Positions 1 through 64,000 of a stretch of 64,000 bases of DNA are shown here, piece after piece. Source of the stretch: Lama glama (Eukaryota); assembly GCA_028534125.1 (NCBI GenBank), contig CM052837.1, forward strand, positions 14,694,001 through 14,758,000, read 5' to 3'. The translations under genes and the position numbers were made by a program. Each line of letters begins with the position of its first letter. Position 1 is the stretch's first letter. The notes under the pieces were generated by a model. The model made no database searches and was not told the DNA's origin. It worked only from the letters and a program-made list of their open reading frames with translations.

Positions 1-775
1 GATGCAGACTGTAAACCTGTCATACGAGGCGCAAGGCCTTCTCTGGTGACTAGGCTTTGGACAGCCTCTAAGAGCCAGAGGTAGGGTTGGAGAAAATGAA
101 TCTAAAGCCCAGCCCTAAAGCTATCCCTCCTAAGCTGATCAACATACTCAACAGCCCAGTGTGGTATCAGGGTGACTCAAGGCCATCCTGGAGAAAGACT
201 GTCATGAATTGAGATTCCTCTCCGGGACCTGATCCAGGACTCAGGACTGGTCCTGGCTGTGGCCCAGTGATGGAGCTGGCCAGGCATGGACTTGGCAGCC
301 ACAGAAAGAAAAGGAACAGTCAGAAAGCTGCCTGAAGAATCAGGTCAGGGTCTCACATTTCCTTGCACCCTGCAGGGTCTCAGTTCATACAGCTTCCTCT
401 GGTGACTCAGGAGGAGGACCAAAAACCCAGGGGAATGAGGGACTAGAAACGCCAGGGGAGAAAAGCCTCTCTGAGTTTTTTCTTGGCTAATGACCCAATC
501 GTTTCTTCCAGGATGTCCTGGATCCAAGGTGAGATGTTTCATTACTAGGCAGAGTGTGTGCCTTAGGCACACCCCTGAGTTCATCGGAGGCTTCCAGGCA
601 CACCGAAGTGTGGTAGGCATGTCGGCCTGGGTTCTGTCTGGATGAATGACTGGCACAGGAGCTACAACAGGTGGACAGCCTAGGTTCAAACACAGAGCTC
701 TAGCAGAGCAGATCCTCTGCTGGTTATACCTGTATGAAGGGTCATCCAGCCAGCCTATTTAATTTCTCCACTCAC

Positions 776-873
776 CTCCTTCCTCTCTTTCAGATTGGTC
801 ACCATGACGATGGTGGCTGTGTTTTGTTCCCAGATCATCCTCCAGAAATCATTCACCGTTTCTTCTTTTGGTC
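776..873 (-). CDS. PTPRA: PTPRA D1 exon [33 protein letters not shown]
   Basis: Inside ORF 755..1000. ttttag|GA...GAG|gtgagt, 98 nt. DFWxMxW and IVMxT motifs. Confidence 0.97.
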
Positions 874-1259
874 CTAAAATAGCCAACAGCAAAGATGAGA
901 ACACATCCCAAGGGAAGAAAGATACTGGGAAATTAGGAACATTCATTTCTGACTTTTGGAAGCCTGTGCCCACATGTCCCCAGCTAAATATCCAATCCAT
1001 CTATCTTCCACCCACCTACTAACTGAGTATTTCCCACGTATCCACCATGTACGCGCCAGGCACCTCACTAGGAAGTGAAGTGGGGATGTGAGGTTGTCAG
1101 AATAAAGAGAACGTGAACAATCGCTCCCAAGGATATTACAGCTGAGGACTAGAAATCATGACTCCTATGTCATGGGCCAGATAGAGAGCTGTGTGCTTTA
1201 TACCTCATTTACTCCTTCCTGCCATGCTCTGAGGGGTTTACCATCAGCCAGAGGGGTGG

Positions 1260-1950
1260 GGTAAATTGCTCAGGCTGGAATTTAAAATTTACCTCCCACA
1301 CAGCCTTTCTAGAAAGCCACTAGAAGATTTCTAAACAATGAGGGCACAAAGAGAGAGGGGAAAAAATGGGATCTAACACAGGAAAGAGGCTAACAGAACA
1401 CCCAGGGTGTTGGTAAAGGGAAGGCACAGGATAATTACTCTGTCAGAGGCTAGAGAGCAACCAATCCAGAGTAGAACTGACGGAAGAAGGTTCTAGAAGG
1501 ATCCCAAGATAAAAACATTAAAAAAAAAATTAAGGCTCATGTATCTAAAGGTATCAGAGAAAATATATACTTCCAGCAAAGAGTTTGCAGGAAAAAAAAT
1601 CAGTGCTAGCAATATAAAAAACTAAATGAATAGGGGAAAGGCAATTATTAACTCTTGGGAAAGAGGAAAACCAAAACTGTACCCCCAAAAATCATGATAC
1701 TATGTGCTTCAGCTGTGACTAATACTGGCATAGTAATAAGAATGTAAATAACAAGTACTATCTTAATCCCAAATTGTGATTTGACTCCACTGGGAAAATT
1801 GGGAAAAGGGACATGCAAGTCTGACTGAGTCTGAGGTGGTTTGTAAGAGGATTAAATAAGTTGTCATCTATGATAAGAAGTCAACAGATAAAAATGGTTC
1901 CACTAAATTAAAAAAGAGGAAAGTGGGGAAAACTTTGTTTTTGAAGACTT
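1260..1950 (+). mobile_element. HAL1-like LINE fragment
   Basis: Motif caggataattactctgtcagaggctagagagcaaccaatccag resembles HAL1; similar to 38360-39300. Confidence 0.55.
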
Positions 1951-2049
1951 TGTACTACCTTTTGACTTTCTTAAACTTTGTATTCCCTTTGGTAAAAAGA
2001 AAAGGAGGCATAAGGAGAAGGGGCACTCTAAGCAGAGGGGCAGGAGGCT

Positions 2050-2570
2050 GGCAGCAAGAAAGCGCATGAGACACCCAGGGACTGCAAGGAGTTGACTGAG
2101 TCACTGGATAGGGTGCGTGGAGGGGTAGAAGATGGAGCCAGAAGATAGGTAAGGTACCAGAATCTAAAGAGGTGGTGGCCAGGCTAAGGAAGTCTTGTTT
2201 CACAGATAACGAAAGATCATTACAGGATTTTCATGAGAGTCCAACAGAAGTTTTACAGTAAGAAAGGCCATTCTGGTGGAAGGAATGCAGTAGAAAGAAT
2301 AAGAGCCAGAGAAAGAATATTTTACAAAGTGAGAAAAATCAAGAGAGCTGATGAATGCCAGGAAGTAACAGAGGAGAGTTTCAAGGAGTATGAAGTACCG
2401 TAGAGAGGTTCAAGAGGGTAGGAGTCTGAGAAAAGGCCCATCAGGAAATCAAAGGTGATCTTAATTAACAAGTACTTTAGCATCAACAAGACCTCATGAC
2501 AAACAGAGACGAAGAGACTGCATGTGGTTGTTGGTGCCAGAAACATCATGAGTAGGTAGGTGGGCTTTGA
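2050..2570 (-). mobile_element. L2 fragment
   Basis: Purine-rich degenerate L2 reverse-strand pattern. Confidence 0.45.
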
Positions 2571-2916
2571 TGGACCAAATTAACATCAATTCCTCTATAG
2601 TGCTGCAAACATCAAGATATTTTCACAAGGATCCCAAAGGTGAGGACACTTGTACAGAACTTCAGGCTGTAGAAACGTGTGCAGAGCACATGTAGGACCA
2701 TGGCATTGGGTCCCTGCTCTGGGGGTTCCTAGACCACTTATCTGTGGATGCTGGCGGAGCTCAGGCCCACGAATGGGAGGAGAAGATAAGTCAGCCTGGA
2801 CCCTGTAAGATGGCCAGGCCAGTCCTCTTTGGAGAGTAAATCCAAATTCAAAATCTGAGCAGCCTGGCTTGAACCTAAGGTTCCCAAAGGGCCCCAAGAT
2901 AGAGGACCTCATTACA

Positions 2917-2945
2917 CTGTGCGTGTCTGTGTGTGTGTGTTATAT
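2917..2945. repeat. Imperfect (TG)n microsatellite
   Basis: tgtgcgtgtctgtgtgtgtgtgttatata seen directly. Confidence 0.7.
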
Positions 2946-3185
2946 AGTCTTTACCAGTATTATTTATGCACATAAAGAAAAGAACTTCTCTTAAAGGATC
3001 CCTGGATACTAAATCATCAAGATGAAGGTCCTTAGTTATAAACCTGCAAGGCAGGTTACATTTCTTTCAGCGGGTAATAATTACAGAAAAGCTAATGTAC
3101 TCTGATTAATCTACTTAACATTTGGAAGAAAAAACCCAAACCCACTCATGGTTAAGACCAAGAGCAAAAAATTATTTTACTTTAC

Positions 3186-3222
3186 CTTGTGCAGCAATGA
3201 ATTTGTTCTTTTCTTGGTAGCC
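3186..3222 (-). CDS. PTPRA: PTPRA D1 exon GYQEKNKFIAAQ(G)
   Basis: End of ORF 3172..3429. ccccag|GGC...CAAG|gtaaag, 37 nt. IAxQGP motif. Confidence 0.95.
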
Positions 3223-4129
3223 CTGGGGGTGGGGTGGGGGAGGAATGGAGGAGAAAAAGAAAATGAAAACCAAAAATTGACAGGAATGAAATTCTCTATA
3301 TTCCCAACCAGTTAACAGAGGCCCCAGGCAATTAACAAGGATTTGCATTCTAGAAATTTTCATGGGATTAATTTTGGACAGCAGGAATCGAAGATTACAA
3401 AGATTACATGGTCTAGGTTGTCTTTTCAAGGTGAATTATTAATGAACAGTGGTACAAGGACCTCCAAACACCAACTCCCAGGCTAGACCGTGTTTCTGCT
3501 GCTTCCTCAGCAGCTGTCAGTCTGGGTCTTGGTATTAATGGACAAGAACCCTTCACATTAGAAACGTATGTAATGGATCTGGGGATGAGGCTGGGCCCAC
3601 ACTGGGAATTAAACATCTCAATAAAGCCATTAAAAATGCTCTAAAACAATTACAGTGATGGCAGCTTAATTTGGTAACCTTACTAAAAATCACTGAATTC
3701 TACATTTTAAGTGTCTGAATTTTTCTTATGTAAATTATACCTCAATAATGTTGGGAGGAACAAAAAGAGTTTGGCAAGTGTAACTGGCAGCCCACAACAA
3801 ATGGCCTTAATTTTGCTTCAGCAAAGGCTGTTTCTGCCCCTAAACTCCAAGTCCAAGGTACAGCCGCTCCCTCTTTCCCACTGGATCTCTCATACGCAGT
3901 TAACCCTGCTGACCACCAAACATTTTCTCCCTGCTTTACTCTGTGCCCTCTGCACTGCTCTTCTCTCCTGGTCTCCTTCTGTCTCACTAATGAGCACCTC
4001 TTGCCCAATGTGTCTTGGCAGAGGCTCGTGGGCCCCAGGGCTCACTCTTCTTTCTCTAATGGCTTCCAAGGCCATGGCTCTGGAATACGTCCTCTGAGCT
4101 CCAGATCAATGCCCAACTATGCGGGATAC

Positions 4130-5290
4130 ATCCACGTGGATTACACTATACTCCATGTATACTCTACAGAGTATCTCATATACAATCAGTCACCATGTCC
4201 TGCTAAATTCTACCTCCAAAGTAGTTTTTACTTTGATGCTTCCTTTCCAACCCTCTACCCTCAGCCTCTGTGGCCTGCTATTGTAACAGTCCTCAGCTGG
4301 CCCTTCCTAAATCCATGTTGCACACGGTAACCTGAGCGATCAATATACAAATGTGGCCATGTCACTTCTTGTCTTTAAACACCTTTCCATGTTACCCCAT
4401 TGCCTAGAATCAAAACACTTAGCTGTATGAAACTTTGCAGATACCATTAGGTGGCTCAATCAGCATCCAGTTCCACCAGCTTCTAGCTTGACATTCTTTC
4501 TATAGAGGCTAAACAACAAAAAGCTGAATTCCCTAGACTCCCTTGCAGCTTGGTTCTGCACAAGACCTAGCTTCTTCCTAGCAGTCCCATGAAAGACTTG
4601 ACGCAGAAGTGAGCAACGCGAGTGGTGATGTGCTAGGAAGATCTGGTCTCTGGGCAGGCATGGCGGTGGAAGCACTGAGTTCTCCTGCAGCACCTGTGCA
4701 GGGGTTTCACTCCGAGTCATGTGGGGTAGCTGGGGTCATCCCAAGCTGCGCCGTTCCTCCCTGAGCAGCATCTTGTGGCTCTCCCATTGGTTCTGTAAGC
4801 TACCCAGTATCTTATAATAAAGACTTACTGCTTAAAAGAGTAGACAAAAAGTGGACTCTGCTGTCTGTAATTAAGAACCCCAATAGACACATCTGACATT
4901 CAATACCTTCTAAGATTGAGTTCCTACCAATCCCCCAAGCCTCATCCCCCACGATTCACCGTGTATATTATAACTGAGACTGTTTCCACTCTGACTTTGT
5001 TCATGGTTCTCTTTTTGCTGCCCATTTTTCTTCTCTTGAACTCAGACTTAGCCTTTAACATTAAGCTTTACTGGGTCACCAGGTTGGCTGAATGTTTCTT
5101 TCTCTAAGTCCCAAAGCACTTGGCAATACCTCCTGCATACTAGTTGCACCCTACAGAAAACGATCTATCTGTGTGTCACACTAGGGACCATATCTTATCT
5201 CTGTAACCTCTGCCTACCTCCAGTTCTCTACACACAGCAGGTGATCAAAAACTGTTGATAGAATTTAATAAACTGTGGAACCTAAATCTT
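4130..5290 (+). mobile_element. L2 fragments interrupted by an LTR
   Basis: L2 motif catgtcacttc...ccccattgcc and a 3' end cagcaggtgatcaaaaactgttga. Confidence 0.55.
4450..4890 (+). mobile_element. ERVL solo LTR (LTR33-like)
   Basis: ttccctagactcccttgcagct, aataaa at about 4817, end tgtctgtaattaagaaccc. Confidence 0.6.
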
Positions 5291-5609
5291 CTTTAATCCC
5301 TGACTCTTACTCATGGTTAATCATAGGTTTTTCCTGCTTTTGTACTTTCAGTGAGTTCGTAAGTGCACCAAATTTAACTCCCTTCATCTAAACTTTCATA
5401 GTACCTACTAATAACTCTCCAATAACCATCAAGGATGCCCCACTGTGAGCTCCCACTAAGCATGGCCAAAGGAGAAGGCTTGTTTCCTCCTAGTGCCTTG
5501 CTTACCGTGACCATGAATAGACCCATCTTACCTGCTTAACAGCCTTAACATCCAAGTAACTTTTGTCTGTCTCCACCTTCAATGTGGGAAGGAGCCAAAC
5601 TGGTTACGG

Positions 5610-6170
5610 TAACAGACACTGCTGGTTACTAACTCAAAAGCTATTCCTCCCTTTTCTTCCTTGCCATCAAAACCATGCTTTTGTTTGGACATTTACCTTC
5701 CACTGGCTTGGAAGGGGACCATTCCTCAGCCCTAGAAGGGTAAATCATAATTCTCCATGCCTTAGCCAGTGACTGGAGAGAGGGTATAAGCAAGTAATCC
5801 AATCCTGGCTTGCTGGCTATTAAGGGTACTGTACTGGAGAGGCTTCTGGGAAAGGTCATGCTTCCTAATAAAGAGAAAAGCATATGCAGAAACGCTCCTC
5901 TTCTATGTTGTTTGTTGTGTTTACAAGGAATGCTTGGAACTGCTGCAGCCACTTCGTGACCATGAGACATTGCTGACAGGCTGAAGATATCTGAGTAGAA
6001 AGATGGAAACACCTGGTTTCTTAATGACGTCACTGAGTCACAGACTAAGACAACTCTAGAACTGCTCTATATCTGCCGTCAGATTATATGAGAAATAAAT
6101 GTTCCTGTCTAGACCACTTTTAGCTGAGTGTCCCCTTACCTGCAGATGGAAAGCTTTTGACCGATACCAC
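5610..6170 (+). mobile_element. ERVL solo LTR (LTR16-like)
   Basis: ggaactgctgcagccacttcgtgaccatgag, cctggtttcttaatgac and aataaa. Confidence 0.65.
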
Positions 6171-6944
6171 TATGCTTGTCCATATAACATTAAAGTCAAC
6201 CTGTTCCTCCCAACCTCTTCATCACAACCTTTGATCTAAGTCCTGGGAATCCTAGCTGGTTATTAGCCTTTCTCCACTTTCTCTATTTACCATGTCAGTC
6301 ACTTCGACCAGGGTTCCTTTCCTTCTAACTACAAACATGACCAACGCTATGAAACATACTCAGGAAATCCACTCTAGTGAGGCTGCCTGGACTGCTCTAT
6401 TTCTCAAGCCCATCTGACAGCCTATTTTTTAGCCACCAGTCTCTGGCTCTTCCATCCTTCTCCTTTTCTTACCCCAAGACTACTCTTACTTTCTTGAGAC
6501 CTAGTCCTTGATCTCTTCCTTTCTCTACTGAATCTGAAGCTGTTGGCTGACTACTTGAAGCAGCAGCTGACTTCCCTAAGCCCCTCTGTCTGAGTACCAC
6601 ATGCTTTCTGCATATTCCCAGTCCTAGGGTACAGCTGGAGAAAATCACACAACTGAGGCCCCTGGACACCAATGATTCCCATCCTAGGGAGGCCTTCAGT
6701 GCATCTAAAAAATGCCTTTTTCATTCCGATTTCAGTATTCTTTCCTACTGATCTTAGTACTCTTTATGTCACAGTCCCATCCCCCTTTCAGCAGATAACC
6801 TTGACTCTGCTTCTTAGAAAAAACAGAGGGGTTCCCTCAGCCTGATTTACCCACACCTACAAACCACCTCTATTTACTCTATATTCCTTTACCATCAATC
6901 TCAGAGGAACAAGTATCCTTCCTTATGTTCAACGCTAACCTCTT

Positions 6945-7430
6945 TTATTTTAAAATTATGGTAGAATATACATAACATAAAACTGATCGCTTTAGCCACT
7001 TTCACGTGTACAGGTCTGTGGCAGTAAGTTTATCACATTGTTGGGCAACCATCAATCACCACCATCGATCTCCAGAACTTTTTTATCTTCCGCAACTGAA
7101 ACTCTCTACCCATTAAAATGATAATTTCCCATTCCCCCCCACCCCGGCAACCTCCATCCTACTTTGTCTTAATGAATCTGACTACTCTAGATACCTCATA
7201 TAAGTGGAATTATACAGTATTTGTCCTTCTGTGACTGCCCTATTTCACTTAGCGTAGTGTCTTCAAGTTCATCTACGTAGCATGTGTCAGAGATTCTTCC
7301 CTTAAGGCTGAAGGTTATGTATACCCACTGCAGGCATATACATTTTACCCATCCATTCTTCCACTGGTGGACACTGGGTTGCTTCCACCTTGTGGTCATT
7401 GTGATCAATGCTGCTGTGAACTTGGTGCAC
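6945..7430 (-). mobile_element. L1MA/L1MB 3' end
   Basis: Typical L1 3'UTR reverse pattern; ORF 7196..7432 resembles the ORF2 C-terminus. Confidence 0.8.
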
Positions 7431-8031
7431 AAACCCCACCAACATTCTTCTCGCGCATCCTGCCTCAGCAGTCAAGCATGCACTCTAGCTGGCTTGCTTG
7501 CTCTCTCTTTCCAAACTCTCTTTACTGGCTCCTTCCCCACAGCCTATAAAACATACTCAAGTCTCTCACCCCAGCTCTAGAAACAGTCTCTAAATGGCCC
7601 TTAAAAATCTCCTTCCAGTTTCAGCTCTTCTGTCTCATCACAGCAGACATGACTAACCAGACTCACCTGGTGTCAGGTATTCTTGTCCTATTTTCCCTGA
7701 CTTTTAGTACAGAGGGCAAGGTGTGCTTTTGTTCTTAGTTATCTCAACAAGCTCAGTAAAGGACTCATTGACTCTTACAGAAAAGTATACATTTAGCTTC
7801 AGATTTCTGTTTGGGAAAACTGTGGGAATGATGACAGGGTAAACGTAAGAATACATTTAAAACTATCTGTTTGATCAATAAAAATTTTTTTCAGTCCCTT
7901 AAAAAAATTAAGATTCCTCAAGGAAAACCTGAAATAACAAATATTCCTCCTAATGTGCAGCTGAGAAGGAGCCAGTAGATGGTAGCCTATGGTCATTCAA
8001 GGTAATAATGAGAAAAGCTCAAGTTCCTTAC

Positions 8032-8108
8032 ATTGATGAATGAAGCATTGATGTAATCAGAATCTGGAACTCCTTCAACTGGTGTCAGATGGACTCTAGA
8101 ATGGTCAT
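8032..8108 (-). CDS. PTPRA: PTPRA D1 exon [26 protein letters not shown]
   Basis: Inside ORF 7993..8214. tttccag|AT...AAT|gtaagg, 77 nt. PTP motifs DxxRVxL and DYINA. Confidence 0.97.
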
Positions 8109-8399
8109 CTGGAAAAAAAAAATTTTTTTCAATTAAATCCAATTTTATTTTTTCACTGGTTCTGGTGCAACCTGACCAGTTGTGGCATCTGTGACTGTGT
8201 GTGCAGACATACACACGTATAAAGATGTCACTGAAGCACTATTTATAACACCAAAAATGTGGACACATCCCAACCATCATTAGAGGACCAACTTAAATAA
8301 AGATATATCCATAATACAGAATAGTAAGCAGGTGATAAAAAGTAAAGTGAATACTTCTGTTTCTTGACAACAGTCAATATATAGTAGGCTTGTTTTTTT

Positions 8400-8690
8400 G
8401 TTTTTGTTTTTACATTTCACTATATTATATCATATTACATTAGTTTCAGGTAAACAGCATTATAGTTCGACATCTGTATAACTACAAGTCTAGCTACCAC
8501 CCATCACCATACAGGAAACACCCTCTTCATCCATTTCGCCCATCCCCAACTCCCTTCCCCTCTAGTAACCACTAATCTGTTCTCTGTATCTATGAGTTTG
8601 TTTTTATGGTGTTTATTTTGTTATTGGATTCCACATAAGTGACAGTATACGGTATTTATCCTTCTCCGTCTGACGTATTTTCCAAAGTAT
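8400..8690 (-). mobile_element. L1 3' end (laurasiatherian type)
   Basis: T-rich tail followed by ctagtaaccactaatctgttctctgtatctatgagtttg. Confidence 0.7.
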
Positions 8691-9337
8691 ATTGGGAAAA
8701 AAAGAGAAAAAGCCAGGGCAATGTACGAAGCATACCAATTATATTTTAAAATGTATATAATATATACATACATTCATACACGAGTAAGACATAAGTATCT
8801 GTAAATGCCTAGTAAGTGGTCTTTAATGTGTTATGCACCCAAAAATATACCAGGAACTTTTTAAAGGATGAATTAAAAAAAAAAGGAAAGTAATTATAAA
8901 AATTAAGCAAAGTTCAAACATTTTGCTGTCACATCCCACTGGATTATGCATGTTCCATTCTAGAGATCACTAGCCTAGAAAAAATGTCTGTTAGGCTATA
9001 AACTGATTAGCAATGGCTAACTCTGGGAAGGAGTTATGATAACTCAGAATTGGAATTTCTTTGCATCATGCACTTCCTATTTAGTCCTAGTGAAACTGTT
9101 CTCCTTAACTCCCACGAACCTTAGGCCGACCACAAAAAACCTAGTGAAGTACCCCAACTGACTTGGTGAGCACCTGGGTTGCCCTGGGAGCCATAAAGCC
9201 TCTTTCAGCCCAAAGTCTTGACCCTACTCTTATCATCAGCCTTCCTATGATCAATCACAAGATTCTTTCTACCCTCAGAATATCTGGTTACAGATGCAGT
9301 TTCAGGTTACATCCCAATAAACCCTATAAACACTCAC

Positions 9338-9428
9338 AAGGTAAGATGTTTACGTATCGATTTTTTTCCTTGTTCTCCTCTTTGGAGGCAGCTTCACAGG
9401 TGGCCTGGATAGGACAAGCAGGGAGAGC
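9338..9428 (-). CDS. PTPRA: PTPRA D1 exon [30 protein letters not shown] (KNRY pTyr-recognition loop)
   Basis: tttcag|GCTCTCCCT...CCTT|gtgagt, 91 nt. Translated by hand; absent from the ORF track. Confidence 0.96.
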
Positions 9429-10019
9429 CTGAAAGGTTAAGAGAAATTAGGAGTTATTAACAGGGAAAAACACCAAACACACAAACTGCTGCATCATACT
9501 CTGACCTGGCAGTAAGTTCTACCTTTTCTTCAGGGAAAAAATGGGCCCAGGTGACTACTTGTAGCCTAATACAGACAGTGCACCTTGCCTCTAAATAGAC
9601 TCCAAGCTCCTCAGAGTTTGAATCCCCAGAGCGCAGCATGCTCTTTATATTACTACGTGGTTAGGGGCCTGTTACAATGTTGGGAAAAATGGACCACCCC
9701 AGTATATAGGACTGTGGACATTTAAGGAAGTGATGCGTCCCAGAGTACACCACACAGGAGGGCTCTGGACGGTGAGCTGAACTAGGGGCCTGACTGCGGG
9801 GTATGGCAGTCCAGGCTCTAGCAGCATGTGGTCAGGAAGCAAGGACAGGTGGGTGGGTGAGGAGGGCATTTCACATGGATGCAGCAGCAGTTAGGAAGCA
9901 GAGGATCTGGCTGCGGTGATACTGAGTCTGTAGCAGTTTTGGAGCAAACGTAAATCAGCTAGCACTGGGAGGGATGTGAACATATATATATAAAGGGTTT
10001 GACATGAGACAGTCTGGAT

Positions 10020-10160
10020 TGTATGAACTTGAGCAGATCTGTTAAGCTTTCTTAGACAAAGTTTCCCGTAAAATTGGGATAACAGTATCTGCTACATAAG
10101 GAGTAAATAAGATAATCTCACATCTGGCACAGAACAAGCACTCAATAAATTAATTTCATA
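10020..10160 (+). mobile_element. MIR SINE
   Basis: Core agtttcccgtaaaattgggataacagtatct...ctggcacagaacaagcactcaataaat. Confidence 0.65.
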
Positions 10161-10474
10161 GGAGTAGGAAGCTAAACTTTATTATTTGAACTATTTTCTC
10201 CTTCTGTGTTCTATATATTCAAAACTAAAAGCAAAAAGAGAAGTAGTTTAAAATTCCAACCTAGACAACCTTTCAGATAAGTTATATGGAAATGTTTTAC
10301 AAGCCTTAAAAGTATTCCTACCCTTTGACCTAGCAACTCTGGATTCTAGACTAAATAAACAAAAATCTCTATGTTCAAATTATTTACTTCATCACTGTTT
10401 AGGATGACCCAAAACTGAAAACAACCTTAGTATTCAGCAGTAGGGGAACAGTTAAGTAAATTATGGTTCATGTA

Positions 10475-11230
10475 TTATTTTTCATTAATTCTTTCAACAA
10501 ATATATAATGTATACCTGTTAGGTATCAGGTTAGGCACAGAGCAAACAGTGGTGAATCAATCATATACACAGTTCTTGCTCTCATGGACAATACAAACTT
10601 GTGAGTGCAAGATGGACATCAGACAAATAAATACAGAATTATATACCACCAAAAATGCAACAGAAGAACAGAATGCTATTATAGAAAATATCAGAAAGCT
10701 CAAGAAATATCCCAATACAGATTAAGGGTAGGTCTCTGTGAGAAAGGATGAGTATGGAAAATAGCATTCCAGGCACAGAGAAGAGCATGTGTGATGACCC
10801 ACAGGCAGGAGGAGGCTTGGTTTGTGTGAGGAAATTAAGTGCCAGTAAGGGTGTTACATAGACAGTGTGGTTGGTGGGGATGTCAGGAGGAAGGGGGAGA
10901 AGATGAGATTGACAAGGTTAGATCATTATGTCCATGTAGGTCCCCAAATAGAAAGTCTGAATTTTACTTTAAGTGCATGAGGAAATCATTCAAGGTTTTT
11001 AAACTGCAATCCACCTTATGGGTTAAAGAATCACTCAGGCCGCTATATGGAAAGTGGATTGGGAGGAAGGTAAGAACAGAAGTGTGGGATGATGATGGCA
11101 CAAGGAAACAGATGCATTTGGGATATATTATAAAGTCAGAATTACCAGATTTAGAGATAGAGTGAACAGAAGGTAAGTTGGGCAGAGAAAGAGACAGGAA
11201 TTAAGGATGACTCTCAGGTTTCTAGCTTGG
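10475..11230 (-). mobile_element. L2 fragment
   Basis: ttcaacaaatat start; gcattccaggcacagagaagagcatgtg; gatgactctcaggtttctagcttgg. Confidence 0.7.
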
Positions 11231-12087
11231 ATAATAATTTAAAAAGATTAAATAAAAGAAATGCCAGCCTAAAAGGAACCAATTTTGCCAGGTGGAAGCA
11301 CGAGTGTCAGGAAGAAGCAAATAAATTTGTTGGGAACCAGCAAGATAGTGGTAGGAAAAATTAAAGCGGAAGACCCTAAGATAACAAGAGTCAAGGTCTC
11401 AAAGTCCATCTACCTTCACTTACTCAAGAGATTTTCTTTTCAGTTAAAACCCTGGAGGTTCTGCATGTTATTATACTAAGAAATGCAACTTCCCAGTTCA
11501 CCCACAGTCTGCCTTCTTTTCATCCAGATAGGCCAGATTTCCACAAGTTTCCATCTTGCACAGGGCAGGATGAGATACAAGTTTTTAAAAAGCCCTCGTG
11601 AGTAACCCTGAGGCACTGTTCTTCCTGGACATCCCTTGTCTCAAATGACGTAGAACAGAGGCGGTGACAACAAGATTCCTGAAAATAGTCCTCAGGGAGA
11701 GTAACGACAATGCCAGCCCCTCAAAGCCCAGTCAGCACCCCTAGCTCCCCCCGCCAGTCACGATGAAGAAAACATGGGTCGCCAGCTAGGCTGAGGCTCC
11801 TAAAAGGAAAGTTAGGAAGAAACAGGAGCCATTCACTGTTTGGCAAGATAAAATAAAGGGTTTGCTCCAGAGAACATCGTGCTAGATGCACAATGTCAGA
11901 CTGTAGAGCCTAGGTGAGGGATGAAAACAAGGGGAATCCGACCCCTTTTAGTTTCTACTCTGAGAAGCCTAGCCTGGAAAGCCGGGCAGAAACAGCTGAA
12001 CCAAGAGCCTAAGATGTTAAATACGCTGCAAACGCTAGGTGGCATCAAAGACCATTTCATCCCTTTACTGGGGAAGCAAGGCTAAGG

Positions 12088-13990
12088 CATTTTTTTTTTT
12101 TAAGTGTCAGTTTAAAATTTTTTTCCAATTTTTATATTTATTTAAAAAAAAGTACATCCACCACCCGATTTAGTTCAGAAGTTCTCTTCGGGCCCATCCT
12201 CATCACATCCTCTTCCTTCTCTCACAAGTAAACTTGGAATTTTGTATTCATTAGCCCCTTGCTTTATTTGTATCCCATACATCCTGTATCCTTAATATAT
12301 TTTTATATTTGGTCTATTCTTTGATAAAAATGGAATCATAATCAAGTTGTGACCTGCTTTTTTTTGCCCAACATTATGTTCTGAAGATTCAACCAGGTTG
12401 TTCTATGTAGCCAAAGTTCATTCATCTTGTAGTGCTCCATTTAAGACCAAATCAACATTTATTTATCAATTCTACTACTGATGAATATTTGGGTTGTTTA
12501 CAGGTAATAATCCTGCTTTGAGCAGTAACTGCCATGTGCCTCCCTGTGCACATGTGCAAGAGTTTCAGGTGTGAGTATCTCTGACCTTACCAGATGAGGC
12601 CAAATTGTTTTTCAAAGTAGCTGTACAATTTTACACTCCCACCAGCAATGCAAAGTGTTCCACTAGTTTTGTACCCTCATCCACATTTGCTACTGTCAGA
12701 CTTTAAATGTATCAAATGTTGGTTTAATTTACATTTCTCTGATTATTAATGAGGTTTACTGTCTTTCCATAGTTTACTGGTCAACAGGGTTTCTTCATAC
12801 GTGAAGAATCTAGTCAAGTGTTTTCCGCATTTTTTGACTAGATTATTTTCTCACTAACTTGTAGGAGTTCTTTATGTGCTCTGGACACTCATCTTTTATC
12901 AGTTAGAAGTGTTACAAGTATTTTACCAAGTCTGTGGCCTGCCCTTTCATTTTCTTTATGGCATTTATTTACAGACAGAAGATTTGCATTTTAATGTAGT
13001 CAATTTTTTCCTTTATAAACATTTTAAGTCTTAAGACTACTTTCCTACTGTGAGATCATAGTATATTTTCCTACATTATTGTCTCTGCATCTTGTTCTTC
13101 AAATTTCAGTGTTTACAACAACTGGGATTGACTTTTGTGTTTGGTATGAGACAAGAATTGAATTTCATTTATTCCGATAGGGTTACCCAATTGTTGGAGC
13201 ACTCTACTGTAAAGACCATTCTTTTCCCCACCAAAACTACAACAGCATTCCTGTCACAAATTGGTTTCCGTTTACACACGAATCTGCTTCTGGGTTCTCT
13301 ACTGTATTCTGCTGGTCAATCCGTCTATCCCAGTGCCAACACAAGACTGTCTTAATAACTAAACTTTNNNNNNNNNNNNNNNNNNNNNNNNNNNNNNNNN
13401 NNNNNNNNNNNNNNNNNNNNNNNNNNNNNNNNNNNNNNNNNNNNNNNNNNNNNNNNNNNNNNNNNNNNNNNNNNNNNNNNNNNNNNNNNNNNNNNNNNNN
13501 NNNNNNNNNNNNNNNNNNNNNNNNNNNNNNNNNNNNNNNNNNNNNNNNNNNNNNNNGACAAGTTTACAATATTGAGCCTTCTAATCCATTGATCTTATCT
13601 CTTTCACTAATTTAGGCTTTTTTTCTTTAATGTCTTCAAACATTTTTATGATTTTCTCCAAAGATTTTGTAAATATTTTGTTAAATGTATTCCTAGGTAC
13701 TTTACATTTTGGATGCTACTGTAAATGGCATCTTTTAAAATTATTATATTTTCTGATTGTGGCTTACGCATAGAAATGCATTAATTTTTTATACTGTTTT
13801 TCTATCTATCAACCTGTTTAAAATAACATTAATTCTAATAATGTACCTGATGAGTCTTTGGATTTCTCTGAGGACAAGATTCTCCTCTGTGAAAAACTTA
13901 TTTTGTCTCTTCCTTTCTAGTCCTTAATATCTTTCATTTCTTTTCTTGCCTTACTGCGCTGCCTGACATCTCCAGTGTAGTACTGTACCT
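12088..13990 (-). mobile_element. Old L1 (L1MC/L1ME) 3' and ORF2 fragment containing an N-run
   Basis: Poly-T start, then ORF2 reverse motifs such as ttacactcccaccagcaatg and ttcctaggtactttac. Confidence 0.75.
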
Positions 13991-14059
13991 CATTCACTGT
14001 AAAGCTTGAATTCCCTTACAAATACTCTGACCTCAGTCACTGGTGCGTGAACACTCTGC

Positions 14060-15000
14060 CGTGTTGGGGAGCCTACTACCTTCCAAGACAGCTTACCTCA
14101 CCTTGGACCAGTTCTGTTTGGAAGGACCTAACACCCAGATACACAATTTCTTTTGTATTTCTCTTATACTGACTAGTGTAAAACCCAGTGTCAGTTGGCA
14201 CCTTCTCTGCCCCTTGAAGTCCTGAACTCCCAATCCCCTGGACTGTCGAATTCCAAAGCCTATGACATAGTTACTGCTAATTCCCAAAGGCCTTTGGCTC
14301 CAATTCATTTATTTGGAGACAACTCATCAATGGAGATGCTATTTTGCCTCTGCTCCTTTCAGATGCCACACAATCCTGTCTCCTGACTACACACACATGC
14401 TTCTTTACCTGGAAACCCAAGAATTAAGCTGTCTCTACTGAAGATGCAGGGTCCTGAGTGGGGGTGGGGGGTTCTACATCTCACAATGCACAGATTTTGA
14501 CCACCTCACTGCCTCCAGTTCTTTCCCTTGCTGTCTCCCCACCCTCTTCATCTCAGGAGCTAACTAAATCTTATTTATTTTTCAAAACTTAAATATGCTT
14601 TAAGGAACTCAGTGAGTGGCTTTTCAAAGTGTTTCTTTTTAAAAAATTCAGTGCTTCCTTCTAAGACAAATGCTGGTCAATAAATTTCCAGCTTATAACT
14701 TTAGGACAAAAGCCACTGTCTGGAACTTTCAACCATGGTGGGGTTTCATAGAAATGCTACACACGCTCCTTTCAGCCTGTCAGATATCTGAAAACAGCTG
14801 TCATGTCCTTACATGTATTGTTCCTTCAGCTGTTCACCCCCATGGTCCAGTTTTTCTCCAGAACAACTTCCCATTTAATGATGTTCCTTTTCATGGAGAC
14901 CTGACCACAAGACTTTTGGCACAGTTCAAGCTGGGGACACCAACTCTTTATTCTACATGCTACAGATCCATTAAAGCATAATGGATATTATGCTAAAGTT
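14060..15000 (-). mobile_element. Possible CR1/L3 fragments
   Basis: ggggagcctactaccttccaagacagc and cagatatctgaaaacagctgtcatgtcc resemble L3/CR1. Confidence 0.35.
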
Positions 15001-15039
15001 AATAAACTCTTATTAGCTCTTTTTCCCCCCACTGTATTA

Positions 15040-15990
15040 AAAAAGCTTTTAGAAGTTTTTGAAGTCTATTTTTCAAAATGTTATTAAAAAATATGCTTGT
15101 TGTAAAAGAAAGTCAAATAACAGGAAGTGGAAGTTCCCTACCATGTCCCTCCTCTCTTCTACCTGCCTTGTAGAAGAACTGCTCTCAGTTCACAGTATTC
15201 TTCCAGGAAAAAAAAAAAGTATTCTCACACACTCACACACACAAATACACAGACAGGTTTTTTTTAAATATGTTTTTTCCCATGTCTTTCTATGTCAACA
15301 CATTTATTTAATGATAGTACAGAATTTCATAATAGATGCAAGAAATCATTTAGGCATTCTACTGTTTGATACTTTTCATCTTATTTTCTTTGCTATTATA
15401 AATAATGCTGTAATGGACATCCTTGTAGAAGTATATATATATTTGGTTTTCTGTTAGAGTCCCATAACTTAGGTCAGATGGGGTAAGTCCCTAAACTTTG
15501 GCTGATACTGCCAAATCATCCTTCCAGTGCTGTATGAACTGAAACCCCCCATCTGCGTGTAAGAGTGTCTTGATCCCCATACCTCTGCCCATACTTGATA
15601 TCTACCTTTTAAAATTTTCAAATCTAACAGGCCCCAAATACTGGTTAGTTTTAATCTGGATTTCCTGATTCCTAGGTAATAGTTGAGCTTCTTTTCATGT
15701 GTTTATAGACCATTTGTTTTTCTTCTGTGAACTGCTAATTATTCTACTGCAGCGTTTACTTTTTTCTTACACATCTGGAGAAGCTCTTTATATATATGAC
15801 GGAAAATTCTCTGTCTACCTGTGGCAAACAGTTTCCCCTAGCTGGCCACTTTCTTACGGTGTAATTTTTCATGGAGACATTTAACATTTTAATATATTTA
15901 CTACCTTTCAATCTATTCCATTCTGGTTTCTAAATTTCATGTTTGGTTTAGGAAGGCCTTTCTCACCCCATGATTCTAAGAATATCACTC
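15040..15990 (-). mobile_element. L1ME-type fragment
   Basis: ttctttgctattataaataatgctgtaatggacatccttgta and related motifs. Confidence 0.65.
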
Positions 15991-15994
15991 TATG

Positions 15995-18900
15995 ATAGTA
16001 GACACAAATTGGCATGTTCATTCCTATGTGTTATTCCTCCTTTTCCCTTCCAGGGCTAACTAATGCAAGCACAGTCACACCTAACTTACACTGTATCAGC
16101 TAGGTTCTCTTTCCTAGGATTTTGAGGCCCAGGAGGAAGCAGAGGCTTCCTAGAGGGCCCCAGACCCACCAAGATAGGACATGCTTTGCCCAAGGGTTGG
16201 TAGCCTACCTCATCTTTGATTCTGCCAGCTTCCCCAGTGTCTTTCCAATTGATGGGTTTTCGTTTTTTGCTTAATTTAGTTGAGCTGACTTTTCTTGTTT
16301 TTAAATAAAGTACCTTAACTCATTTAGCAGTTAGTAACAGTGGGGTTGTTGTTAAAGAGACTGATGAGGGAAATGTGGGTAGTGTGAACCTGATTACTGC
16401 GTTCAGATGAAGAGAAAGAAAGGAACTGTCAACCAATTTTCATTATGGGAAAGAGCAAGCCACTCACACTTCACAACTGTACAACAGTCACTTCACTTAC
16501 TGGCCTGCAGTCACCTAGGATGTGTTCTAGCTGATGGCAAAGGGGTTGGGGACAGTGGGAGTTCCAATTCAAGGGAGATGAGAAATGTTGAAACTGAGGA
16601 TTACTTCTGACAATTTTAGATAACAAAACAAGAAAAAGCCCAGCTCCAACATCAAATACTCATCCTCCAAAAATGGCACAAGACTCTGGGCCCTTGTATG
16701 ACCGTGCTATGTACTTTGCTGTATCAAATGTTAGAATTTCAGAATTTTGCTAGTTGCTAAATGCCAATGGAATTCACATCTTTCGTTGGCTGGTCATGTA
16801 AAAGACAGGGTATTAAGTTAAAATGAGATAACTGAAATGATGCTGAAAGGAAACAGAGGAGTTGGAGAAAGTCAACTTCTAAAAACCTCTGTTATGCTCT
16901 CTACTGCATCTTGTTTTCATGATGAAAACCGCCCCACAGCCCAGCTCTCACTGCTCATGGATAATGAGGATGTTAAGCATAACAAGATGTGGAGGGAAAA
17001 ATACTGAAAGAAGGTAGAAAAGCAAAGAACTAATACCCAGAAGAAACTGCAAGAATTCACTGAGTTGTATCATCAAAAATCATAGGAACAGTTGTTCATA
17101 AAGACTTTGGAAATGTTCGGCCAAAGAGGGAAGAGCATAATTATTGAATAGGGCCAAATTTCTAGTTACGGTGTGGGTAACTGAACTTCTGCAGTTAGTG
17201 TAACAGCTTGGGAAACTGGTCACGGTTCTAATGGTGGGGTGGCCAGTGGGAACCCGGACTAAAGGCTGGATTCAGCTACGTAACAATGAAAAGCCAAAAA
17301 GCCCTTGGCACAAAGAGATCAGTGTCACCCGGGATCCAACAGGCTCAACCTTCCTACTGACACCTTCCCCATGTCCTTGATGGGGGTCACAGCGCACACC
17401 TTGCTAGAGGGTGTGCACTGGCGAGGAAAGCGCTTGAATCTTTTAGAAGACACTGGCTTCAAAATGGGGTTCTTTAATTTTTTTTTCCAGGTTCATAATT
17501 TACTGAACAAATCAAGTATCACCTGATGAGCTGACAGCTTCTACAGGCATGGGAACCTAACAGATGAGGTACAGTTTAGAATCCGTTTATACTGCTTTCA
17601 CAGCTGGAGTTTTTCTAGACCTTAACTTGAAGTATAAGACTATTAAAGCAATGCCTCCATATGTGGCCAGTACACAGTTCATTCTCCCTGTGAGAGTGTA
17701 AGAGCTGAACTATTTTTTGATGCTAGTGAAATGGAACTGGGCATCAGTTTCTGGACCTGCCATGGTTTCAGTTATCCAGAAGACACCAACTCCACAGCCT
17801 GTGTCCTTCAAGGTATGCAGCTACTCCTTGGCCCAGCTGGAAGAAGCCATCTCCAATATGGAATTCTTAATCTTAGTGGGATGAAAAAAGCCTCAGAGGC
17901 CAAGGTTCACCAGGACTCAGACATCTCTGGTTGTGGATAATGTGTTGTGACGCTCCCAATAACAGAAATAGGAGGCAGCCAGCTCAGGTCAGCTGAAGGG
18001 GCCTGACTAGACTCCCAAGCTACAGAAGGGCCCCTTCTCATTTAACTCCTGGGCCTCAGTCAGCTCAAGACCCAGAACCACCCTTCAATGTTGGGCACGT
18101 CTAAGAAAGAACCCTGCCACAGCACATCAACTCTCATATACCACGAACCTTCCTCCTCATTGTCCCTTCAGAATCTGTGCCATTTACCACAGTATCTCCA
18201 CTGGGTAAAGGGAAATACACCTTTTGGGGTCTACTAGGTTCTGGCTTTCAGCTAACTAATTCCTGGGAACCCAGAATGCCACTATTTTATGCTGGTTAGA
18301 ATGGAGCCTCTTGCAGGCCAGGAGATGGAAGGAGTTTTGGCTTGAACTGGCCTCACGTTAGGAACTTTTTTCCCAGTGTATGGCTAGAATGGAATTCTAC
18401 AGCAAGCAGCAGAATAACCACACTGGTCCTCTAACCCTTTGGACAGGGACCATTATAGTAGCAAGAGCAAATGCAAGCTGCTGGAGCAATAATCTCTCTT
18501 ACCAAAAGGCTAGGTCCCTCGGTGGATCACAGACAGTCTAAGTGCTACAGGAGACTTGAAAGTTTCAGGATAACACTGACATAATCCATTTACACGTCTG
18601 AGTTTAGTGATGGCATGCAGTGAGTGCTCAATAACTACTAGTATTAGCTATTCTGATGCTTCCTATTACTTCCCATGCAAGCTACCAAACAGACGAGCTG
18701 ACAGCTTTTAAGAATGTCAGTCTGGTATCATAGATGACCACGTGGAGCTGCAGATCTGCAGTCGCTCTTCCAGATGTGCCTACCTTCCTGGCACCTGGAC
18801 TATAACTATTAATGAGCAAGTGTACTTTTTTCCCCTTTGTGACGTACAAAGATTACACGAAGCAGTTTCCCTTTCTCGTGGCAGGAGCAGCTTCAGTGAT

Positions 18901-20295
18901 AAATCATCTTGACCTCTTTCTGCTGTGATCTGGTTCACTGGGATTCTTTTCCACTGTTGCACAGGACATCACCTGGACAACTATACTGATGCCATGAAGC
19001 TGACAGGATATTATGTATCTTAGAAACATATGCTAAACATAGAAATAAAAATAGAGTGGCCTGCCTTCAAGTTTTCTGAAAGTCAAAGGCCTGCAGCATG
19101 TCAGGACATCCCCTCCAACTTAAAGGACAAGTTGCTGCTGCTTGTTCCCCCTCCACTTCAGGGAGGAGTGATGCTTGCTGGCAATTTTGGATCCTGGAGA
19201 TAGCGTATCACACGCTGGTGTCTTTCTCTGACTTATTTATTGAGTGATCTGAAGAGAGAAGGCTCTCTAGCTGATCCAGGCCACAGAGAAATTAGCTCTG
19301 GTAGATTGTATGGGGCCCATAGTGTCTGTGGTTAAGGCTGAGCAGGAGAATCATAATGAAAAATCTTTGAATTTGGGCACAAGACCGTGATCCTGTCAGC
19401 AAGACTGTGTTCCTAGCTTAGCACTGGGCTCTGGTAGAGACTGTAAGCCTGACCATGGGACACTGGATATCCATACAACTTCAACTGCCCATCATAAACT
19501 AAGTATTATGTGATTGAATAAGTCATAAGCTGGGACCTGTGTAGAATTCAGCTGAAAGTGACGTGTACAGAACGCTTGCTACACGCCTACTCTGACTTCC
19601 TGATGATATTAACAGTTGACTGAAGAAGAAAAAAGTCCAGCCTAGTGTACAAGTAGCTCTGTGAGACATGCTAGACCATTCTGTTACAGGACAATCTACT
19701 TAAGGTATAACTCTGAATGAGTATAAAACAGAAATCCACCCAGTGAACAGGACTTCAAGCAAGGTATCACACTATCTACTTCACTGGATGTCGGTCTCTA
19801 AGCTAATCCCTGGGTAGTAGGTGGCTGGGACACAAAAGACAGGAACTATTTATGCTCCAGTGTATGCTCACCAGGTGGCACTCACTGCAAGAACCCTTTC
19901 TCTCACCACCCCAGTGCTGGCCCAATGAACCCATGAACACAGCGGCCGTGGTAGCATGGCAAGTGGCTGCCACAACATCTATCTCAATTTGCCTGCCATG
20001 CCTCTAGGAATACCACCTCTATCCAGGTACTCAGGGGAATGCCTTATTATGGGATCTCATGGAAGTACCTCTAAACAAAGAACTCATTTCACAGAAAAAG
20101 TATGGCTATGGGGTCACATACCCATTACCCAGGAGCAGTTGGCACCACAGATTACAAAACAGTGGGGTGCCTACTGGAGATCCAGCTATAGTGTTGAGGC
20201 TGGGGTGCTTCTTGTGGGATGAGATGCATGTTCTTGATCAAAAATAAGCACTGAATGGTGCTGTTTTTCTAACAGCCAGAAGAAAGTGTCCAAGT
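15995..20295 (+). mobile_element. Decayed ERV-L provirus: LTR (~15995-16320) plus gag-pro-pol remnant
   Basis: Degenerate protease LLGSGFQLT (18231-18257), RT Y-T-D-A for YIDD (18982-18993) and integrase VLAQ*THEHSGRGS (~19915-19956), in the expected order. Many stops and frameshifts. Confidence 0.8.
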
Positions 20296-20444
20296 TATTC
20301 CATTAGTTCTTGCCTGGTAAATAATCTTCTGCCTCACCTCTTGCTTCCTTCCCATCCCTTCTCCACATTGTGGCCAGTGATTTTCTCAGAGTGCAAATCT
20401 GACCACATCACTCTCCACTCTCCCAAGCCCTCCAGTGGTGGGAC

Positions 20445-20880
20445 AGATACGAGTGGTGACCCACCCACCCAGTAACCACTCCTTCTTCCCTCCGTGCTAC
20501 TAGAGCTTCCGTTCTGTGCGCTACCTGCCTGTCCTCTCAGAAATATTCTGGCTGGTCTCAGCCAGCTGCGGTAAGCCTATTTCTCCCTTGCTTATGACTG
20601 GCTTAAGGAGGAGCACGTGACCAGAGAAGTCTGCAGAAGCTTTTGGGAAAGTTTTCCTCACCAGTAAAAGGAGATACACAGGAAGAAACAGTGATCCTGT
20701 TCCCACTGGATCTTGTTTACCTCCATATGGTGCCTAGAACTGGGGCAGCCATTTTGGCATCATGAGGGGAGCCAGCTAAGACACAAAGCCGACACACGGC
20801 TGAATGGAAAGGTATGAAGGCGAATGAGAGTTTAACAGTGCCCAAGTGGATGAATTAGCCAACCCTGGAACTGTCCCTCT
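20445..20880 (+). mobile_element. LTR16-like LTR inserted in L2
   Basis: tggtgcctagaactggggcagccattttggcatcatgagg with L2 sequence on both sides. Confidence 0.6.
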
Positions 20881-21800
20881 GAGTCCCTAAATCTGTTCCC
20901 CTCTCCCTAATCATTACCACTTATGTCAGCCTATCAGCACCTCTGGTCTTAATTGCTGCAGCCCCTAACTGGACTACCGGCTCTATCCTGGCCTCCCCAT
21001 GGGCTGTTCTCTAACTAGCAGCCTGAGTTATTTTTTCCAAAATACAAATCTAGTTGGTTTGTGGCTTTCCACTTCTCTCATGACAATCTATAAAATCTAA
21101 AGTCTGGCCCAGCCTTCTTTCACATTTTCATCCCTTACTACTCCCTTGAGTTTGCCCTTCAGTCACTCATAGCCCTTCATTATTTTTTGAATGTGCCCTT
21201 CCCTCAGCCACCCTTATTAGACAGATTGCTCCTGGTATTTCCAGTGCCTGGAATGTTCCCCATCCCCATTTTCCCAGTGCCCTTTCCTATGATTAGGTCT
21301 CAATGAAAACACAATTTCTTTCAAGAAGTTATGACCTGGGATCAGAAATGGTGGACTGGAATCATTAACTGGTAGATTCACAAACATGTTCTGTTTCCTT
21401 GAGGGAATTAGGAAACATACAAACCTATGTACTACCCAAGACGAGGCCCGAGGCCCTGCAGTCTGCCATGGTCCTCACTTGCCACACTGATCTACTCCTA
21501 TTGTTTATTTAAGACACCCTGGGCCCCCTGCTCTAGATTCTAATAGGCCACCTCTTAATACAGGTTCCTACGACTCTCCAACAGTCTTCATGCCCTATGT
21601 TGCTGTTTCAATTTATATAGTTATTTTTGTTCTAGTTTATGGAGATCTCCCTACTGGATAGCAAATTCCCTCAGTGTAGAGACTAGATCTGTTTTTGGTC
21701 CCCAGCAAGTTCCTGGCACCTAGCACATATCATATGCTTGATAAGTATTTATTAAACAAAGTAGCAGATGCAATGATGAATGAACGGATGGATGGGCAGA
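20880..21800 (+). mobile_element. L2 3' fragments
   Basis: cctggaatgttcccc and terminal ataagtatttatt...tgaatgaacggatggatgg. Confidence 0.6.
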
Positions 21801-21991
21801 TGAGAGAGGTAAGGTAAATCTTTTTTCATTTCCTGTCCATAATCACATAGGAAAGAAGGCAGATGAATTTGGTAAAAAATTTCTCACCTCTTAACCCACT
21901 AGAAACCTGTTTTCTACCCCATGACTCAAAAGGCCTGACCTTAGGTCTGCCTTCCTCCCTGCTGACACACCAGCCTCCACAAAGAACTCAC

Positions 21992-22128
21992 GTTGAACTC
22001 CTCTCTGAAGAGCTTATTGTCATCAGCCATTCTCCGGTTTATCTCCTCTTCCAGCTTGTCCACGGGCAGGGGCGGGTACTTCCTGTTGGTGCTTGGGGAC
22101 CTGGCCAGAAGTGGTACGCTCTGGGGTT
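21992..22128 (-). CDS. PTPRA: PTPRA wedge-region exon [46 protein letters not shown]
   Basis: Inside ORF 21941..22141. ctgcag|AA...AAC|gtgagt, 137 nt. Confidence 0.97.
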
Positions 22129-22338
22129 CTGCAGTGCACAAGGGGGAAGGTTGGTCAGGTGCCCCAGGGACACAGCCCTTCTCTGGAGACTAAATTAGGG
22201 GTTCTATCTCATGGACCAGGCATCCAAACACTAGGGCTGCTCCCTCTCTTGTTTCCTTTCCTTTTAGAATTGGGAAGTGCCTGTTTTCTTGATTTTCTTC
22301 TCCATGAAGGTTCCCCACGTCATTAAGGGGTGTCTTAC

Positions 22339-22412
22339 CCACATCCTCAGCACGGCCATTGGATAAGCGGAAAGAATTAGAATGGCTCCCAGCTTGCTTG
22401 TATTTCTTAAAC
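22339..22412 (-). CDS. PTPRA: PTPRA juxtamembrane exon [25 protein letters not shown]
   Basis: Inside ORF 22190..22495. cattag|G...GTGG|gtaaga, 74 nt. Confidence 0.97.
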
Positions 22413-22539
22413 CTAATGAAAAAATGTTCACAGTGAAACACTAAGCACAGAGCCAAGAGAGACCAACCATTGGCTCTGTAGTTTCCACTTATCAATTCAG
22501 CCTTTTAAAATATCCTTTACCGAGAAAACAGGCTCTTTT

Positions 22540-22887
22540 TTGTTTGGTTTTATTCATTTTTTAAACAACTTTATTGTGGTATAATTTTTGAACAGTAAAC
22601 TACACATACCTCAGACGCACAATCTGATGAATTACGACAGATGTGCACATCCGTGAAACCACCACCACAATCAAGAAACCCAACATGTCCATCACCCCCC
22701 GAGAGGTGCGAACCTCCAACTCCCCATTTACCCCTTCTCACCTGCTTTCCACCCTCTGGTAACCATACGTTTGCTCTCTATGTCTGTGAGTCTGTTTCTG
22801 TTTTGTAAATAAGTTCATTTGTGTCCTTTTTTTTTTTTTTTAGATTCTACAGATGAGTGATATCATATGACATTTTCCTTTCTCTTT
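22540..22887 (-). mobile_element. 5'-truncated L1 3' end with perfect 15-bp TSD
   Basis: TSD aaaacaggctctttt at 22525-22539 and 22888-22902; L1 3'UTR motifs inside. Confidence 0.85.
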
Positions 22888-23892
22888 AAAACAGGCTCTT
22901 TTAGAGACAGGTTCTGCACACGCTGAGGCAGCTCCATCCCATGGTGACTGAGCACCTCAGCATGCTCCTGCTCACCCTTCACACACCAGAACCCAGCCCA
23001 GGTAGCCCCAAGTACGTCCTGGCTTGAACGGCTCCTCTGTGCAGCTCGGTCCAGGATTTACTGGAGATCACAGCCACACCAGCTGGAGACAGGATGTGTG
23101 GGTAGAATACAGTGGGGGGAGATAAGAGTATCAAACAAAACTCAAATGTATCGAACAAAATCCTGCTGTTTCCCAGTGCAACCAGAGCTTCACACTGGGT
23201 GGGTGCAACTCTCGTACAAGAAGGTGAGACACATGACAAATTGTAGTGGTTTACAAGGTTCCCCTCTCTTCATCCCTGCAGAAGAACAGAGGGAGCACAG
23301 AGCAGCTGAAGCCACAGATAAGGGCAGATTAAACTCAATTAGTCAGGGTGGTGACTTCAGCAGAAAGAGAGCAAATGCACCTCCCTCTACCCTCCCTTGG
23401 GTTCCTCCCTCCCTGGCTTTTGCTCCCTATTTGGGGAGTAATATCCAGAGGGCACTAAAAGAAAGTCAAGAAGGGGAACCCTGTAACTCACATGGTTCAG
23501 ATCAGCATGACAGGGTCAGGGATCCTAGAGGAGTGTGGGGACAAAGCCCCAACTAGAAATAAAGTAGGCCTTCACTGAGCACATAATTTCCACTGGGGCA
23601 TTTTCAGGGGTTGCTTCAATAGCGCTAGATCTGAAGATCTTCAAACACCTCTCAGTAGTAACAGGTGGTGGCTTCTTCCCTCAACCTCTAAACCGCTGCC
23701 CTGGGCTTTAGGTAAAACTACAGCTGGGGGACTGGACTTGGGACAGACGGAAGCAAAGGGGAGGAGAACTATCATGAGTCATTCCCCTCTATCTTCTCAG
23801 TGTCTTTATCCTACTGTCTTCTGGACTGTGTGGGCTTACTGAGACCCTGGGGTATTGAGTCCAAGGGAATGTAGAAGCATTAGCACGCTCAC

Positions 23893-23977
23893 CTTAACAT
23901 GTACAGAACTATGATAATAAACACGATCACTAGCAGAGAGGACAGGGCCACCATCACTGCAATAATTGGCGTCTCAT
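23893..23977 (-). CDS. PTPRA: PTPRA transmembrane exon DETPIIAVMVALSSLLVIVFIIIVLYML(R)
   Basis: ttcag|ATGAGACG...TTAAG|gtgagc, 85 nt, hydrophobic helix matching PTPRA. Confidence 0.97.
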
Positions 23978-24219
23978 CTGAAATCAAGAAAACAAAAGAT
24001 GTCATTATCATTCTATGTAATGGAGGGCTCAATCAGCTGCTCAGGCAAACATCAGATAAGGAAGAAGGGCTCCTCCAGTGCTTCTGTAGATGACACGGCA
24101 TGAGGAGAGGGACAGAGAAAAGAGAACACCTCCCACTGTCAGCCCAAGGCTACGGGGTGAAGAGGGAGGTATGGTAGGGTGAGGGCCCCGGGTGACGTGC
24201 CCACCTCATCTCTGACTTA

Positions 24220-27200
24220 TGCATTTATTTACTGTCTCCCTGCATTAGAATAAAAGCTCTCTCAAAGTAGAGACTGTTTCATTCACTGCTATAGAGCCTA
24301 AAACAAAAATAGTACTTAACATGTAAGAAATACTCAAAGATTTGAAAGCATGAACACATCCAGGCCTGATGGCCAGCTGGGTGTGCAAGGCCAGCAGTGT
24401 ACTTTCTCCCAGGCTCAATGGGCTCCATCTAGAGGAAGATGGGAGAGGAAGGAAAAAAGACAGTTTTCCTAACATAAATCCAAACGGCTTCCTGGCACAG
24501 AGACACTATTAGATCCTTACGCACTACATACCCAGAAACGCTGGGCACTGTCTTCTGCCTCCTTCCACTGCTGCCGTTTCCACTCCACAGGGCCTGGCTT
24601 CCTCGCCACCTCACACTTAGCCTCAAGGCAGCTGACCACGAGCGGCCGCTGCCTCCTCCTCCGCCACTCTCATGCCCCCACCACGAATTACATAATCAGT
24701 CTGAGTTTGTACCTATTTTTACCATTTTTCATCCCTTTGAGCAGAAACACTTTCCATTCTCTTTAGCAGGTCTCCCCATGTAAAGGTCAACCCTGTTACA
24801 TATGCTCTGGATTACATCTATTATCGTCACCTCAAAGACTTGTCTCCCTGACTTCATTTACTGTCCTCCAGCCACCAACAGCCAGCCCCACGTCTCTCTC
24901 CACAGTGACTTCCCACAAGACTTGCCTTACAGAACAACTGCTTTCTCTAACCCCTTACCTCTGGGGATGCGATCTATTTTGCTCTGACGTCTACCCACAG
25001 TGCTCCATTTAAACTGCTGGTCAATGACACCAACAAATGGGATATTGTCAAAGCCAATGGAAACATTCCCACTGTCATCTGATTCAACCTCTTGGCAGCA
25101 TTCATCCAGAAAAATATTTATGGACCAGCAACCGTAGGCCAGGCACTGTTCTAGATGCTGGGAGTACAGACGTGATCAAGCAGGCAAGTGACAGGGAGCC
25201 TACACTCTGGGGGAAGTAAGGGAAAACTGCTCATAAACAAGTAAACCATTTCAGACAGGGACAAGTGACGTGAAGAAAAGAAGTGTAAGGGGATAGAGAG
25301 TGATGATTTTTGGGGAGGGGGCAGTGGTTGGCTACTTTAGAGTAGTTTGGGAAGGCCTGAAGTGGTTATACTGGGCAGAGGTCTAAATAATGTGAAGAAG
25401 TGCACCACACAAAGATCTGTGCAAAGAGCTTTCTAGGCACAGGGAACAAGCGTAAGAATCCTTTGGCGATTGGTGGGTTCAAGAAATAGCACAAAGACCA
25501 GTTTTGGTACAAGACGTGGCTGGAGAGGTGGGCAGGAGCCAGGAGACCTAGGGCTTTGTAGGCCATGGTAATGAGTATGGATTTAATTCTGAATGTGATG
25601 AGAAACACTATGTGATTGGAGGTCTTTGAACAGGGGAGAGATAACTGGATTTACATTCTTTTAAAAGATCAGCTAGTTAAACTGACTCATAAGCAGCAGT
25701 CATGAGGTAGGAGGTAATCCAGCAGAATGTGGGGTCATGCAAGCCAAGCACAGAGTTTTTCAAAGAGGGAGTAATCAACTCAATCAAATGCTACCAACAG
25801 ATTAGGTAGGATGAAGACAGAGAAGTGAAACTGGCTTTGACAAGAGGGCAGCTACTGGCAACCTTTTCTGGAGTGGTTTCAGTTAGGCAGTTGGGGAGAA
25901 AACCAATGGAGTAAAATAAAGATGAAAAGAGGAGACAGGGAGATACCGGTTCCTTATTTGAAGTGAGGACTTTTACCATCAAGAGATGCAGAGAAAAGCA
26001 TCAGTTGGAGGGAGATGTGGGGTGGAAAGTTTGTTTGTTTTATTTAAAGAGACGGGAGATATTATACTATGCTTCTTTGCTGACGGCAATTCTCACATTA
26101 AAATGAACATTCAAATTGGCTGACTACTCCCTCCTCTTTGAAGAACTTTCCTCTTTCCACAACAAAGCGCTCTTCTGGTTTTCCTTCTATTTCCTGGCTG
26201 CTCTGTATGATTTTCCCTCACTAGCTGTTTCTCTTCTAAAAGCAGATCTCTAAATGCCCGACTTCCTCAGGGCTCTGTCTCGGCACTCTTCTCTATACTC
26301 TATCTAGTTGATCAGATCAGGCTGCAAGCTCCAACAATATGCTAGCAATTTCCACATTTGCATTGTTTGGTCAGACCTCTCTCTGAACTTTCTCTTCTGA
26401 GCCTATAATATCATCTCCACTTTAAATTTCACAGGCAATGCAAACTTCCTGGGTCTAAAAAAGTTTCTCTCACCACTCAGCAGCTAGCATTGTCATCTAC
26501 CCACCCTGTCACTCAAGTAAGAAATGTGGAAATGCCCTTAATTTCTTCCTCATGCTTATCTCCTACATCCAACCCAGCTGCAAGTAGTATGTTTTAGGGC
26601 TAAAACCAACACCTCAAATTTGTCTGCCCGTTTTTCCATTCTGTTGCCATCACTCTAGTCTAAATCTGTGTCCTCTCTCATCTGAATCACACTAAGCCTC
26701 TGTCCCCTGCCAGTCCATTTTCCACAAACAGGCAGAGTGATCTCCAAGAAAGCAAATCAGATCATGTTCCCCTCTTACAACCGTTCGATGGTTTCCAAGC
26801 CTTTAGAATGAAATCTAATATCCTTACCCTGGCCAGTAACAACCTCCGCATTTAGCCCCTGCTTTCTCTCTCTCCTCCTACTCTTCCCTTGTTCACTAAA
26901 CTTCAGCCATTGGCATCCTTCCGTGCTGAATTCACTCTTTCCTTGGGCCTCTGAACATGTTATTCCTGCTGCTGTTATATAGCCTCCCTCCATCCTTTGC
27001 CTGGCTAATTCCTGGTCACCCAGTGTTCACTCATTTCAAGTGTACTCTTCCCAGAGAGGTCTTTCCTGACTTAAAACTAAGTTATGACCCTAAGTCTCAG
27101 CTTCCTTATCTCTAAAATTAGTTACTCTAAAGATTAAATGAGATCATCCACATAAAGTTCCTGGCACAGTAACTTGCACATATTATGTAAGCAGTCAGTG

Positions 27201-27450
27201 TTAGTTATTATTTTCTTTATTAGGTTCACAGAACACTCTATTATTTCCCTTGATAATACCTCTCACACTCGGTAATGATATATTTTTGAGTATAGTTGAT
27301 TAATGAGTGTCTCTCCTTTTATATCATAAATTCCACATAGGCAAGGATTACATATCTGCTTTGTTTCTCACCATACACCCAACACCTAGCACAGAATTTC
27401 ACACATAGTGAGCACTAAACAAACACTGGACTACACTGAGTGAATGAATA
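24220..27450. mobile_element. L2 cluster (+ 24220-25100, - 25100-26090, + 26100-27450) with MIR ~27090-27220
   Basis: Several L2 3' termini and core motifs in both orientations; MIR core agtctcagcttccttatctctaaaat. Confidence 0.65.
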
Positions 27451-28135
27451 AAAGAATCGATGATTTCTTGCTAAATATGTCTTTGTTAAATGCCAATCAC
27501 AGAGGGCTGTATACTAGGTATTAAAAGAAGGTAATTCGAGAAATCTGGCTCAAGACAGGATAGTGGGCTGAATCCATAACTGTATTTCTTTCTCTTCCCA
27601 AAAGGACATTGAAATGACAGAAGAACTATAAAAATACTAATGAAATGAAAAGCACGTCTGGAAGGCAGCAAAGGATGGCATGAGTAGACCAGAAACTTTG
27701 AGGGACAAAGCAGATGGGACTGGAGTGCTGAAGAGATCAATCAGAGCTGAAGGACCTCCAGCTGAAGGCAAGTACTAGTTCTGCCAGCCTGAGCCTCGAA
27801 ACACCTCAAGTTCAGAGTCAGCCGGGACTGGGGATGAAAGCAGGCCTCGGGGTAGCAGGATATTTAACCAAAGGCTCGCCAACCGGGGCCAGTGCACCCA
27901 CAGGCTGAGCAACAAGCTGTGGTGTCTCATCAGACTCAGTGGGGAAAATAGCACTCTGCACAGAGTGGAGCTGTGCTGATGGCTTCTGTATTTTAAAAAA
28001 TACAAGCTGCATGTATACTTTGTAATGGAAAACTTTCACATTTACACAGGAGTAAAGAGAACAGTACAGTAAATCCCCGTGTACTTATTTCACTCTAACA
28101 GCAACAGTGTAACCGAGTTTTTCTTTTATCTATAC

Positions 28136-28323
28136 CAGAGTTTCTCAACCTCACACTAAGGACATTGCAGGGAACTGTCGTGTGCCCCGTAGGATGTTTA
28201 ACAATGTCCCTGGCTTCTAGCTACTAGATGCCAGTAGCAAACCCTCAACTGAGGACCAAAATCACCTCCAGACATTGTCAAATGTTTTCTGGGGGCAAAA
28301 TCACCCTGAGTTGAGAACCACTG
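28136..28323 (+). mobile_element. MER20-like hAT MITE
   Basis: TIRs cagagtttctcaacc ... gttgagaaccactg; internal ctactagatgccagtagca. Confidence 0.8.
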
Positions 28324-28374
28324 ATTGGTCTACTCCGCAATTTGTGCAAGAAGACACTGCATCAATTTTTTTTT

Positions 28375-29150
28375 AAATGAGGAGCAATCTCACACCTATT
28401 AGGACAGCTACTAAAAATNNNNNNNNNNNNNNNNNNNNNNNNNNNNNNNNNNNNNNNNNNNNNNNNNNNNNNNNNNNNNNNNNNNNNNNNNNNNNNNNNN
28501 NNNNNNNNNNNNNNNNNNNNNNNNNNNNNNNNNNNNNNNNNNNNNNNNNNNNNNNNNNNNNNNNNNNNNNNNNNNNNNNNNNNNNNNNNNNNNNNNNNNN
28601 NNNNNNNNNNNNNNNNNNNNNNNNNNNNNNNNNNNNNNNNNNNNNNNNNNNNNNNNNNNNNNNNNNNNNNNNNNNNNNNNNNNNNNNNNNNNNNNNNNNN
28701 NNNNNNNNNNNNNNNNNNNNNNNNNNNNNNNNNNNNNNNNNNNNNNNNNNNNNNNNNNNNNNNNNNNNNNNNNNNNNNNNNNNNNNNNNNNNNNNNNNNN
28801 NNNNNNNNNNNNNNNNNNNNNNNNNNNNNNNNNNNNNNNNNNNNNNNTCAGAAAGTTTAAGGTGTACAGTATAACGATCTGACTTACATACATCACAGTA
28901 AGTTTAGAGAACATCCATGATCTGACATAGATACGAAATTAAATAAATAGAAACAAACTGTTTCCTTGTGATGAGAACTCACACAACTTAGGATTTACTC
29001 TCTTAACCTTCACATTTAACAGACAGCAGTGTTAATCATATTTATCATGTTGTACACTACAGCCCTAGAACTTATTTATCCTCTCCCCACCCCCTGCCTC
29101 TGGTAACCACAAATCTGATCTCTTTTTCTATGAATTTGTTTGTTGGAAAA
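28375..29150. mobile_element. L1 pieces flanking an N-run (+ strand ORF2 end on the left, - strand L1MA 3' end on the right)
   Basis: tctcacacctattaggacagctact before the gap; cctctggtaaccacaaatctgatctc after it. Confidence 0.65.
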
Positions 29151-30739
29151 ACAACATTTTAAGTTCCCCAAGCTTTCATGTCAAAACAGTCCTCTATCAT
29201 AATAAAGTCTGATTTTACCTCCTGACATCTGAATTACACTCACGTCTTTGATGTGGTTAAAGACAATGCAGATAGTAAAGATGTCCCTACATCTGCGTGA
29301 AGGAAGGAGTCACAGATCTATTAAGCAAACAGGAGGGAATTTACAGCTCCCGGTGTCAAATCTCAGGCTTAGAGTCAGGCTCAGGATGAAGTCACCCTCC
29401 GAGGGCTTCTCCTAAAGTGGACAGACTCGTCATCTCATTGTGCTTAGCCTTGTCGTCTCAGGGCCCTCTGGAGTGGTGGCGACGTATGATGCAGGCAAGG
29501 CAGGAACAGTGACCCATTCCTGCTGCCCCCACTCCCAGGCCCCACTCACCAATGATCCATTCTAACAGAAGTTCACTTCCTAGACTCAGGCCAGGGGGTA
29601 GCATTTTAAAAGTACTAAAATGGTGTTCTGGTACAACATTTGTCTATTTGCTTATATCCCTTTTCCAAGAAAACAAAGGGTTACATTATTCTAAGGGCTC
29701 ACATGTAGACAAGTGTGTCACCCAAGGACGCAGACATATCTTGATCAACTGCAAAAATAATCAATGAAGTAAAAGTCATACTCCGCTAGCCTCAATTCCT
29801 AAAGCTATTTTTGGTCTTGTCTCTACACTTTTTGATAGAAGTATTTATCAACTCTCAGAGGCAGAGCTGTAATGTTTTAAGCACTTCCTTGTAAGCTGTT
29901 AAGTGGTCTAAAAACAGCAAAAGTCATCAATTTCCTCAAGAACCCCAAACCTCTGGGCTGAACCCAATCACTGTTGTCTTGGGCCAAATTACCATTTTTT
30001 TATGCCCATCCATCTTCCCTAGGGCCTCAGGAGTTATCTTTCTAAAACAAAAATCTGACCATGCCACTTCCTTCTTAACATCAGCAGGTGACTCCCGAGC
30101 TCAATGACTGCCGCTGAGGCTGCCTCTGACCACTTCCCACCTCAAGCACATCAACTGTGTACAGCTCCTCAAACTCATGACTTGCTCTTTCATGTTTCCT
30201 TTACTTTGACCCTATCCAGTGCATCTTCATTTCCCTTACTATATTGACTTAAACTGCCCCAAACTCGCCTTCACGCCTCCTTCCAATTCCCCAGGTATAA
30301 TGAGTCTTTTAAGCTCTCCTCAAGGCACTTTGTATGGTATATCCAACAGAACATAGCTGTGTGGACTTTGATTCTTGGTGTTCACATGTTTCTTCCCCGA
30401 GACAGGGAACCTTTCTGTTTTTTTCTTTCTGGACTCCTTAGCACCGAATAGGTGCTGAATGAATACATTATTAAAGGTACTTAGGGAAAGCCATCATAAG
30501 TGGAGTTTATATAATAATGTCATTTACTACGATAATCCCCAAATAGCTCTTCAATGAGAATGTCAACCCCTTTCTAGACTCCAACTCTAGCAAAGTACTG
30601 AAGGAGAAAGCCAGGGACAGCAGGTGACCTGAGAGCTGAGAAACTTTAAGGTGCAGTACAATGTTTATCCTGCCTGGTTCTACAACCCTATAGCTTTTGA
30701 GGACTCCTTCTTCACAAATATTAAGAGGGTACTACTCTA

Positions 30740-31313
30740 CCTGCACCGCNNNNNNNNNNNNNNNNNNNNNNNNNNNNNNNNNNNNNNNNNNNNNNNNNNN
30801 NNNNNNNNNNNNNNNNNNNNNNNNNNNNNNNNNNNNNNNNNNNNNNNNNNNNNNNNNNNNNNNNNNNNNNNNNNNNNNNNNNNNNNNNNNNGCAGCAACA
30901 TGGATGTCCCTGGAGAATGTCATTCTAAGTGAAATAAGCCAGAAAGAGAAAGAAAAATACCACATGAGATCGCTCATATGTGGAACAACAACAACAACAA
31001 CGAAAACATAAATACAAAACAGAAACAGACTCATAGACGTAGAATACAAACTTGTGGTTGCCAAGGGGGTGGGGGTGGGAAGCGACAGACTGGGAGTTCA
31101 AAATTTGTAGATACTGACAGGCATATGCAGAATAGATAAGTAAGATTATACTGTATAGCACAGGGAAATATGTACAATATCCTGTGGTAGTTCACAGCAA
31201 AAAAAAAATGTGACAATGAATATATGTATGTTCATGTATAAAAAATTGTGCTCTAAACTGGAATTTGACACAACACTGTAAAATGACTATAACTCAATAA
31301 AAAATGTTAAAAA
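30740..31313 (+). mobile_element. Young lineage-specific L1 3' end with TSD
   Basis: 17-bp TSD aagagggtacta(c/t)tcta at 30723 and 31314; intact 3'UTR, aataaa and A-tail. Confidence 0.9.
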
Positions 31314-31689
31314 AAGAGGGTACTATTCTAGAATTTTTAATAAACCCAGATATACAAATGATCACATCTAAAATAAAGTGGGATCAGAACAGCTTTATCC
31401 TATGTTCTTGCTATGTAACAAATGCTAGTTATAAGGTCTTCATGTGAAAATTGTAATTTGGAAAACTGTTATAATGAAAAGTAGGATGAGACACATTTAC
31501 GCAGAATTTTGTTTAAAAGGTACAGGGGCAGAGGGTGAGCTGATGTCTACAACTGTGGTAGTTAAGCTACAAGATAACCCTGCCCTGGGAGGCCTACAGT
31601 GCCCTTTCCCACACGTTCCAGCTGAATGACTGAGATCACTGACCACCTCAGTCTCCTACCTAATCAACAATGACAGTCAGAGAGGTGGT

Positions 31690-31930
31690 GGGAGGTGCTT
31701 AGCAATTGCTTCATGCCCACCTAACACTAGGCCAAGCACTAGTTCAGAGCTACTTCATTCCTCACAACAACCCTATGAAGGAAATTTGCTCCCATTCTAC
31801 TTTGCAGATGGCACAGAGAGGCACAGGGAATTAAATATCTACCCCGCCCTGCTGGTCAGTGGTAGAGCCAACACACAAACTCAGATGGTCTCGCACCAGA
31901 GCCCAGTTTTAACCACTGAATATACTACCT
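31690..31930 (-). mobile_element. MIR SINE
   Basis: cctcacaacaaccctatgaagg...tttgcagatggcacagagaggcacag. Confidence 0.7.
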
Positions 31931-32569
31931 CCCCAAATATTCCACTATGCCCCTCACTTCCCCGGCCTTAATACATGTATCAAAATCATTCAACAGCGTT
32001 TTCTTTGATGGGGAACTCTACTCATGAATGGGAGCATGCATCACTATTTTGCTCAAACTTCACTGGAACAACAGTAGACGTTACAGATTCTCCTTCAGGA
32101 CCGAAGAGTCTACCTGTCCAGATGCTGGGAGGGTTAATGGCTAACAGCTCTCAGTCAAGTTCTTCCCTAGGAACTGCCCTTGGCCTGAGAGAGTAACCAA
32201 GCCCAGGAGAAAGGTTCCCCTCACCCCAGTCCACCTCCAGAGCTTCCTGTGGGATTAGCTGATGCCATTGCTGCTTTCGCTCTAACTGTATGGCATCTCA
32301 TTACCTCCCTCCATCCAGTTCTACTGCCTTCATCTTCATTGCCTCAAAGGTGCTGCATGAGAATCTTTGTCTCAGAGTCTGTTTCCCCTAGAACAAAACT
32401 AATAGAACTGAGATGTAAAACTAGTGAAGACTAAATGACTGGAGAGTATGCTCATGACTACTGACTTCATGGTGAAGAGTACTTGGTAGATAATGCCAGA
32501 ACTGGATTTAATACATTACTATATGTTACAGAAATCACCCAAATTAACACCAGTAAAATTTTAAACGAA

Positions 32570-32850
32570 AACTTGGTTACAAAAGGACAAATATTGTACG
32601 ATTCCATTTAAATTCTATCCCATATAGAACAGAAAAATTTAGAGACATAAAGTAGAACACTGGTTATCAGGGGCTGGAGGAAGGAGACATGAGGAGTTAC
32701 TGCTTAATGGTTTACAGAGTTTTAGCTAGGGATGATTAAAAAATTCTGGAAATAGATGGTGCTGATGTGGTTGCACAATAATGTGAATGTACTTAATGGC
32801 CCTGAACTGTGTGGTTAAAATGGTAAATTTTACGTTATTTATATTTTTCA
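32570..32850 (+). mobile_element. L1MB 3' end
   Basis: ttctggaaatagatggtgctgatgtggttgcacaataatgtgaatgtacttaatg. Confidence 0.75.
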
Positions 32851-34391
32851 AAATTAGGAAAAGACTGGCTCTACTAAAATAATTTGGAATGCATTTCAAA
32901 TTTATAGCCCTTAATTCATCTGGATAAGACATCATCTGCTTAGAAAACACATTATAATGCAAATGTTTCAAAACAATAGCCTCACTTCTCAAAAGGCACT
33001 TGGCTTTAAAATTAGAATATGAACCAAAATTTACAGCGATACTTCTAAATATATGCTCTGGTATAATCATCATCACACATGAGGCTTTAGAGACTGCTGA
33101 GAATATGGATGCCTCTTTATTTTCCTGTTTGATCAAAGGCATTTATACAAAATTATTTTGTAAACTTAAAAAGATTTATTATATTAGTATGTCACAATTA
33201 ATAATAATCTAAATAATAGTAAGTAATTTATTTCTTTTTAATCATAATATTGAAGCTACTCAAACCCATATTAGTTACCTAGGTAAAACAGGGAAAATAT
33301 ATAAGTATATATATAAATCTATTAAATTCTACATTTGATAGTCAGAATCTGGTAAGTGAACGTGATCTGCAAGGATGCTACATTAATCAAATCTAGTTCC
33401 TGAGTTTAAGAAAGTGAGAGCTGGAACGTCCAGGGAAACCTGTACACAGCGTAACACCTCACTGTTCCTCACCAAGTGGCACACAGTGGCAGATGGACAA
33501 AATATAAAGAGTTAGCGTACCTACTTCTCTTTTTTATTTTTAATCTTTTAAAATTAAAGAGCAGTTGCTGTACAGAGTATCTCCTTTTCTGATTCAAATG
33601 TTCCCTATTTAATGGGACTTTATAAACCTTCAAGTGTACCATTACTTATGCAGGAAAAATTGTGCATGGTTAAGTACTGGAATAAGAAAAAGAATCTCAA
33701 AAAGTCTGACTTGATAAAATAGGAAATCAAAATGAGAAAAATTGCTTCACAGATTTAACATTTTCCAAGCTCAAATGCAATGACCAGTTCTTAGCTGGTT
33801 AGATGATCTACCTTTCTTACAATCTTTGTTGGTAGCTTTACCGTTATCCTAAGCAAAATGTGCTGCTGGCTACACATGAGTACCTGTCTGCTCTATTCTC
33901 CTGTGACCAGGGATTCAGCGGTCCTGCCTATCAGACCACCGACGCAGCATCTCCAGCCACAGGGACTTTACGCTAGAGGGCCAAAAATCCATATAAAGTG
34001 ACAAAAGGTTGACATTTTACAGACTGAGGAAAAAACAACACAAAGTTAGGATGTTTAATGGTAACTAGGGCCTAGAAATTAGAAATTAACGATGGCATAG
34101 AAATTATGGCCTAGTATCACCAAAGAGTAATATTAACAAGGTAGCGTGATAAAGTAAGATACAACTGTTTATGGTATATCACAGATTTTAGAATTTGTAA
34201 TCTACATTTAAAAACATAATGAATACTTGTTTCTTTTATTCTTCTCCATGATGTTAATATGTAAACAACTTAAGGAAGAGCAAACACACAACAGCCAAAG
34301 ATGCACAAGGTTACCACAGACTGTGAGCAGAGGAAACACAACAGATGTTGTCACTGTGAAAAGGACAACAGGCATAAGGTGAATGGCTCAC

Positions 34392-34418
34392 CTCTTCTGT
34401 CCTTCGAGTCAGAATTAC
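34392..34418 (-). CDS. PTPRA: PTPRA 27-nt alternative microexon (GNSDSKDRR insert of the long isoform)
   Basis: ttacgcag|GTAATTCTGACTCGAAGGACAGAAGAG|gtgagc. Frame-preserving; the peptide equals the known 9-aa PTPRA insert. Confidence 0.93.
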
Positions 34419-35010
34419 CTGCGTAATAAGTAAAAAATAGAAACATTCACTCAGATTAAAGAAAAACATTATTGTTCAATCAAAGGCAAGACAAAATAAG
34501 CTCTAGGAATATGGATATTTTCCCCTTTGTATGTGTTGGAGCTAAAATGAAGTACCCTCCAACAACTAGGAAACAAGCCTGCCTAGATTCACTAACTTTT
34601 ACCAGTGGTTGGTCCTTCTCCGAGTCTAAAAACAAGGCAGCATCAATATTCACAAAAAGTACAGGAACACAAAGAGAAGTCTAAACACAGTGATACTTGC
34701 GGTCTTCATATTTTTTAGGCCATTAAAATGCAACAGGGCAAGATTAAGTTAAAAATACAAAAGACCAAAACGATAATAGATAATACACTCTAACTGGTAC
34801 AGAGCAAACTCTATATACTAAAAGAGAGAAACTTTACAAAGGATTATAGAATATCCATAAACCCTTATAAATTCCTTGTAGCAAAAACAATACAGACAAT
34901 ATTCTTTTATCATGATGCAATAAAACTAGAAATCAACAAGGTAAGAAAACAGTTGAAAATTACAGTCATAACCAAACTGCAAAATACCTTAAAAAAGAAC
35001 AAATCACACT

Positions 35011-35523
35011 TGTGGCAGAATCTACCAACTCTCCCCCAATATCTGTCTCCTCTTCTTGCCTTTGGTATAGAACCACCCTCACCCTTTTTTAAGCCGTGCA
35101 CAAAGCTGTCCAGTTAGAGGCTACACTTCTGAGATTCTAGGTGTAGTCATATGAAGAATTCCAGTCAATGGCATATGAGCAAAAGTGATGAGAGTAACTT
35201 TCAGGTAACATTCTTTGGAAAAGAAATCATACCTATTTTCTCTGTCCCTCTTTCCCAGGGGCTAGAACCAGAACCCAATGATGAGAGCCATCTCTGACCA
35301 GGCAAATGAGGGCAACCATCAGGATGGCAAAACAAAACAAAACAAACAAAACAAACCAAAACAACAAAAACCCAACTTGGTCTCTAATGAGCAAAGCTCC
35401 CTGTCTACCCCTGGAATGTGAAAGTTGGGGAGAAAGACACTTTTGTGTCTTCAGTGATTTAAGTGGTCAACGAATTTTGGTATGTCTTTGTCAGAGCAGC
35501 TTAGACCAACCCTAACAAATACA
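35011..35523 (+). mobile_element. ERVL solo LTR (LTR16-like) nested in L1
   Basis: Starts tgtggcag, ends cctaacaaataca; internal ctaggtgtagtcatatgaagaattccagtcaatgg. Confidence 0.6.
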
Positions 35524-36118
35524 ACTACCTATAGGAACATTTATGGGATATGGCTAAAGCTGTGCTTATAAAAAAAACTGTAGCATTGAATACATATTAA
35601 TTAAGAATGAAAATAAATGAAGTTTTCAGTTGAGGAAGACAGAAAAAGTACAAAATAAGTCTGAGAAAACAAGAAGAAAGAATAAAAGAAACTAAGGAAA
35701 TAAAAACTGAAAAATGACAGAACTCATAAATATACAATAGCAGGTTCTTTGGAAGAAAAAAGTAACAAATCATGAAATAGATATATGGTTAGTCAACCTA
35801 AATAGGAAAAAAACCCTTAAATATATAAAATCAGAAATATTCATAGCTTTGTAAGAAATTAACCCTAGGGGATGACTTTTCCTCAATTCCATTTAGGTAA
35901 GTTTGAAAACCTGAACAAAAAGCAATTTTCTAGGCAAACTTCAATTCTTCCTATGAAGCAAAACAAAATACTGACAAAATTTATTGACAACAGCATACAT
36001 ACAAAGGAAACACACATACCAATCACATTTAGAAATAACTTATGAATGTCAATGGAAAAATTCAAAATAAAATAATATCAAACAAATTGCAACAGTTCTT
36101 TCAGGAAAAATACAGGAC

Positions 36119-36251
36119 TGAGGGAGGGTGTGGCTCAGTGGTAGAGTACATGGCTGGCATGCAGGAGGTCCTGGGTTCAATCCCTAGTACCTCCATTATG
36201 AAATAAATAAATCTAATTACCCTCCCCAAAGAAAACAAAACAAAACAAAAC
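36119..36251 (+). mobile_element. tRNA-derived camelid SINE (Vic-1-like)
   Basis: A box tggctcagtgg, B box gggttcaatccc, (CAAAA)n tail, 12-bp TSD aaaatacaggac (36107, 36252). Confidence 0.88.
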
Positions 36252-38359
36252 AAAATACAGGACCAAGCTGAGCTGTTTTTGCAAGAATGTAAATAGTTCA
36301 AAATTAGGAAATCTATTAATATGATTCACCATAGGAAATGATAAAAAAAAAATCACACAGATCTTGCTCATTGATGATGAGCAAGAGGCAACTGGCATTA
36401 ACTCTTGACATAAATGCTCTTTGAAATAGGAATAAATGGGTAAGTCCTGAATACGATAAGTATGTTTATCTCAACCCAAGAGTCAGCATCATATTTAATG
36501 AAAAACCACTGAGAGCATCCTCCTTAGAGTCAGGTACAAAACAAGGCTATCTACCTTTACCATTGTTGTCTAACTTTGTTCTGCAGGTATTCACTAATCC
36601 ATTTAAACTGAAGAAAGAGATCTGAAAATCTGGAAGAGATATTTGCAAATGAGATGATTTGAAGACTTATGATAAATGAAGAAAAGTATGTCAACCACCA
36701 AAGAAACTAAGACGGCCAGTATAAAATATACCTACAAAAATCAATGGCCTTATGTTGTACACTAAAACAAAAACAATGTTGCATATCATTTTAAAAAAAT
36801 AAGTAGGTTTCATATTCCCAACAACAGCCAGTTAGAAGACACAACACTCCATCTATACTAACAAAAAACAAAGAAAAACAATAAAATAAAAAGAAAAATC
36901 TTTGAAATATCTAGAAATAAGCTGAACAAAACATGTGCAATACAAGTGGTGAAAACTTTAAAACACTTTCAAGAAATACAAAATAAAAGACTCCCACAAA
37001 TGGAATATGCAGCATTTCTGGATAAAAACCTTAAAGATATCAACTGTCCCTGTTAATCTATAAACTTAACATGATCAATAAAAACTTTATTCCAGCTATA
37101 CAAGTTATTCTAACATTCATGAAGAAAAATAACCAAGAATTGCTAGCAAAATTCTGAAAAATAAGATTAACAAGGGATGACTCACCTTATCAGATATTAA
37201 GTATTTTATAAACTTACAATTATTAAAACAGTAGGGTTCTGTACATGGACAGAGAAAAAGATTAATAAAGATACAAATGCCCAGAAAGAGAACTCAAATA
37301 CACATGGGAACTTAAATACATATCAGAAATCAATATATGATAAAGGTGGCATTTCAAATTAGTGAAGAAAGAATATTCATTAAAGGGTACTGGGGAAAAT
37401 CAACCATTTCAGAAAAAAATAGATCCACAGCTCACACTTAACATCAGAATGAATTCCAGAGGGCTCAAAGACTTAAGCACACGTGCACATACACACACAG
37501 AGGCGAAACCATAAAGGTCTAGAAGAAAAACGAAGAAAATTATTTTATAATACTGGAGTAAGGAATGCCTTCCTATATATGATCTAATATCTAGAAAATA
37601 TTTAGTTAAAACTGATTAATTTTTTAATTAAAAAAATTAAAAATCGATAATGATAGCTTCTGCAACACAAAAAAGCTAGATGGCCAACTGGGAAAAATAT
37701 CTGCAATCTTATCCCAAGTAGGCAAAGGGCTCATTTCCCTAACATTAAAGAGCTTCTACAAATGAGTTAGAAAAATCTGACATGCTAATAAGAAAAACGG
37801 GTAAAGGATATCAACAGAGTTCTAAAAAAATATATAAATGATCCTTCCAAATATGGAAAGATGTTCAGCCTCACTCAGTGAAATGCAAAGTAAAGCTACA
37901 CTGAGATATTAATTTTCACCTGTCAATCTGGCATAGATCCAGGTGTTTGATAATTTACTGCACTGAAGAAACGTGTAGGGAAACAGGCACTCTGACACAT
38001 AGCTTACAAGAACGTATTTCCCAATAGAGAAGATCTGGCAATATCCAATTAAAACTTACAAATACACACTTAAAATAATTTATCCTACCTATATTCTCAT
38101 ATATGCTTGAATAGACAAACTATTATTTGTAAGAGTACTCTAACCTTAACATTGGCTAATAGGGGAGATGGGATAAACACGTCAAGGTAAAGCCACACAA
38201 TGAAGCAGCTCCTTACTACAGGGTAATCGAAAGAAATAAAGTGTAGAAATGTACACTGTATATTAATCATCTGTGTTATAAGTGAAAGAAAAAAGGTATG
38301 CATGTGTATGTATGCATACGTATGTTTTATACTTGCTTATTTTAAAAAAGAGAAAGACT

Positions 38360-39300
38360 CAAAGCAAAGGTCAACAGGAAAGAAAAACTAAGATTAAAGA
38401 ATTCAGGATATATCTAATATCCAAATAGTAAGAGTTTTAGAAGAGAACAGAGAGAATGGAACAGGGAAGAAAATTTTTGAAGGAATGTAAAAAAATTTTC
38501 CAGAACTGAAAGACTAAAGTGCGAAAGGTCCTATCAAGTACCCAACACAATGAATGAAAAATACCCACATCAAGACATTTCTATGAAATTTCAGGGTACC
38601 AACAATGAAGATCTTAAAAAACACACAAAGAATTAGGAATCAGGACAGCAGCCTCTAAGCCTAGGAATTAGAAGTCAGTTAGGGCAATGCTTTAAAAATT
38701 CTAGGGAAAAAAATATTTCCTCAAATTCTATACACACCCTTAAAGGTATCTTTAGACATGTAAGGTCTCATGCAATTTACCTCCCATGGACCTCTTTCTC
38801 AGGAAGCTACTTGGCGACATTTCTACCAAATGATGGGGTAATCCAAGAGAAAAGACAATATGGAAGCCAGGAAGCAGCAAAGGGAATTTCCAGAACAAGA
38901 AAGAAGGGAAATCACAGGCTGACACTTGAGCAGCAGCCCCGGTGACCAACTAGCCTAGACTTGACTAAGACATGACAGTGGAGGGCTCAGGAGGAAGATC
39001 TACAGGTAAAAAAGAAATAACAATTATCTAACAGGTCTGACTTTGTGGAAAACTGTATTACGAGGCTATGAAAAGTGTGGGAAGAACTGGACAGCAACAG
39101 CAAATAGAAAACCAAACAAAAAAATAAAAGGCAATTATTAAATCCAGAAAAAAAATTGTGTAAGAAAGAAAAAATAACCACATTATACCTACAGCTCAGC
39201 AGGGAATAATATTACATAGTCATAGTAACATAAAACATCAAATACTGATTTTACCAAAAATTATGATGTAACAATTACAGGAGAGTTGGTAAAATGGTAG
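38360..39300 (+). mobile_element. HAL1-like LINE fragment
   Basis: ORF1-like aaaattttccagaactgaaagac, then gggaaatcacaggctgacacttgagcagcagcc. Confidence 0.6.
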
Positions 39301-39539
39301 TGATGAGAAGAATTTGGATTTCAGAGTGTGACATCCTGACATACAACGAAGTTTTCCTTTTACTGATCTTGAATAAAAGTCACCAGTGAAACAGTCTCAT
39401 CTCCTCTGAGATAGGAAATGTGTTAACTATAAATAACTGGTTTCTCAGTCATAGCATAATTTGAACCCAGGACAGATGACAGAAAACTCTGCAGTTCCCT
39501 AACAGCAGTATGGAAAGACCACAAAAGTGAGAAATAGGT

Positions 39540-40760
39540 CTAACCTGTTACTTGACAGATCGACTTGCCTTAGACCTAAGGCAAATCATTTAACCTCTAC
39601 AGTCTTACTTTAAGCATCTACTAAAAGGAGATAATTATCCTGGTCAGCTTACAGAATTGGTAAATGAAAGACTGGACAGAATAGAAGTTAAGAACATATG
39701 CTGTGAAAGACAGTCAGGCCTATGTGAGACTCACCTTTTCCATTTACTAATTCAGCTTGTACAGGTTATTTTGTTTTTCCTCTCTAAGCAAAGGCCATAA
39801 TTTATAGAAAGAAGTACATTTGTACCATTACTCACTATGTGTTTGCATATAACTGAAAAAAGTTTTACAAAATAATATATGTAACATGCAAAGAATAGAA
39901 ATGGAATAGGACCATCCATTAACACAGATACACACAAATTTGTGGTGGACCACTAACTGATTTCATGAATCAGTCATGATCTATACTTTAAAAAACACTC
40001 CCCAAGTTACAGTTTCATCGTCATAAAATTCCTTCACTGGTCAAACACAAAACAGAACCTACGTAATAGGATCCATTGGCTATTTCATAGAAATTACTTC
40101 TATGAAACTTAATATAATGCCTAACACTTAAAATTAGTGCTTACCATGTGCAGGATCCATTGTAAATGTTTCACCCATATTAACTGATTTAATCCTAACG
40201 AAGCAGATACTATTATCATTAATATTCATTCTTACTTACAGACGAAGAAACTGAGGTACAGAGGTTAAATAAACTTGCCTATCATCACACAGCTAGTGTA
40301 TGGCAGAGCTGGGATTCAAACTCAAGAACTGTGGCTCAGAAGATTGTGCTCTTAACTGCAAATGCTGCATAACCTTTACAGTGGAAAATATGGGATTAAA
40401 GCTGGCAGGTATAGGGTCTGAATTGTAACGTGTCATCTACAGTAACCAAATGAGACTCAGTTCAGCAAACATGCCCCCACGGGCCATGTGTGATTCCACC
40501 TAGGGTCACTCACTGTCTAACAAAGATATGAGTCAAGGGGATGAGATCAAAGAAGATGAACAGTGATTTTTGCTAGGAAAAGGAATTACACAGCTTTCAA
40601 GGAACAATTTCCTTTACTACTCACAGAAGTCCTTTGAGGGGCCCCCAATTTTCTTTTATAGACCAGGACCCTAAAGTTCAAAAAGGTCAGAAACTTGCCC
40701 TACCCAGCCTGGTCTCAGACTCAGGTCTCTGATTCTATCCTGGAACCCACTTCCACTTCA
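39540..40760. mobile_element. MIR fragments (+ ~39540-39700; - ~40115-40370; - ~40620-40760)
   Basis: MIR cores ggcaaatcatttaacctct and ttacagacgaagaaactgaggtacagaggttaaataaacttgcc. Confidence 0.7.
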
Positions 40761-41307
40761 ATCAGTGACTGATTCAAGGAGAGAAGTGGGCTGGGCTGAG
40801 GCCCAGAACAAACTGGCACTGCAACTTAACTGTTTCCCTGACCTCCTTTTCCTAACTCCACTCCCAGCCACAGGCCTTCCACTCCCATCTAACTGGTTGG
40901 ACACCCAGACCTACTCTTCTTCCCATGGTCTCCATGGATCCCTTCCTTTTCAAGGGTAATCCTATTACTCAGTTTCAGTATCCTTTCATCTTCAGTCTCT
41001 TGCATCATCAATCAGCTCCCCTCTTTCTCTTGTATTTTCAACCTTCTTCTCTACCTTTTAACACAATTAAGTCTCCCCGATCTAACAAGGATCCCATGCA
41101 AAGCAAGACATCCTCCAGAATCTACTTTCCTCTTAACTCTACGTTAACCAGACATTCCTGAGAATTCCCTGTATCTAAGTTTCGTTACTTTCCGTGGGCA
41201 ATTTTACCTATTTCAAGAAATTTTATGGCTAGAAAACCCCAAAATAATAAAATGGTAAATAAACTCAAAGAGCAAAAGAAAGAACAAATAGAAACCATCT
41301 CTAGTAC

Positions 41308-41649
41308 CTGATGGAGGAAAAGTTTCCGGAGTGGTTGCTGCGGTGCTGGCATTCCCTTCCCAAAGTTCTGTCCTGGCATCTATGAACTGCTGATCGGGAA
41401 GCCATGTTCCATTTGGTGAAACTGTAGTGACTACAGAATTGGTGCTTACTGTTCTTGTGGTCCCATTGTCAGAGTCTGAAGAATTGACAGTGGTTACATA
41501 GGTGGGTCCCAGAGTTAGATTTAGGCTGAATGTTGGTGCCACAGAAGGAGAAGTTACTGAAGAAGTAGGATTTGAAGTTGTGGTCTCTTCTTTAGGTGAT
41601 TCTGCTGTAGATACTTTAATAGATCTTGTAACACCTACTGAAGGTGAAA
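41308..41649 (-). CDS. PTPRA: PTPRA ectodomain exon (Ser/Thr-rich, N-glycosylated), VSPSVGVTR...ETFPPS
   Basis: Inside ORF 41213..41662. Acceptor tttgtag, donor TCAG|gtacta, 342 nt, phase 1-1. Confidence 0.97.
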
Positions 41650-41765
41650 CTACAAACACCAAAAAAAAGAGAAAACATTGAACAAAGAATTTGATAGCTC
41701 AGAAGTTATGAGGCACAAAGGCAGCAAGCCCTTACTACACTCTCAAACACTCGGAGACCAAAGAC

Positions 41766-41794
41766 CACACACACACACACACACGCGCGCGTGT
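41766..41794. repeat. (CA)n(CG)n alternating purine-pyrimidine tract
   Basis: cacacacacacacacacacgcgcgcgtgt seen directly. Confidence 0.9.
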
Positions 41795-41983
41795 TTTTAT
41801 TTAATGTTGACCCTCTCTCTCCACTTCCAAAGGACTACTGTTAAAGGGAGGGAGAAACTGAATTCTCTACTTAATTTCTCAGAGTCAATATACAGGAATC
41901 TCAAGTACAACAAATTCTTTTTTCCTTTTTTTTCACTTTCCAGGAATGAACACATAATCTCTTTATTTAAAGTAGTATGTGGT

Positions 41984-42113
41984 GGGGAGGGTATAGCTCA
42001 GTGGCAGTGTGCATATTTGGCATGCATGAGATCCCAAGTTCAATTCCCAGAACCTCCATTAAAGAATAAATACATAAACCTAATTCTCTCTCCCTCAAAA
42101 ACAAACAACAAAC
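41984..42113 (+). mobile_element. tRNA-derived camelid SINE (Vic-1-like) in the intron between the first two coding exons
   Basis: ggggagggtatagctcagtgg...agttcaattccc; 15-bp TSD with 2 mismatches (41969, 42114). Confidence 0.88.
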
Positions 42114-42314
42114 AAAGGAGCATGTGGTATATAGAACAATCCTCAGCATACGAAATGACTCAGGGATTTCCAAAGATACCTGTTTTACCACCGATTTTAG
42201 TAAAACTTTAGTATTTTCTCTTTCTTTTATACCACTAAGGCCTTCATATTTGGGTCACTAAATTTAAAACAGAAATTCTATTCCAAATACTAGTCCTATT
42301 AAATGGCAATTTAC

Positions 42315-42387
42315 CTATAGTAGTGTTGTTGGCACCAACATGTATCAGACCACTGCCAAGCAGAACAAGAAGGAACCAGATATCCAT
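42315..42387 (-). CDS. PTPRA: PTPRA first coding exon, signal peptide MDIWFLLVLLGSGLIHVGANNTTI (whole exon 42315-42393, 6 nt of 5'UTR)
   Basis: Minus strand reads tttccag|GTCAAC ATG GAT ATC TGG...ACT ATA G|gtaaat. Matches the PTPRA N-terminus (human MDSWFILVLLGSGLI). 73 coding nt, phase 1. Too short for the ORF track. Confidence 0.96.
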
Positions 42388-42591
42388 GTTGACCTGGAAA
42401 ATAGAGAGTCATGTTAGGTAAGGTCCCATAATACTATGCCCAAACTACTCATCAAAGGAGCAAAATCTTTCTAGCTGTGATCCTGTGTACACACAGGATC
42501 AATCGATCTTTTGGCACACTTGCCCAGGAATCCAATTAATTAACTGAATCTTTACACAAATATAAGTAAGACTTAATAACACTTTTTAGAG

Positions 42592-42730
42592 CAGTGATTC
42601 TCAACCTTGGCTATACTTTAGAATCACGCAAAGAACTTTAAAAAGCCCCTGTGCCAGACTACATCTCTGGGGGTGCAGCAATCCTTTTAGAAGCTCCCCA
42701 AGTAATTGCTATGTGCAGCTTAAGTGGCTT
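42592..42730. mobile_element. MER5-like hAT MITE
   Basis: cagtgattctcaaccttggctatactttagaatcac...aagctccccaagtaattgctatgtgcagc. Confidence 0.65.
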
Positions 42731-43269
42731 CAAAATGACAAGTATGGAGAAGGTAGCTGATTGCATCAATGTAATGCCCTCCAACGCAAAAATTATACAG
42801 GTGTTCTCAATCTTAATTTTGCTTCAAACCGTATCAGAGGACCGTGACATTCCCGCTGGTATTAGTGGCTCATTCATCCATTCAGATGTTTGTGCCCTTT
42901 ACTAAGCTAGGTACTAGGGAAACAGTCAGGCAGCAAAATACTCAGACTCACAACCTAGAGGTAATTCAATACAGCAGTGATTCTCCAAGGGAATCAGGAC
43001 ATGCCTCCCCAAGAGGCACAGGAGAATCTCCGAGGGAGGATGGAAAAATAAACATCCCAGGAATTTGCCTCTGGTACCAGCAACCATACCTAGCAGAGAC
43101 CTGGGTTCAGCCGGTGGCCTTCCCATGGTACAGCCATATAAGATCTGACCAGTTCCCTAGTGACCATAATCTAAAATTGGGAAAGCATACAGTTCCCTCC
43201 ATAAGGGTTAGGAAACAGACTGGAACGCTGATTACTGTGTGTGTATGTGTGTCTATTCTTGATAAATCA

Positions 43270-46250
43270 ACAGGAAATGGTTTTGGGAAAAATTACTATG
43301 TATTTGGGGGAAGAAGGTTAGACCACCACCTCATTTCTTATACCAAAATAAAATCCAGATGGGGTGAAGAATTAAATGCTTAGAAACACGTTTTAAAAGG
43401 GAAAAAATGAATATATGAGCTCAGGGTGAGGAAGGATCTTCCAAAGATAAAGGTAATGTAACACATCACAAGGAATAAATCACAAAGGTAAAAATGGATT
43501 ATCTGACAATAAAAAAAAAATGACACTACTAAGTCAATCATAAACAACGTTAATGACAGGAAGACAATCTTGTCAGGATGTCAGTTCTTCCCAGTCTGGT
43601 TTTGCTGCCATCTCAGTCAAAATCCTACCAAGCTAGTTTGTGGATATCAACAAACTGGTTCTAAAGTTTATATACAGATGCAAAAGACTGAGAATAGCCA
43701 ACGCAACACTTGACGGAGCAGAGGAAAGTTGGAGGATTACTATAAAAGCAAACAGTAATATAAGAAAGCAACAGTAAATAAGAGAGTGTGGTACTGGGTA
43801 AAGAACAGACAAACAGGTCACTGGGACCAAGAGAGCCCACATACAGAACTCNNNNNNNNNNNNNNNNNNNNNNNNNNNNNNNNNNNNNNNNNNNNNNNNN
43901 NNNNNNNNNNNNNNNNNNNNNNNNNNNNNNNNNNNNNNNNNNNNNNNNNNNNNNNNNNNNNNNNNNNNNNNNNNNNNNNNNNNNNNNNNNNNNNNNNNNN
44001 NNNNNNNNNNNNNNNNNNNNNNNNNNNNNNNNNNNNNNNNNNNNNNNNNNNNNNNNNNNNNNNNNNNNNNNNNNNNNNNNAGCTGACACAGAAGTAAATG
44101 TAGATGACCTTGGTATGGTGATGACTTTTTAGATACAGCACCAAAGGCAGAGCCTTTAAAAAAATAATCAATAAGCTGTACTTCATTAAAATGGAAAACT
44201 GCTCTGCAAAAGGCAACGTCAAAAGGAGAAGACAAGCCACAGACTGCGAGGAAATATTTGCAAAAGACATATCAGTTAAAGGACTGCTATCCAAAATAAA
44301 GAATTCTTAAAACTCAACAACAACAACAACAAAAAAAGTATCAACCCAATTAAAAAACGGTCAAAAGACCTACACAGACACCTCAAACAAGATATACAGA
44401 TGGCACCGGAAACTGAAACAACATTGTAAACTGACTATAACACAATAAAAAAGAATTTTTTAAAAAGATATACAGATGGCATATAAGCATATGCAAAGAT
44501 GCTCAACAACATATGTCATTAGGAAACTGCAAATTGAAACAATGNNNNNNNNNNNNNNNNNNNNNNNNNNNNNNNNNNNNNNNNNNNNNNNNNNNNNNNN
44601 NNNNNNNNNNNNNNNNNNNNNNNNNNNNNNNNNNNNNNNNNNNNNNNNNNNNNNNNNNNNNNNNNNNNNNNNNNNNNNNNNNNNNNNNNNNNNNNNNNNN
44701 NNNNNNNNNNNNNNNNNNNTGATCCTAGCAATTGCACTCCGTGGTATTTACTCAAGAGAGTTGAAAACTTAATGTCCACACAAAAACCTGCTTTATTCAT
44801 AACCGCCAACACTCGGAAGCAACCAACACGTTCTTCAGTTAGTGAATGGATAAATACAGTACATCTAGACCATGGAATATTACTCAGTACGAAAAGGAAA
44901 TGATCTGTCAAGCTATGNNNNNNNNNNNNNNNNNNNNNNNNNNNNNNNNNNNNNNNNNNNNNNNNNNNNNNNNNNNNNNNNNNNNNNNNNNNNNNNNNNN
45001 NNNNNNNNNNNNNNNNNNNNNNNNNNNNNNNNNNNNNNNNNNNNNNNNNNNNNNNNTGGGTTAGGGAGGAGAGCAAAATGAAAAGGTGAAGCACAGAGAC
45101 TATAAAGGCAGTGAAACTATTCTGTATGGTAATACAATGGTGGATACATGTCATTAAACATCTCTCCAAACCCACAGAATGTACAACGCAAGAAGAAATC
45201 CCTAATGTAAACTATGGACTTCGGGTGGTAAGATGTCAATATAGGTTCATCGACTGTAATAAATGTGCAGGATGTCAGCAGTGGGGGACGAGTGTGTGTG
45301 TGTGGAAGCAGGGAATATTTGCGAATTTTCTATACTTTCTGCTCAATTGTGCTCTGAACCTACAACTGCTCTAAAAAATAAAGTCTATTCTTTTTTTTAA
45401 AAAGGCACTGAACTGGGAAAATTATAACAAGTAAGACAAAGGATTAAAACAAGAACTCTTATCTTATAAATAATATAACTTTAAGACTCTAATTTTGAAA
45501 AATGTGAAGAACCTAAATAGGTATTTTACAGAAGAGAAAAACAGCTAAGAAAATATACGAAAAAGTGTTGACCATCCCCACTAACCAAAGGAATATAATA
45601 AGAGAACATTTTTACTTACTTTCCAAATTAGAAAAGATCAATGACATGAAATATTGAAGCCGGCAAGAGTCTCAAGAAAAGAACTCAAATGCTGGTGGGA
45701 AGGCCTATTAGCCTATAATAACAAACTCCTTTCCAGAAAGATTACACAAGAATCTTAAAGGTGTCCACATTGTTCTCTGATCCATTTTCAAGTTACTATT
45801 ATTGAATAAATGTAAATAATCTGAAACTCAGATTAAAATGATATACAGATAATCACTAAGTGGAAAAACAGAAGAAACAATCCAAATACCCAACAGTGGG
45901 GAAAAAAGGGGAAAGTTGCTAATTAGTATTATGCTGCTATTCAAGATGATAACTGTTGCTGTTTGATACGCTACATTCAAAGAATTTAAGAAAATAGAAC
46001 AAACCCTTCATTTTTAAGCTTAAAAATAAAAGCCAGATCAAAACCAAATCTACCGTTTGATCTCAACTAAAGTTATACATGTATATATGCATATGAATGT
46101 ATAGGCATGAAAGTAAGACTGGAAGGAAAAACCTACAAACATTTTGGCACAGTACTTTCTGATTTTTATGTTCTTTATATTGTATTTACAAGATTTTTCA
46201 GATAAAGAGCATCTTTTTATAAATAAAAATAATCAATAAGAGTTAAAAAG
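43270..46250 (+). mobile_element. L1MA/MB ORF2-3' element (43545-45400, three N-runs) within an older L1ME remnant
   Basis: Colinear ORF2 motifs; 3' end tgctctaaaaaataaagtct at about 45368-45387. Confidence 0.8.
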
Positions 46251-46499
46251 AAAACAGATTTCACTACAGAGAATGAATATAAGAAGCAAAACTAAAAGAA
46301 GGAAAGTGCGGAAGAAAGAGCAGCAAAAGATACAAGGGAAAAGAACAAATGCATAGCAGGTGCCAAGTTGGAGAGGACTTGTATGCAGAAACTAGGGAGA
46401 GTTCGGTCAGAATTTAAGATCCATGTCACTAACAAGATAAATCCATAGATCACAACCAGGAAAATCATGGTGAAGATCTCATTCTTCCCAGAGAATATG

Positions 46500-47800
46500 A
46501 AGACCCTCAGGTAAATTCCTGTGACTTCTTGACCGCCTGACTAACCTTCAGCCACACCCATGCTTCACGTCTCCTCTTCTGGTATCCAGGTCTTCTATTC
46601 CGAGTATCCAAAGCTGTCAGGATACAGGCTTCCTCAGTCTCCAAGGATGCCATATGCAAACCATTCTTCCTGGAGTCTGCTCTAACAGCCCTTGTTCCTG
46701 AGGGCTTTTCCTGGTACTCACTTGTCACTGACGACATTGCAAAGTGGCTCACAGTTTTCTTCCCATCCCAAAGTCCTGATATTCTACTGGAAGACTGTTC
46801 AACATCCCCAGAGATGACAGTCACCACAATTCACATCCAGACAAGCCTCTGAGTTCCCTGACTTCTTCAATTCCAACCACCTTATCCCTCCACTCCTTGG
46901 GGGCTGGTGATGACAATGGCTGCCCTCTAGGTTTTGTCAGCACCAGGAAAAGCTCTCCCACTGAACCCCACCTTCCCGCTCTGCAGCCGACACCCTTACC
47001 CTCGCAGTTCTCACTCTATTATGTCTACTGCATCTGTTCTCTGACCTCCTCCAGGCTTTGTGTCCCTTGAACCTCCCTTGAACGTTCTTTCCAATATCTC
47101 ATCCAGTCTTTATTTCCCTTCCTACACAACCAAGAAAACTTGGTGTCGGTTCACTCCCTTGCTAATATCCTAAATTCTTTAGCTACATTTTTCTTCTATT
47201 ACTCCTACATGGGGAAAATAACCCCAAATCTTGAACTAATCCAACTGTCAGCCCTACACTTGGATGCCAAATGCTCCTTAAGAAAATCAAACAACCCACA
47301 AGATTGATACCACTATTTCTGCCTCAGTGGAACTCTGAACACTTTCTGTAATCTTTCTGTATTTCCCTACTCATTTCCCTCCCCAGTCCTCCACAACAAT
47401 GATTTCAGAGAACCTCCTCTCCTCTCCAGACATCTCCTCTCACATCCTTGGCTACTGGCCTTACCTTCACCTTAGAGAAAACAAAAGCCACCAGACCAGC
47501 ACAGCCTTAACGCATAGTCACCTTGTTTACAAATTTCCTCCTTCTCTGCAATTCCTCCCACGAATCTCAGTCCCCTAGGAACCTTGTCCTATAGATCCCC
47601 TACGACCGTCTCCTAGATTTAACTCCTCCCTTTCATAACAGCATTTAAACACAATTAAGAATTTCTCAAAGAAAAGAAGAATCCTTTTCAATCTACTTCA
47701 GTTCTCCAGCTAGCATTCTCTCTACTCCAATTCACAGCCAAATTTCTAGAAGGAGTTGTCTCCATGGCAATCTGGCTTCTTTTTCACCATTCCACTAGAA
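46500..47800 (+). mobile_element. L2 ORF2 remnant
   Basis: Pyrimidine-rich degenerate L2 body, e.g. ttcacagccaaatttctagaaggagttgtc. Confidence 0.5.
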
Positions 47801-47849
47801 CAACTACCTCCATATTTTAAAAGAATGAGCTCTTTAAAAGTATTTCAAA

Positions 47850-48420
47850 CTCATTCACAAAGGTCTAATTTCCCTGATATATAAAGGGCTCCTTTTTTTT
47901 TTTTTTTAACATTTTTACAGCCTTTAATTAAAGATTAAGAGATGGCAAAAGAGATGAAACAGACAATTTATAGAAAACAAAATAGTCCTCTTAAAAGATG
48001 CTCAACTTCACACATGATCAGAGAAAGCCAAATTAAAGCTATACTAGGGTATCATTTTTCACCTATCACACAGGCAAATATAAAAATCTTTAACAACACC
48101 ACATTGGCAAGGGTTTGTGTGAACAAGTACTCTCATACGATCTGTAGATATTTATCTCAATTATTAAAGTACCAACCCCTTGACACAATTCTACTTGAGA
48201 ACTTTACAGATACACTTTAAAAGTGACTTATGTACAAGATTACTCAGTGCAGCACTGTTTGCAATACAAAAAGACCAAAAAAAAAAAAAAACCCAAAAAA
48301 AACCCCTAAATGTTTATCAATGGGAGAGGGAGACATAATTAAATAAATTATGGCATATTCATAAATAGAATACTATGCAGCTGTTAAACAGAATGAGGAG
48401 GCTCTTTAGAGATCTTCTTT
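47850..48420 (+). mobile_element. L1ME 3' fragment
   Basis: aaaagatgctcaacttcacacatgatcagag and aatagaatactatgcagctgttaaa. Confidence 0.65.
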
Positions 48421-50589
48421 CTTATATGTTATTTTTGATTGGGCAACAGTGCCTTAAGTAAGGACAGAATTATGTATTTCAGGAAAGCCAAATAATGGAA
48501 AAAACTCGAGCTTATACATTTTTCCATTTTTTCAAAAACACTTGTGAATCGTACCGTAAGCCTTTGGTATGTGAGTATAGAATAACTGAGCAGGGAGGCG
48601 TTGGGAGATGAGTCATGAAGGTCTGGGTAGTTCCCTAATTTATTGGTCACAAAGGCACACACACTGTGTTCTTTCTCTACCCCACCACACCCAAAGGGCT
48701 AATATGCAGTTCTTTTTTCATTACAAAGATATTTCTTACTTAAAAAAATGTGTTTCCACTGCACATACATTAGGGTACTCAATCAGGGCAGTTTAACATT
48801 CAGATAACAGAAGAAAACCAAGATGTCATTAGCAATTCTTAAAAGCCTTAGGACAAACAACAAAGGAAGTTCTGAGAAATCACAATTATTGTTTTCTTGA
48901 TATTCGAGTGTCTAAGAACATTTCCTAAACGTTTGTAAAATTCAAATTCAGCATCAGAGATCTGAGATATTCTCCAGGGAATCATGAGGAGGGTCTGAAT
49001 TTTGCAGCGGGGACATGGGTGGTAGGCAGTGCTCATTAACTGTTAAATCACTCACAACTGCTGTCCCATCTCAAAGCCCAGCCTGCACTGTGTTTTGTAT
49101 TGCCTCCTCTCACTTAATCCTCCCCAACCCTATGATGCTAATATTGGTGTTACCACAATTTACCATGCTGCTTACCTGTGGGATAGGGAGTCTCTCTTGA
49201 ACCACAGAAACCTTGGATGTTAAATTTATAAACAATCAATTATACATGCTTACACACATTTCAGGGGTGAATTATTTGAAATATGTATCCTGCACCCAAG
49301 ATGAAGGAACCATCAGAGCCATACTACATATCTGTTACGGAAAGTTTTTTGTTTTGTTTTTTTTTTTTGGCTTCTGGCCAAAGAAAAACACTCCTTGCCC
49401 AGACATACACTCCCCATCAATGAACCCTGAGGTCCTAAGAGACATGCCATTTTCACCTAAGAGTAAGGGGACAAAGAAAGAATGAAAATTGAGTGCTAGT
49501 ACTAAGGAGAACACACCCATTCCTCAGCTAGGCATGGACAAGTAACTAAGTTCTGAACAAGGAGGTAAAAGGAAAAGTATTTTATGAGAGCTCTAGGAAG
49601 GTAGTTTAAAAGGGAGGGTGGGCAGCTTTTTTCCCTGTCCTGTATCCTGTAATCTAGAATTTAGATGTGATGATTAGAGTCCCAGGAACAGCCATTAAGA
49701 CTCTGAAGTGACTTTCAAGATAACAGAACAGAGAGCTAGAAAGAGACTGGGTTCTCTCATGACACTGCTGAACTGCCACACTAGCCCTGCTTACTTTCAG
49801 ATTTCATATACACAAGAAAAATATATTTTCTGATACATGCAACCAACCCTAATCCCGATACAGACAGTTATAATTATAGGGTAAGAAGACCAACTCCTAA
49901 CATTATGACTTGTGATGGATGAGGAAGAGAAATGCTGAGGGTGCTCTGGAAGGAGCTCTTGCCAGGAAGCACAATGCTGCCTACATTTGCTAAAGAAAAA
50001 ATGTTATAAGGAATCAATATTATGAAGTTTCCACTAGCAAAGGGGAGCTCAGCCAATCTGCACATTCCCCAGAGTTTAGACTCAGGCTCTGACAGCTTCC
50101 CTTCAGAGTCCATCTATTCAAAGATACATTAGTACTGATAAAATATGATCAAGGGTCGGGTACATATTTATTTCAATATCTGGCCTTTTCTCTCAGTTAA
50201 ATCTCACAGCCATCTACAAGAGAGATACTCCTCTTACTTCCATTTTGAAGATAAACTGAGAGATGGTCACATAGCTGGTAGTTGTAGAAGTAGATTTCAA
50301 ATCCAAGTCTACCTGACTTTTCTTTACATAGCACTATTTGACCTTTCAAAAGCTTAAAGACTATTGAAGGATGTCTCCCAGGTGTGGCAGGAACAAAGAA
50401 ATGGCAGCTAGGGCTGTTAAGCTCTGCCAGGGTCTTCTTCGAGAGCTGTTTAAGCTCTCTGATTCGAGAAAAGGCACCTAGAAGGAGAGTTCAGTTCAGT
50501 TCCTTCAGCCAATTGCTCAGTCAACATTTTATTATTTATTATTAAGAAGAAAAACTATTTTTACAACTACATCCTTGGTTGCCTGCTGT

Positions 50590-51690
50590 GTGGTAGGCAG
50601 GTAGGCACTTGTACTAGGCATTCTATGTATTTTAACCAAATTAATCCCCCCAACCAATTTAGGAGTTAGATATTGTTTTTCCATTCTACAAATGAAGACT
50701 CTAAAGATCACAGAGGTTAAGGAATTTGCTCGTGGCCACATACCTATTAAGTGGCTACCGGAAATGAAACTCAGGGCTTTTAAAACTCCAAAGTTCATGA
50801 TCTTCCTTTCTTGTTTCACCAGATACTGAGAATATACCGACAGATTAGATATGGACTAGATATAGATTATCATCAAGGAGTTCACGAACCAATAGTGAGG
50901 CACAAATAAACTATCCAAACCCTGAAAAATTCACCTGGCATAAGGCTAGTCAGTTAACAGTGAAGTGAGATGCTGGAACTACAGACCAGAGAAGAAATTT
51001 TTAGAAGGGTTACTGCTTGAGATGAGCTTGGGAGGACAAAAAGCAGTTAGCCAAGAGAAGGGTCGAAACAAGAAACAGTTTTTTTAAGCAGAGAGGTCTT
51101 TGAAGCTTGAAAAAGCCTATCTGGCTCCAGAAATGGCTAAAGAACTAGGTAAGGCATCAAACAGGACCTCAATAAACATCTGCTAAATGAATGTGAAAAC
51201 GGCAGACATGAAAGATTGAGGTCTGTGAAGATATGTAAAAGAAATGCGGGAGATGAGGCCAGAAGCAGCAGTGAACAGATGACAAAGGGGCCTTTAGGCC
51301 ACAATAAGAAGTTTTAACTTTCCACTGAACACACTGAGGAACCACAAGAAGCTTTAACACAGGGAGGGTGACCATAACAATCGGGTTTTAAAAACAATGA
51401 CTGACAGCAGGGTAGACAGTGGTGTGGTCTGAGGTTAGGAGGGTTGCTGACGAAAGCCTTCAGGAGTAATGTAGCCAACAGACCAGGAGGACCTCAGAGC
51501 AGGGCTGGTAAGTTTACAGCGGCAGAACTGAAGACTTAACAAGGAGATGCCAGAGGTAAGAAAGGCCCAGGTGTCTGACTTAGAGGAATCTAAATACTGT
51601 AAACAGGAGGATGATCGCTTTGGGATGTACCACAGGGAAGGTGATGAGCTTAGTTCTGAACACTGAGAATGGCCAGCACTACAGGACATA
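50590..51690 (-). mobile_element. MIR (50590-50810) followed by L2 (50830-51690)
   Basis: ccattctacaaatgaagactctaaagatcacagaggttaagg; gaaaccacaagaagctttaacacaggg. Confidence 0.6.
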
Positions 51691-51919
51691 CTGTACCTAC
51701 ATGGGGAAGTGGTGGGGGTGAAGGGTAGGAGAAGGAGCAGAATGGCAGACAGGCAACGACAGAGCAGCTGCCATGAAAGTCAGGCAGTAAGCCAAAGAAT
51801 GGAAGAAGACAGCTGTTAAGACTGACAAAAGCAGCAGTGAGCAAGCCAGGCAGGAGACACGTGACAAGCACAGGAGGCAGGAGTAGGTGGGTGTTGATGA
51901 GTAAAAAACTGATACATGC

Positions 51920-52012
51920 CACCAAGGGAGGGTGGAGCAGGAACAGCACACTGAATCCTTGCCAGTGAGAGAGAAGAATCTGAAAAACTGCTGAAGGGCT
52001 TCTGAAGAAGTC
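51920..52012 (-). other. PTPRA: Candidate optional PTPRA 5'UTR exon (93 nt, GC donor)
   Basis: Good acceptor tttctttgttccag|GACTTC. The body resembles a human PTPRA 5'UTR segment as I recall it. Donor is GTG|gcatgt. Confidence 0.5.
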
Positions 52013-52419
52013 CTGGAACAAAGAAATCAACTTTCATTATAGGTCTTCTATTGAGAGAAAGTGCAATAAAGGTCCAAAATAAAGGGCAGAGTCTGAAGCT
52101 CTCAAGAGAAGCTTGTTTCCATAGATAAACTTAGGAAGACAATGAAAATTACCATTAATGCTGCAAGAAGTTGTTAAATTCTATCTTCGAGTTACACCTA
52201 TTGGGGCCTAGAGAAAAGATGAGACTGGAGGCAAGGAGGTCAATTACATTACTTCATTAAACAAAACAGTTTGGTATAAACATACTGCAGATCAAGACAA
52301 AGGACAATATGGGAAAGTATTTGTTCTGCTTAAAGCATACCTTGGAGTAAACTATTGGATATATGAAATCAGAATATAGTACAGGTTATATGCATAAAAT
52401 AAATTTTAGAAACAAACCA

Positions 52420-53760
52420 GGGATGAAGCTTGGCCAAGATGGTGGATTAGGAAGACACTAAGCTTACCTCCTCTCGCAGGCACACCAAAATTAGAATTAT
52501 TTGAAGAGTAACTATTGATGCGAAAGACTGGAATCTAGCAGAAAAGATCTACAGCTAAAGAAATAAAGAAGGAAACCACACAAGATGGGTGTGAGATCCA
52601 TAAAGGAGGACAACTATAATTGCAGAGGTTCACCCCAAGCAGCAAGGGGTCCGAGTCTCACATCGGGCTCCCTAGCCCAGGGGTCCTGCACAGGAAGACA
52701 AGCTCCCAGACAGTTTGGCTTTGAAGGCCAGGGGCTTACTTACAGGAGGTCCCAGAGGGCTATGGGAAATAACCTCTCAAAAGGTGCACACAAAGCCTCA
52801 TGCTTCGGGATCAAGGACAGAAGTAGTAATTTGAAAGGAGCCTGGGACAGAGCTACTTGCTCATCTTGGAGAGCCTCCCAGAGAGGCATGAGGCAACTAG
52901 AGCTCACTCTGGGGACACAGACACTGGTAGCAGCCATTTGGGGGGAGCCTGTTCCACCATGTGCACATGGGTGCTAGCAAACATCATTCTGGAATTAGTT
53001 GAGCAGAAAAGAGGAAATAATCCCCAACTCATTCTAAAGGGTGAGTGAAACCTGACACTAAAATAGCACAAAAATATTACAGGAAATGAAATTATAGGCC
53101 CACTTCCACTCAATAACACAGATTCAAATATCCTAAACAAACTATTAACAAATTGAATTTGGTATATAAACAAGGTAACCTATGATCAATTTGAGTTTAT
53201 CCAAGGTGTACAAGGATGTTTTAACATGAAATCTATACATATAACTCACCCATATTAAAGAAGATCATATAATCATTTCAATTAATGTAGAAAAACCACT
53301 GGATTAAAACACATGAATTCATGATTTTTAAATAATCTCTCAATTAGGAATTGAAGAAAAACCTCTTAACCTAATAAAAGTTATTTTAAAGCAACAAAAC
53401 CTTGCAATTACCATCTTCAATGGGGAAACACTGAAAGTATTCCCTTTAACATAAGGATAAGACAAGCTGATCCACTATTCTATTCATAATATATGAGATA
53501 TGTGTATGTATGACTGACCCATTATGCTGTACAGCAGAAGTTGACACATTATAAACTGACTATATTTCAATAAAAAAAAAAGAAAGAAGAAAAATAGTAT
53601 GAGAGGTCCCAGCCTTTGCAGTAAAAAAAAGAAATGAGAATCATAAAAATTAGGTAAGACTACATATTTTCAGGAAATATTATCATTTACATAGAAAATC
53701 CATAAGAACACATAGGCAAATTATTAGGGGGGCTATCAAGGTGACAAGATAAAAGTTTTT
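52420..53760 (+). mobile_element. L1 5'UTR (52420-53000) joined to an ORF2 remnant; short young L1 3' end at ~53497-53592
   Basis: ccaagatggtggattaggaagacactaagcttacctcctc is a typical L1 5' terminus; ORF2 motif aaatatcctaaacaaactattaacaaattgaat. Confidence 0.7.
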
Positions 53761-54471
53761 ATACCCAGTAAAAATAGCCACTGATTTGCACTCAAGAGAG
53801 TGCTTGCTAGGTTAAGAGAACAAATCATAATATAAATCATATAAAATTATTATGATAATTTATATTATCATATAAATTATAAATGCTGGTAAGAAGGAAT
53901 CAGACAGAAAGAAAAGGAAGGTATACAAGAAAAATAAAGAGACAGAACTGGTAGAAAAGTGAGGGAGCTTTAATCTTCAAAATTTTCTGTGAAGTACATA
54001 GCAAAATTAAAAGCAAAAAAAAGAGGAGATCGTGGGATAAAGTTTTAAGAGTTGATAAGACTAATACTGCTGCTGCAGAAAATGGCAGTAAATGTTGACA
54101 GTGGGTAGCCCTAAGGGCCTAGGAAAAAATGCTCTAAGCAGGGATGTTTTGGAGAAGATACAGAATTAAAGTTTTCTTGGGTCAATGTAACAGAACTATA
54201 AGCAACAGGGTTGAGTACTAGCAAGAAAATAGCTGAACTGCTGAACCAGAGTCTAGCCTTGATAGGAGATACTAACGATTAGAAAAAATAAAGGATTTAA
54301 GTGACTAAAAACTCAGAAGCTATTGGAGAATATTTTATAGTAGGAACAACAGAGTAAATAAACTGGAAAGCCCTCAAGAGACTAATTTCACCAGAACTGT
54401 TTGAAATTCATTGTAACTGACAGGCTGAAGTCCTTGAAAAAAAATCAATAAAAGTGGCTAACTCTTATATA

Positions 54472-54682
54472 GAGTTGATCCTTGGAAAAAATGGGGATTA
54501 GGAACGTCAACCCACCATGTAGTTGAAAATCCACATATACTGGATAGTTGGCCTTCCATATCCGTGTTTCCTCACCCTCGGAATTCAACCAACTGTGGAT
54601 CATGTAGTATTTACTATTGAAAAAAAATCCACATATAAGTGAACCTGCACAGTTCAAACCCATGTTGACCAAGAACCAACTG
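54472..54682. mobile_element. Tigger2-derived MITE (MER8-like)
   Basis: TA-flanked TIRs gagttgatccttgg ... ccaagaaccaactg. Confidence 0.8.
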
Positions 54683-57547
54683 TAGTTATAGTTTCCTTGA
54701 GATATACGGGTCTCAATGCCAGTAAAATGTAAATCCTTAACTACTCCCAGTAATGCCACAAGCTGTTTCATTACCATCCCTTCAAATTTCCATGTTTACT
54801 TTCCTCCTCTACTCCTGCAGGCAAAACTTAAACTATTTCAGCGCTGATTATCTTCTTTTACAAAGTTAATTAATAGGATGTCGGTTGTCTGAAGCAGTCA
54901 TCAACCTCCTATCCAACTGATTAGACAGAAATTATCTACTGGCCAATTTTACTTATAACTTTAACATAAACAAACTTTGGCCTACTAATTTGGCAAAAAT
55001 CAGGCTGCAAGTCACTAATATCTATTAGATTCTGGTGGACACTGACTTTTGTGGCTATGGCACTAATCAATACTGAATTCTCTCATCTGGGAGGAGGACT
55101 GTTCATATATTCAGTGTCTGCAAAGAGCTCCTGCTGAGCTAAACACAGTGCAGTGTGTACTCTACGAAAGAGTCCATGAGACAGGCATGGGGGGTGTGGG
55201 GTAGTTTAATTCTTTCACAATGCCTGTGGAGAGTCTGGCAGTGATGAAAGCCTAGAAAATTCATGAAAGGCCTTTTTATAACCAGAGTGAATGTGGAGCA
55301 CAAAAGCAAAGTCAGATGACCTACTTAAAGCTTTGCTTTTACTGATGCGAATTCATTCTTATTCCAAATTAGTCTCTTTCTAGAAAAAGGAAACCTCACA
55401 CAATGGCTGGAAAATTAAGAAACAGGGAGTATAACTCTACTAAGTTTCCATCTTTCCCTCTCAAATTTCAGCTCGAGACCTAGGGCCTACGGCCAGAGGC
55501 AGAATACATTTCACAAGGCTCTATGAGTATGATCTTGCTTATCTCAGTGTAACAACACGTTCTCTGAGTGCTAGCTATGAAGAAATTTAAATTCTATAAT
55601 CCATAAATCAGATAGATCAGAAGTTCGGGCTAGTAATATTATAAGAGGAAATAGTTTCTTAACTTCTTCCTGGAAGTTATACAAAGCAAATGGATGGTAA
55701 ACCTGTCTGGCAAGGTAAGGACAGCCAAAGTTGCTTCAAAGCAGGGAACCACTCATTTGTTAATCTGTTCAGCTAAACTCCTTGTCTTGTGCCAGGTGGG
55801 GATGCAAAGGAGAGAGAGGCTCCTGTCCCTGAGGCGCTCACATCTCAAGTGTTTTCTCACCCACCATTCTCATGTTACCCACACATTTCAGGCTAGCCAA
55901 TAAAACTCTTCTCATCCAGGAGGTAGATGAATATGACTTTTCTTCATTTTGATTCATTTACTCTTTCCTTTCAGTTGAAGAATAAAATGGAAAATCCTTA
56001 TTCTTCTCTTCTATGATTAATTTCCCATTAAAAACGTGATCTGATCTGTTCTCATTCTGCTGAGTCTACAGGTGTAGAATGTCTACTATACATGCCAAAC
56101 AGTGAAAACATTTGTGAAGAATACAAAGAAATCTGACATGGTCTCTCTCTTCATGTGCTCCTTTTATTACTAGTCATCCCACCTCCACATTTGTCCTCTG
56201 CTTCTCCTCTCCCTCCATGTTGCTTTGAATGAAGAATTAGGTGTACTTGTCAAAGATCACAGAGCTAGATCTAGAACCTAGATTTGTCAATTTCCAATTC
56301 ACTCATCTTTCTAAAGGGAAACGAAAGAAAAATGGTGTGGTGGGGTGAAGGTGTGGGTATTGTCCCCCAGAACTCACTGTTATGGTTCTAAGTGAATCCC
56401 AACTCTCTCCCCCACCTTTCTCCTTCCCCATTTTTTTCTTGCCATTCATTCTTTATACTGGCACTGCTGCTGTTTGAAAGCTTCTGCTCCTGATCCTCTC
56501 ACATCAGCCAGGTCTCAGCTTAAACAAAACCTGCCCCAGTTAGTTTAATAGGACCATGCTCACTCCCTCTCCACTCCAGATATTCATTACCATAACAGTC
56601 TATTCACTGCTTTCAAAAAACTTAATTGCATATGTATTTACCTGTCAATTATAATCAAGACTGTGCTCTATGTGAATCAAAGACCATGTCTACTTTGCTC
56701 ACATGACCGACCCAGCACCTAGCAAAGCTTCCCACACATAACAGGTATCCCACGTAGTAGACTGAAGTCAACCTACCCCTGCTTAAAAGTAACTCAATCA
56801 CTGAAACTGGATTAAAATAATTCCTGACCCCTAGGCAAGCCCAGAAACAAATATAAATCCTCTAAAAGAAGATATCATCCTGGGTCTCATATTATTTCTA
56901 CAAACAGCTTTAAAAATATAACATCTGGTCCGTGAGGAAATAACATGAGAATCTGTAGAAAACAGACAAGAATGGTACCACAGCACTGAGAATTTCAGCC
57001 AAGAGTCAATGCTATTAAAAATGTAATGGTAGAACTCAAAAACACAACACCTCACCAAATAGAAATTTTATAACTGAGAAAATACAACAGATTTCAATAG
57101 AAATCTGTTAAAAACAAAGATTTCAACAGAACGATTTAAGAACAGATAAAATACAGCTGAAGAGAGAATTCATGAAATGAAAGATAGGTCAAAAAGAAGT
57201 ATCCAGAATAAAGTAGAGGGAGGCAAGAGGATCAAAAATACACAAGAGATGAGAGGATATGAACTACAGAGAATATAAGTGAGATGATCTAACCCACATG
57301 TAATCTGAGTCCCAGTCAAGAAGAAAGAGAGAGATGAAACAGAAGAAATATTTGAAGAGACAAAGGCTAAAAATTCTCCAAAACTGACAAAAGACATCAA
57401 GCCACAGACTTAAGAAATTTCAGGAACCACAAGCAGATAAATAAAACGGAAGTCTGTGTCTACATACAACAAAGTAATACTTCTGAAAATATAAGAATTT
57501 TCTTTCTTTAAAAAATTTAAGTATTCAGAAGAAAAAAAAAGAAATAC

Positions 57548-58552
57548 TGTGGCAGACTGCAAAGGTGGCTACAAACATCCCTCCAATTCCTGCGTGTACA
57601 CCTTTTATAATGAGACTTCGGTACTCCTCCTACCAAAAGATAACATTTATTTCCCCAACTCTTGAATTTGAGCTGGCCTTATGACTTGCTTGAGTCAATA
57701 AAATGCAGTGGGAGGGATGGCATAACTTTGAAGTTGAGGCCTTAAAAGACTTTGCAGCTTCCATTTGGCTCTCTGGGAACACTGCTGCCATAATGTGAAG
57801 AAGCCCTGGCTGACCCTTTTACATAGAGAGCCCCAGCAGAAGTTAACAGCAATAGCCAGACATGTGCTTGAGACAATCCCAGCTCCAGAATAACCACCAG
57901 TTGACTACAGCTGTAGGAATAATTCCAGTCAAGACCACAGAGGAACCAAACAGCAAACCCAGCACAGGCTCTGATTCACAGCACTGAAAACGAATTACAG
58001 ATCTTACTTGACTTTTCGTGGGGTTATGTCCAGATAAACTTATTGTAAGTTGAAAAAAGCCTAAGCCCAAAATGCATTTAGTAATCTAACCTACCAAACA
58101 CAATAGCCTAGCCTATCTTAAACATGCTTAGAGTGCTTACATTAGCCAACAGTTGAGCAACATTTTATTTTATAATAAACTGCTCAGTATCTCCTGTAAT
58201 TTGTTGAACTCTGTACTGTAAGTGAAAAACAAGAATGGTTTAATGGGAACAGAATGGTTCTAAGTGTATATGTTGTTTATCCTTGTGATTATGTGGCCGA
58301 CATGGGAGCTATGGCTCGTTGCTGCTGTCCAGCATCACAAGAAAGTATTGTACCATATATTGCTAGTCCAGAGGAAAAAAAAAATCAAAATTAGAGATAT
58401 GGTTTATATTGAATTTATATCACTTTCACACCATCATAAAATTGAAAAATCGTAAGTCAAACCATTATAAGTCGAGGACTATTTGTAGATGGTTGTTGCT
58501 TTAAACTACTAAGTTTGGAGATCTTTGGCTTTGCAGCAACAGAAAATAGATA
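57548..58552 (+). mobile_element. MLT1-type MaLR LTR interrupted by a Tigger MITE
   Basis: tgtggcagac start; cttgaatttgagctggccttatgacttgc; end ctttaaactactaagtttgg...gcagcaacagaaaat. Confidence 0.75.
57998..58485. mobile_element. MER47/Tigger5-type MITE
   Basis: TA-flanked TIRs cagatcttacttgactt ... aagtcgaggactatttg. Confidence 0.8.
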
Positions 58553-58589
58553 TAGAAATATTTTCTTCAAAAAAATTAAGAGTAAACAG

Positions 58590-59240
58590 CTGATCATAGT
58601 ATTTACATATTGTTAACTTTATATCTCAATATTTAAGCTACAAGATATCAAGGAGAAAAGTTAACATCATCCAAAGACTTGTATCTTCTTCTGAGAAAGG
58701 GGTACTAATTTTTTGACTGAATGCAGGATAGATGTATCACATGGTGGTGGAAGCACGGCCTTGCTACTGTCTTTATTTGGAGATTAAATATGGCTTAAGA
58801 AGTGCATCTGAGTACCAAGTTGACAAGGGATAGACTTGTAAGGTTAATTTTATGTGTCAACTGGCTGGACCATGGTCCCTAGATATTTGGTCAAACATTA
58901 GTCTGATGTTTCCATGCAGGTATTTTGGGATGAGATTTACATTTAAACTGGTGGACTTTGAGTAAAGTCTGTCATAATGTGAGAGAGCTATATCTAACCA
59001 GCTGAAGGCCTGAACAGAAGAAAAGGCTCATTTCCCTGGAACCAGAGGGAATTTTTCAGCAGACTATCTTCAAACTTCAACTTTCTTGAATCTCCAGCCT
59101 GTTGCCCAACCCCTCATCAGATTTTGAACTTACCAAGCTGCCATAAGTGGGTAAGCTAATTCCTTAAAATAAATCTTTTTATATATACATGTACACGTAT
59201 CCTACTGGTTCTGTTTCTCTGTAGAAGCCTGACTACTACA
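58590..59240 (+). mobile_element. ERVL internal 3' end with PPT and MLT2 LTR (58837-59240)
   Basis: ccaagttgacaagggatagact|tgtaaggttaattttatgtgtcaact ... gttctgtttctctgtagaagcctgactactaca. Confidence 0.8.
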
Positions 59241-60334
59241 GACAGAAGCCAAAAGACAATGGAAAGAATATCTTCAAAGGGCAAAAATAACTGCCAATCT
59301 AGAATTCTATACCCAGTAAAAATATCTTTTAAGAATCTTGAGATGAAATTTAAAAATTTTCAGGCTAAGAAAAGTGAACAAAATTCAACACTGGCAAAAC
59401 TATTGTAAGAAATTACTAAAGGACATTCTTCAAGCAGAAGGAAAATAATCCTCGAAAGATTCAGAAAGAGTGAAGAAAAATGAAAATGGTAGTACATGGG
59501 TGGATCTAAATGTACACCAATCATAAAAAACAATAATGTCTTCTGAGGTTTAAAACATATATGATTAAAATACATAACAAAAATAGATATATATGGGGGT
59601 AGATTAAAGAAATTTAAAATGTTCCAAAATCTTTGTATTGCTTAAGAACCAATGTACTGATTTACTATTAATATTAATTTAATAGCCTAGATTACTTGCT
59701 ATAATCTCTAGAGTAACCACTCTAGAAATTATAGATAGAGTCTATAACTTCAAAGAGGGGAAAAAAACTGTAATAGTAATAAAAAAGCCAATTAATCCAA
59801 AAAGCAAGAGAGGAGAGAAAAAGGAACCCAGAACAGATGTGTCAAATGGAAAGCAAGGATGGCAAATTTAAATTCAAATATATTGATCACATTAAATTAA
59901 TTAAAAGCTCCAATTAAAATATGAAATTATATGACCTAATAACATAAAACCCAATTATATGCTGTTTGCAAGAAACATTTAAAACATAAAGATATAGAAA
60001 AGCTGACAATGAAAGAACAGAATAAAATAAACCATGAAAATACTAGGATAACTCTGATATCAATATCTGACAAAGCACATGCGTGTGCACGCATGTACAT
60101 GCACACAAAGTAACTGCAAAAAAATCTTAAAATTCTAACCAAGAAAATGCAGGATATGTTATAATTATACTATATGACTGAGGAAGGCTTACTTCAGAAA
60201 TTAAACCACAGTCTACTATCAGGAAACATATTAATAAAAATCCCCACAAAAATAATTCAAACTATAAAACGCCACATGATTACCCTGATGATTGCCAGAA
60301 AAGCTGCTTGTAAAACTCTTGATTTTTTAAAAAT

Positions 60335-61130
60335 GCATTCATTAGACAAAAATATTTACTGAACACTCGTTTTGTGCTAGGTTCTAGTCCTGATACTAGA
60401 AATGAAGCAGTAAGCAAAACCTAACTGAATACCTGCCCTCATGAACCTTACAGTCTAGCAGCAAAAAAGCTGACATTAAACAACTCACTTAACAGATAAA
60501 TGTGAGAAGAGAATTACAGGACTCTAAGAGCCCATAAGAAAATCTAACCTAGTCAGGGAGCTCAGTAAAGCTCCCTGAGGACTTCTGACTCCTGAACTGG
60601 AATATCAAAGATGAATAGAAGTTAAGCAGGCAAGGAGGCTGTGGAACTCTATTCTAGCCAATGGTCTCAGAAATGGTGCAAGGCCTAAAAGAAGCCATTG
60701 TATCTAGAGAACAAAGAGTAAGGGAGAGCATGGCACCAGAGAAGGCTGGAGATGTATGCAGGTCAGGACGACGTAAGGCGGATTTTTCTTTGACCTAAGA
60801 GCATTAAGAAGCCTCTGAAGAACAGATGTATGACTTCTGCTTCTACTAGAGGGTGATTTACCTGGCAGGAATTTTGGAATGAACACTCTGGATAGGTATA
60901 GAGCACAGAAGTCAGGATGTGGGTAAACCAGTTAGGAGGCTAGGTTACTAGCAGAGATATAAAAGTGTTACGAGTAGGGAGATATTTAGGAGGTAAACTG
61001 CACAGAATTTGATAAAGAATTTGCTCCCGAGCTGAGGGAAAGGTGTCAAATGCTACTTGTTTCTGATTTACCTAGCTTGTACCATTCAATGAGTCAGAGA
61101 ATGAAGGAAAAGAATCACACTTGTGAGGGC
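60335..61130 (-). mobile_element. L2 fragment
   Basis: cattcattagacaaaaatatttactgaacac...cctgccctcatgaaccttacagtctag. Confidence 0.7.
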
Positions 61131-61295
61131 AACTTCTCAAAAATCCTTAGAAACCAGAAACAAAAGAATCTTTCAGCTGAGAAAATGATCTCAAAATAAT
61201 AGCCAATGACATATTGAAAAGCGAAACACTGAAATCATTAAACCAGGGTAAGAAAAGCATGTTGACTGCCACTACAATGATCTGGTAATCTACAA

Positions 61296-61584
61296 CAGGG
61301 GCTGGCACACAGTCTCTGTTGCAACTACTCAACTTTGCTGTTGCACCATAAAAGCAGCCATGGACAATATGTGCATAAATGAGCACAGCTGTACTCCAAA
61401 GAAACTTTATGAACATTGAAATTTAAATTTCATATAATATTCACATATTATTCTTTTGAGTCTTTTTCCAACCACTTAAAAATGTAGAGCCCACTTTGAG
61501 TCCGTATGTCATACAGAAAAAAACAAAAAAAACAAAAACAAGCAGTAGGATGAATATAAAAGATGGGCCAGTTTGCTGACCACT
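61296..61584 (+). mobile_element. MER58-like hAT MITE
   Basis: caggggctggca ... agtttgctgaccactg; internal tctctgttgcaactactcaactttgc. Confidence 0.75.
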
Positions 61585-61749
61585 GTTCTAGAAGTTCTAG
61601 TTAATGGGGTAAAAAAACAAAATGAGATATAATTATTGGGGAAACACCCCAAAACTTATTTGCAGATGCAAGACTGTGTACTTAGGGAAAAAAAGTACAT
61701 AGGGGAAAACCTAGTGTCCATAAACTAATGTTTATAATATAAAAATGAA

Positions 61750-63684
61750 ACAGGGACTTCTCAGTTCAGGACAAGATGAAATAAGCCTATTTCACCCTAT
61801 TTCTCCCACTAATTACAACAACAAAAAAAAAACCCAGACAAAATTCATGAAGCAATCGACAGAACATTCTAAAAAGAAGAAAAAAGAAGGTAGATTGGTT
61901 AGGGACCTTGGGACACAAGGACTGATCCAGCAGGAAGTTTCCTATTTTTTGTTTGGTTTGGTTTGATTTGACTTCTAACATGTCCTGCCCTGAGCTCTGG
62001 AGAGGCTCATAACCTGAAAATACCAATGAGCACAAATTAAAAAGTGCCAAGAAAAGCCTGTTTTCTCTAGACACAGGACCAGGAAAAGGGCGGCACAGCA
62101 AGATGGAAGTATTTTGACGATATCTGTCCTATTCCAAGCAAACAACAAAAAAGTGGCACCCCTCCTTCTCCCACCAGGAACTGTTTCCCAACCCAGCCCT
62201 GTATTAATGAGGCAGCACCTCCCCCGCCCCCACCAGGCTGCAGCTTCAGAGAATGTGGGTGGAGCCCTGTCTTCCATTTCCACCCTGGAACAACAAGGTG
62301 GAGCTCCAATCCCAGCTCAACTAGAGAATGAAGGAAAGATTATGATAAAAAGGAAGCTAGATAACTGAATCCTCTATAAATATCGATACAAAATCCTAGA
62401 CATACCCCTCAGTGACCCATGTGTAGGAGTGATCAGAAACACAGCAAAACGTTTCAGTACTAAATACTGTTCTGAAATTAACGCCCAGGTTTCAAGTTGG
62501 TCTTTTCATAGTTCACAAGTAGGGCAGACCAGAATAGCATAGCAAGACTTTGAAAACTAAACTGACTTTTGAACCACAGGCAACAAGTTGGCCAGGGTAT
62601 GTTCTAAACCCAAACAGGTTGACTGCCTGTTAAATAAAAAGATGTAAATAAGAACCAGAATACTCAAAATGTCTAGGATGTGATCCAAAATTACTTGTCA
62701 TACTAGAAACCATGAAAATTTCAACTTGAATGAAGAAAAGGCAATGGCAATACAGATTTTAAATTATTTGGAAATGATTTTAAAGCAGATATCCTCAAAA
62801 TCCTCCAAAAAGAAATTGTACATACTCAGTAAACAGAAGACATGAAGAGTATTAAGTGGAAATTTTAGAACTTAAAAAATATAATAACTAAAACTGAAAA
62901 ACAAAAAACAAAAAACACTGCATGGGCTCAATAGCAGAATGGAAATGACAGAAGAAACAATCACTGAACTTAAAAACAAATCAACAGAAAATGTCCAATC
63001 TGTACCACTGAGAGGAAGGAGATTAAAAAGAAATGAACAGAGTATCAGAGTCTTACGGGAAAATAATAAAGATCTAACATTTATTCCACCAAAGTCCTCA
63101 AAAAAATGAGAGGAAAAAAGAACTCAGAGATGAAAAATTATTTGAAAAATAATGGCTGAAAACTCTCCAAATTTAGTTAAGGATATTAAACCTTCAAAGT
63201 GCTGAAAACCAAAGACAAAGTCCTGAAAACAGCTAGAGAAAAACAATGCACTACTTGTAAGAGGAAAACAATTTGAAAGACAGCATATTTTTCATCAGGG
63301 ACCATGGAAGCCACAAGAAGTGTACAATATTTTTCAAATGCTAAAAGAAAGAATCAAGCCAAAATACTACACAGAGTAAAAATATCCTTCAGGAATGAAG
63401 GTGAAATAAAGACACTGGCAAATGAAGGAAATGATGTGTCAGCAAAATAGCTCTAAAAGAATGGCTAAAGCAATTTCTTCAGCTAGGAAGCAAATGATAA
63501 CAAAAAGAAATCTCAAACGCCAAGAATAAAGAGCAGTAGAAAGGGGGTGTGCACACACAGGTACATGTTATACATGTATTGCATATATATACATGCATAA
63601 ATACATATGCACAAATTAAACAATTCTCTGCTTGAGTTTTTAAAATTGTTTGATGACTGAAAGTAGAAAGAATAACACAGCCAT
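61750..63684 (+). mobile_element. Old L1 (L1MC/MD-type) 5' region and ORF1 remnant
   Basis: tgggctcaatagcagaatggaaatgacaga; aataatggctgaaaactctccaaattt; tatccttcaggaatgaaggtgaaataaagac. Confidence 0.7.
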
Positions 63685-64000
63685 TGAGGACACCACAAAA
63701 ACTGATTCGAAACTACTAGGCCAAAGATGGTGGAAAGGCTTCCAGAAGAACTTGAGCCTCCTCATTATACACTCATTGTAATGTATTAGCATGCTAAATG
63801 ACACACCCACAGGACTGTTCTGAGGCTGATCATAAAAGGCCAAAAAGTGGGCGGTGGCCCAATTCCTGGTAATTCCCACCCCTTCCCCAAAATAGCTGGA
63901 CTAATCCTTCCACTTGTTAGCATATGAAATTACCTAGTCCTTAAAAACTAACCACCCCCACACCTCGAGGCCTCTCGCCTTCTGAGATAGCCCATACTCT
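63685..64000 (+). mobile_element. ERV1-class LTR, MER41-like (runs off the window)
   Basis: cctcattatacactcattgtaatgtattagcatgctaaatgacacacccac and ttgttagcatatgaaat resemble MER41. Confidence 0.6.

Follow-up and report, generated by a model that had tools for sequence, protein, structure and literature searches.

The 64,000-nt stretch of llama (Lama glama) DNA analyzed here, referred to as the window, contains the 5' portion of the PTPRA coding region on its minus strand. In tblastn searches with pig and shrew PTPRA as queries, the start-codon exon, the ectodomain exon, a 27-nt exon, the transmembrane exon and further exons were recovered in order (Table 1), and the proteins closest to the PTPRA of the window are those of cetaceans and pig. 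The start-codon exon is bounded by an AG acceptor following a pyrimidine tract and by a GT donor, and consists of a 6-nt leader, the ATG (42385-42387) and the signal-peptide codons. This ATG corresponds to Met1 of the orthologs, some of which are annotated with a start further upstream. The ectodomain exon is Ser/Thr-rich and contains N-glycosylation sequons. The internal intron between these two exons harbors an element at 41981-42070 that we take to be a tRNA-like SINE, as well as a (CA)n repeat and, after it, a short (CG)n repeat (41767-41793). An intronic ATG located just upstream of the acceptor (42410-42412) lies in the shifted frame described below; it would be present in unspliced RNA only and probably reflects chance.

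Table 1. Features of the PTPRA locus discussed in the text (positions refer to the window)
Feature	Position	Strand	Remarks
ACTAAT hexamer, upstream flank	42861-42866	-	no TAAY half-site within 20 nt
PTPRA start-codon exon	42315-42393	-	79 nt; human exon also 79 nt
Internal intron	41650-42314	-	665 nt; 510 nt in human, by exon offsets
TAA ending the shifted frame, second lap	41616-41618	-	last base of Ile35 and first two bases of Lys36
PTPRA ectodomain exon	41308-41649	-	342 nt, AG/GT ends; human exon also 342 nt
ACTAAT hexamer, downstream flank	40133-40138	-	no TAAY half-site within 20 nt
27-nt alternative PTPRA exon, next downstream	34392-34418	-	corresponds to human 27-nt exon
Transmembrane exon, outside the proposed circle	23893-23977	-	85 nt; corresponds to human 85-nt exon

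We searched the 21.6 kb of the window above the start-codon exon for an upstream 43-nt exon by motif, tblastn and profile scoring without finding it. In the annotated PTPRA proteins of squirrel, beaver, lemur, shrew and armadillo, the usual methionine is preceded by 11-13 additional in-frame residues, which probably derive from this 43-nt exon. A DNA search of the llama genome returned a single match for the start-codon exon, and we therefore rejected the idea of a circle-derived retrocopy in this genome.

A sequence-only reading of this DNA had proposed that the start-codon and ectodomain exons are back-spliced into a circle encoding a transmembrane-less PTPRA ectodomain with a new tail. In the modelled circle, the acceptor of the start-codon exon and the donor of the ectodomain exon are used (41308 joined to 42393). 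The arithmetic of the proposal was reproduced: the two exons (79 + 342) add up to 421 nt, which is 1 modulo 3. The resulting frameshift is forced by exon phase, since, relative to the PTPRA frame, the first exon of the circle begins in phase 0 and the last one ends in phase 1. The ATG is located at nucleotide 7 of the circle in a strong context (A at -3 and G at +4), with three DRACH motifs within the 80 nt preceding it on the circle. Translation of the circle from this ATG again gave a frame of 175 aa, composed of 138 linear residues and a 37-aa tail identical to the one first written. Thus, a junction-crossing ORF with start and stop is present on the modelled circle. This is a common feature, as ORFs were predicted in 2,488 of 2,531 tripled megakaryocyte circles (excerpts of PMC8906552). 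Conservation of the frameshift would be no evidence, because the lengths of the orthologs (134, 137, 138 and 154 residues) differ by whole codons, and such differences cannot change the frame.

The predicted product has a hydrophobic N-terminus and seven sequons, and its mucin-like ectodomain is 38% Ser/Thr. Four cysteines are found in the tail and none in the mature ectodomain. The absence of a transmembrane helix was borne out by hydropathy: the best 19-residue Kyte-Doolittle mean of the tail is -0.1 versus 1.75 for the N-terminus.

The suggestion that human circPTPRA comes from the same two exons proved correct. The human circle, hsa_circ_0006117 (chr20:2,944,917-2,945,848, hg19), consists of PTPRA exons 8-9 and measures 421 nt, and its junction was verified by Sanger sequencing (excerpts of PMC10242365). 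The exon sizes are 79 and 342 nt, with flanking introns of ~16.2 kb (upstream) and ~10.0 kb, and rarer human forms join 43+79+342 and 79+342+27 nt (PMC8906552 Table S3); the first of these, at 464 nt, would be closed in another frame. In an ENCODE table that looks roughly ordered by abundance, the human circle stands in row 135 among at least 80,056 rows with 11,217 junction reads, the highest count of the 19 PTPRA rows among the matches listed (PMC6487579 Table S2). The same table labels it an 'Ambiguous circRNA'; the annotated upstream starts may explain this ambiguous-AUG label. The human circle also figures in a panel of abundant skin circles (excerpts of PMC9522259), is cytoplasmic and RNase R-resistant (excerpts of PMC6604667) and binds IGF2BP1 (excerpts of PMC8045402). 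The circPTPRA circle itself is already known biology and is abundant in human. Our literature searches for the circle in camelids, pig or cattle, or for its conservation in mouse together with polysomes, returned nothing relevant. Judged by analogy with human, the exon pair likely circularizes in llama too: gene, exon sizes and circle length are the same. Unlike the human circle, the llama circle is predicted from orthology, and its internal intron has a different length (665 versus 510 nt).

We then considered the flanking introns. The downstream intron is long, as had been claimed: the 27-nt exon follows after 6,889 nt and the transmembrane exon after 17,330 nt. The first of these values exceeds the cut-off of 6.5 kb above which a flanking intron is classified as 'long' (excerpts of PMC6487579). 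Our search for an inverted repeat pair across the flanks yielded only short AT-rich pairs, among them a 29-nt match, although stretches of N in the upstream flank could hide others (the window contains 1,303 N in total). The SINE copy in the internal intron and a second copy at 36122-36207 are 78% identical, but do not form an inverted pair because both have the same orientation. The lack of a convincing inverted repeat would fit a llama locus without any appreciable circle, in which the two exons are simply part of linear PTPRA, and mouse indeed shows only 41% of the Alu-independent and 31% of the long-intron human circles (excerpts of PMC6487579). But the two exons match the human ones in size, the downstream intron exceeds the cut-off, the human circle reaches a very high abundance, and the AUG class of circles is described as the most conserved one (excerpts of PMC6487579). 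We therefore regard a locus without the circle as unlikely. Instead, the PTPRA gene is intact and its start and ectodomain exons would be back-spliced into a 421-nt circle, a reaction presumably favored by long flanking introns rather than by inverted repeats.

Bipartite QKI elements consist of ACUAAY plus a UAAY half-site. Two hexamers in the flanks had been put forward as QKI-type motifs; both are present at the positions given for them (Table 1), but neither qualifies as a bipartite site, since half-sites are absent within 20 nt. The minus strand of the window contains 14 ACTAAT hexamers, and the chance of finding one this near is 0.10 upstream and 0.23 downstream, for distances chosen post hoc. 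QKI-driven circularization through these hexamers was rejected because both lack half-sites. A literature search linking QKI with circPTPRA found nothing relevant.

The 37-aa tail was the most distinctive element of the proposal, and we analyzed whether its length and composition exceed chance. Each shifted codon is made up of the third base of one PTPRA codon and the first two bases of the next. Therefore, a shifted stop needs a T in front of a codon starting with AA, AG or GA, and before Lys36 only four such stop-capable sites can vary, at the third base of codons 11, 19, 20 and 32. In synonymous shuffles, a tail of at least 37 residues was obtained with a probability of 0.25 (uniform) or 0.11 (third-base weights of the exon). 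As an internal control, stops occur at 2 of the 23 stop-capable sites after the stop of the tail, corresponding to a probability of 0.69 that four sites remain open; across all 138 codons, 3 of 29 stop-capable sites carry a stop. The open runs of the shifted frame are 35, 7, 40 and 53 codons long, the last two lying beyond the tail. TpA at codon junctions was observed 10 times versus 18 expected. The shifted frame is thus stop-poor because T rarely precedes an A-starting codon in the ectodomain exon, and the open frame lost its value as a signal, the length of the tail not being beyond chance.

The Cys/Trp richness of the tail fared no better. A T in front of a Val, Ala or Gly codon gives Cys or Trp in the shifted frame; within the tail this applies to 7 of 10 sites, and beyond it to 8 of 18. 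The proportion of Cys plus Trp (7/35) has an uncorrected P of 0.006 with uniform weights and of about 0.05 (0.047) with exon weights, but in 80% of the shuffles the best residue pair was at least as extreme as the exon-weighted Cys/Trp value. The composition therefore follows from T-ending codons of the main frame before Gly, Val and Ala.

We next asked what orthologous proteins permit. This test shows where a shifted residue or stop is impossible, irrespective of the actual DNA or the actual stop site, and bounds the conservation of the tail from above. It included 18 of the 32 proteins returned; dropped were eight without the start exon, three monkey 'like' copies, one with an insertion and two isoforms of the same species. 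A stop at position 36 is possible in 15 of the 18 orthologs. The three that exclude it, two seals and dog, all have Met35, likely the result of one event. In 13/18, one or more of the seven Cys/Trp positions are ruled out; all seven are permitted only in toothed whales, pig and hippo (5/18), the closest orthologs. The human protein permits a stop at the same position, in agreement at this protein-level bound with what had been suggested for the human shifted frame, and requires 7 of 34 tail positions to differ, including one Trp and one Cys. Conservation of the stop and of the Cys/Trp positions across mammals did not hold at the protein level, given the three orthologs without a possible stop there and the 13 with lost Cys/Trp positions, among them most of the non-artiodactyls. 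Taken together, the tail appears to carry no sign of selection, as far as the exon control and this protein-level bound can tell.

Published data on translation were consulted for circPTPRA and for its class. No circPTPRA-encoded protein was reported in the literature found (listings and the beginnings of abstracts), and searches for secreted circle-encoded receptors found no literature. PTPRA and 0006117 are absent from the text-searchable files of the circle-peptide supplements of PMC11245404, PMC9242994 and PMC10943130, whose tables may use other identifiers. In excerpts of the human circPTPRA papers (PMC8045402, PMC6604667, PMC10242365), miRNA sponging and IGF2BP1 binding are described, not translation. 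According to excerpts of Stagsted et al. (2019; PMC6487579), the post-junction ORFs of AUG circRNAs are unconstrained with a median of 10 aa, Ribo-seq phasing is absent for AUG and ambiguous-AUG circles as a class, and only circUBXN7 was enriched among those of the top-1,000 human circles that had 10 or more footprints on the junction, a set for which these excerpts do not state whether circPTPRA was included. Peptides from circles were detected neither in 35 million spectra (excerpts of PMC6487579) nor, as junction peptides, among 192,743 platelet peptides (Nicolet et al., excerpts of PMC8906552). These mass spectrometry negatives have little weight for circPTPRA, since the junction peptide predicted in silico for trypsin is 53 aa long and carries a sequon.

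Some translation from the native AUG at a low level, by m6A- or IRES-like entry, could give a product without a selected role that is either scarce or cleared by ER quality control. The strong AUG context, the nearby DRACH motifs and the cytoplasmic, IGF2BP1-bound state of the human circle (excerpts of PMC6604667, PMC8045402) are consistent with such a scenario, and standard tryptic mass spectrometry could not easily exclude the product. We nevertheless consider it quite unlikely, given a class without phasing in which circUBXN7 is the only enriched circle (excerpts of PMC6487579).

Even less can be said for a decoy of receptor partners in the form of a secreted and glycosylated PTPRA ectodomain whose tail would be disulfide-bonded. 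The anatomy would fit, with a hydrophobic N-terminus, seven sequons, four tail cysteines and no transmembrane helix; the human circle is abundant; and secreted C-E-Cad with its unique 14-aa tail provides a precedent (excerpts of a review). But the tail is without constraint in both the exon control and the orthologs. It is absent from 32 related proteins, namely 18 of 62-198 aa (from 42 candidates) and 14 longer ones (from 113 candidates), and a database search with the shifted frame gave no candidate; these are weak negatives, and most of the short PTPRA matches read into an intron or are fragments of gene models. No circPTPRA protein turned up in the literature or supplements found. Moreover, a soluble PTPRA form has a simpler source, because ADAM17 already processes the PTP-alpha ectodomain (excerpts of a review citing Kapp 2012). 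A decoy is therefore highly improbable.

Our preferred explanation, which we hold to be fairly probable, is that the circle is back-spliced here as in human and is essentially untranslated, with the 175-aa frame being incidental. The circle would act, if at all, as an untranslated RNA, and the frame would be a by-product. Several observations speak against this explanation: the 37-aa tail exceeds the class median of 10 aa, the synonymous shuffles and the uncorrected Cys/Trp count give lower probabilities than the exon control, 15 of 18 orthologs allow the same stop and the five closest all seven Cys/Trp, and the AUG has a strong context with DRACH motifs nearby.

With its start codon inside, a long downstream intron and an ORF ending after the junction, the predicted llama circle resembles the AUG circRNAs (excerpts of PMC6487579), the class in which its human ortholog is 'ambiguous'; clear inverted repeats, a feature that this class lacks, were not seen outside the N runs of the upstream flank. 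It differs from them in its leader of only 6 nt and its longer tail. Because the leader is so short, the second lap runs through coding sequence. A long and oddly composed post-junction tail can thus arise unselected when the second lap crosses a signal-peptide exon. C-E-Cad likewise combines the N-terminal part of a surface protein with a frameshifted tail, but its protein and function have been reported (excerpts of a review), whereas the predicted PTPRA tail is without constraint. The ADAM17-processed PTP-alpha ectodomain would be soluble and lack the transmembrane helix as well, but is formed by proteolysis of the normal receptor and has no new tail (excerpts of a review).

The locus most likely adds one probable ortholog of a known circle. 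A practical consequence concerns overexpression, since any circPTPRA construct carries the native AUG, the signal peptide and the stop. Overexpression vectors for circRNAs yield linear concatemers that rebuild such ORFs (excerpts of the Hansen preprint). By extension, linear by-products of circPTPRA constructs would make the 175-aa protein, and an AUG-mutant control is therefore needed in such experiments. Translation of the endogenous circle, should it occur, would open a second way to obtain soluble PTPRA ectodomain, and the published sponge models would have to be recast. We regard it as very improbable that this circle, one of the most abundant in human and conserved in llama, yields a secreted, glycosylated ectodomain with a Cys tail by translation from the native AUG, that the protein has been missed by trypsin-based mass spectrometry and that it causes some of the phenotypes credited to miRNA or IGF2BP1 sponging, including via vector concatemers.

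Two irregular groups of protein models were encountered among the PTPRA orthologs. In the hippo model (P0026), translation departs from the PTPRA frame within the ectodomain and continues in the third frame of this exon, probably owing to an assembly or annotation error. Three 'PTPRA-like' proteins of Old World monkeys (P0010, P0014 and P0015) cover only the exons of the circle, and similarity breaks off precisely where the ectodomain exon ends. They have a 4-residue deletion in common, and in P0010 Met1 is replaced by Val. Judged from these protein sequences, they could represent a partial duplication or a circle-derived copy.
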